This document shows positions 1 through 64,000 of a stretch of DNA of 64,000 nucleotides, piece by piece (the stretch's first letter is position 1; each line of letters opens with the position of its first letter). The stretch is from Octopus vulgaris (Eukaryota). The stretch lies in the NCBI GenBank assembly GCA_951406725.2, contig OX597828.1, positions 66,960,001-67,024,000 on the forward strand. Direction: 5' to 3'. The translations under genes were made by a program, and so were the position numbers. The notes under the pieces were generated by a model. That model saw nothing but the letters and a program-made list of their open reading frames with translations. It did not search any database and was not told the origin of the DNA.

Positions 1-1052
1 CCTACCTTCAGCTCCATCACCAATAAGAAGCAGATTATATCTCATCCCAGCCACTGAGGCTGGATACTCATGCAGAGATACTTATGATGTACGGCTTCTA
101 TATGGATTCTGTAAAAGAGATGCCTCTATACATGAGACAGAGACCAAATCAAAGACACAATGGAATCAGCTTGAACCTCTACATCGGTATAATAGAGGGC
201 CATCCTAAAAAGAGTTTTCAGAACTATATCTCTTCCTTCAGGAACGCTGAGAAGCGCAAAATAACAAAGTTTTCAAATCACGTTTCGTTTCAGAAAGAGA
301 AAGCAGTGGCATATAGTATCACATGGACAACTGTAGACACTATGGTAGTTGCAAAGTCTAAAGATCTGATTTGCTGGATAATATCCTTTCTTAGTTTGTT
401 TAAGTCAACTCCGAGAAGTGAACTTATTTCGAAAAAATTCTTAAACGACATGTTTATATTTAAATGGAAATTAAAAAATAATATATGGAAATATAAAAAT
501 CAAGTTAAGTAGTTTTACTTGACTTTACGTCTATCCGCCACAATTATTGGAATCGTAAATTCACTGGAAAACCGTTAAAAGCACCTAAAATTATATTACT
601 GTAAAATAGATAAGAATAAAAGCATATAAAATCATATTAAAATGTTAAGATACACACCACAATGTGGTGTAGTTTAGTGAACGAAATCATAAAGTCAGCT
701 GTGTCGTCTTATTTATCGGTTTTCGGAGCTCATATTTTACCATGTCTTATTGCAAATCGCATTCATAAATAAAGCATCCACGATGTACGGTAAACACCGC
801 CAAATTTAGATAGCTTTTCTTTTACTGTAATCTATTAAAAAAATAAAATTATTTGCTTGCAAGCATAAAATAGTTTTTTATTAACCATGCATTATTGGAA
901 ATGCATTCATAAATAAAGTACAGAACTGTTATTATCGGTTATTATCGGTTTAGCCTAGAGACAAGTAAATTTGGTTTAGCCTGGCCAAGAGAAAGTTGAT
1001 TCGACTTAAGTCGTGTCTCCTGGAATCAATTAACAACACAGGTTGAGGTATG

Positions 1053-1098
<46 letters not shown>

Positions 1099-1100
<2 letters not shown>

Positions 1101-2653
1101 CATACGAGTGGCTGTGTGGTAAGTAGCTTGCTTACGAACCACATGGTTCCGGGTTCAGTCCCACTGCGTGGCACCTTGGGCAAGTATCTTCTGCTATAGC
1201 CTTGGGCCGACCAAAGCCTTGTGAGTGGATTTGGCAGACGGAAACTGAAAGAACCCCGTCGTATATATTGTTACGGGACTCCCAGAACGAAAGCTGTTAC
1301 GGAATCCTTCACACAGGCCCGATCGATCAGAAAACGTTCGCCACGGAAACTCGGAGAGGAGAGAGAGACAACGAACACAACAACAGCCGCAAGAAGAGAC
1401 ACAGAGGCAATCGAGAGAGACACAAAGAAGGCAATTGGCTTACATTTAACCTACTAGTTTATAACACTTTATAATTGTTACAACATCAAATACATATCAG
1501 ATACATCAAGGAGGAAATACATGCAAGTAACAACACATAAAATGCAATAACAACAGCATTTAAAGAGTACACGTCGAATTACACAACAAGTCAATACATC
1601 ATACAGTCCGGAGACAACAGTTCTGTTTCAAATCACATTAACGTTACAGTTCAAAGGACATTAAAGGCATATACAGTTCAATGTTCATTAAAGACTACAA
1701 CAGTCTCTCTCTTGCTTTAACAGTTCTGTAACACATATCAACACAGTTCACATTGTTCTTTTTTTACTGTCTCATTTCTTTTACATTTCAATACATCGAT
1801 TCTTTTTCCTTCTTTTTCTTCACATATCAATACAACAATTCACGTACCGTTACATTAGCCAATGTCTCACATTGTAGTTCATCTCTCTTAGCACTGCTAA
1901 ATCCAACCGCCAACCGCTTGCCTCGAATTCCAAATGCCGACTGCTAAATCCAACTGCCAACTGCTCGCCTTGACTCCCAAATACCGACTGCTCAATCCTC
2001 GACTGCCTTGTCACTACCCCAATCTCTCTGTCGCAATCTCCCTCTCTCTTAGCTCTGTAATACTCTCTCCATGGCCGCTTAGTCCTATGTGCATGTCTTC
2101 CTCAGCCCCTCATCCTCTCACTCTACTGTCATCTCTCATGACAAGCTCCCAGATTCCTTAATCTGTCTTCCTCAGCCCCTCAACATTTCTCTCACTGTCT
2201 CTCACAAACTGAACTCTAATTCACCCGAAAAGGTCGGGGAGTTTCCCCGACCGGCACAAGGCCAAAGGTCCCCTAAAAGCTCATTACTCTTCCCAAAACA
2301 AAGGACTATAACTTTGCATTGTAGACCTTCAGTCTCCAAGCCAAGCAAAGTAGGTCAAGAAGTACTGCACCAGCTGAACCATTCACAACAATATGTATAT
2401 ATATATATGTGTGTGTGTATGTGTGTATGTGTGTGTGTCTGTGTGTCTGTGTTTATCCCCACGAACATCGCTTGACAACCCATGATAGTCTGTTTACGTC
2501 CGCGTAACTTAGCGGTTCGGCAAAAGAGACCGATAAAATAAGTACTAGGATTACAAAGAATAAGTCCTGGGGTCGATTCGTTCCACTAAAGGCGTTGCTC
2601 CAGCATGGCCACAGTCAAATGACTGAAACAAGTAAAAGAGTAAAGAGTAAGAG
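1099..2653 (+). mobile_element. tRNA-derived SINE family A, split by a solo-LTR insertion (SINE parts 1099-1268 and 2391-2653)
   Basis: Head GGCATACGAGTGGCTGTGTGGTAAG...GGTTCAGTCCC (A/B-box-like), internal (TA)(TG) microsatellite and 3' end GACTGAAACAAGTAAAAGAG. Colinear with the intact copy at 11968-12379. Confidence 0.9.
1269..2390. mobile_element. Solo LTR (1122 bp), probably Gypsy-type
   Basis: Starts TGTTAC and ends ACAACA (TGTT...AACA inverted ends). 4-bp TSD ATAT at 1265-1268 and 2391-2394. Interrupts the SINE precisely, and I recognise no coding homology. Confidence 0.8.
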
Positions 2654-2687
2654 CATATATATATACATATATATATACACGTACCCA

Positions 2688-2794
<107 letters not shown>

Positions 2795-3769
2795 CATTCT
2801 GTGGAGAATCTAGACGTTAATACATAAAACAGACCTTATTCACTAAATTTAAAATGTAAAATAATTTTCAAGTTTTCGTTTGTTTTTAAATATTTTCAAT
2901 TTTTGCAATTATTTTGTCTTTTTTTCTGTTCTGAGTATTTTAGATCTTCATTTTCTCTTAAATTATAATCAGAAGCAATATCGATATTTGTATTAATTTT
3001 TCAAATTATATTTTAACCTACATAGAAAAATCTCAAGGGAACATTTTCCAATCAAATATCAACTTTATATTTCAACAATTACAAATAATTGGTTTTTGCT
3101 TTTGTTGTTGTTGCTATTGTTTTTTTTTACTTTTCGTGTGCAATTAACCTGTTTCAAATCCTATGAGAGTTGGTTAGAGGTGGATGTTGTCATCATCGTC
3201 GTCTTCGTTATCGTTGTTGTTGACGACGATGACAAAGTCAATGATGATGATGATGATGATGATGACGACGACGACGATTTTGTTGTGTTGTTGAGGTCAA
3301 TGTTGTTATTTATGACGACAATGATGATTTTGCAGTTGTCAATGTTGTTAGTGATGATGATGACGATGATGATGATGATGATGATGATGAAAACGATGAA
3401 GATGATAATTGTTATATTAATAATTAAAGATGATAATTGTTATTGATGATGATGATGATGATGATGATGATTTGTTGTTCGTGGTGTTGCTGTTGTCAGT
3501 GCGATGGTGATATTTTTTATTTGTTGTTCATGTGTTGTTTGCGTTGTTTAACACAAGCTCAATTTAGATTGAGCAACTTATCATCAACGTCCTTCCAACC
3601 GTGACCATCTGGTATTTTTCTGTTATAATGTTTCCTGGACTACATCATCGTCTAATGCAACGGTTCTCAACAGGGTCCGCATTACACTTAAGGGTCGAAA
3701 TGGTCCCTGAAGTTTCATATAAGATTTTTAGGGATCTACACATCAAAATAGTAAATTGGGGATCCACAA

Positions 3770-3956
3770 TTGTGGGTAGTAAAGAAATAGGTATTTCGTC
3801 TGTCTTCACGTTCCGAGTTCAAATTCCGCCGAGGTCGACTTTGCCTTTCATCCTTTCGGGGTCGATTAAATAAGTACCAGTTACGCACTAGGGTCGATGT
3901 AATCTACTAGTCCCCTTCTCAAAAATTGCTGCCCTTGTGGCAAAATTTGAAGCCAT
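3770..3956 (+). mobile_element. SINE family B, 5'-truncated, with tandem junction
   Basis: TGTGGGTAGTAAAGAAATAGG|TATTTCGTC...GAGTTCAAATTCCGCCGAGGTCGACTTTGCCTTTCATCC matches the family B copies elsewhere in the window. Confidence 0.85.
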
Positions 3957-4042
3957 TATTGCTGTTGTTGTTTCTGTTTTTGTGGTTGCTGCTGCTGTTG
4001 CCGTCATCATTGTTGTCGTCATCGTCGTCGTCGTCGTCATCG

Positions 4043-4129
<87 letters not shown>

Positions 4130-4564
4130 CCATTTCCTTTATCTAACAGTGTATTTTGTAATACACTCTCTATAATTATTGTTGCTTCAGCTAACTTTAG
4201 ATATTGTTATTTAAATTATTCTTTTAAACTTTTAAAAATATAAACACGCAACACATACTAACCCAATTATATAAATGATATTCATATTCGCCATGGTCTG
4301 GGGCGATGATTCTTCGGGTGGAGTAGAGTACAGGGGAGATCCGTCAGGTTATCCGCTGCATGCATGTGTATACAAACATACATACATACATACATACATA
4401 CATACATACATACATACATGTATATATACATGCATACATACAAACCTATACATCTACATAAAACATATACGCTAGATATATATACACACACACACGCATA
4501 TTCATACATATATATATATACACACAAACATACGTGTGTGTGTGTATGTATATATATATATGCA

Positions 4565-4621
<57 letters not shown>

Positions 4622-4691
4622 ACACACACATATATATATATATATATACAATGCGCACACACGGTACAAAACACACTCACATATATGTTTA

Positions 4692-4723
<32 letters not shown>

Positions 4724-4763
4724 GTATATATATGTATATGTATGTGTGTATATATATATATGT

Positions 4764-4808
<45 letters not shown>

Positions 4809-5562
4809 TACATACACACATACATACATGCATACACACACATATATGTGCGTGTGTAAGAATTAGATCTATTCTTTAAACAAAACCAAAATCACATTAT
4901 TTCATGACAGCCGGTAGCAAGATTGGCGACAAAATCACAACATTGTATAACCACCACCACCACCACCACCAAAACCACCAAAACCACTACCACCACCACC
5001 ACCACCACCACCACCACCACCACCACCACCACCACCACCACCACCACCGACGTCGACGACGACGACGATGGTAAAGGTTAAAACAAAAACTTGACAGAAC
5101 AACAATAAACTTCAATGTTCATTTTACAGAAACTTTATCTCTTCCTTTTCCTTTTCCTCCCACCACCCCCAAACTGTCGTTTATTGCACGATGGTGATGG
5201 TGATGGAGTTGTTGTTGCTGTTATTGTTGGCGTTGGAGGCGGTAGAGAGGTTACAAGAGTGCAACGCCAATATGGCCGCCATGTTAAACAGTGTCATAAC
5301 TTTTAGTGCACTCCTAATTCTATGTCATAGATTGGATTTGTGTATGTGTGTGTGTATGTATAAGTGTGTGTGTGTATTTGTGTGTGTGTGTGTGTATTTG
5401 TGTGTGTAAGTCGAAAGGAAAGACATTTAGGAAATCAGAATAAACCAATAATAACAACAATTATAGATTATGATAATCTGTTGTGTCTGGGGAGAGTCAT
5501 TTTCTTTTTGTGCCTTATAATTTAACCCACTCATCTGTAAAATTTTCACTTATTTCTTATTT

Positions 5563-5690
5563 TCGTCTGCCGTTACGTTCTGAGTTCAAATTCCGCCGAG
5601 ATTGACTTCGCTTTTTAACCTTTCGGGATCGATAAAATAAGTAACAGCTGAGTACCGGGGCGATGTAATCAACTAGTCCCCCTACCCCAG
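5563..5690 (+). mobile_element. SINE family B fragment
   Basis: TTACGTTCTGAGTTCAAATTCCGCCGAG...GATGTAATC core. Confidence 0.75.
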
Positions 5691-5699
5691 TTGTGATCA

Positions 5700-6560
5700 T
5701 CAACTGGGAGGAGACGTACAAGGGCTGCTTATGGAAAAACCCTATAAAAAAAACATGGTCACTCTGTCTTTTGGGGTAGGTGCCTTTTTCCTTTCCTTTT
5801 TTTCAACTATAGACGTATTCCCTCTACTTTCATCCACTTTTTAGGAAATTGGCAAGAAGACAACATTTCCCATCTCAACCCTTGATCAGGGATTGGCCGA
5901 AGAGAAAAGTATTGGTCTTCAGCCCCTTCAATCTCGTCCACCACACAACTTCTTTCGCCATGGCCAACAGTCGTATAAACAAAGCCTTTCCTTCTCGGTT
6001 AAAGGAAGGCGGCGGTGCGATCTTCGACGTTGGATTCAGTTGACAGCCGGATTCACCCCGCAAACGACAAGTTTTCGACATAAACCCACAGGTCAGCAAT
6101 GCACGAGCGCTGAATGAATGCACGCAGGACCGTCTCGTCGTCCTGCGCGCATCTCAGACATGCTTGGCTGACGACACTTTCGTGCCGGTAAAGTTTATCT
6201 CGAACAGGCAAAGCTCCATGGTAGCACAACCAGGCCATAGATTTTTTAGAAATTATCCATCGGTCTCTGGCTGAAAGTTCTCCAGAAAAGAGCGGATAGT
6301 TGATCTTCTTCAACGCCCAAGATATCCCCAAGAACGTCGTCGTACTTTTCTTCCACTAATTTTCTTTAAAAATCCAAAGTGGACGTTCCGATTGGCTGAG
6401 GGCTGAAGGCGCTTGAAGACATTCAACGTTGTAAATGCTCCTCCCCCCTCGATCTCTGTTTTACCCAGGACTGCAGCTCCGTTAAAGAAACTAGCTGAGA
6501 AAATACGGGTCTGGTGAACGGCAACCACACCTGTTCACTGTCAAGGAAGCACTGGAGATG
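5700..6560 (-). mobile_element. L1/Tx1-clade LINE, degenerate ORF2 C-terminus and start of 3' UTR
   Basis: Minus translation AWLCYHGALPVRDKLYRH...CLRCAQDDETVLRAFIQ resembles the zf-RVT-type cysteine-rich region of L1/Tx1 ORF2. The UTR matches 19030-19200. Confidence 0.75.
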
Positions 6561-6565
6561 TCGTA

Positions 6566-6633
6566 GTGTACCCTTATGAGACGGGTAATCATGATGGGTA
6601 CACTGGGCACGCACTGCTCTCTCTCTCTCACTC
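6566..6633 (+). mobile_element. Extreme 3' fragment of the (AAT)n-tailed retroposon module
   Basis: GTGTACCCTTAT...GGGTA...CTCTCACTC followed by (AAC)/(AAT)n. Same 3' end as 13271-13815. Confidence 0.75.
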
Positions 6634-6674
6634 AATAACAACAACAACAACAATAATAATAATAATAATAATTT

Positions 6675-6874
6675 TGCCACAAGAGCAGCGACTTTGGGGG
6701 AGGGGATGAATTTATTACATCGACCTCCGTTTTCAGCTGGTACATATTTTATCGACTCCGAAAGGATGAACGGCAAAATCGACCTCGGCGGAATTTGAAC
6801 TCAGAACGGAGCGACGGGCAAAATACTGTTCAGCATCTCATCCAGTGTGCTAACGATTCTGCCAGCTAACCGCC
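6675..6874 (-). mobile_element. SINE family B
   Basis: Reverse complement begins GGCGGTTAGCTGGCAGAATCGTTAGCAC and carries the family B core. Confidence 0.85.
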
Positions 6875-7211
6875 ATAATAATAAAACGTTGGTACAAGGC
6901 CATGAATTCCATGGGGAAGACGACTGTAGTGATTGACTGGTACTTTATTTATCGATTCCTGAAGAACCATATGTAAAGTCGATTTTGGTTATTGTCATTA
7001 CTGATGAGGAGGTGATAGTGTTGTTGTTGTTGGTGGTGGTGGTGTTGATGGTGGTGGTTACGTCGGTTATGAAATGGTGTTGTTAAATAAGTTCTAATTC
7101 ACTTTCATTTGGAAAATTATTTAACTGGAATAAAATTCCAAAGAAATTGGTAAAACATCAATAATGGCAATGTGTTGGAGTAGATTACTGTCATAATAAT
7201 AGGCTAATACT

Positions 7212-7212
<1 letters not shown>

Positions 7213-7268
<56 letters not shown>

Positions 7269-7363
7269 GGTCCCGGGTTGATTCGGGATTAACCACAGTA
7301 AATAAGGTACTCAATACATAGCAGAGTAAAATTAATTTATTATATAGAAGGAGCTTCTACAGG

Positions 7364-7399
<36 letters not shown>

Positions 7400-7432
7400 G
7401 TATATATATATATGTATATATATATGTATATA

Positions 7433-7521
<89 letters not shown>

Positions 7522-7948
7522 GTGACAAACTCAGTAAAGACGTAGATACACACGTCACTCGAGTGCAGAACGCATCTGGAAATGGATACAAACATACACA
7601 AATACGCACGTGCACTTATTTCGCCACACATGCTCCTGCACACTCTAGTCACACATATATAATCACATACACACATATGTATTGTATGTATGTATGTATG
7701 TATGTATGTATGTATGTATGTATGTATGTATGTATGTATGTATGTACGTACGTATGTATGTATGTATGTATGTATGTATGTACGTATGTATGTATGTACG
7801 TACGTATGTATGTATGTATGTATGTATGTATGTATGTATGTATGTGCGTACGTATGTATGTACGTACGTACGTATGTATGTATGTATGTATGTATGTATG
7901 TATGTATGTATGTATGTATGTATGTATGCATGCATGCATGCATGCATG

Positions 7949-7982
<34 letters not shown>

Positions 7983-8312
7983 TGTACGTACGTACGTACG
8001 TACGTATGTATGTATGTATGTATGCATGTATGTATGTATGTATGTATGTATGCATGCATGCATGCATGCATGCATGTATGTATGTATGTATGTATGTATG
8101 TATGTATGTACGTAGTACGTACGTATGTATGTATGTATGTATGTATGTATGTATGTATGTATGTATGTACGTACGTACGTACGTATGTATGTATGTATGT
8201 ATGTATGTATGTATGTATGTATGTATGTATGTGTGTATGTATGTATGTATGTATGTATGTATGTATGTATGTATGTATGTATGTATGTATGTATGTATGT
8301 ATGTATGTATGT
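7213..8312. repeat. (TA)n arrays with short unique inserts, then a long (TATG)n/(TACG)/(CATG) array
   Basis: Direct inspection. Confidence 0.95.
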
Positions 8313-8574
8313 ATATACCCTCACTGTGGACGTGTCCAACGCAATCACAAGACTTTAATTCATATGGAAATGAGTCACTGATATTAAGTACATGTAACTC
8401 CACCAAATGTGTTGAGCGTTACTTTTCTTCGTTTGTTCAGTCGTATATATTTGTACATACATAAATGCAAGCATGTATGCGTGTGTGTGTGCATGTGCGC
8501 GTGCGCGCGCGTGCGTGTGTATGTGTGTGTATGTATGTATGTATGTATGTATGTACGTACGCACGTATGTATAC

Positions 8575-9555
8575 TTTTATTCAGTTTTATTTCTAGATTT
8601 CTTGCCTAAAGAGAAAGAGCCGAGTTCTAATCGAGATCTAAGGCGCCTTCATTGGAATTTTAAACATCAACAAGCTACTTGTGCGTATATGTGCAGTCAG
8701 TATATGTGCATTCAGTATATGTGCAGTCAGTATATGTGCATTCAGTATATGTGCAGTCAGTATATGTGCAGATTTGTATGTTTTGTTTTATGTATGTATT
8801 TTCATACATATAGCTGAATGTCTAGACATGCGCATATTTACTTAAATGCTAAACTCCTGGGAAATTTTTACAAATTTTGAGAGTTCCATTGAATCTGTAA
8901 TCTAATTAATTAGCTTCCACCTTTCTGGTTTTGATAAGCCTAGTTTCTCAAGATTAGTGCTTAGGCAGTTTGATACATAACTCAGTGCCCCAATGTAGAT
9001 ATCTGAACTTGTAATCCTGGTAGAGTAGCTGCAAATCTCTTAATAGTTCAGTGTAGGCATTTTCTTTTTCGCTGATCATTAGTTTTGTATTGACATCCGC
9101 TGGGTAACTGATTTCCATTACTGTACGTAGTTTCTCTTCTCTGTCCCAAATCACTATGTCTGGTCTATTATGTTTACATTTTATTGAGGTTTCCACAGGG
9201 ACGTTCCACCAGTACTCCTTATCACTATGAGTGGCTATGGCCTCTACTATACCGTGAGTTCTAACCTCTTTGGCCTTAGGATAATCCTTCCAACGGAAAT
9301 CATTGGACAGTTTGTTGGCTACAACGTCATGTGTCATCGCTGGATAATCACGCGTTGACATTTTTGTACAACTGATAATGATGTGGGTTATATTTTCGGT
9401 GTTAACTTCACATAAGTCTGCACTAGTTATTACATTTTGGTGTTTTTCCTGCGTATCTGTCTTTTTTGTGCATTGAGTATTTAGTTGATACTTCCTGTTT
9501 CTGAATGACAAACGCATACCCCTCAAAGCTCAAAGTGAGAGTTAGTAATTCGGTT
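8575..9555 (-). mobile_element. R4/Dong-like non-LTR retrotransposon, 3' part (zinc knuckle, REL endonuclease, 3' UTR), degenerate
   Basis: ORF 8954-9526: LCEVNTENITHIIISC..HDVVA..NRPDIVIWDREEKLRTVMEISYPAD..EKENAY (CCHC remnant plus PD-(D/E)xK REL motif). The UTR is homologous to 40921-41025. Confidence 0.85.
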
Positions 9556-9564
9556 CAAATAAGA

Positions 9565-10768
9565 TGATATTTTTTCGAATATAGAATTATCATTAGAACA
9601 GCAGAAATACTGAGGGAATTACCTTTACAAAGCGGAAAAAATTGTCAACAAACAGTCCTGGGACTCGAACCCACATTCCCCAAAGACACTGGCTGAGTGC
9701 TCTAACATTAAGTTAAACAGCCCGATGAGAAATTCAACCGCAAATTTAGACGCTAAATAGCTAAATGAACAACTACGTGTATATACAGGGTGCGATGGGT
9801 AAATTGTCGCCATTTTATATTTTCAATTTCGTGCATGCGCATTGTTTGTTTTGATTTTGTCGACTATGCATTATAGTAAGGGCAGTTGGGCACGTCTGTG
9901 TGAAAAACAGCACCATGACGCAATTCACTCGGCCAGAAATTTGGAAACGACATGCTGTAGTGCTTGGCATTCGCGCCTGAAGCTCCAATACGAACACTTC
10001 AGAGCGTTTGGGTGTCAATCTGAGGATAGTGCATGTTCCGTGATCGCTAGTGATGGCGACATTATGCTTCCATTCACCTTCCTACACGGCCTCACACTCA
10101 ACATGGAGGCCTACATCAAGTGCCTGGAGGCGGTAGTGCTGCCCTGGGTCAAGAGGGTGGCTGCTGGAAGACCCTATGTCTAGCAACAGGACTCTGCACC
10201 ATGCCACACAAGCAGGAGAACCCAGTCATAGCTGTCAGGCAATTTCTGCGACCACATCACCCCTAACATCTCACCACCTAACTCCCCAAACTGCAGCCCC
10301 CTTGATTATTATGTGCGGGCCACAGCCGAGCGAGAGACCAACAAAACTCCTTGTAACACCAAAGACTTAAGGCAAGGATTATGTCAGCATTCACTAACTT
10401 AAACAAGGAGACTGTCCAGAAGAGTGGCAGGAGATTCGGAAGTTGTCTGGAGGTCATGATTGAAGCCAATGGCGATTTTATTGAATAAATTTACTCTTTA
10501 GTATTTCAAGATATTTTTTATGTAATTTTGGTAAATGTATTAGTTAAAACGCGATGTCATTTTTATTTTTATTTTTGCGTAATTTAGACGACAATATATT
10601 CACCGCACCCTGTAAATATAAAGAAACTAACATTTGTTTTTATAAGAGCCGAAATGTGTATTTATATAAATAAGAGGATATTTTTTTTCGGACGCTGAGT
10701 TGCCGTTAGAACAACAGAAATACTGAGTAAATCACCATTAGAAAGCGGAAAAATTTGTCGACAAACAT
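9565..10768. repeat. Diverged direct repeat (9565-9655 and 10677-10768) with a tRNA-like segment (9653-9723, minus), interrupted by a mariner
   Basis: TTAGAACAGCAGAAATACTGAG...AAAGCGGAAAAAATTGTC occurs twice. The minus strand has GTTAGAGCA...GGGTTCGAGTCCC (A/B boxes). Confidence 0.6.
9786..10612 (+). mobile_element. Tc1/mariner DD37D (maT-like) element, internally deleted
   Basis: TA|CAGGGTGCG...CGCACCCTG|TA TIRs and TSD. QQDSAPCH...PLDYY has 37 residues between the last two Asp. Contains stops. Homologous to 59428-60867. Confidence 0.9.
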
Positions 10769-10844
10769 CCGGTTGTTTGTCCATGAAAAATTGCTTTGAT
10801 TATCAATGTTACTGTCATCCTGGGGTTTTCTGCTAACAGATCCA

Positions 10845-10950
10845 GGCGTGGTGTTCTGCTGACATACATTCATCCTTTCATCTGATGATATGTTGCCGTA
10901 GAGTCGTGCAGTTTATTTTGGCAAGGGTATAGGACTTGGAGCTGCTTCCG
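10845..10950 (-). mobile_element. Continuation of the R4/Dong-like LINE at 8575-9555
   Basis: Aligns with 42535-42650 of the second copy (CATCCTTTCATCT-ATGATA..TAGAGTCGTGC..GGAGCTGC). Confidence 0.7.
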
Positions 10951-10954
10951 AAAT

Positions 10955-11405
10955 ATGTATGCGTGTATGTATGTATGTATGTATGTATGTATGTATGTAT
11001 GTATGTATGTATGTATGTATGTATGTATGTATGTATGCATGCATGTATGTATGTATGTTCGTACGTACGTATGTATGTATGTATGTATGTATGTATGTAT
11101 GTATGTATGTATGTATGCATGCATGCATGTATGTATGTATTTATGTATGAATGTATGTATGTATGTATGTATGTGTGTATGTATGTATGTATGTATGTAT
11201 GTATGTATGTATGCATGTATGTATGTATGCATGCATGTATGTATGTATGTTCGTATGTATGTATGTATGTATGTATGTATGTATGTATGTATGTATGTAT
11301 GCATGCATGCATGCATGCATGTATGTATGTATTTATGTATGAATGTATGTATGTATGCATGCATGCATGCATGCATGTATGTATGTATGTATGTATGTAT
11401 GTATG
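10955..11405. repeat. (TATG)n array with higher-order structure
   Basis: Direct inspection. Variant blocks recur at a 192-bp period. Confidence 0.95.
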
Positions 11406-11967
11406 AATGTGCATACACTCATTCTATTTCATGCACACACACACACACACACGATCATACCTTCACTTTATTTCACAAATATATTTCTTATAATAACTGA
11501 TAGAAGTCTCCCAACATCAATTATTAGGAAGTTAAGTCATCGGGGGTCACCTCTTCGGTGTCTCCCCCGCTCTGATCAAAAATAGTTTAAAAATTCCTTT
11601 CTAATTCCTCCACTGTTAAAAAAAAAAATGAATGCATCAGATAATGAAATCCAAGTTCTTAGACAAAAGAGGAGATTGTCATGGTTGTAGTGCCTTTGCT
11701 CATTGGATTGCTAAATCATAACTGACTTAAGGGTAAACGACGACTAGAGATGGTTTACCCCTCATCATAACAATCGTAAAATAATCGTGACATGCGCTAA
11801 ACATGCAACATTTATAAGTTCTTTTTCCTCCCAAATTACACCTGAGATTTCTGGGGTCTTGCTAATTTTCTACCGACCACTTCTCAATCCAACATGGCTC
11901 TGTTGATACACACACCTATCTGCACGTCTATCTGCATCCATGTCTATCTGTATTCATAAATTCATAA

Positions 11968-12138
11968 GGCGCAGGAGTGGCTGTGTGGTAAGCAGCTTGC
12001 TTGACAACCATATGGTTCCGGGTTCAGTCCCACTGCGTGGCACCTTGGGCAAGTGTCTTCTACTGTAGCCTCGGACTAACCAAAGCCTTGTGAGTGGATT
12101 TGGTAGACGGAAACTGAAAGAAGCCCGTCGTATATATG

Positions 12139-12169
<31 letters not shown>

Positions 12170-12379
12170 GTATGTTTGTATGTCTGCGTTTGTCCCCCCA
12201 ACATCGCTTGACAACCGATGCTGGTATGTTTACGTCCCAGTAACTTAGCGGTTCGGCAAAAGAGCCGATAGAATAAGTACTAGGCTTACAAAGATTAAGT
12301 CCTGGGGTCGATTAGCTCGACTAAAGGCGGTGCTCCAGCATGGCCACAGTCAAATGACTGAAACAAGTAAAAGAGTAAA
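11968..12379 (+). mobile_element. SINE family A, full length
   Basis: GGCGCAGGAGTGGCTGTGTGGTAAG...internal microsatellite...GACTGAAACAAGTAAAAGAG. Confidence 0.92.
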
Positions 12380-13100
12380 TCTCTTAGTTTATTACACTGA
12401 GATAACCTGCATTGATCTCTCTCTCCTCCCCCCTCTCTCTCTCTCTTTCTCTCTCTTTTATGTTATTACACTAGAATCTCTCTTTGAAATGAATAACTGG
12501 CATTGATAACTTTCTAAGGGTATTACACTGGCATTAATATATTCAATCAATCCATTTAATCATACCTGAACGAAACAGCAAATTAACTACCAATCAACGC
12601 GAAATCAAACTTTCACAAACTAAATAAATTAACACTGACACACCTACAACACAGTAGCCAACCAAAAGCCTTGTAATTATCAATCAATCGCAGTGTAATA
12701 GATTCCTGAAAAGAAATTACAGTAAATAACCACTCCTGAATCCAACCTACAGCTTGTTTATATTCTTTTCAAGCAATTATTGGAAGACGTGACCTCATTA
12801 ACGACTCCAGTTCTACGTTTGTATATTCGACTACCAACACGTTCACCGTAACCATATTTAACACTCTCATTCTAAAGATGTTTATACACGTGGCAGAAAA
12901 AAACTTCGTTAACCTTTCTGTCTTTCCTTTAATAAAGAAAATATACAGGGTGGGCCAAGAATTACGCACAAAATACGTTCAATTCGTTCCGGAATTGTCA
13001 GACATGCTTCAATTTTTCTAGAATGGAATAAAATGAATAAATTAATGATGAAAGCGCACGTACTTGTACATGATGAACAAAATGAATGAATGAATGAATG

Positions 13101-13164
<64 letters not shown>

Positions 13165-13165
13165 G

Positions 13166-13196
<31 letters not shown>

Positions 13197-13209
13197 AACA
13201 GCAATAATA

Positions 13210-13270
<61 letters not shown>

Positions 13271-13815
13271 AAGTACCAGGCAGTGGCTCTCATGGCTTCT
13301 GATCTTAACTGATTGAAAGTGTTATCATGTACATTGTTTTGCCTTGGTATAAAAGATGGGCTACAGCAAATATTCTGCTTAATACCACAGATTTGCTTGT
13401 CAGTTATTTGACCATAACCAGTTGAGCATGTCCCTTAGTGGCTGACGATATGTGCATCTCTGATCACGAGCAGAAGTAGTGGGGGAGCATCATAGCCATG
13501 TGTTGAGAGGGATTCTTTGGGGTTTGAATAATTCACCTCTGGAAACATGGGTAGTTCTTTCAACATCCTTAAACAACCCTTATTCAGGGACCGTTTGAGC
13601 GGGATGGGTTACTCGACCTGAAGAAAATTCTAACTGGGCCCCACCTGCAAGGTCATGTGCTGTTTATCTTGATATGAGATCACCATGTCGCGCACATATA
13701 GTTGTGATGCATGTGCCTGGTGTACCCTTATCAGACGGGTAGTCATGATGGGTATACTGGGCTTCGTATATTTTACCCCAGTGTCACTTTGATGGCATGA
13801 ACTGTTCTCTCACTC
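13271..13815 (+). mobile_element. About 550-bp non-coding retroposon module (probable R4/Dong 3' UTR) inserted in (AAT)n
   Basis: Highly similar to 46269-46769 and 27665-27959. Fixed 3' end CTCTCACTC(AAT)n with variable 5' truncation. A partial copy follows at 13830-13929. Confidence 0.85.
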
Positions 13816-13929
13816 AATAATAATAATAAGATGAGCTACAGCAAATATTCTGCTCAATACCACAGACTTGCTTGTCAATTGTTTGACCATAACCAGTTGA
13901 GCATATCCCTTGGTGGCTGACGATATGTG

Positions 13930-14210
13930 AGAAATATGAAGGTTGTGGTCAATGAGGATAGTAGACGTGATACCAGTAGTAATTAGTGCACGTGGAAGTT
14001 TCAGCACTCAACTACCAGCATGGCTGAAAAAGATTGGTGCGAGTGTGAAGGTAGAACACCTAAAAAAATCAGCATTGCTTGGAACTGCAAGAATTCTTCG
14101 CAGGGTTCTTGAAGCATGACCAGTAAACAAGTGTCACGTTAGTCTGCTGGCTGTGGACAGCTGACACTTTCCATCATACCCAGCAAAATAAGCTGTGAGT
14201 TTTCATCACA
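13930..14210 (+). mobile_element. R4/Dong-like LINE C-terminus and short 3' UTR
   Basis: EI*RLWSMRIVDVIPVVISARG...KSALLGTARILRRVLEA*, a typical R4-clade C-terminus. Confidence 0.8.
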
Positions 14211-14231
14211 TAGTAGTAGTAGTAGTAGTAG

Positions 14232-14305
<74 letters not shown>

Positions 14306-14324
14306 ATAATAATAATGATTTCAA

Positions 14325-14688
14325 ATTTTTTGTCACAAGGGCAGTTTGGGGGGAGAAGATTAGGTCGAATACACCGACTCCAGTGTTTCACTAGCATTTA
14401 ATTTATCGACCCTGAAAAGATGAAAGGCAAAGTCAACCTCGGCGGAATTTGAACTCAGAACGTAACGGCAGACGAAATACCGCTAAGCATTTCGCCGGGG
14501 GTGCTAACGATCCTGCCAACTGGGGTAAGGGGACTAGTTGATTACATCGCCCCGGTACTCAGCTCTTACTTATTTTATCGACCCCGAAAGGTTAAAAGGC
14601 AAAGTCGACTTCGGTGGAAATTGAACTCAGAATGTGAAGACAGACGAAATGCCGCTAAGCATTTTGCCTGGCGTGCCTACGAATCTGC
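14325..14688 (-). mobile_element. Two tandem SINE family B copies
   Basis: Two successive AAAGGCAAAGTC-ACCTCGGCGGAATTTGAACTCAGAA cores. Confidence 0.85.
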
Positions 14689-14691
14689 CTT

Positions 14692-14729
<38 letters not shown>

Positions 14730-15228
14730 CGACGACGACGACGACGACGACAACGACGACGACGATGATGACGATGATAACACATAATATAAATAAAATG
14801 TGAAATGTGTTGGTGAGTGGCTTTTGGCCCAACCTGTATTCTGCACTGTTAGAGAATAGGAATAGATCTCTATCAATCCGGATGACAATCGTTTATTCGA
14901 CAAAACATGCATACAAGAAAAATCTGTACTTTTAAAGTCATAAAAATAATGCCACAACAATACAACGTAAGAAGACTGTCCAAATACGGCTGATATTTAA
15001 TCCAAAGATAATCAGATAAATGCAACATCGGCGAACAGAGTCCCTGGAGATCAGAATTAATAAGCAAATAGATAAAATCACTGTCTCGATGCACTTTCAC
15101 AAGTATATACATATATACATACTTGCACGTCTACATACACACACACACGCAGACATACACACACACACAGAGACATACACACACACAGAGACATACACAC
15201 ACGTTTATATACACATGCATGCATACTG

Positions 15229-15260
<32 letters not shown>

Positions 15261-15779
15261 TTGACTACGTTTGTGTGTATGTGTGTATGTGTGTCTGTCT
15301 TCTCTTCCTCTCCTCGCTTTTGTAGCTATCGTCTAATCCTCCGCAGCCCCCATCGTGCTGAATTCCTCTGTTTAACTCTTTTAAGCCCTTTTCCCATTCT
15401 GAGACGAACAGAACTTATGATAGTAAAACACGAGTCTTTTCTGTATCGACTCCTTTGCCTTTCATTTCCCCTTCCCTGCCTGCCTCCATTTCTCTCTCTT
15501 TCTACTTCTTTTTCCTTCTCCCATACAACTATCTATTTTTCTCTCCTCTCTCTGTCTCTCTGTCTCTCTCTTGTTGAAACTGCTCCTGATAATGTCACTA
15601 CGCATTTAGTTAGAAATTGATTTTAATTAGTTTAAACAAGAAGCAAAATGTTGTAAATGCAAGTTCAGATTTCGGTCATAACCACAAGTAATCTCTTTTA
15701 CTCTACAATTTATCAAAAAAGATTGTTTCTATCACAAATGAATGCCACGAGAAAATAGGACTTGTCACATGAGAACATA

Positions 15780-16080
15780 TTGATCTGGTTTACAAATAAT
15801 ATTCACTTCATCATATCTGCTGAGCTCTCAGACTCCTGCTGGGTGAGAGAACTCTTCAGTATTATTAAAACCAGATGGTTCATGGTCCCTGAGGTACTCT
15901 AAAGTTGTATCATCAGGTTCCAGAAACAATTGAGACAAGGAGAGAAAAGTGCCACGTTGGAAACCAATTTGGCGTAAGTTTTTCAGTATCACTGGAAGAG
16001 AATGTTTATTGTACGCCAGTCAACAGACATTCTCCTTTATGCACTCCTCTCCATTAAGTGTGAGGTTCAATTCATTTCAA
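15780..16080 (-). mobile_element. Highly decayed LINE RT remnant (L1/Tx1-like)
   Basis: DWRTINILFQ*Y*KTYAKLVSN resembles NWRPITLLNxDYKIxAK. An RVPQG-like motif lies downstream in another frame. Confidence 0.35.
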
Positions 16081-16214
16081 GATCTTCGAATAGTCCACGT
16101 TGAAGTATGTAGAGATAGGTCTTACGTTAGTTTCAAATTTTGGTACAAGGCCAGCAGTTTTCGGGGGTATAGCACATGTCCCCATCCTACTATTGTTCTC
16201 AATGCCAGAATATC

Positions 16215-16598
16215 CTTTTTTACTCTAGGCACAATGCCTGAAATTTTGGGGGAGTGGACCAGTGGATTAGATCGACCCCAGTACGCAAATGGTAATTAAT
16301 TTATCGACCCCGTAAGGATGAAAGGCAAAGTCGACCTCAGCGAAATTTGAGCTCAGAACATAAAAACAGATGAAATACCTATTTCTTTACTACCCACAAG
16401 GGGCTAAACACAGAAGGGACAAACAAGGACAGACACACGGATTAAGTCGATTACATCGATCCCAGTGCGTAACTGGTACTTAATTTATCGATCCCGAAAG
16501 GATGAAAGGTAAAGTCGACCTCGGCGGAATTTGAACTCAGAACGTAATGCCAGACGAAATACGGCTACGCACTTTAACGTTTCTGCCAGCTCGCCGCC
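16215..16598 (-). mobile_element. SINE family B dimer
   Basis: Head GGCGGCGAGCTGGCAGAAACG at 16598. AAGAAATAGG|TATTTC junction near 16380. Confidence 0.9.
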
Positions 16599-16874
16599 TA
16601 CTTAGTATGAATAAATACCGTGATGATGCTATTGTTTATGTCAGTAATACTTCCATGGATATTATCCTCGGTGGACGTGCACACTGAATTCCTCATTCGC
16701 CATTATCCCATTTAATCCTACCAAGACTTTTCACCAGAAGAACTGAAGTCAGCATAAAACCCAAGATACGAACACACCTACCTACCTACCTACCTACCTA
16801 CCTACCTACCTACCTACCTACCTACCTACCTACCTACCTACATACATACATACATACATACATACATACATACA

Positions 16875-17198
16875 TGATGGCTTACGCCTCGTTATCGAGT
16901 ATGGCCATTGCACGAAGCTTAACTGTTATCAGTGCTGTGATCGAATGTGACTTTTTAGCCCAGCTAAAGATCTACAATGTCATGTACAGAATTAGCAGCT
17001 AAAACCTTTACCGGTAAATAGCCGGTTGTAGTTGTAACTGGGCTTCGTGTACCTTTGCATGTCGTTTAAGTCCTCCTGCCGAATTACACTCTCTTCCACA
17101 TGCCCGACAGATATGATTAGTATGGTGTGTAAACACCACCACCAGTGGCCAGGTTGTCACTCATCTGTCTCGCTTTATGACTAAGAAAATGACTCTTG
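16875..17198 (-). mobile_element. RTE-like LINE 3' end with tandem C2H2 zinc fingers and (ATGT)n tail
   Basis: Minus translation HICRACGRECNSAGGLKRHAKVH...FSC*FCT*HCRSLAGLKSHIRSQH*, then a short UTR ATGGCCATACTCGATAACGAGG running into (ATGT)n. Confidence 0.7.
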
Positions 17199-17219
17199 AT
17201 ACATACATACATACATACA

Positions 17220-17250
<31 letters not shown>

Positions 17251-17529
17251 GTACATACATACATGTATACATACATACATACATTACACACATACACACA
17301 CATACATACATACATACGTACATACATACATACATATATACATACATACGTACATACATACATGCATACATACATGATGCATACATACATACATGCATGC
17401 ATGCATACATACATACATACATACGTACATACGTACATACATACATACATACATACGTACATACATACATACATACGTACATACGTACATACATACATAC
17501 ATGCATACATAATTACATACATGCATACA

Positions 17530-17563
<34 letters not shown>

Positions 17564-17577
17564 CATACATACGTACA

Positions 17578-17608
<31 letters not shown>

Positions 17609-17895
17609 GTACATACATACATGCATACATACATACATACATACATTACACACATACACACATACATACATACATACGTACATACATACATACATATATA
17701 CATACATACGTACATACATACATGCATACATACATGATGCATACATACATACATGCATGCATGCATACATACATACATACATACGTACATACATACATAC
17801 ATACATACATACATACATACATACATACATACATACATACATACATACATACATACATACATACATACATACATACATACATACATACATGCATG
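17198..17895. repeat. (TACA)n array with a 360-bp internal duplication
   Basis: The 60-nt stretches starting at 17341 and 17701 are identical, including variant units. Confidence 0.95.
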
Positions 17896-18066
17896 TACAA
17901 ATGAACATGTTTATCCGGACGCATAGAAAAGCATAATTACGGAATAGAAAAAAATTACTTCATAAATACGTTTTTGTTCTCTAATTTCTGTTTATCAACA
18001 TTATGATTAACTCTTAATTGGGAACGCGCACATTCACAGTGTTGTGAGTGTGTGTACGTGTGTGTA

Positions 18067-18105
<39 letters not shown>

Positions 18106-18652
18106 AAGTATGTGTGTATGTGTGTGTAAGTGTGACGTTATAAGTGCGTCTTCCCTAACGTGTGTGAGTGTATGTGGTGGCTGTGTGGTTGATTGTGTAA
18201 GATGGCAGAACTACAATGCTGATAATGCACTTTAATAAACAGCTTATTGTCTAACACTTCTTAGATTATGTACGTGAGAGAGTAAGAGAGAGAGAGAGAG
18301 AGAGAGAGGAGGAAGCAGAGAGTAGGAGAGAGATAGGAGAAGAGAGAGAGAGAGAAAGAGAGAGAGAGAACGAAGGAAGTGAGAAAGGGGATGAGGAATC
18401 GAAAGAGGGACTCGTAAAAGGAGAGAGATTGGGAAAATGAAAGAGCGTGTCAGAAAGAATTAGTCGGGGATGGATCTGATAAATTCAGACGGACTATCCA
18501 CAGCATCAAATATATTTCATCCCTGATGTTCTCTATATAGCTAACCAGGTGACTGTCAGCATTCCCTTGGACACGTCTCTACATCCATAACGACAAATCC
18601 ATAGCTACAAATCTCCCAAAAGTTGTTTTGAAGCAGATATTATTATTATTAA

Positions 18653-18747
<95 letters not shown>

Positions 18748-18800
18748 CTTAAATCCTTAAAAATGTTTTAGCCCGAAGGCCGCGGCCATGCTGAGGCACC

Positions 18801-18863
<63 letters not shown>

Positions 18864-18864
18864 T

Positions 18865-19285
18865 TCTTTAAGGGTTTACATTAAGAAAGACATTATGAAC
18901 AGTACAGGACAAAAACAAAGTGTGTGTGAGTGTGTGTTGTGAGGGTTTTGCGTGTAAACAAGACTAACAAAATCATAAAAGAAGAAAGAAAAAAAAGGGA
19001 TCAACAATGTGTAATCCTCAAAAGAGAGATGTTCGAGGCCTGCTCATGGAAAAACCTCTTAAAAAACCATGGGTACTCTGACTTTTGGGGCAGGTGTCTT
19101 TTTTACTTACATTTTTTTTCCAACTCCAGGCGTATGCTCAGAGCAGGCCCTTTCACTCGCACCATTCTCTCCACTTTTATCTTCCAAGGAAACTCTTGTG
19201 ATAGCCTCGATCCCACTTTCTTTAGTCCTATGCAAAACCAACGTGCACTACGAGATGAAAAAGAATGGAACTCGTCTCAACCACT
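18865..19285 (-). mobile_element. 3' UTR of the L1/Tx1-like family, abutting (AAT)n
   Basis: CTGCTCATGGAAAAACC..CCATGGGTACTCTGACTTTTGGGGCAGGTG is shared with 5724-5785. Confidence 0.65.
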
Positions 19286-20136
19286 TTCTCTTCATTCGTT
19301 TAATTTACTTTTATTTATTTTATTCATTTGTTTTTATCTAATTATTTTTACTTTCTTTTTTGTATTTTTTGTGAGTGAGTGTGTGTGCTAGTGTTGCATT
19401 CTGGTTTTAGGCTAGGTTTTATCTTCTTTTATGTGTGTAGCCTCCGTAATTTGTCTAAACGTTGCGTCCGTTCTATGTGTGGACAAGATTTTAACTTCTA
19501 TGTTGTTGAGTGAGCCCCGTGTTCCCGCTCGGCGTGCTGGTATAGAATCAATGAGCTCTTCTCTTCCTTAACTTCCCTCCAACGCTCATTTACCCGCTCT
19601 CCTATGCTCCATGCTGTTTCCCCTACACACGTCGTTGTCTTGTTTCTGTATCGTCGCTCTGTACATCTTATACTGTAGACTGCATTGCTAGCTATACAGT
19701 TTGTTTGTGGACTAAATCTACATACAACATAGTTCTTATCACTACAGGGGGTTCTATTAAAGCGGTAGATTCTACCGATTAGGGATCTTATAGGGTTACC
19801 TGGTCTTTCTACAACCTTAATTCTTAGCTTAAGCTTAAATAATTATATACATAAACAAAATATAGTAAATTAAATTAACTGAAATTCATACAAAGAAAGA
19901 TAGAAATGAAAAAGTAAGTAGATAAAAACAAATGAACAAAATAAATAAGAGTAAATTAAACGAATGTGAATGAACAGGGGATTCTGATAATGCAGGTACC
20001 ACACACATTCCCACAGACACGCTTACTAAACACACACAGGGATATACGCATGCGCAAATAAAGAAACATACAACAGGAATACAAAATGGCAGATCGTTTG
20101 GAAGGAGAGGCTCAAAAAAGAAAGAAGAAAGCAAAT

Positions 20137-20178
20137 GACTACTGATGAGGTCACAAGTGTGACGAAAGAACTGTGGCC
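20137..20178 (+). ncRNA. Hammerhead-ribozyme-like motif (type I), probably inactive
   Basis: CTGATGA-G-GTCAC(AAGT)GTGAC-GAAA-G(AA)C-TG. Weak helix I GACTA/TGGCC. Position 17 is G. Confidence 0.45.
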
Positions 20179-20278
20179 AAAACACAATTAATATAAAATA
20201 AAACTGAAGCAAGTGAACACCAAATATATAGTGCGTGTGTTTTTATTGGCTAAACTGGCAACATGGCCGTCCTCAAAT

Positions 20279-20356
<78 letters not shown>

Positions 20357-20411
20357 TGAAACTCCGAGTAACAGCTTTTGTTATATTTCTGCTGCTTTTA
20401 AATAAAGTATA

Positions 20412-20443
<32 letters not shown>

Positions 20444-21229
20444 CACACACACACACGTACATATACATATGCTTATACACACACGCGCGCACACAAATAT
20501 ATACATATAAATATATACACACATCCATATATATATATATACATACACATACATACACACACGCACACACACACACACACACACACGTACATACACATAC
20601 ACGTGTCTATGTGTTTGTGTATGTAATATTTTTTCCTTTCTAAATCGCATTTTATTTTGCAGTTTTCTAAACTTTTATTTTTCATTAAAAATTTACTTTA
20701 AAACAGATTTGAATTCGAGGAAGTCGTGAAGATGGTGGTGGTGGTGGTAGAGGTGGTGGTGGTGTTGTAGGTGGTGGTGGTGGCGGTGGTGGTGGCGGTG
20801 GTGGAATATTTTACAGTGATTAAATGATTTCCTCTGAAAAACTGATCTCTCGTCCCGTTTGTTTGTTTTTTAACTCCTTTTTTTCCCCTGCTATTCATTA
20901 ATTAACCAATTAAACTAATTAACTTCCATCTATTTATTTGTTGTACATGTTACCTTGCAGTTTCCTACTATTAAGAGACTGAATAACTAAACAAGCTTCT
21001 CTCATTAATGATTAAAGAAAGGTTGAGACACAATGAAAAGAAATGAAATTTCTAACCAAAAGTGTTCAATTATTTGCCTTCCCCAAAACCATTAAACCTA
21101 CTCCAGAACCATCATTTCCTCTTTCTCTGCATCATCCTCGTGGTCATGATCATGATGATGATGATCATCGTATTCATCGTTATCCCATACCCCCCCCCCC
21201 CCACCGCCACCAATACCACCACCACCACC

Positions 21230-21261
<32 letters not shown>

Positions 21262-21479
21262 CCACCACGATATCATCATCATCATCATCATCATCTACTT
21301 TCTTTCTTCCGACCTCCTCAAAGCCGACAGTCGGCTTTGAGCATATGGAATGGTATTTAATTCTGTTTACTACCTCACTATTGCAGAAATTGGTGTTCAT
21401 ATTAAATTGCGTGTATTAAAAACTGTGTGAATTATTCATACACACACATGCACATACATACGTACATTCAAGTATACCC

Positions 21480-24200
<2,721 letters not shown>

Positions 24201-26289
24201 CCTGTTGGCATGTCTGTCTGTGTGTCTGCCTATCTGTTCATCGACGATTTTCCTCTACCGCCACTCGGCCCTTCTTTACTCCAGGTCCTTGCAGTAACTG
24301 GGAAGGTTCATTGCCCCTCAGTGATCACTTAGATTTCGCAAAGTGAATACAATTAACTCGTATTGAACTGTATCTTAAATGGAGTAACTGCCACATACAC
24401 GCATACACACGCATGGACATATATGTACTTATGTACGTTCATATGAATGTGTCTCTATGTAATCTATGTAACACACAAACCCTCTCTCACACAAACACTC
24501 ACTCATATACGCACATATATACGTATATACACATAAATATGTGTGTGTATATATATGTATATTTATATATACATTCATATGTGTGTGTGAGCGCGTGTAT
24601 GTGTGTAAGAGAGAAAAAGATGTACAAATGTTAAATTTTGAGAAATAATTTGAGAATATAATTTCAAAAGAAGTAAATAATGACATCCTTAATTAATTTT
24701 GTATTGATTTTTAGTAAATAATTTCCCAGGTATGTAAATGTATTTCCATGTCAATAGAGATATATCATAACTGATATGGTTCAATCTAAATTTAGTTGTT
24801 GAAACCAGAGAAGATAGGCGCTTTTAAGTCAGCGAAAGAGACATAGATTGAGTGCTATGTCGATGGATATAACAAAGGAAAAAGGTAAAAGTGCATATAC
24901 GCCATTCGTTTTAGTTTTGTTTGCTGAAGGCGATTTTGAAACGTTTTTGACCGATTTCAGCCTTTTTTATGTTTTTATGACGGTTCCCTACAATCACATT
25001 TTGTGCTACTGTCCGCATTGCAACCTTCCTGGAATCAGTTCGGTCTGAGACACCAGTTCAAATTATGCCATCTCAAATTCATTTTCATTCCTCCTTAATC
25101 TGATTCAGTTGGAACTCTTCTCAGTTTCTCCTGCTTTTGCCTCAAGAGCTCTGGTTCTATTTCTCCAGAAATTGACGAACGTTTCATGAGATCATAGGCA
25201 AAGCGGACGGTTGTATACATGCGATGGTAAGTTATGCATTTAGTAGTAAGTTATACTGTTTTGCTGCGATAATGTGGATGTTTTTCCAGGTGAAACAACT
25301 GTAAGAAGTTACCTAAACGTTCTTCACAAAGAGGTAGGACTTTGTATCTTGTGTTACTTTTCCCCGTTTGGAAGAAAAAAAACTCAGAAAGATAAATTTT
25401 TCCTTATTCCTAAATTAAGGACGTGTCTTCTAGAAACATCCAGCTTAGCAGGAACGAAATCAAATGCGTTTTTATGAAAAAGAACAAACAAATAGACAAA
25501 TCGACTAAATAGTGTGTGCATTTATAGGCAATGTGATCGTCCTCAAATATAATAATAGTGATTTCTCTAACAGAAAAGCAACAACATTATTTTGAACAAT
25601 TCCACTGACGCAAGTATTAGTAGTACCACACGTGCAGCAATTGGGGAAAAAAGCTGGGAGGTCCAAACAGACAGAAGAAAAAGCCTCCCTACAACAACAT
25701 ACCAACACCATCTCCAACAACACCAATAATACCAACACCATCAACCAGAAAAGAGTCAAAATGATTCAGAAAAAACTGAGGACCAGTTATAAAAGCAAAC
25801 CGAGCTTGTGCATCATATCCCTGCCCACAAACTTGTGTCACTGTAAGGATATCGAAGATGACGTTGCCATTTGGTTTGCTTCCACGTTTTGCGGTGTTTT
25901 TTTCTGTTGTTCTTGCGGTCTCTGCTGCAGGTTTCGGTGTTGTAGTTGGTGTCATTGTTGCTGTTGTGACTGTATGCAGCCGATTATGTTGCTTCAGTTT
26001 TTCCTGTTGCAGTTGTTGCTGCTGTGATGATGGTATTGGCAGAGGTGGTGGTGGGGGTATTGCTTCTTTTGTTGTTGACAGAATATTTTGAGATGGTTTT
26101 CGTCATCACATAGGCGACATCTTAGCTCTCTGCTCTCAACAGCGACATACAGTTGTGAGCCGTCTGTCAAACTCATTAGATCCAGGATAACTTCCATGCT
26201 TTGGTGATCCGTTTGGATCAGTAGATGCATTCCCTGGCTCGACCAATTTTGTTTCTACAGCACCACATTTAAGAAACAAGGAGAGTAAA

Positions 26290-27155
26290 CAATTGGGAAG
26301 TGAAATCATTGCATGGGCAACACCTCAGAAATCGAAGAGAAAGACAAGATCAACACTTCGGGATGGCTACGAAAATGGGTTCTGAAAGGATGCACTGAAG
26401 CATTGATATGTAGTGTTCAAGAACAACTCTGAGAACTAATTAAACCAAGTTTCACATAGATGAAAGTAGCGAATCATTCCTTTCTAGGATGTGTGGCAGC
26501 AGAAATGAAACAATCTCACATATCGTGGGCGAGTGAAGCAAGCTAGCCCAAAAGCACTACAAAAGGAGGTACGATAACGTGGCTTGGTCTGCCCACTGGA
26601 GGCTATGTGAAAAGTAGGGGTCACCGGGAACAAGGAATATAAGATGCTATGGGATTTTACAATCCAATGTGACTCCCTAATCGATGCATCGAGACCAGAT
26701 ATTGTTGTGGTAGATAAAGAAAAAAAAAAGGAAACTAGGATTATAGATATTGCAATACCTGGGGATGCACTCATAAGTGACAAAGAACTAGAAAAGATTG
26801 GGAAATACAGACTACTAAGAGACGATATTGCAAGACTGTGGACCACGAGGAGAGAGTCTGTCACTCCAGTTGTTGTAGGGACACTCAGAGCACTAACAAC
26901 CAAATTCGAGAAATAAGTCAGAGCAATCGGAACTGACACGAAAGCAGAGCAAACCCCCCAAACTGTTCTGTTGGAGACAGCTAGGATTTTGAGATTGGTA
27001 CTTGGATGTTGAATGTCTCCCAAGATAATTACCAATCAAGTATCAAAGCTTATAATGTGCGGAAAGACACCCTGGGAGTCCTCTGACAACAGGCTGCTGT
27101 CCACTGTCAAAGAATCTGCTGGAACAAACAAGACAGAGCGTTCTTAGAAGTAAAA
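26290..27155 (+). mobile_element. R4/Dong-like LINE 3' part (REL domain), degenerate
   Basis: ORF 26644-26916 MLWDFTIQCD..RPDIVVVDKEKK..IIDIAIPGD..KELEKIGKY, then LLETARILRLVL and an AATAATGATAAT tail. Confidence 0.88.
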
Positions 27156-27167
27156 GAATAATGATAA

Positions 27168-27366
27168 TCCTTTCTACAAGAGGCACAAGACCTGAAATTT
27201 TGTGGGGTATGGGGCTAGTCGATTACACCGACCCCAGTGTTCAACTGGCACTTATTTCATCAACCCCGAAAGTGTGAAAGGCTTAGTCAACGCCGGCAGA
27301 ATTTGAACTCAGAGCGTAAAGACGAACGAAATGATGCTCAGCATGGATTGCTAACGATTCTGCCAG
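27168..27366 (-). mobile_element. SINE family B (diverged)
   Basis: Family B core on the minus strand. Head-to-head with the next copy across (TAT)n. Confidence 0.8.
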
Positions 27367-27402
27367 ATCATATTATTATTATTATTATTTTTATTATTAT
27401 AA

Positions 27403-27613
27403 AGGCGCCGAGCCGGCAGAACCGTTAGCACTCTGGGCGAAATGCTTAGCGGTATTTCGTCTACCGCTACATTCTGAATTGAAATTCCGCCGATGTCGAC
27501 TTTGCCTTTCATCCTTTCGAGGTCGATTAAATAAGTACCAGTTACGTACTGGGTGTCGATGTAATCGACTTAATCCCTTCCCCTAAATTTGAGGTCTTGT
27601 GCTTCCAATAGAA

Positions 27614-27614
<1 letters not shown>
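27403..27614 (+). mobile_element. SINE family B, full length with (TTA)n tail
   Basis: GGCGCCGAGCCGGCAGAACCGTTAGCAC...ATAGAAA(TTA)n. Confidence 0.9.
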
Positions 27615-27664
<50 letters not shown>

Positions 27665-29300
27665 GAGTGAGAGCGCAGTGCATGCCATCAAAGTGACACT
27701 GGGGTAAAATATACGAATTCCAGTATACCCATCATGACTACCCGTCTGATAAGGGTACACAAGATACATGCATCACAACCATATGTGCGCAACATGGTGA
27801 TCTCATATCAAGATAAACAGCGCATGACCTTGCAGGTGGGGACCAGTTAGAATTTTCTCCGGGTCGAGGAGTTCATCCTGCTCAAAAGGTCCATGAATAA
27901 AGATTGTTTAAGGATGTTGAACGAAACAGCCATGTTTCCAAAGGTGAATTATCCAAACCTTCTTCTTTTGATAGTACAGACTTTACAGTAACTGGCGTTT
28001 CCCCTATCTTCCTGTAAAAAGTTTTGGGGTTATTTTTGAACATGTTGTTGTCCTTGAAGAATCTAACACGCTCTTCATACCTCGCTATGCCCGCAGCTTT
28101 AGCAGATAGCTTTTGCTTGATGGTTTCTATGGTGGCATCAATATCAAGTATAGTTTTCACATTATAGTCTTTCTTTAATTTTCGGGTTTTTGTAGGTTTG
28201 GTAGCCTTGTCAAACTTAAGGTTTTTCAAACATTCAATGTCAGACCAAAGTAGTTTAATTTGTTGTTGGATACCATCTTGCCAAGAAGGCTTTTTGTGGA
28301 AATGTTGCCATTAGCCCAATGTTAGCCCAATATCCTTAAGTGCAAGGCGGATTTTACCAATTATTTTCAGGATCTGGTAAGAATTGCGAATTTTGGGGAG
28401 AGTATCGCATTCATCACACTAGTTTCTTTAATTTTCAGCCATTCAATCATGATTCGATGTTTTAGATCCTGTAGTTCTGTTGGGTCAATTTCTGTGTGCC
28501 TTTCTTCATCTATTTGTCTTAGTGTTTATGATTGGTTCAGAGAGTATTTCACTTTGCCTATCAATTATACTAACTCTTTCAATCCTTACTGCGTTTTTAT
28601 CAGCCCTGGGATGGTCTATAATTAGTTACTCTGTATTATCTCTTTTAGCTGCAGCTTCGTTCTTTTTATCCTTTAGTGCTTGTTTGATTTGGTCAATCTC
28701 TACTTCAGTCAGTAATTTTTTTTATAATGTTTCTTCTGACGTTGGCAAGTTTGTTACTGTCTATGTAGGGTCTTACTTCAGGGTGTTTCTGTCTCCAGTT
28801 TAAGTAGGTTTGTACAGTATTAGATTTATCTGTGGGGAAATATATGGCATGGTAGAAGGCCGTAAGAACTTCTTTATTATCTTTCCTAGACCATTTTTCA
28901 TTCTTTTTCTTTTGGTTATTTGATGACCGGCATGGATGGCCATCTGTTGGAATATTCCGGTTGTGGGGTACGTCCAGCTCCTGTGTGTTGGGAAGATTTG
29001 AACCAGTAGCTGATTTTTCAATCTGAATCTGGTTCAACATTCAGGTATGTGGTCTTTTGTAATCCGATCGATGACCATTGCGGTTTGTAATTTGTTTTGT
29101 TAACAGTGAGGCAAGACGAGCTTCGACGCTTATATTAGGAGACGGATCTGTCAGTTTAGGGTTAATTTTTTGCGACAACACCGTCTCCGTGTTCTCTGCA
29201 TGTAAACATTGTTCGTAGCGTAGCTTCTTAAGGTTAGCAGATCTGTATTTTTTTGTTGATAGATTTATCTCCGAACATAGTTTATTTTGTGGTGTTTTTT
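27665..29300 (-). mobile_element. R4/Dong-like element: 5' coding region joined to the (AAT)n-tailed 3' module
   Basis: KWSRKDNKEVLTAFYHA..WRQKHPE..KLANVRRNIIKK and IETIKQKLSAKAAGIARYEER..FKNNPKTFYR resemble the R4-clade N-terminal region. 27665-27959 is the 550-bp module. The 5' boundary is approximate. Confidence 0.75.
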
Positions 29301-29894
29301 AAAATTTATGTTAGTTCGAAAAAATGAAAATAAAATAAGAAAAAAAAGAAGGTTTTGATTTTGTTTTTGCTTGGTTTGTGACATGTGTGTGAGTGTGTGT
29401 CATGTAAATTTCACGTAGTTGTGTAAAACTTTGGGATGTATGTGTAGTCCTATGGGTATCAAAATGTATATATGATTGTGTAGGCATTCGAGTGCATGCG
29501 TAATCACTCAATTTATGTACTCACTATTTTGGTCCGTTTCTATTTTATAATTTGTAAACTTTCCGGTGTTGATATCGTGTGTGTTTCGCACATGCTTCAT
29601 TGAGACACCTGTAGGAGAAACTGTACTTTGTATGGCAGTAAAATTTCATTTTTTTTTTTAGTATTTTCGTTAAAAGTCCGCTTCCTTCAAGTCTTACTCA
29701 GGTTCCTTTATCTAATTCGATCGATGTTATTGGATTAGTTTTGTTTTTGAATGGGGAGCCCGGTTTAGTACATCCATGTTGTTATTCAGTGAGGGCTCTA
29801 TTATTATTGATGTGGGCTCAATTATTATTCGTGCAGGCTCTATTCTTCTTCTTCTTCTTCTTCTTCTTCTTCTTCTTCTTCTTCTTCTTCTTCA

Positions 29895-30192
29895 TTATTA
29901 TTATTCTATGTTTGACTTTTGCCTTACATTTGTACAAGTTGGCTCCAAGTCTCACTCAGAAACCCCAAGAGACAACAGGTTGGAAGTTTATGTTGTTGTT
30001 ATGCCTAGTGTGCCATATATTAGGTTTTGTATTTAGTGTTGTACTAGTGAATGTCTATAAAAAAAAATTATGTTTGTTTTAAAACTTGAGATTACACAGA
30101 AAGTATTTTGCGTAGGATATGAGCAGTTCCCATGAGCACTATCTTTTGAATTTCTGCCATTTTAGGGTTTCCTGGTATCTGAGTTAGGTAGC
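29895..30192 (-). mobile_element. R4/Dong-like LINE C-terminus and 3' UTR
   Basis: YLTQIPGNPKMAEIQKIVLMGTAHILRKILSV*. Flanked by (TTA)n and (CTT)n. Confidence 0.82.
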
Positions 30193-30194
30193 AA

Positions 30195-30296
<102 letters not shown>

Positions 30297-30779
30297 GTTT
30301 GTCAAAGGGGCGCATCTAATGCGGGGGTTTGTCTATACAAGGACATTTTGCAATTCATGTAGGAAGTTACATAAAAAAAGGGATGTGGGGTGGTGACGGG
30401 AGAAAGAGAATGAAGCGGGAGAGAAAACATAAATGTATACTTAGTATACAAAAAAAAAAAAAAATAGACAGAGAGAAACAAAAATTGCTTTGGATGGCGA
30501 GAGATTTATCTATATAGATAATTTGTTTTTCTGCGATATATATATATATTTTTTAAGTGATTTTAGTCGTGTTTTTATTGAAGCTTTATTTATTCCTTCA
30601 CATTTATTTATTTCTATCTGACAATTTGTTATGGTTTACATAAAAAGAAAATATCATGTGATATCATTAATATTAATCAGAGGTATGATACCACTGTGTG
30701 TATGTGTGTGTATATTAAAACTAATGTCTACGTATTTTTTTTGACATTTTAATAAAAACAACACACAGATTGCTGAAGT

Positions 30780-30781
30780 CT

Positions 30782-30839
<58 letters not shown>

Positions 30840-31081
30840 ATACACAAACACACACGTACGCACACATATATACATACACATATGTTTATGCGTGCGCTTG
30901 CGCATGTATGTGTGCATGTATGTGTATTTTCATACATATGAATTTGCACATATGCATATAAATATATGTATATATATGTGTGTGCATATGTACAATATAT
31001 ACATACATATACACATACCTAGATATTTCTTTCTATCTATCTATCTATGTACCTACCTGTTTGTTTATTGCTCTCTCTCTT

Positions 31082-31130
<49 letters not shown>

Positions 31131-31302
31131 GCATACATACATACACACACATATATAAGTATGTATCTATCCATCTGAATATATATATCCATATATATTT
31201 ATACATATCTCTCTCTCTATATGTGTGTGTGTGTATATATACACAATTATATATATATATACACACACACAATGTATATACATATGTATACACATCTATC
31301 TA

Positions 31303-31337
<35 letters not shown>

Positions 31338-31368
31338 CTGTGTATATATACATATATCTGTATATATA

Positions 31369-31400
<32 letters not shown>

Positions 31401-31546
31401 CATACACACACATATATATAAGTATGTATGTATGTATGTATCTATCTGTTTATCTCTTTCTCTCTCTCTCTCTACATATGTATATGTGTGTGTATGTGTG
31501 TATGTTTGTATTTATATATGTGTATATGCATGTGTATATATATATG

Positions 31547-31595
<49 letters not shown>

Positions 31596-31742
31596 GTGTG
31601 TATATATATATATATGTATTATATAATGCGTATGTTTGTTTAAGTGTAATGGAAGGAGAATGCACTTTAGTCACATTATAGAAATAAAAAATATATTGAA
31701 ACCGCAACTAAATTATACAGAAAACACGCATACACATTACGA

Positions 31743-31790
<48 letters not shown>
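30780..31790. repeat. Compound (TA)/(TG)/(TC)/(CA) microsatellite field
   Basis: Direct inspection. Confidence 0.9.
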
Positions 31791-31791
<1 letters not shown>

Positions 31792-32334
31792 TCACTCCCC
31801 ATACACACAAACAGTATTGAAATGTCACAAGTGACAGGCACATAACATATATCACATTAACAGTTCTAGTTTACCCATCGCCATCGCCACCACCACCACC
31901 ACATCCACCACTGTCATCATCAACCTCATCATCATCATCATCACAACACCGGTAATCACCTCCACAACCGGCTTCATAAGGACTACCACTACCACCATCA
32001 TCATCATCATCACCTTTCTCCTATGAAAATTTTTTTTTGCCAATCATTTACACTATTTTTGACATCCCAAACTGCTGGATTCCGGATCCTATTCCTTTTC
32101 AGATCTTCCTCAATTTCCTTCCTAGGGTTATATATTGACGTATCTCCTACATCCTGCTTCAGCTGACGATTTTTTAAAAAATGTATCTAATTTTTTTAAA
32201 GATCTCTGTGCAACTTCACAGAAAAATAATCAAAAATTCCTCCAGAAAAGATCCTTAATTAAGTATCACATAAATAGGCTGCGATAGAGTTTACTCGGTA
32301 AATAATGCAATATCTACTTTCCCTATATTTAGTG

Positions 32335-32657
32335 AAGACAGATAGCTCAGTGGTTAGAGTGGCGGGCTCACAATCAAGAGGTAGTGAGTTCAATTCGCGG
32401 ACCGGTCTCTGTGTTGTCTTCTTAAGCAGGACATTTTATTCCATGTTAGTTCAGTTCACTCAGCTGCAGGAATGAGTTGCAACGTGTCACTGACGCTAAA
32501 CTATATCTTAGATAACATCGGTGGCATGGAGAGGGGAGTCTGGTATGCATGGGTGATTGCTGGTCTTCCATAAACAACTCTGCCAGGACTTGTGCCTCGA
32601 GAGTAACTTTCTAGGTGCAATCCCATGATCATTCATGACCGAAGCGGGGTCTTTTAC
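32335..32657 (+). mobile_element. tRNA-derived SINE family D
   Basis: TAGCTCAGTGGTTAGAG (A box)...GAGTTCAATTC (B box), then a CAGTTCACTCAGCTG...AATGAGT central domain. Confidence 0.7.
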
Positions 32658-33075
32658 ATTTTTTATATCCTAGTAATCATTCTTCTCCAAATTAGTATCC
32701 TTCGTATGTAAAACTTCACATATGGAATAATTTATTCTATATCCAGGAAGATGTTAGGATGTTATCTACTTACAGATTCAAGGTTGATTTGTGTAGCTAA
32801 AATTTGGATTTCACTTAAGGTTGAAGTATTCTACCATATTGTGCCCAATACCTTGACCTTACAAATAAATTCTGCATATTTTATATTTCTGAATTATATT
32901 TGACTGAGTGACCCTCAATTGTACACACATATCACTGAAATTTATAACTTTTTACTATACTTAAGGCTATTGGATGAAATATACTCTGACCTTCTTTAGA
33001 ATTTAGTATTCATGATTCGAAATTCAAACCTTCGGGTCATCATAGCCAATGACCGATTTTATAGTCATATCAGAC

Positions 33076-33341
33076 TTCTGTAGTTTGTAAGCCATTTGTT
33101 GTTTAATTTCTTGCATTTCGGCAATTTCAACCTATCAGTGACGTCTATTGAGGTGAATACAATTTCTGCCGTAGTGTGTCAACAACATTTTCAACAAATG
33201 GCTTACAAACTACAGAATTTTCTCAATAAAGCCTAGAGAATAAGATGTTTTATAAACACATTCTACCAGTATACGAAGTTTAAAAGTGTTTAGTTACAAA
33301 GAAATTATTTTAAAAATCTGCCGGTCAAAGTGAAAAGATCC
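33076..33341. mobile_element. Truncated long-TIR non-autonomous DNA element
   Basis: Perfect 26-bp inverted repeat at 33076-33101 and 33192-33217. Ends GAAAAGATCC where the Gypsy pol reading breaks off. Confidence 0.55.
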
Positions 33342-33342
33342 C

Positions 33343-34862
33343 AATCTTCCTCTAACTGAATTTGAAGGTCTAACTTCGGGAAAATTTTCCCTCTGTTTGG
33401 TTTAGCAAATACTTCTGGGCTTGGTAGTGGGTAATTGTGTGCGAGTAAAGAGTCGTTTAATCCAGTTGAGAAGTCTGCGCACAATCTTAGCTATTTTTTG
33501 TTTTTCACGTAGACCGCCAGTGTTACTCAGTCTGTATGAGCAATCTTTTCAATTATATTCAGGCTTTCCAACCTTTCTAGTTCTTTATTGATCTGTTCTA
33601 CCGCTGCAAACGGCACATTCCGTTTGCGTCTGAGAATAAGCGTTCAATTTTCTTTGATAGAAATCCTTGCTTTTGCTTTTGTGCAACAGCCTAAAACTTC
33701 TGAAAAAAACTTTTGGGAATGTTTCTTTCAATTTTTCGTCTCGGTTCGTCGACCTCGTTCGATCGTTTGACTGCTCCGTTTACATTATTGTACAAAACGC
33801 TTATGGGTGTATCCCATAAACTAAATTTCTTCATACATTCGGTGTCAAATAAATTCATAGATTTTTTTCAACACATAAACACACTTTCTGGTTTGACCTT
33901 TGAACATTATATCACAAACGTTTTTGCCCCTGAAATATTATCTTCTTCATGTAACACCATTCGTTATTTTGTTTGGATTAGCCCCTTGTGGGTAGTAAAG
34001 AAATAGGTATTTTGTTTGGACTACATAATTTTGGTTTACCCATTTGCCCCTCCCCCCGTTTTCTCATTTATGATTGTGATATCATTTCCTGTGTCTAATT
34101 CCGTTCTGACACTAGTGGTTTCAATTCTGACACTGACAAATTTTCTGTTTTACTGCTGACAAACTATTTATTTTTTCTTGTTTGTTCCATTTTCCTGACA
34201 TTTTTGTTTCAAAAAATGTGTTCAAATCTTCGAAAGTAAGTCTCGAAAGTTACTCCTTCTTCGGGGGCATATTTGAATTCGCTCATGGAACGTGCTACAT
34301 GGTCAGGCGAAAATTCATTCTTCGATTTGGTTATCAACTTCATTAGCTGTACCATTTGTTGCTGCAATCTTTGTTGTTATTCTCGTTGTTCCTTGAGTTG
34401 TTATTGTTGCTGTTTTTGCAACTCAACTAACCCAGCTAACAAGTCTTCCATTTTTTACTATTTTCGTAAAATTGCATAACGAGTTTTTCGTTTTTTTTGT
34501 CTAGTTATTTAATTTTTCACATTCCGTGTGAATGTTTTTTTTTTCAGTTCACGTAAATTTGTTTTTCCTCGTCGCCACTGTTGTAAAAGTGGATTCCTCC
34601 CATTGGTGTGATGTGTGACTGTCGTTGTACTGTAGTTGCTGGTTTACGCTAGTAGCCACAACAGTTACTAGTCTTCAGACACCGTTGTATTCTTCGTACC
34701 GGAATAGTAATATACTAAATTCTGTCTTACAATCGCTGATAGCTCCATAAGACACCGACTGGAAATGTCGACTCTCAACTCTTCGACTCTCGACCCTCTA
34801 TTTATAGTGACTGGTTCCAACCACTTTTTACTGGGAGGGGTTTGCAGTTTCACTATACATCA
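33343..34862 (-). mobile_element. Gypsy (Mag-like) LTR retrotransposon, 5' half: LTR, PBS, gag start, protease, RT N-terminus (pseudogenised)
   Basis: LTR 34579-34862 TGATGTA...TACAACA with TATAAATAG. PBS TGGCGACGAGG at 34567-34577. gag MEDLLAGL..SMSEFKY..EEGVTFETYFRRFE. Protease LDTGNDITII (LDTG at 34087-34098). RT LRLCADFSTGLN..YPLPSPE..KLDL. Confidence 0.92.
34567..34577 (-). promoter_or_regulatory. Primer-binding site complementary to the 3' end of tRNA-Ser(GCU)
   Basis: TGGCGACGAGG one nt after the LTR-terminal CA. Animal tRNA-Ser(GCU) ends ...CCUCGUCGCCA. Confidence 0.85.
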
Positions 34863-35289
34863 CACTGTACACAGCCACTCTCGTATCTCACACGATTTCC
34901 AAAGTCATTTTCTGCACTTCCTGTCGTATGTCCATTTCATGTTGTCTTCCCAAGAGAACGTCAGATCATCATTGAGGACACTTTTTCAAGTCAAATCATA
35001 CCATAACCTTAGGGTGTTGCTTCGTAACTGTAAAGTAGCCGGGGAGGGGGGTACAATGGACCCTTTCGTCAAATCCGCCTTCATTAGCACCATTGCGCCC
35101 GTAATGTATTGTTGCATGTATATATGCCTTCCTGTACCTGTCTACCTATCTACGTGTCTCTCTGCTTATTTCTACACTTATGTCTTCCTGCTTCCATTCT
35201 TAACTTTCAATCCTGTGTCTCTTCTCTTCTCTCTTTACGCTCCTGCCTTGCCATTTCCCGACCTCCTCGAAGAAAACAACGTAGTATAA

Positions 35290-35590
35290 ATTGATGCCGA
35301 TTGCACTGTCGCTACTGCATTCCTCTTTACTGTGCCCAAGATTTGGTATTCCTGCCAGAAACATTGTACCAGAGATGACTTGAATACTGTTAGAACATGC
35401 ACCGAAGATGTATAGCTCCCCACACACCTGTCCTGCAATCTACATCACTCCCAGGATAAATCGTAACCTAGCTAATTCTATTTTCCATAACATGCTCCAC
35501 TATCGCTTCTTTTGACCAGCTGTCATTCATCCCGTCCACGCGCACTATTCTCTTAAACGTACTCCTTTAGTCATGGTTATTTCCTCGTCA
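35290..35590 (-). mobile_element. Decayed REL non-LTR fragment (HERO-like)
   Basis: WSMLWKIELARLRFILGVM*..RCVGSYTSSVHVLTVFKSSLVQ resembles the pre-knuckle and knuckle region of HERO-clade elements. Confidence 0.45.
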
Positions 35591-35609
35591 GTATGGTGGA
35601 TTTCTATTC

Positions 35610-36010
35610 CAATTCAATTCAATTCAATTTTTATTGGCTCAAAAAGCAAAAGCAAGGCTATGTAGGGGGACAGGGATGGTGGTCATACAAAGAATTCAGG
35701 CCATTTCTGGTCAAGAGAGACTTTGAACCGAGCGGTCGTCGGCATCTTCACCATCTCGTCCGGCAGCTTATTCCACGGATCCGCAACCCAGATGGAGAAA
35801 GCCCCTCTCCTTCGATTGAGATGAAATCGTCGTAGATAGAGCTTTTCGGAGTGACCCCCGCAGCCCACACTCTGGAGCAGGAGTGAAGAACAGCTCTTTC
35901 GAGAGGTTACACTTTCCACTTATGATGTTGTGAGCGAGAATGAGATCACCACGGCGTCGTCGTTTTTCGAGAGAATAAAGGTCGAGCGTCTTCAGCCTTC
36001 CTTTGATACT
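35610..36010 (-). mobile_element. CR1-group LINE 3' end
   Basis: LKTLDLYSLEKRRRRGDLI..RGH..KL..FSIWVADPWNKLPDEMV..FKVSLD, then AATAAA and an (ATTGA)n tail. Confidence 0.9.
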
Positions 36011-36697
36011 CTGGTGATAATTTGTTGCATACATGTCCCACCGATGTTTTTTATTTTTTTTTGTTGCACAGCAGCCACCACCACTTCCATTTCTTGGGTG
36101 ATTTCGTTTATTCAACTGCTTGTACACTTCTCTATTTCCTTCCTGTCGACTCTACTCAATGATCTGCAACGACAACGGAATTTACAGATTCTCGAAGCAT
36201 CATGAGGTAGCGTGATTCTCATCCTTTGACCTCCTTCACTAGCGATGTTAAAGGCCAGCTGGAGCTTTGCAGTTGCGCTGTACAGTGCTGTTCGTGTAAT
36301 CAATGGAAATTTGACCATATACACACGTCCACTCTCCATACAAATAAACAATGACTCACGTATACTTAAATTCGCACGCACGTACACATAACGCTTATAT
36401 ACATAAGCGCACCTGCGCTTCAAATTATGCGCGCATTTGTTCCGATATGTGTGTGTGTGTGTGTGTGTGAATATATGTATGTATATATATGTATATATAT
36501 ATATATATAAAATAAATATCACATATATATATATGTATATATATATATAAAATAGATATCATATATATATATATACAATAGATATCATATATATATAAAA
36601 TAAATATCATATATATATATACACACACACACATATATATATATATAAAATAAATACCATATTTATATATATGTTTATATATATAAAATAAATATCA

Positions 36698-36733
<36 letters not shown>

Positions 36734-36799
36734 AAATAAATATCATATATATATATATAAAATATATATCATATATATATAGATATATATATATATACA

Positions 36800-36834
<35 letters not shown>

Positions 36835-37184
36835 ATATATATATATGTATTATTTACAAGGATATGTTTACACGCAATCTTCAAACATTCAATTATATAG
36901 ACATTCACTCCACCCCACCCACTACATTCTCCTCCTCCTCCTCTCCCGCACATATTAATCGAACCTATTTACATATGTACTTACGCACCTCCTCCCACCT
37001 AACTATATGCGCATTTTCAATCATCTATATTATATATTTCTCTGTAAAACTTTGTTTACATAAATACCGTTCTCTACACCTCCACACAAGCTTAAACATA
37101 CGAGCCCACTTGGCAGACTCATATAATCGTACGTGTCTGCATGCATATGGACATATGCATACATACGAACACTTCAGGTTTACA

Positions 37185-37564
37185 TATGTATGTGTATGCA
37201 TGTATGTATGTATGTATGTATGTATGTATGTATGTATGTATGTATGTATGTATGTATGCATGCATGCATGCATGCATGTATGTATGTATGTATGTATGTG
37301 TATGTATGTATGCATGCATGCATGCATGCATGCATGTATGTATGTCTGTATGTATGTATGTATGTATGTATGTATGCATGCATGCATGCATGCATGTATG
37401 TATGTATGTATGTATGTATGTATGTATGTATGTATGTATGTATGCATGCATGCATGTATGCATGTATGTATGTATGTATGCATGCATGCATGCATGCATG
37501 CATGTATGTCTGTATGTCTGTCTGTATGTATGTATGCATGCATGCATGCATGCATGTATGTATG

Positions 37565-37595
<31 letters not shown>

Positions 37596-37856
37596 GTTAA
37601 TCCAAACATGAAAGCACAAAAAAGCACAACAACGCGAGTACGTGGAACAAGTATAGTATTATTGGACGCTCAGGAAAGAAGGAGGGCTTAACATTTCGAG
37701 CGGAGCTCTTCGTCGGAAACATAGGAGAAGGAAAGATCCAAGGAAGGGAAGACGGAGGAAAAAAATCGCCAACGGTACACACGCGGTCACATTTTGAATG
37801 TATGTATGTATGTATGTATGTATGTATGTATGTATGTATGTATGTATGTATGTATG

Positions 37857-37912
<56 letters not shown>
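37185..37912. repeat. (TATG)/(CATG)n and (TA)n arrays enclosing a ~200-bp unique module (37593-37797)
   Basis: Direct inspection. Confidence 0.9.
37686..37720 (-). ncRNA. Minimal hammerhead-like motif (atypical core)
   Basis: Minus: GTTT-CCGACGA-A-GAGC(TCC)GCTC-GAAAT-GTT-AAGC. Helix I GTTT/AAGC, no helix III loop. Confidence 0.55.
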
Positions 37913-37915
<3 letters not shown>

Positions 37916-38147
37916 AGAGACAGTTTTGTGCCATTCATACCATGGGCTCCTAGAGAGCGTTTGTCGAAAAGTTTGCTGCGCATTTGTTTGGAGATTTAAG
38001 TTCCTGGATTTTCCTGAAGAGAAAGCTGCAAAATGGTCTCCTTATTCAATCCGAATTAGGGAATTTGCAGCCTTTGAAACATATGTAGAAAATAATAAAA
38101 AGGAATTTTGTAAAATCTTCGTTGAGCTCCATTTCTTCCCTCACTAA

Positions 38148-38196
<49 letters not shown>

Positions 38197-38400
38197 AGTG
38201 GAAAGACCACCAGGTGGCTCCCTCTGGTGGTCTTTCCTCGTATTTATATATTTAAATATAATTTATAGTCCTCGGACATTTTAAAGTCTGCTGGCCACTG
38301 GTTTAAATTAATATTGTTAAATAATATTAATTTCTACCATCATTATTTAATTATATATATATGCATGCATATATATCTATATCCCCACTAAAATATTTTC

Positions 38401-38474
<74 letters not shown>

Positions 38475-38585
38475 ATTTATATAAATGAGGATAAGATCGT
38501 TAATTTAAAATAAAATAACGATTTCATCAAGTGGCCAGCATGGAAAAAATAACCTTCAAAGGTAATAATTATCAAAATTATAAAT

Positions 38586-38926
38586 TAGGGTATCTACGAG
38601 ATACCACCATGCTGAATATAGCAGCCATGATCTGACTCTAGAACGACCTTCAGTGTCCATATCGCAAACACGGAGAGAAAACAAATAGACAAGATGAAGC
38701 TAGTAAAAAATTACTTGATAATTCTAGATCCCGGATTTCTGACGAGGCAAATCATTCCTAAATGCAAAGTCAGAAATCCGGGATCTAGAATTATCCAGTA
38801 ATTTTTTACTAGCTTCATCTTTTCTCTTTGTTTTCTCTCCGTGTTTGCAATATGGACAATTAAGGTGATTTTAGAGTCAGGTTATGGCTGCTATTTTTAG
38901 CATGGTGGTATCTCGTAGATACCCTA
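38586..38926. repeat. Large foldback palindrome (158-bp arms, 25-nt spacer) between (TA)n arrays
   Basis: Arms 38586-38743 and 38769-38926, about 13 mismatches by manual comparison. Confidence 0.95.
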
Positions 38927-38932
38927 TTTATA

Positions 38933-39028
<96 letters not shown>

Positions 39029-39043
39029 CCATCACCTATTCTA

Positions 39044-39579
39044 CAGAGTGTCCCAAAAAAATGTATACACACCTTAAATAATTGTAAATTTGGGGTTTAT
39101 TATAATTCGAATAATTTTCAACATGTAAAAGAATTTACAAATATCATTCTATTGTCTTGTTATCGCATGTTCTCAAACTGATGTCCGTTCTGCTCCAGAC
39201 ACTGCTGACAACGCGAAGCGATGGAATGGCACACATCATGGAACAATTCCCTTGGGATATTCGTACATTCATGTTCAATGGTTGCCCTCAATTGAACGAC
39301 AGTTGCAGGTTTCTGTGCGTAGACTTTGTCCTTTAGGTATCCCCATAAAAAGAAGTCTAGTGGTGTGAGGTCTGGTGAACGTGGAGGGTATTCGACAAAA
39401 CCTCTCCGTCCAATCCACCTGTTTGGCAAGATCCCATCAAGAAAGGATCTAACATCGCGATGGTAGTGTGGAGGTGCCCCATCTTGCTGGAAATAAAACT
39501 CTTCCTGTTCAAAGTCCTCTCTAATGCTTGATATGACAGACTGTTGCAGCAAGTGTATACATTTTTTGGGGACACCCTG
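39044..39579 (-). mobile_element. Tc1/mariner DD41D (rosa-like) element, internally deleted
   Basis: TA-flanked TIRs CAG(A/G)GTGTCCC..AAAAATGTATACAC. ORF 39160-39552 FQQDGAPPH...PPRSPDLTPLDFFLWG has 41 residues between the last two Asp. Confidence 0.92.
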
Positions 39580-39581
39580 TA

Positions 39582-39738
39582 TATCGACCCCAGTGCGTAA
39601 CTGGTACTTAATTTATCGACTCCGAAAGGATGAAAGGCAAAGTAGACCTCGGCAGAATTTGAACTTAGAACGTAAAGACAGACGAAATACAACTAGGCAT
39701 TTCGCCCGGCGTTCTAACGTTTCTGCCAGCTCGCCGCC
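39582..39738 (-). mobile_element. SINE family B, 5' part
   Basis: Head GGCGGCGAGCTGGCAGAAACGTTAG on the minus strand. Confidence 0.88.
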
Positions 39739-40920
39739 TTAATTTTTTTCTATTTCTGTCTCTTTCTTTTTGTCCTTATAATTTAGACCAATCTTTACCC
39801 AATCTTACTGACCCCATTCCTCTGCTAGCTGCATCTACTTTTCCGTTTCCCTCTCTTCGCCCTTCCCATCTTGTTTGTGTGTGTGTGTGTGTCCCCTCTT
39901 GTCCAACCCTTGCCTTTCATTGTCACTTATTCCCTAGCTCCCATCTCGACTGTCCTCGATCTTGTAAGAAAAAAAAATATTGGTTGCCTTGCGCTCTTAA
40001 CTCACACTTCACTGCCTGCTCTATCGTACTATCCCCTCACTACTCACACCACCTCTCTGTGGTTTTTTTCTCCTAGCTCTTCTCCTACAGATTTCCAATA
40101 CATCCATCTTTTTCTCATATGCAAGTTCATAATCCAGGCAGCAACACAGCTATATATATATGTTTTCCTTTCCGAAGAAGGAAAATGTCCAGATCGTTAT
40201 GTTATTTCTTTCCTCGAGGAAAACCAACTCACTGAACTCTTATACAAACACTCTTCTGGATTATATTTGCCAACACAAACAATCACCAGTAAACACAGAT
40301 TTCAGGATTTTCCTATATATCGATTTACCTATCAGTAGATCTATGTGCATAGCAATGAATTTCTCTCTGCCTATGTATCTATTTGCACACTAATGCATCT
40401 ATCTATCTGTGAATCTAGTTATACACATTTTTACCTATATACTTATTAATCTACTTAGTTATCTGTTTATCTATCTATAGAATTATCCATCTTTCCTCTG
40501 TTTCCGCTTTTGCCTATTTATCTGTTGCTGTATATATCTCGATCTGTCTATCTTTCTATCATTATAACAATCGATATATCTTGGTTAAAATGCCTTTTAA
40601 GTTGTTTTTCTGATATTTCCTACTTGTTCGAGTTTGTTCCAAAATAATCCCGCAAGCTTACATCGTAACTCGGAACATCGTAACTCGGAACATGTCAACT
40701 TAGCGTCAAAGACTCGTGAAGTACTTTTGTGACTTTAAGACTCAAACATACCATTTCAAAATTGGCTATTACCAACGCGCATTTTAATTCATTTATATAT
40801 ATGTGTATGTATGTATGCACGCATGTATGTATGTATGTATGTATGTATGTATGTATGTATGTATGTATGTATGTATGTATGTATGTATGTATGTATGTAT
40901 GTATGCATGCATGTATGTAT

Positions 40921-41025
40921 GTTATTATTCAGTTTATTCCAAGATTTATTGCCAATAGAGAAAAAAACCGGTTTCTAACCTAGATTCAAGGCGCTTTCAT
41001 TGGAATTTCAACTTCAACAACAGGG

Positions 41026-41059
<34 letters not shown>

Positions 41060-41177
41060 TGAATGTATGTATGTATGTATGTATGAATGTATGTATGTAT
41101 GTATGTATGTATGTATGTATGTATGTATGTATGTATGTATGAATGTATGTATGTATGTATGTATGTATGAATGTATG

Positions 41178-41211
<34 letters not shown>

Positions 41212-41289
41212 TGAATGTATGTATGTATGTATGTATGAATGTATGTATGTATGTATGTATGTATGTATGTATGTATGTATGAATGTATG

Positions 41290-41323
<34 letters not shown>

Positions 41324-41601
41324 TGTATGTATGTATGTATGTATGTATGTATGTATGTATGTATGTATGTATGTATGTATGTATGTATGTATGTATGTAT
41401 GTATGTATGTATGTATGTATGTATGTATGTATGAATGTATGTATGTATGTATGTATGTATGTATGTATGAATGTATGTATGTATGTATGTATGAATGTAT
41501 GTATGTATGTATGAATGTATGTATGTATGTATGTATGTATGTATGTATGTATGTATGTATGTATGTATGTATGTATGTATGAATGTATGTATGTATGTAT
41601 G

Positions 41602-41635
<34 letters not shown>

Positions 41636-43130
41636 TGTATGAATGTATGTATGTATGTATGTATGTATGTATGTATGTATGTATGTATGAATGTATGTAT
41701 GTATGTATGTATGTATGTATGTATGTATGTATGTATGTATGCATGTATGTATGTCCAGATTTGTATGTTTTATGCATGTATTCTCATGCATATAGTTGCA
41801 TGCCTAGACATGCTCATATATATTTAAATGATAAACTTCTGGAAAGTTTTACAGATTTTTATAGTTCCAGTGATGAATTGGATCTGTAGTCTTCGAATTA
41901 GCTTTCTCCTTTCTGGGTTTGAGAAGCCTAGTTTCTCAAGATTGGTATTTAGGCGGTGTGTTACATATCTCAGGCCCCCAAAAATTACAGGTATAAACAT
42001 GAACTTGTCGTCTGGATAGAGTAAGTGCAGATTCCTCAGTAGTTCAGCATAGGTATTCTCTTTTTCACTGATCTTAAGCTTTATGTTAACATCCGCTGGG
42101 CAGCTAATTTCCTCAACTGTGCACAGTTTCTCTTCTCTATCCCAAATCATCATATCAGGTCTGTTATACATACATGTTATTGAGGACTTCACTGGTATAT
42201 TCTACCAGTATTCTTTTTTATCATGAGTGGCTATGGCTTCTATCATATTGTGAGTTCTTATTTCTTTGTCCACGGGATTATCCTTCCGACAGATTTTATC
42301 GTAGAGTGTCCTAGCTACAACGTCATGTCTCATCGGTATGGCTTTACTGCTTTACCTGCATCTCTATCCCTTTTGTGCATCAGGTACTTGGTTGATATTT
42401 CCTGTTCCTGGATTGTAAACGCATACCCTTCAAAGTGGGAGGTAGTTATCCGGCTATTGATCCTTGATAAATTCTTCGATGATCGAAATTACTATCAACA
42501 CGGAGCTTTCTAGTAACATATCCATGCATAGTCTTCTGCTCATATAGTCTCATCCTTTCATCTAATGATACGTTGCGATAGAGTCGTGCGACTTCTTTGG
42601 GCGTGTATTCTAGGTTATCAAAGAGTGTTGTTCAAGGAGCTGCCCTCCAAGTCTTATGATGTTATCAGCCTCATGTATGGAAACTTGGTCAAGGGATGCA
42701 CTTCAATGCTTGGTGGTTAAAAGGGATATGATGTGATATTCAAATGCATTATGGATCGATGTTAAACCTCTTCCTCCTTGTTTTCGTTTTAGGTGTGGAA
42801 ATTATGTAGAAATTATGTTTGCTTGTTAGTATTTTTCGGGTTTTCAAATCAATGGCTCGGATCTCATCAAGCGTCCAATCAAGCAGCGCCAATGTTGGTA
42901 TGAGTACTGGCACCGCAAACACATTGTGAGCCACTGTTTTACTGAATGCAGAGAGTTCTGAGGTCCAAATCTTCTTTATTCGGCTGTAATATTCTTTAGT
43001 GACACCTGTTTTGTTACAGGTGTCACTGTAAGATATATTTTCATCCACTCCTAGATACCTGTATCCTCGTCAGATACAGGGGAAATCATTAATGGAGATG
43101 TTACTAGTCTGGTTTATAGTACCCCCCCAT
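40921..43130 (-). mobile_element. R4/Dong-like LINE 3' part with an expanded (TATG)n array (41027-41753) inside its 3' UTR
   Basis: ORFs 42749-43048 (KEYYSRIKKIWTSELSAFSKTVAHNVFAVPVL) and 41824-42192 (NRPDMMIWDREEK..EISCPAD). UTR pieces on both sides of the array match 8575-8900. Confidence 0.88.
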
Positions 43131-43725
43131 TCACAATCATAAAACAAAATTTATACGTACGTACGTATGTAAATATTTATGCATGTATGAATGTATGTAT
43201 GTTCGTAAGTACGTATCTATAAGTATGTGTATATGTGTGTATGCTTGTATGTATTAGTGCGTGTATGCATCGCAGTGATTGCTTACGATGGTGAAGCTGA
43301 AGGTGGGGAACGAGTAGTTTTTAGGGTGGGGACCACAAGACCGTAGCACGTGTGTGCATCTCTAATAATCTAATCATATTTAGAATTTTAATCTTTTAAT
43401 GTTGCTTTAGACGTTTTAAAACTATGTATTAATTTTAAAATGCTTTTATTGAGAATAAAATAGTGAATTTTTTATTGCTCAACACTAAATAATTCAAGTT
43501 ATAAAAATCAGTTTCAATTGTTTTCTTTTTTATTTCTTTCATGATTAAAAAAAAAGTTTTTAATGAAATCTGGTGTGTAGGATGAAGGATCAGAAGCAAT
43601 AGCCAGCTACAAAAAGAGGTGGGATGTTCAAAAGGTTAGGTTTATATATGTGTGTATATGATTATGTGTATGTATGATTATGTGTGTGTATAGCTATATA
43701 TATGCATCTGCGTGTGTATAGTATT

Positions 43726-43800
<75 letters not shown>

Positions 43801-44255
43801 GTCTGTCTGTCTATCTGTCTGTCTGTCTGTCTGTCTGTCTGCCTGCCTGCCTGCCTGTGCGTGTGTGTGTGTGTGCGTGCGTGCGCACGTGTGAAAATGT
43901 ATGTGTATGAATGCATATATGTATGTTTGTGTGTCTATGTGTGTGAAGTTCTTGAATGCTAAATAAGAATGCGTAAGATATATATATATATATGATATAG
44001 TGTAAAATTAATTAATTAATTAATAATTTATAATTTTACCAAGTAGTCAGTACGTTAAGAAAACCTTTTTAGGTGATTTATATATAATATTCTATAATTA
44101 TATACGTAATTATAATCAGGGCTCAGCTGAGCGCCTCGCCTCGTACTGAATTAGAAATAGACACTAATGTCTTTTTAACTACCATAAAAATCTCCCATAC
44201 ATTTTTTATGTAGACAAAAAGAAAAATGAATCCTTACGACTTTCAGTTAACCACA

Positions 44256-44317
44256 GACGCGTTTCAAATTTAAAGTAAATTATATTTATCTTAGGTAAAT
44301 ATAATTTACTTTAAATT
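44256..44317 (-). ncRNA. Partial hammerhead-like motif with a 22-bp perfect hairpin as helix II
   Basis: On the minus strand the hairpin 44267-44317 is followed one nt later by GAAACGCGTC. The CUGANGA box is missing. Confidence 0.4.
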
Positions 44318-44350
44318 CTTTTTGCATAAGTGTATTATTGTATATATATA

Positions 44351-45202
44351 CAGCTAAATGATAACCGCTAACTTTTATCATATAAATTTAGTTTCGGTTT
44401 GTTTTATTGGCGCTAAAACCTCTAAAAACAGACCTAGGGAGCTGAAATTTTCATGTAGTGGCTTAGACATAGAGCTTTCCAAAAAGGTATAGCATGCCAA
44501 GATCAATGATAATCACGGTGTACTACTTTGACGGGCCTTCTCCATTGCCTCAACGTGTTGCTGGTTGCCCTTCATAAACATCAGTCTCTCAAAGTTACCA
44601 TCTGACAGGATGGCTTTCTTGTCCCTCAAAATATCTCTTCCTGTAGAGAATAGGCGCTCAACTGCAGCACTGGATGAGATGGGGTGTTATACTTGGTCAA
44701 CTGTTCCTCTTATCCCTTGACGTAAGGACAAAGTAGTCGTCCAGGTAAGGATCCCGGGTTTCTGAGACTCCTGGCTCTCTATCTGAGCGACCTCTACCTC
44801 ACACACAGCCGTTGCAGATTCCTCAACATACCCTTCATCCTCAGGCCCAACAAAAACGTCTCCACTTTCCATAACTATAAGCGATAACTTGATATGCCAA
44901 TAACGTAGACTGCTGTCGCTGACACTGTAAGACTGTCTGTAATGTGACAACGTCGTAAGTGAACACAACTCAAAATTGCAGAATTACACAATACGGCTCA
45001 GGTAGCTACTGCTGCTGCGTCGACTAATCACGTCTTGTCACGTGTACACGTAATCAGCCAGTAGCCTGCCTGACGGACTCTTCGGACTTAAAATTTAATG
45101 GAAGCTAATTGGTCCGCTGATGGTTTTCAAAGTTAGCGAAAACTCTAATCCGCTAAACGAAAAGTTAGCTTCACTAATTAGCTGTTAGCGGAACCGTGCC
45201 CA

Positions 45203-45204
<2 letters not shown>
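44351..45204 (-). mobile_element. hAT DNA transposon remnant
   Basis: YNTP..SSSAAVERLFSTGRDILRDKKAILSDGNFERLMFMKGN (hAT C-terminal dimerisation domain) at about 44553-44692. CCGCTAA/TTAGCGG subterminal motifs occur at both ends. Confidence 0.8.
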
Positions 45205-45262
<58 letters not shown>

Positions 45263-45381
45263 TTTGTGGAATTTGATTTAGTATTTCTAAATTGAATTTT
45301 TCCCTGTAAGTTAGGAATGATATTCCCTCAAATAATTATTATATATATATATATATACATATAGTGTGTGTGTGTGTGTGC

Positions 45382-45435
<54 letters not shown>

Positions 45436-45841
45436 AACGGAAAAAGAATAAGAGTTGGAAATAGAGAGAGAAAGACAGTAAAAGAGAAACCAAAGCTGAC
45501 CCAACGGAGGGTTCAGCTATTGAAGTTGACAGATGTATGTCAAAAGGTCAATTAGGAAATTAAGTCAATGGAAGCAACTGGACCATGGTGGACAGTTGCT
45601 GAGATGATGGAAATATGAGGCAAAATAGGACGCGAAATAATCACTTCAATAGCGAATCAGATAGCACAAAGAGATGTTATTTGAAATGATTGTTGCAGCA
45701 GTATTATTGTCCATTACATCAAGGACTTGAAAAATATTCTAGGAACATCAGATTTATTGGAAAGAAAATTAGTTTAGACGAGTTGCAGTTCTTAATTAAC
45801 CATGAGTAAGCCACTGTACTCAATATTAATTAATTTACGGA

Positions 45842-46058
45842 GGCGGTGAGCTGTCAGAGTCGTTATAATGTACGAAGAAAAGCTTTGTAGTATCTGTTCC
45901 GGTAATTTAGAATCTGAGTTCAAATCCCACTCAGGTCGGTTTTGCTTTCCATTCTTTCTGGGTCTATAAAATAAAGCGCCCCTCAAATAATGGGGTCAAT
46001 GGATGGACTATTTCCCTCCCGTCAGAATTGTTGGCCTTGTGCCTAAATCAGGAACCAT
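45842..46058 (+). mobile_element. SINE family B (old, diverged)
   Basis: GGCGGTGAGCTGTCAGAGTCGTTA...CTGAGTTCAAATCC...CCTTGTGCCTAAA. Confidence 0.7.
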
Positions 46059-46195
46059 TAATTAGGTCTTGTAGATAAGGCAGTCTCTGGATGTGGACTA
46101 ATAGTTGGTGAGAGCCATATTCACGATGGAGTGGTGACTATCAGAAAAGTGATTGTTAATAAAAATAATAATAATAGTAGTAGTAGTATATAGTA

Positions 46196-46264
<69 letters not shown>

Positions 46265-46268
46265 GTAT

Positions 46269-46769
46269 CTGATTGGAAGTGTTAACATTGTTTTGTCTTG
46301 GTATAAAAGATGGGCTACAGCAAATATTCTGCTCAATACCACAGATTTGCTTGTCAGTTGTTTGACTTTAACCAGTTGAGTATGTCCCTTAGTGGCTGAC
46401 GATATGTGCATCTCTGATCACGAGCAGAAGTAGTGGGGGAGCATCATAGCCATGTGTTGAGAGGGATTCTTTGGGGTTTGAATAATTCACCTCTGGAAAC
46501 ATGGGTGTTTCGTTCAACATCCTTAAACAACCCTTATTCAGGGACCTTTCGAGTGGGATGGGTTACTCGACCTGAAGAAAATTCTAACTGTGCCCCACCT
46601 GCAAGGTCATGTGCTGTTTATTTTGATATGAGATCACCATGTCGCGCACATATGGTTGTGATGCATGTGTCTGGTGTACCCTTATCAGACGGGTAGTCAT
46701 GATGGGTATACTGGGCTTCGTATATTTTACCCCAGTGTCACTTTGATGGCATGTACTACTCTCTCACTC
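46269..46769 (+). mobile_element. (AAT)n-tailed retroposon module between two (AAT)n arrays
   Basis: Highly similar to 13309-13815. Confidence 0.88.
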
Positions 46770-46803
<34 letters not shown>

Positions 46804-47427
46804 TTATAATAATAATAATAAGATTTTTTCAGTTACTGATAATAATAATAATAATAATATTATAATAATAATAATAAGATTTTTTCAGTTACTGATGTTG
46901 CACATAACCAGCAGGATTATAGGCAAAATAATTATTTGCGACAGAAGCAATGCTAGCATCAAAAGATAGTCTTTATATCTTTGACCTTTACCATCTAAAA
47001 GCAAACGGATTAAATTCAATAATGCCAAAGACAACAAAAATACTGTCGCACCTTGTGCCTACCTAACAAAAGACAAATACCCCCCAGGCTTCTTGACAAA
47101 GTTCTACACGCATTGATAAATTCTAAATAATAACATGACCTCAAATTTAATCAATTAAAATTTTTCCATAACAACCAACCATGCAAACCTATTTACCACC
47201 ACACTGAAACCCACGCACCCAAAGATGATCTTAACTGGACAGAAACTATATAATGGTAAGACTAATGCATTGCAGTCCGACGATGGCTTACTTGGTTGAA
47301 ACTTCGAAATCACTGTCAACAACATTCTTGTATAAAAATAATAAAATTGTACTCTACAAAAATATACAGTAACTCATCAGATTTATGTAAAATTGCTTTT
47401 ATTATAACTAAACGTAAAAACAAACAG

Positions 47428-47518
<91 letters not shown>

Positions 47519-48134
47519 GTATGTATGTATGTATGTATGTATGTATGTATGTATGTATGTATGTATGTATCTATCTATCTATCTATCTGTCTGTCTGTCT
47601 GTCTGTCTATTTATCCTTCTATCTATCCATCTATTTATCCTTCTATCTATCCATCTATCTATCCATCTATCTAAATTAATTAATTTAGTTTAATTAATTA
47701 ATTAATTAATTAATTTACATCTGAGTGTTCATACCGAATGAATGCCAAGGTAGGTCGGTGGGTATGAATGATAAATGTGTGTGTAATTGTGAACAAAGTT
47801 TGGGAACTCTGTGGAGTTTGTAGAGATGATACATTTGGGGATAATGGAATTTAAAACTAACTGAAACTAAATATACTCTTCTGAGTGGTTTTCATAAAAC
47901 GCATCCTGGTGTAGGATAAGAATTTAGAGTTGAAATCTTAGAGTTTATATGCGATGCTGTGAAGCAATTAATGGCAGCTTTTCTTTAAGGTTCCAGTTCA
48001 ATAATTTACATTGGCAGGAGTCTGAGTTAAGTGCTGCATTGGGAATATACCAATTTCCTACCTTATCAGGACCTACAATATATGTGAAAAAATTCCCTAA
48101 CTGGCTATGTCTAATCAAAAAATTACTTATTTAC

Positions 48135-49110
48135 TAAGGTTTAAACATCATCTCAGTCACATTACGCAGCAATACATCGGTGCCAGCGTTCCTGCTACTT
48201 TCGGAATCTGTCCTGGAAGTCGTTCTCCGTAAGCGAGTCGAAGACCTTCTGTGATTCGCTCTGGATCTTGGCAACGGTGTTAAAACGGCGACCTTTGAGC
48301 TGCTTTTCTATTGGGGAAGAGATGGAAGCCCGCAGATGCTAAATCTGGCGAACAGGGTGGGTGTGGAAGCGATATCATGTTGCTTTTGGCGAGAAATTCA
48401 CGAGTGAGAACTCGGTGATAGGGTGCATTCTCGTCCTGAAGAATCCAATTCTTCACGCTCCACAAATCCGGTCGCTTTCGACAAATGTCCTCCCTGAAAC
48501 ACTTCAAATTCTTTGCAGTAGAACTCTCAATTGATGCTCTGGCTCGGGATGATGAATTCTCGATGCACAATACTGCGAATGTCGGAAAAAAAACCCTAGT
48601 GAGCATGCTCTTGATTGTGTTGCGGCACTGTCGTACCTTCTTCGGTCGTGGAGATGATGGGGGTCTTCCATTGTGACGAGGCTCGTACATGTAGACCCAA
48701 CACTCGTCACCGGTGATGATCCTCGAATGACTTCGACGCAATGTTCTTTCTGCTCAGGGGTCAGCGGGCTGGGGACAAACTTGGCAGAGACACGCTGCAT
48801 GTTCAATTCAGACGTTAGGATTGCCTGCCACAGGCCCATATGACGGACCAACAAGATCAGCAACGCCATGGATTGCCTTTCTCCGTTCCTCATGTCCAAA
48901 CTGAAGAATTTTCTCCATATTTTCGGGAATGATGCTCGTGGCAGGTTTTCCAAATCTCCCATCGTTTTCCAGGGAGGTTCTTCCGCTTTTGAAGTGCCTG
49001 TGTCACTCGAAACATTGCCCCGTAGACGTAAGCTAGTCGAATCATGCTCAATGTCTCCGAAGCAAACTTCCCAAGTTTAACGCAAAGTTTCACATTGGTT
49101 CCTTGTTCCA
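48135..49110 (-). mobile_element. mariner transposase pseudogene
   Basis: MEQGTNVKLCVKLGK.., RVSAKFVP, IITGDECWVYMY, WILQDENAPYH, LPHPPCSPDLA. Contains frameshifts. Confidence 0.9.
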
Positions 49111-49209
49111 TCCAACTTCCTGTCCGTGACAAAATCACAGACTACAGCATACACGTAATGACACACGCACATACACTCACACATACACATGCGCACAAAC
49201 ACGCACACA

Positions 49210-49414
49210 TTGTTTTGAAGATGGAGTCTGTGACAATGGTCTTGGACATCTTCACTTTGGCGGACTTCTGCGGGTCTTTCACGAAGTGACTGGAGCGCTA
49301 CAACAAGTGCGTTGAAGTCAGAGGATCGTACTTTGAGGGCGATGAGAGCTTTGTACTTCTTTGAAATTAATAAATGATTTTCCTGAGAAAGTCTCAAAAC
49401 TTCTGGAATGCACC
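49210..49414 (+). mobile_element. 3' end and right TIR of a second mariner
   Basis: LERYNKCVEVRGSYFEGD then GTCTCAAAACTTCTGGAATGCACC. Confidence 0.65.
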
Positions 49415-49430
49415 GCGCACGCACGTGTAA

Positions 49431-49526
<96 letters not shown>

Positions 49527-49585
49527 CCTTAAATTCTTAAAAGTGTCTCAACTCGAAGGCTGCAGCCATGCTGGTGCACCACCGT

Positions 49586-49662
<77 letters not shown>

Positions 49663-49666
<4 letters not shown>

Positions 49667-50240
49667 AAGATAATAGGATTTCAAAGCTGATGTTCTCCGC
49701 TGATCTGTGCACTGGAAAGCATCCTCAGCAGAAACCACAACGAAAGTTGGAAGACTGCTTAAAAGACAGAATGATGCGGGATAATCGACCAGACATAGTC
49801 ATTAAAGACGGAGAAGAAAACACTTGTAGGCTAATAGATGTAAGTGTTCCCACTGATAAAAATGTATCTGTAAAGGTATTTGACAAATTAAGTAAATAGA
49901 AAGACCTGGAAATTGAAATACAAAAAGATGTGGCATCTTAAGGCGAGAACTGTTCCTGTTATTGTAGGTGTCCTAGGTATGATAAGAAAGGGATGTCAGA
50001 AACATCTAGATAATATCCCTGGAGGACCATGTCTCAGAGAAGTCCAAAATATTGTGATGACAAATACTGCTCACATTCTTAGAAAAACCCTATCAATTTA
50101 GACATCTGTGTTGTACTACATGAAGATATTTCGCTACTGCCCCTGCAGTCATACTGTAGCATCTCTTATCCTTCACTCGCTTTAGGATGGTGGGTGTGTC
50201 TCGGCGAGTGATTGTAACAAACATGCCGATTAAAAGTAAA
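49663..50240 (+). mobile_element. RTE-like fragment (about 49663-49770) joined to an R4/Dong-like REL C-terminus and 3' UTR
   Basis: [34 protein letters not shown], then [22 protein letters not shown] and MWHLKARTVPVIVGVLG..TAHILRKTLSI. (AAC)/(AAT) tail. Confidence 0.82.
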
Positions 50241-50265
50241 CAATAACAACAACAACAATAATAAT

Positions 50266-50466
50266 ATTTTCTACACTAGGCACAAGGCCCGAAATTTTTG
50301 GGGAGGTGGGGCAGTCGATTAGATCGACTCCAGTACACAACTGGTAGTTAATTTATGGACCCCAAAAGGATAAAAGGCAAAGTTGAACTCGGCGAAATTT
50401 GAACGTAGCGACAGGCGAAATACTGCTAAACGTTTCGTCCAGCGTGCTAGCGATTCTGCCAGCTCG
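50266..50466 (-). mobile_element. SINE family B
   Basis: Family B core on the minus strand. Confidence 0.85.
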
Positions 50467-50483
50467 ATAGGCCATAGGGCAAC

Positions 50484-50550
50484 GGGTTTTAGTGTCTGAA
50501 GAAACGCTGCAAAGCTACACGCTTTATGGACGTGAAACCCAGGTTAACCC
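50484..50550 (+). ncRNA. Hammerhead-like motif with long loop II
   Basis: CTGAAGA-A-ACG(24 nt)CGT-GAAAC(CCAG)GTT. Distal GGGTT/AACCC pairing, proximal helix I poor. Confidence 0.45.
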
Positions 50551-50563
50551 ATAGGCCGGCCAT

Positions 50564-50665
<102 letters not shown>

Positions 50666-50802
50666 GGGAGAGTTTACGAAAAAAACAAAATAAAAGACGA
50701 AGATAGGTGGTGTACAAAACAAACAGATGTATTAGTATAACGCTCAGGAATAGAAAAAGTCGTTTACGTTTCGAGCCTACGCTCTTCTACGGAAAGGGAC
50801 AC

Positions 50803-50899
<97 letters not shown>

Positions 50900-51036
50900 G
50901 GGAGAGTTTACGAAAAAAACAAAATAAAAGACGAAGATAGGTGGTGTACAAAACAAACAGATGTATTAGTATAACGCTCAGGAATAGAAAAAGTCGTTTA
51001 CGTTTCGAGCCTACGCTCTTCTACGGAAAGGGACAC
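50666..51036 (-). repeat. Two identical 137-bp units (234-bp period) in (ATCT)n, each with a minimal hammerhead-like motif
   Basis: Units 50666-50802 and 50900-51036. Minus strand CTTT-CCGTAGA-A-GAGC(GTAG)GCTC-GAAAC-GTA-AAC at 50759-50796 and 50993-51030. Confidence 0.85.
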
Positions 51037-51118
<82 letters not shown>

Positions 51119-51301
51119 AGTAAATAAAGCAATTTCCGGTGTTGAGTCCCTTTTCTCCTATTGTCCTTTACACGCACACACACTTACGCGTGCGTACCCG
51201 TTCACACACGCATACATAAATCACATACATAGATTTGTGTGTGTGTACTTAATAAATGCCTTTTAACTCTCTGTAAATATGTGTATGTATATAAATATAT
51301 A

Positions 51302-51347
<46 letters not shown>

Positions 51348-51375
51348 TATGTACATATATATATATATTTATAGA

Positions 51376-51443
<68 letters not shown>

Positions 51444-51469
51444 TATATACATATATACATATGCATATG

Positions 51470-51517
<48 letters not shown>

Positions 51518-51770
51518 GGTGTGTTTGAGAGTCTGTATGATATGATATGGTGTATATAAATATGAATGTATATAAGTAACACCTTTTCTTGAAGGCATGA
51601 CTATTTGTCTCTGTAATCTTATATTTTTTATTAAACATTTTTTCATCCATAAAAATGGTTTGCTTTGTATCAGTTCAATAGTTTTGTTGCTTAGCTTCTA
51701 AAGGTGTTTCTCCTCTGGTGAGTAAATATGTGTGCGTGCGTGTGTGTGTGTGTGCTTGTTTGTTTGTTGA

Positions 51771-51803
<33 letters not shown>

Positions 51804-52001
51804 CTATGTGTGTGTGTGCGTCCGTTTATCCATTTACACACTTATCTCTGCTTGTACGCTTTCGTGCTTGTGACAGTCTGTCTCTCTCTGACAGAGCGTG
51901 CGTGTGTCCGTGACTATTTGCTGATAAGGTGTGTAATGGGTGGTGTATGTATGTGTGTGCACGCACGCGTGTGTGTATGTGTGAATGTGAGCGTGAGTGT
52001 C

Positions 52002-52039
<38 letters not shown>

Positions 52040-52525
52040 GTGCATGCTCTCTAGGAGGTGGATGAGGAGGGAGAGGTGGGAGGAGGCAGGCGGAAGTGTT
52101 GGACGCGTGCTTGTGACTGCGTGGATATAATTACTTCAGTGAACTCCTGGTTCAGAGTGTGCGCTTGTGGTGTATATGAATGTGTGTGTTGGTGTGTGTC
52201 TTATTGTGGGTAGGTGGGGGCGATGGTGTGTGTGTGTGTGTACGTGTATGCTGTTATATACCTGTATACGCATAATTATCTCATATGTGTATGCGCATGT
52301 CTCACACACACATACACGCACATACACGCACATACACAAGAGCGTATATAATATATACGCTTGTATGTGCATCTACGATTGTATAAGTATGTTTCGCATA
52401 TGTGCATCTATGTATATATATATATATTTTGACACATATATACGTATACATGCATGCATATACATATATACACAAATATATATATATATACATATATGCA
52501 TAAATATATATATAGATATATATAC

Positions 52526-52560
<35 letters not shown>

Positions 52561-52758
52561 CATACATATACATATTCATACACACGCACATATATGTATA
52601 CACACATACACACACACATAAACAATGTATATTATGTGTAAATATATATATATATATATATACACAAACACACGCACATATGTGTATATATACATACACA
52701 CACATAGACACACAGACGCACACACACACACACACAAACACACATAAACAATGTATAT

Positions 52759-52829
<71 letters not shown>

Positions 52830-53301
52830 ATGTATATATATATGTATATATATATATATATAACGACACACGTTGACACATTCACGTGAGAATAATTCTA
52901 TGGACACTAAATTTAAGAGTGCAGGTGAACTCTGAAGCGAGTGTACCCTTTTGGACTGATCACCTCTCTCCTGGCTGATTTGGTTATCAAACAGTTCAAT
53001 ATATATGATGAGGGCGACGGTGGCTGTGGTAGCTGCGATGGCGGTGGTGGTGGCGTTGGCGGCGGTGGCGTCGGCAGTAATCTTTTGCAGAGTTGGCGGT
53101 GCCAGCGTTGGCGACGATGGTGAGATTATTGGTGCTGGTGGTTTTGACAGTGCTTGCGATGACGCCATTGCAATGGTGGTGTTGTTGGTGTTGTTGGCGT
53201 TAGTGGCAGTGGTGGCGGTGGTGGTGGTGGTGGTGACGGTGGTAAATATTGGGGGAGGGGGGTAAATGGTAGTGGTGGCAACGGTGGTGGTGTTGTTGTT
53301 G

Positions 53302-53333
<32 letters not shown>

Positions 53334-53719
53334 GGTGGCGGCGGCAGAGGTGCAAGTGGTGTTGGTGATGGTGGTAATGGATGCGAGGGTTGTGTGGCTG
53401 GTGCGGCGGTGGTGTTAGTGGTGTTGGTAGCGACGGTAGAGGTGCGAGTGTGATATTGGCAGTGCTGGTGGTGGTGGTGGTGGTGAGTTTGGTGAGTGGT
53501 GGTAATGGATGCGAGGGTGGTGGGTTGTGGTGATGGTGGTGATGATAATGGCGATGCTGATGATGGTGGTAATGATATCAAGTGTGGTGAAAACCAGAAA
53601 CAATTATTCTTAAACACCCACCAACACCTCCTCCTATCACCTTCGATACATCCCTCCCACCTCATCTCTCTCTCAGCTTACTAAAACTGCTGTTTTCTCT
53701 CTCTCTCTCTCTCTCTCTC

Positions 53720-53832
<113 letters not shown>

Positions 53833-53875
53833 CGTATGTATTCCTCTAGCTCACTGTCAGTCTATTTACCATCTG

Positions 53876-54002
<127 letters not shown>

Positions 54003-54059
54003 GTCTGTCTGTCTGTCTGTATGTCTGTCTGTCTGTCTGTCTGTCTGCCTATCTATCTA

Positions 54060-54096
<37 letters not shown>

Positions 54097-54478
54097 ACGA
54101 CAGGGATATACTTTTTCGTTTCTACATTTGATTTCTCTCCACCCCCTCTCTCTCTATCTTTCCCCTCTCTCTATCTCTCCCCTCTCTCTCTATCTCTCAG
54201 CCGTTCTCTCTCTATCTATCTCTCCGTCGCTCTCCCTGTCTCTCTCTCTATCTACTTATCTATTGTTATGCTCGTCTCTCTTTTCTTCTTTCTCCATCTC
54301 TTTCTTCCTCTCCTTCACTTTCTTTTCCATTCCACTCGCGCTTTGTCTTAGCTTTTCCTATTCTAACATTCACTCACTCATTCCTCTTCCCCTCCACCTT
54401 CCCCTCTTTCTTTCCAACCTCTTCATCTCTCTAACTTTGACTTTCTTCTGTCTCTCTCTTCCTTTTCTTGTTTTCCCC

Positions 54479-54542
<64 letters not shown>

Positions 54543-54988
54543 CTCTCCCTCTCTCTCTCTCTCTCTCGCCAGATCTTTTTTATCTCTCTCTCTCTCTCTG
54601 TTCTTTCTTCTTTTCCTCCTCACCCAGTCTCTATCTTTTTTCTCCCTTCCTAACACTATGATCTCGTCCTTATTTTCTTTTCCTATGTCCCCCTCTCCTT
54701 TTTCCCTATTTTCTCTTCTGCCCCTCCCTCTCTCTTCACTATTCTCCCTTCCTTCCTTCCTTCCTCTCTCTCTCTCTCTCTCCCTCTCATTCTCTTCCAA
54801 TCCATCACTTTAATCCTCTTTCGACAGCTTTCTTTTTCCCTTCCAATATTTTACATTTTCCTTCCCAATCCATCATTTTAATCCAGCTTCCACCTCACCG
54901 CTTCTCTCATTATCTTTCATTATCCTCAACTCCATCCATCACCACCAGGCTGTTTTTACTTATATCTCTGCTCTCTATTCTTTTCTTT

Positions 54989-55071
<83 letters not shown>

Positions 55072-55195
55072 GTCTGTCTGTCTCTCTCTCTCTCTCGCGA
55101 CCTATTCGTGTATGTATGTATGTATGTATGTATGTATGTATGTATGTATGTATGTATGTATGTATGTATGTATGTATGTGTGTGTGTGTGCGTGC

Positions 55196-55231
<36 letters not shown>

Positions 55232-55234
55232 AAA

Positions 55235-56030
55235 TGTTTGCTTTCCAACAGCATCGTCCCAGGTTCAGTCCCACTGCTGGCGCCTTATGCAAGTGTTTTG
55301 TACTGTAACCTCGAGCCGACCAAAGTCTTGTGCGTGGATATAGCTGAACGAGGTATAAACAGTAGCTGCAACACATCGTGAAGTATATTTGCCACTTAAA
55401 TGTGGCTAACCACTAAGGGTGGGTGCTACTGTAGCTTGTAGCCCCAGGAAAACATATTCTTCAGCTGGCTATTGACACATTTTCTGTGCCCTATCAGTAT
55501 TTGCAAAGGGAAGCCATCCTTCCCATCGTCGACTTGATGTGATACGCACGGACCCGAGTTTCTGGGTATTTACCCGTCGTCAGAGCACGACAATCGCCGG
55601 TCTTCGATGTGAAGGGGTCCCAATGCAAACATATATATATCCTTTTTCCAGTGACGAAAAGTCACTGATCTCGAAAAAGTGTAAACGAGCAATAATAAAT
55701 CTCTGAACGAGGGTCCGTGCGTATCACATCAGGTCGACGATGGGAAGGGTGGCTTCCCTTTGCAAATACTGATAGGGCACATATACATACATACATACAT
55801 ATATACATATGTGTATGTGTGGGTGTGGGTGTGAGTTTGTCCCCCCATCACTGCTTGACAACCTGTGATGTGTTTACGTTCCCGTAACTAGCGGTTCAGC
55901 AAAAAGAGATTGACAGAGTAAGTATTAGGCTTTACAAAAATAAGTCACAGGGTTGATTTGTTCAACTAAAACCCTTCAAGGCGGTGCTCCAGCATGGGTA
56001 GCAGTCAAATGATTGAAACAAGTAAAAGAA
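55235..56030 (+). mobile_element. SINE family A split by an inverted-repeat and hammerhead-bearing insert (about 55341-55781)
   Basis: 5' part AGGTTCAGTCCCACTG..CCGACCAAAG..GTGGAT. 3' part GCTTGACAACC..GAAACAAGTAAAAG. Confidence 0.8.
55551..55583 (-). ncRNA. Hammerhead ribozyme core (canonical boxes)
   Basis: Minus: CTGACGA-C-GGGT(AAAT)ACCC-A-GAAAC(TCGG)GTC. The helix I partner is absent in this copy. Confidence 0.65.
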
Positions 56031-56055
56031 AAAACGGAATAAAGAATACAATTCT

Positions 56056-56287
56056 TATTTCTATAATTGCCCACAAGGGGCCAAACATAGAAGGGACAAA
56101 CAAGGACAGACAAACAGATTAAGCCGATTACATCGACCCCAGTGCGTAACTGGTACTTAATTTATCGACCCCGAAAGGATGAAAGGCAAAGTCGACCTCT
56201 GCGGAATTTGATCTCAGAACGTAACGGCAGACGAAATACAGCTAAGCATTTCGCCCGGTGTGCTAACGATTCTGCCAGCTCGCCGCC
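56056..56287 (-). mobile_element. SINE family B, full length
   Basis: Head at 56287. 3' end ..GCCCCTTGTGGGCAAT. Confidence 0.9.
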
Positions 56288-56289
56288 TT

Positions 56290-56460
56290 CCAGAAAGTTG
56301 TGGTGAAAGAGTCAGCACAAGTTCGCCATTATCTTCTGCCGGAGCCGCGTGGAGCTTAGGTGTTTCGCTCATAAACACACACATCGCCCGGTCTGAGATA
56401 CGAACCCGCGATCCCTCGACCGCGAGTCCGCATGCTCTAACCACTAGGCCATGTGCCTCC
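56290..56460 (-). mobile_element. SINE family C, 5' part
   Basis: GGAGGCACATGGCCTAGTGGTTAGAG..GGGTTCG..GAGCGAAACACCTAAGCTCCAC, homologous to 58018-58408. Confidence 0.85.
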
Positions 56461-56897
56461 AAGAATACAATTCTTACAGCGACAACAATAACAACATGAA
56501 CAACAGCGAAAACGACCATCACCTCCGCCATCAATCCCTACAACAAACACCACTACCGCCACCCCCACCGCCACCCCCACCGCCACCCCCCCCCCCACAC
56601 CCACCTCCACCACCACCACCACCACCACCACCACCACCACCACCACCAGCACCATTATAACTGTCACCATCCTGAATACTAACAATGTGACAAAACAATA
56701 GATGAACTGCAAAGTATTTTATCTGTTTTTCATGCATGATTGATTTTTTATTATAATTCTGTCAATTAGCAGAAATAACAAAACGATAAACACAAAGAAA
56801 AAAATATAATGAAAACAATGACAAGAGAAAAAAATACACCACCTCCACCTCCACCTCCACCTCCACCACCACCACCACCACCACCACCACCACCACC

Positions 56898-56976
<79 letters not shown>

Positions 56977-57103
56977 ACATCATCAATGATATTGTCACTA
57001 GTAAAACTCACATTCTCATCAAATTTTACATATGTATATGTATGTGTGTCTATAAGAGTGTATACGTATGTGAGTGTAGTATATACGTGCGTATGTATAA
57101 AAT

Positions 57104-57408
57104 GGCGGCGAGCTGGCAGAAACGTTAGCACCCCGGGTGAAGTGCTTAGCAGTATTTCGTCTGTCGTTACGTTCTGAGTTCAAATTCCACCGAGGTCCAC
57201 TTTGCCTTTCATCCTTTCGGGGTCGATTAAATAAGTACCAGTTACGCACTGGGGTCGATATAATCGACTTAATCCGTTTGTCTGTCCTTGTTTGTTATCT
57301 GTGTGTTTAGCCCCTTGTGGGTAGTAAAGAAATAGGTATTTCGTCTGTCTTTACGTTCTGAGTTCAAATTCCGCCGAGGTCGACTTTGCCTTTCATCCTT
57401 TCGGGGTC
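57104..57408 (+). mobile_element. SINE family B with tandem second unit
   Basis: Full copy, then the AAGAAATAGG|TATTTCGTC junction at 57336/57337. Confidence 0.92.
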
Positions 57409-58017
57409 AGGCTTGTTCGATGCTGTCTTGATTGCCACCATTTCGCTTATTCTCAATTCAACATAGATTCTTGTATTGGAGTAGCCGCCATAATGATGCC
57501 TGCAATAATATAAAAAAGAAGTACAACACACTCACCAATTACAAACCCGTGAAATTTAACAAATTTTCAACGGGAAAACAAGCAAACAGAAAATAGTTAG
57601 CAATATCAAACTGACAAAGCACACAAGAGTAAAAACAATAAACATTCTGGCAAATAACGGTGTTGATATTGACTTCAATACACGAACCCTAAATGTAAAC
57701 AACAACAGCAACCACAAGCAGCATCGGTGGCGGGCGTGACGTAGAGACAATATTAGCAGCAAACACGCGGTTGGAAGCGCTTCAGCAATTAAAGGGATTT
57801 AAGATTTAGCCCTGTCATAGCAAAAATATGGGGAAGGGTTTGTAATGAAACTCTCTTTCTTATCCAAACATTTTATCCATCTGTGGGTAGGGAAAGCATT
57901 AAAGTACATTTGGTACACGAAAACGAGGGGCGGGGGACACTTTACAAGACAATTAAAACAAGCGCTCATTGACGTGAAACAGAGTCCATTGAACGAGGTA
58001 ATATATAAGGCAGAAGC

Positions 58018-58408
58018 ACGTGGAGGCGCAATGGCCCAGTGGTTAGGGCAGCGGACTCGCGGTCATAGGATCGCGGTTTCGATTCCTAGACCGGGCGTTG
58101 TGAGTGTTTATTGAGCGAAAACACCTAAAGCTCCACGAGGCTCCAGCAGGGGATGGTGGTGATCCCTGCTGTACTCTTTCATCACAACTTTCTCTCACTC
58201 TTTCTTCCTGTTTCTGTTGTACCTGTATTTCAAAGGGCCGGCCTTGTCACTCTCTGTGTCACGCTGAATATCCCCGAGAACTACGTTAAGGGTACACGTG
58301 TCTGTGGAGTGCTCAGCCACTTACACGTTAATTTCACGAGCAGGCTGTTCCGTTGATCGGATCAACCGGAACCCTCGTCATCGTAACCGACGGAGTGCTT
58401 CCATCATC
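58018..58408 (+). mobile_element. tRNA-derived SINE family C, full length with TSD
   Basis: A box TGGCCCAGTGG, B box GTTTCGATTCC, (CAT)n tail. 13-bp TSD ATAAGGCAGAAGC at 58005-58017 and 58409-58421. Confidence 0.92.
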
Positions 58409-58862
58409 ATAAGGCAGAAGCTGTTTGTTTCTCAGTTCAGAAGATGAAACCAACAAGCAGGCTGATTCACACTAAACCGCTTGTGCAGAAGTTTAGGGGG
58501 CAACACAGCAGTACATAAAATGACATTTAGGGGCGTTGTTGATTTCTGGTTCATTTCCCCACCCTTGTTTTAGTGTAATCTAAGTGGATTGTGAGTACGG
58601 AAATAGCAAGGAACGACGTGTGGTTGGAAGAGCAACTTTATGGGGCTTCAGGATTATAGAGATTTTCTACAGCTGCGCAGAAACGAAGAGTTTAAGGCTG
58701 ATTGCGCGGGCCAAAACATCCTGTTGTTATAGCTGTGATAGGAAGATTGTCTGGAGGGTCTGCTTTCCTATAAAGAACTGGAGAATAGAAGAGAAGGGGA
58801 GGAAAGAAACAAATTACAGGCCTTAAACTGTTGTTGGAAACTATTATTACGGTGCATACCAA

Positions 58863-59260
58863 GGTGGCGAGCTGGCAGAATCGTTAGCAAGCCGAGTAAA
58901 ATGTTTAGCGGTATTTCGTCTGCTGCTACGTTCTGAGTTCAAATTCCGCCGGGGACGACTTTGCCTTTCATCCTTTCGGGGTCGATTAAATAAGTACCAG
59001 TTACGCACTGGGGTCGATATAATCGACTTAATCCGTTTGTCTGTTCTTGTTTGTCTCCTCTGTTAGTAGCCCCTTGTGGGTAGTAAAGAAATAGGTATTT
59101 TGTCTGTTTTTACGTTTGATGTTCAAAGTCCACCGATGTGACTTTGCCTTTCATCCTTTCGGGGTCAATAAAATAAGAACCAGTCGAATACTGGTGTCGA
59201 TGTAATTGACTTCTCCCTCCCCCGAACTCGCTGACTTTGTGCCAAAATTTGAAACCATTA
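58863..59260 (+). mobile_element. SINE family B dimer
   Basis: Full copy, AAATAGG|TATTTTGTC junction near 59095, and a second unit ending GAAACCATTATTAT. Confidence 0.9.
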
Positions 59261-59427
59261 TTATGTTGCATATTTTGTATATTTATTTGTATTTCTTGAG
59301 ATATTTCCATTATTGTCATGTAATTTCTGAGAGAAGCACGAATAACCTTTTAAAGATGCAAAATAATTTTATGATGAAAGCAGGATTTCTTGTTCACCTG
59401 GTATTTACGAACATATATACATACATA

Positions 59428-60867
59428 CAGAGTATGATGTTAAATTGTAACCATTTTATTGTTTTAATTTCGCGCACGCGCATTGTTCGTTCTTGATTTT
59501 GTCGACTACACAGTATAGTAGGGTCAGTTGGGCACCGTCTATGACAAAAAAAAAAAAAAAACAGCACTATGACGCAATTCACTCTGCCAGAAATTTGGAA
59601 ACGACATGCTGTAGTGCTTGACATTCGTACCGGAAGCTCCAATACGAACATTTCAGAGTGTTTGGGTGTCAATCTGAGGATAGTGCAGAGGATTCGGAAG
59701 CAGCTAGGAAAACTCACTCCGATCATGCTGGTAAGAAAAAGAATTCCGGAATTTGTTGGTGAGATCCAGACCATGATTGACAACAATCTTTCCAAGTCAA
59801 TCAAGTCCATTGCCAGGGACATGAGAGTGTCTGAGTTTCTTCTCTGGCCGGCAGTGCATGAAGATATTCGGTATTCCTTATACAAGATGAGAAAGGGCCA
59901 ATTTTCATCCCAAGCCATCAAGGACAGGAGTAAAGACCACGTTATGAAGCTTTTGAACAAACTCAAGCAAGCTCTCCAACTGAACATGCTTTGATTTTTC
60001 TCAGACGAGAAAAGTTTCTGCCAGGATCAGATAGTGAACACACAGAACAATATATTTCTTTACTACCCACAAGGGGCTAAACAAAGAGGGGACATTCAAG
60101 AACAAACACACGGATTAAGTCGATTACATCGACCCCAGTGCGTAACTGGTACTTCATTTATCGACCCCGAAAGGATGAAAGGCAAAGTCGACCTCGGCGG
60201 AATTTGAACTCGGAACGTAACGACAGACGAAATACGGCTACGCATTTCGCCCGGCGCTTAACGTTTCTGCCAGCTCGTCGCCTTAAACACACAGAATAAT
60301 AGTTGGCTTGTCATGTCCCTAAAAGTATACCGAGAGGGATAAAAATCAAACATCCAGTCAACATCATGGTGTTTGGAGCGATCTCTAGTGATGGCGATAT
60401 TATACCGCCATTCATATTCCCACACGGTCTCAGATTCAAACACAGAGGCCTACATCAAATGTCTGGAGGCGTTAATGCTGCCCTGGGTCAAGAGAGTGGT
60501 TGCTGGAAGACCCTATCTCTGGCAACAGGACTCTGCAACATGCCACAAAAGCAGGAGAACCCAGTCATGGCTGTCAGACAATTTCTGCGACTACATCACT
60601 TCTAACATCTAACGTCTGCAACACTCTTACACTCTTGGTTATTATGTGTGGGGTGCAGTTGAGCAAGAGACCAACAAAACTCCTTGTAGCACCAAAGATG
60701 AACTGGAGGCAAAGATTAAGGCGGCGTTCATCAACTTAAACAAGGAAACTGTCCAGAAGAGTTGCAGAACATCCCGAAGGCATTTGGAGGCCGTGGTTGA
60801 AGCCAATGGCGATTTATTGAATAAATTTACTCTTTAGTATTTCAAGATATTTTTATGTAATTTTGGT
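59428..60867 (+). mobile_element. Tc1/mariner DD37D (maT-like) transposon, pseudogenised, right TIR missing, with SINE insertion
   Basis: ORF 59569-59994 (HTH region), FSDEK, IMVFGAISSDG, WQQDSATCH, YYVWGAVE. Homologous to 9786-10612. Confidence 0.92.
60053..60285 (-). mobile_element. SINE family B inserted in the transposase with a 16-bp TSD
   Basis: TSD AACACACAGAA(C/T)AATA at 60037-60052 and 60286-60301. Removing the insert and one TSD restores VNTQNNSWL. Confidence 0.93.
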
Positions 60868-61714
60868 GGGCACACTATAGAGGCATCCAACAAGCTCATG
60901 TGGCCCAATAATAATCAACCAGTGCTGTGGCTGTGTAGCGTTTCCAGTATATTCCTTTATCCGAGGCTCATAACGATTCTAAGACGAGTTTGGTAAGGGT
61001 GAGTCTACAGTTTATGAAATAGAATGGCGGGCTGATTTTAGATGTGGTGATTGTGGAGGTAACCTAATTGTGATAGTAGTGGTGGTGGTGGTGGTAGTGG
61101 TGTTGGTGGGCACTGATGGCGATGGTAGCAACGGTACCATCGGTGGTAATGGTAGAAATAGTAGCATGGGTAGATGGTGGCGGCGGTAGTGGTAGTGGTG
61201 GTGGTTTTGGTGGTGATGGTGGTTGTGGTAGTGCTGGTGGTGGTAGTGGAAATGTTGGTGATTGTGTTGATGCTTGAGGTGATGGTACTGGAAATAGAGT
61301 AGTAGTAGTAGTAGTAGTAGTAGTCTTTTAATCAAGTTAGAAGAGTTGATGTGAGAAATAAAAGAGACAAAGATGGCCGAACAAAGGAAACAAGTGTTGT
61401 AGAAGTAATACAGAGGCGCACGCGCGTGTGTGTGTGTACGCGCGTTTATGAGTATATGTAAATTGGTGAGTGTGCGTGCTGATGTGTTTGCGTTGGCGAG
61501 TGTGTGTGTGTGTGTGTGTGTGTGTATGCGAGAAATGTAAGCGGAGGGCGGTTGTGTGTGCATGCGTGTGTGTGTATGCATGCATGCGTTTTGTAATTAC
61601 GTTTCTGTGTGAGAGAGAGGAAGTGTTTGGAGTTGAGAAAAAAATAGTGTAATTGTGGGTGCGTGTGCGGGTGTGTGTCTGTGAGAGAGGGGAAAGAGAG
61701 TGCGCGCGTGTGTC

Positions 61715-61771
<57 letters not shown>

Positions 61772-62031
61772 ATGTGTTTATATTAAAATGTTCATATGAG
61801 TACATGTGTGATTCCATTAAAATGTTTGTGGTACTTGACAATGTGTGGAATGAAACGCTACGTAATTGAATTTCTTCTAACGTACAGCATACAGCCAGCG
61901 TGCACATAGACACCCAGCCACACCTTATTCAGATTCACATATTAACACACGCTCGTTGCACCCACACGTACGCATGAGACCCATTCGCTCTCTAGCTTTC
62001 TCTCTCACTTACAGACATATTGCACACACGT

Positions 62032-62074
<43 letters not shown>

Positions 62075-62188
62075 CATTTATAGACTGATAGACTAAACCT
62101 GGATATTAAATCAATAACTAGGTTAAAAACTAATTTTCTGATTACAAAAGTTGCTAATATATATTATATATATATATATATACATACA

Positions 62189-62277
<89 letters not shown>

Positions 62278-62282
62278 ACATA

Positions 62283-62358
<76 letters not shown>

Positions 62359-62437
62359 CGTACACACATATGCAGACACACACACATATATATAATGTAA
62401 GTATACATATGTGTGTCTATGTATGTCTCTCTCTCTC

Positions 62438-62526
<89 letters not shown>

Positions 62527-63188
62527 GTATATATATATATGTATGTATTTATATCTATGCATGTGTTGTTGCGTCTGTGTTTGTCCCACCCCCGTCACTG
62601 CTTGATAACCGGTGTTGGCGTGTTTGTCCTCGTAACTTAGCGGTTCGGTAAAAAGAACTATAGAATAAGTACTTTCACTTTCTCCCCCCCCCCTTTGTTT
62701 CCCTTTATTTACTTATTTCCCCTTTTAAACTTGCACAGCACTTGCTTTCCCTCTGAAACTAGTCTCCCTTGTCTGTTTTACACAACTACACACACACAAC
62801 AACAACAACAACACACACACTTACACACACACACACACACACGCACATACCTTTCCCGAGACTAGTTATCTCTTATATCAATCTCTCCCTTCTGTCTCTC
62901 TCTATCCCACTCTGTCTCTCTCTCACACTATTTCTCTTCCATTTTACTCCCCCCCCACACACAGAACGTTCTCCGAAACCAGTGTCCTTCCTTTCCCTGT
63001 TAACATCATACGTCCTCTCCCTTTCCTTTTATAACTCTGCTTCTTTCCACAGTCTTCACCCATTTTCCCAATCTTATACAAAACACCTTTCAAATTTCCC
63101 CTCGATTCATTCATCGAATCACTTCCGCAGGACTTATTTTACCGTAGGAAACCTAGCATTTAAGCTATATATTATATACATATATACA

Positions 63189-63540
63189 AGCGCAGGCGTG
63201 GCTGTGTGGTAAGAAGCTTGCTTCCCAACCACATGGTTCCGGGCTCAGTCCCACTGCGTGGCACCATGAGAAAGTGTCTTCTACTATAGCCTCCTGCTAT
63301 ATTGAAATTGAAAGAAGCCTGTCGTATATATGTGATTGTGTCTGTGTTTGTCCCCTAGCATTGCTTGACAACCGATGCTGGCGTGTTTATGTCCCCGTCA
63401 CTTAGCGGTTCGGCAAAAGAGACCGATAGAATAAGTACTGGGCTTACAAAGAATAAGTCCCGGGGTCGATTTGCTCGACTAAAGGCGGTGCTCCAGCATG
63501 GCCGCAGTCAAATGACTGAAACAAGTAAAAGAGTAAAGAG

Positions 63541-63590
<50 letters not shown>

Positions 63591-63810
63591 TCGCATGTTT
63601 GTGCTTGTGTTTATCCCTCCACCATCGCTTGACAACCGATCTTGGTGTGTTTATGTCCCCGTAAATTAGCGGTTCGGCAAAAGAGACCGATTGAGACCAG
63701 GCTTACAAAGATGGTTCCGGTGTCCGGTCCCAATGTGTGGCACCTCGGGCCGACCAAAGCATTGTGAGTGGATATTGTAAGGGCAACCTGGAAGACTCCC
63801 ATCGTATATA
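63189..63810 (+). mobile_element. SINE family A (63189-63543) followed by a rearranged partial copy (about 63590-63810)
   Basis: Family A head and tail. The second copy has the 3' half placed before a 5'-half fragment. A further 3' fragment lies at about 62570-62673. Confidence 0.85.
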
Positions 63811-64000
63811 TATACATGCTCAAAAAAGTTGTACGACTCTATCATCAGATGAAAAGATGCATGCACATCAGCAGAAAACCATGTATGGATAGGCGAGCAT
63901 AAAACCCCAGGACGACTGCAACTTTGAAGGAAGTAATCTAGGAACAGGAAGTAACAACCAATTTCCCGATGCACAAAAGACACAGAGACGCAGAAAGAAC

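Follow-up and report, generated by a model that had tools for sequence, protein, structure and literature searches.

We analysed a 64,000-nt stretch of the Octopus vulgaris genome (GCA_951406725.2, contig OX597828.1, positions 66,960,001 to 67,024,000, forward strand), hereafter the window, which holds a short tandem embedded in microsatellite DNA. Two 137-bp units, 100% identical to each other, recur at a period of 234 bp between (ATCT)n tracts (Table 1), and the two 234-bp periods differ by at most one letter, within the tract. Unit 1 starts 10 nt before C3 of a hammerhead-like motif and ends at CTCTCCC/TA, the fixed 3' end of the repeat family to which it belongs. Sequence comparison upholds the layout given in the first-pass annotation, which had described two identical units at this spacing with (ATCT)n between them, and sequence and pattern searches confirm the hammerhead-like motif that it had placed on the minus strand of each unit.

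Two other repeats lie nearby. The 3' end of a non-LTR retrotransposon occupies 49661-50230 on the plus strand (translation RPDIVIK...LIDVSVP...KDLEIEIQK, interrupted by a stop and a frameshift), and its 3' UTR and (AAC/AAT)n come next; we take this element to be of the restriction-like endonuclease, HERO/R4 type. A short dispersed repeat at 50266-50470, presumably SINE-like, has 13 further matches in the window and matches in 30 of 218 fetched loci.

Table 1. Features of the tandem and its hammerhead-like motifs (window coordinates).
Feature	Position	Strand	Remarks
Unit 1, 137 bp	50900..51036	-	pLTR stub of a Penelope-like element, 5'-truncated 3' end, CUGUAGA subfamily
Unit 2, 137 bp	50666..50802	-	Letter-identical to unit 1
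(ATCT)n tract, 102 bp, one ATTT variant	50564..50665	.	3' flank on minus strand; likely insertion target
(ATCT)n tract, 97 bp	50803..50899	.	Between units; likely a hybrid tract from the duplication (putative origin)
(ATCT)n tract, 82 bp	51037..51118	.	5' flank of element on minus strand
Motif of unit 1	50995..51030	-	From sequence, pattern and layout against the minimal-hammerhead consensus (PMC4209133 supplement)
Unit 1 motif, helix I 5' strand	51030-51027	-	Helix I mismatch at 50996
Unit 1 motif, core C3-A9	51026-51020	-	C4 at 51025, U6 at 51023
Unit 1 motif, helix II GAGC/GCUC, then GAAA-CGU-A	51018-51007 (helix II)	-	
Unit 1 predicted cut	between 50999 and 50998	-	Putative site
Motif of unit 2	50761..50796	-	Putative cut between 50765 and 50764

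Read along the minus strand, both units give CUUU CCGUAGA A GAGC GUAG GCUC GAAA CGU A AACG. Chance would yield 0.02 matches to the helix II/GAAAC part of this pattern in the window, which has two. The minimal-hammerhead consensus comprises a U-rich stretch, CUGANGAH, helix II, GAAAN, a palindrome and NUH (PMC4209133). The window motif departs from this layout in three places only: C4, U6 and one mismatched pair of helix I. In place of the minimal type I core CUGANGA, the window has CCGUAGA and its family CUGUNGA; the other features are present, namely GAGC/GCUC with G10.1-C11.1, an A bulge after A9, GAAA-CGU, a palindrome at 15.2-16.2 and H17. The C instead of U at position 4 and the U-C mismatch at the third pair of helix I occur in both units and went unremarked in the first-pass annotation. 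Its reading of the palindromic ACGU as the geometry of a dimer-dependent minimal hammerhead holds, the motif being a minimal type I hammerhead-like fold. At E<=10 Rfam matched nothing between 50600 and 51100, and over the whole window no hammerhead stood among the matches listed, which contained microsatellite noise. Single-strand folds of the unit were no better than those of shuffles (z -0.65, 1.23, 0.08), as is expected of a minimal motif.

A DNA search of the genome with the unit (2.8 Gb, 227 contigs) yielded 2,029 candidates, the best 40 of which were scored; the window units apart, the scored matches (39 places among those listed) are 93-96% identical to the unit. The exact motif pattern with positions 4, 6 and 7 left free has 15,782 matches genome-wide, and its reversed control has 0. 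The 3' end of the copies is fixed, with 37 of 38 loci ending 127-129 nt after C3, and their 5' ends are ragged, lying 15-348 nt before C3 (38 loci). Either (TA)n or (TAGA)n adjoins the 3' end of family copies; CTCTCCC(TAGA)n is the terminus of 12 genome copies, including both window units.

Longer copies continue 5' into a frame with RT, the sequence CSRPRCRTC, which is a CX2-5CxxC linker between RT and EN, and a GIY-YIG-type domain. The EN region has 18,640 candidates genome-wide, and all 13 stretches around the longest frames (13/13) show a stop-to-stop frame of 1021-1214 aa with a U6 motif 3' of it. A matching upstream pLTR, 97.2-99.8% identical, lies ~4.5 kb away in 9 of these 13 long elements. 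Full-length ~4.5-kb copies with intact frames, all of the sister subfamily CUGUUGA, carry the motif in both pLTRs. For the frame of one of them, L101 (1214 aa, stop to stop), Pfam places RVT_1 above its cut-off (E 1.7e-7) and GIY-YIG below it (E 0.0078, 16.9 vs 22.6 bits); both matches came from the whole frame, and the 264-aa EN-side fragment alone gave no Pfam match.

The window units belong to another subfamily, CUGUAGA, and are 78% identical to both pLTRs of full-length L101. When loci were picked by the upstream DNA of this subfamily, 11 of 30 matched the RT and GIY-YIG frame. At L210 a pLTR 94% identical to the unit continues 5' into an RT-EN frame, which is 85-88% alike in protein to the RT-EN frame described above. 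The unit is thus a truncated pLTR of an autonomous EN+ Penelope-like element (PLE). The CX2-5CxxC linker together with the microsatellite/(TA)n targets points to a parent element of Neptune type, the linker by itself being common to Neptune and Nematis (PMC8557442). Like the EN+ Neptune and Nematis PLEs of Craig et al. 2021 (PMC8557442), the octopus elements have a single frame of RT, CX2-5CxxC linker and C-terminal GIY-YIG-type domain with CCHH residues, and they share with them pLTRs, partial tandems, inverted 5' copies and microsatellite targets.

Some arrangements of the family were seen in passing. L113 (G000:C6:117391000-117400999) holds three motifs at a ~4.47-kb period in repeats 99.6% alike, a full-element tandem of more than two units. 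The element also recurs about 13 kb past the window end, at L115 (G000:C15:67034001-67044000), as a truncated copy that has a 399-aa EN-side frame; a second motif accompanies it. L039 and L056 are inverted stub pairs ~140 bp apart, tail-to-tail and head-to-head.

The first-pass annotation had suspected the change from A to U at position 6 of being damage that inactivates this copy. This suspicion does not hold, as U6 is the state of ~99% of the family: A6 occurs in only 168 of the 15,782 exact matches, U6 is found in 96 of the first 100 listed, and young intact elements have CUGUUGA in both pLTRs. The lesions proper to the window copy are U4C and the broken helix I. Across 141 fetched copies, C3, G5, G8 and A9 are constant, positions that the search itself partly demanded; all four letters occur at position 7, and H17 is A or U in 139. 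U6 (CUGUNGA with GUAG as loop II) is kept across subfamilies at least 20% different, with positions 7 and 17 drifting.

In a sister lineage the helix II stem is unchanged, the loop has 3 nt and position 6 is A; this lineage makes up the bulk of the 17,289 matches to a second pattern. Its ~17,000 copies have the ACGU palindrome and three helix I pairs in common with the U6 lineage. Smaller families with other helices account for 563 matches (control 19), and 26 of the 30 that were fetched have A6. Helix I is CUUU/AAAG in 84 of 100 copies of the U6 lineage and GUUU/AAAC in 14 of 30 of the A6 sister lineage, a difference that reads as a compensatory change between the two. Over all distinct flank pairs, 29 of 68 give at least 4 bp vs 14.6 ± 2.9 when shuffled, a count uncorrected for kinship among pairs. 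A tree of 69 pLTR pieces with positions 6-7 masked, built on a short alignment and with weak inner support, sets the GUAG-loop copies apart from the A6/UCC lineage (0.96, 0.94). Within it, 6 of 9 A6 copies that have the GUAG loop are nested in U6 subfamilies, and 3 are basal with weak support.

Because U6 stands in both pLTRs of young intact elements and most of the rare A6 copies fall where they do in the tree, U6 has persisted over repeated cycles of transposition. As a variant of the minimal hammerhead, a core with U6 throughout the family is a modest one. We found no A6U or CUGUNGA hammerhead family in the literature searched, which did not extend to Lunse et al. 2017, where position-6 variants may be described, or to one file of the PMC4209133 supplement.

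The A6 lineage also showed several features of its own. A sister copy lies in the window at ~37690-37728 on the minus strand, CCGACGA A GAGC UCC GCUC GAAA UGU, with the palindrome mutated. In the A6/3-nt-loop lineage (L160-L189), C at position 4 is present in 17 of 30 fetched copies, so that U4C is a family state there. Two identical A6 motifs lie 452 bp apart at G000:C3:114537953 and 114538405, and three motifs follow a 16.3-kb period at G000:C18:76866133, 76882492 and 76898761.

Each of the window's private changes is found singly among its closest relatives, C at position 4 in 3 of the 31 nearest copies and the helix I change (C) in 3 of 31. The variant that combines U4C with the helix I mismatch has 2 matches in 2.8 Gb, which are the window units themselves. 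Because these changes co-occur nowhere else, the pair is best explained by a single local duplication through the microsatellite, and the tracts on both sides of the stub supply homology for misalignment. We therefore regard it as quite probable that a Penelope-like stub in (ATCT)n was duplicated in place by misalignment of its flanking tracts. A TA step in the microsatellite would have served as the priming site, and reverse transcription would have stopped short, as in most copies, here after 137 nt. U4C and the helix I mismatch would then have accumulated in the stub, after which the ~100-bp and ~80-bp tracts would have undergone unequal crossover or slippage, copying unit and tract to give the 234-bp period and presumably leaving the pair as inert debris. 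The locus is ordinary transposon debris.

Short tandems are rare in the family. A second same-strand motif within 600 bp was present at 3 of 129 motif-bearing loci (134 loci fetched), in a non-random sample made up of the best matches and the first places on contig C1. None of the first 100 listed exact matches has a same-strand neighbour at 600 bp or less, the nearest being 815 bp away. Of 10 other (TAGA)n-flanked copies, one has a near neighbour, which comes from another subfamily. The three tandems differ in make-up: at L120 two different subfamilies sit 334 bp apart inside one (TAGA)n tract; at L201 two diverged copies lie 166 bp apart with (TA)n between; and L005 (G000:C14:17865110-17865854) has three stubs, recurring every 255-256 bp, whose helix I is undamaged and whose spacer is unique. 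The 108-bp spacer of L005 has three array matches at L005 and elsewhere 5 single matches of 72-76%. We considered the L005 trimer as a true retrozyme and rejected it, the spacer being arrayed at L005 alone and two fetched outside matches having no motif; L005 is a local triplication of stub and flank. It is a better candidate than the window pair for assays of dimer cleavage. None of the three is a spreading monomer. The survey agrees with the outcome that the first-pass annotation had itself named as speaking against its reading, a one-off unequal crossover with other copies monomeric.

Four other accounts of the pair were weighed against duplication in place. If the animal carried a single stub that the assembly wrote twice owing to the flanking (ATCT)n, the complete identity of the units and the single letter, at most, between the periods would follow. 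Contigs from four public sequencing runs (two organisms), in which the unit is a very high-depth repeat, include no piece that spans the tandem. Such an artefact is nevertheless improbable: reads well in excess of 555 bp probably underlie an assembly that places 2.8 Gb in 227 contigs, the three tracts differ in length, and short tandems elsewhere in the family whose units have diverged indicate that such events are real.

We also assign little probability to both units having arisen in one retrotransposition event, either by a jump back of the reverse transcriptase via (AGAU)n/TA homology or by two rounds on a small RNA circle. Partial tandem insertion is common in Penelope-like elements (PMC8557442), L113 repeats its motif three times, and the two units are truncated at an identical 5' point. 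This route, however, requires a source RNA with both private changes, for which the assembly offers no other locus, and the spacer is host microsatellite and not element sequence.

The proposal of the first-pass annotation was a functional retrozyme-like dimer, whose minus-strand transcript would self-cleave twice and free a 234-nt circle with (AGAU)n. The tandem motifs with palindromic ACGU are those of such a dimer, 234 nt falls inside the 170-400 nt range of animal retrozymes (PMC7229834), and a PLE pLTR ancestry has been proposed for retrozymes (Li et al. 2026, bioRxiv 10.64898/2026.07.22.740005). As a retrozyme-like mobile unit the pair nonetheless fails, with the exact variant at the window locus only and the unit a Penelope-like stub. 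The motif is minimal and not canonical, with two core departures and a mismatched helix I, and the predicted folds, which are secondary-structure energies only, are unfavourable for both the double hammerhead and the circle (below). We consider this account very improbable. Two independent insertions of the family into one microsatellite have precedents in L120 and L201 but merit hardly any credence, as a shared 5' end and two changes co-occurring nowhere else are not expected from them.

Pairing of the two ACGU stretches gives the double-hammerhead geometry, with 234 nt from cut to cut. A fold that contains this geometry is at best 24.7 kcal/mol less stable than the MFE fold, vs 13.4 for the undamaged L005 pair, a comparison of secondary-structure energies that weighs little. 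Helix I of the window motif lacks one of its four pairs, and the predicted 234-nt circle (-39.9 kcal/mol) is 56% paired. Intact minimal motifs are also poor cleavers as dimers (PMC4209133), and changes at positions 4 and 6 each reduce activity (Perreault et al. 2011, PMC3088659). Among natural variants in the latter source, A6C has a kobs below 0.1 per min, and U4C is low in vitro and viable in a viroid; A6U does not appear in the PMC3088659 text searched (0 matches). A pairwise screen found the CUGA turn tolerant of a 3-8 swap only (PMC9901934). Given the fold penalty, the broken helix I, the core departures and these low published activities, the window pair is likely inert.

For the family as a whole, we see roughly even chances that the motif, with U6, cuts tandem 4.5-kb transcripts slowly as a dimer, by analogy with the proposal made for other Penelope-like elements. 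Two observations disfavour it: position-6 changes lower published activity (PMC3088659; PMC9901934), and the predicted cut is the 5' end of long copies in 0 of 36 mapped rows (from 40 loci given, 4 of which had no row, and with at least 2 of the 36 rows duplicates), 23 of which extend past the cut into the upstream pLTR. The absence of 5' ends at the cut fits a ligated circle template and an uncut tandem transcript equally well.

The octopus motifs resemble the minimal type I pLTR hammerheads of metazoan PLEs described by Cervera and de la Pena 2014 (PMC4209133) in their U-rich 5' flank and 4-bp helix I, in the extra nucleotide between A9 and helix II, and in G10.1-C11.1, GAAA, the palindromic CGU and H17. 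The resemblance extends to genomic distribution, truncated elements having left thousands of copies, most of them solitary, and full elements bearing motifs in both pLTRs. Unlike the consensus core CUGANGA of that source, the octopus family has CUGUNGA in almost all copies, and the fixed core of the PMC4209133 descriptor would have missed the U6 family. The family works like the minimal pLTR hammerheads of PLEs, yet its U6 core keeps it from being one of them in the strict sense. It also differs from the core variants in PMC3088659, which are single sequences, in that U6 marks a whole amplifying family. PMC6765202, PMC11014351 and PMC6155905 were also consulted.

Animal non-LTR retrozymes, for which the criteria were taken from Cervera and de la Pena 2020 (PMC7229834) and Li et al. 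2026 (bioRxiv 10.64898/2026.07.22.740005), resemble the window pair in PLE ancestry and in having units of 170-400 bp arranged head to tail, each with a type I hammerhead-like motif. Unlike them, the window pair is one locus with a host-microsatellite spacer and a minimal, damaged motif. Since the monomer is unrepeated at other loci and the motif is not canonical, the window pair is not an animal retrozyme. Given a matching core, stubs of this kind could be scored as retrozymes by the pipeline of Li et al., which looks for a tandem repeat with two complete motifs.

The locus illustrates how microsatellite targeting and local duplication yield retrozyme look-alikes, and it calls for caution with pipelines that take any two tandem motifs for a retrozyme. 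The family-wide U6 is weightier than the locus itself, for it sets two sister lineages of similar size, A6 and U6, side by side in one genome, both at tens of thousands of copies. If U6 motifs cleave, the core tolerates U6, and CUGANGA descriptors overlook whole families; if they do not, these elements spread without a working ribozyme. We offer as a tentative and rather doubtful possibility that the U6 lineage, large and recently active, uses a hammerhead with the U-turn U in place of the invariant A6, which either cleaves or is cut in trans by the sister A6 hammerheads, and that local duplications give rise to retrozymes. Were this true, local duplications would be raw material for retrozymes, and either the known hammerhead core would widen or the A6 lineage would cut in trans.
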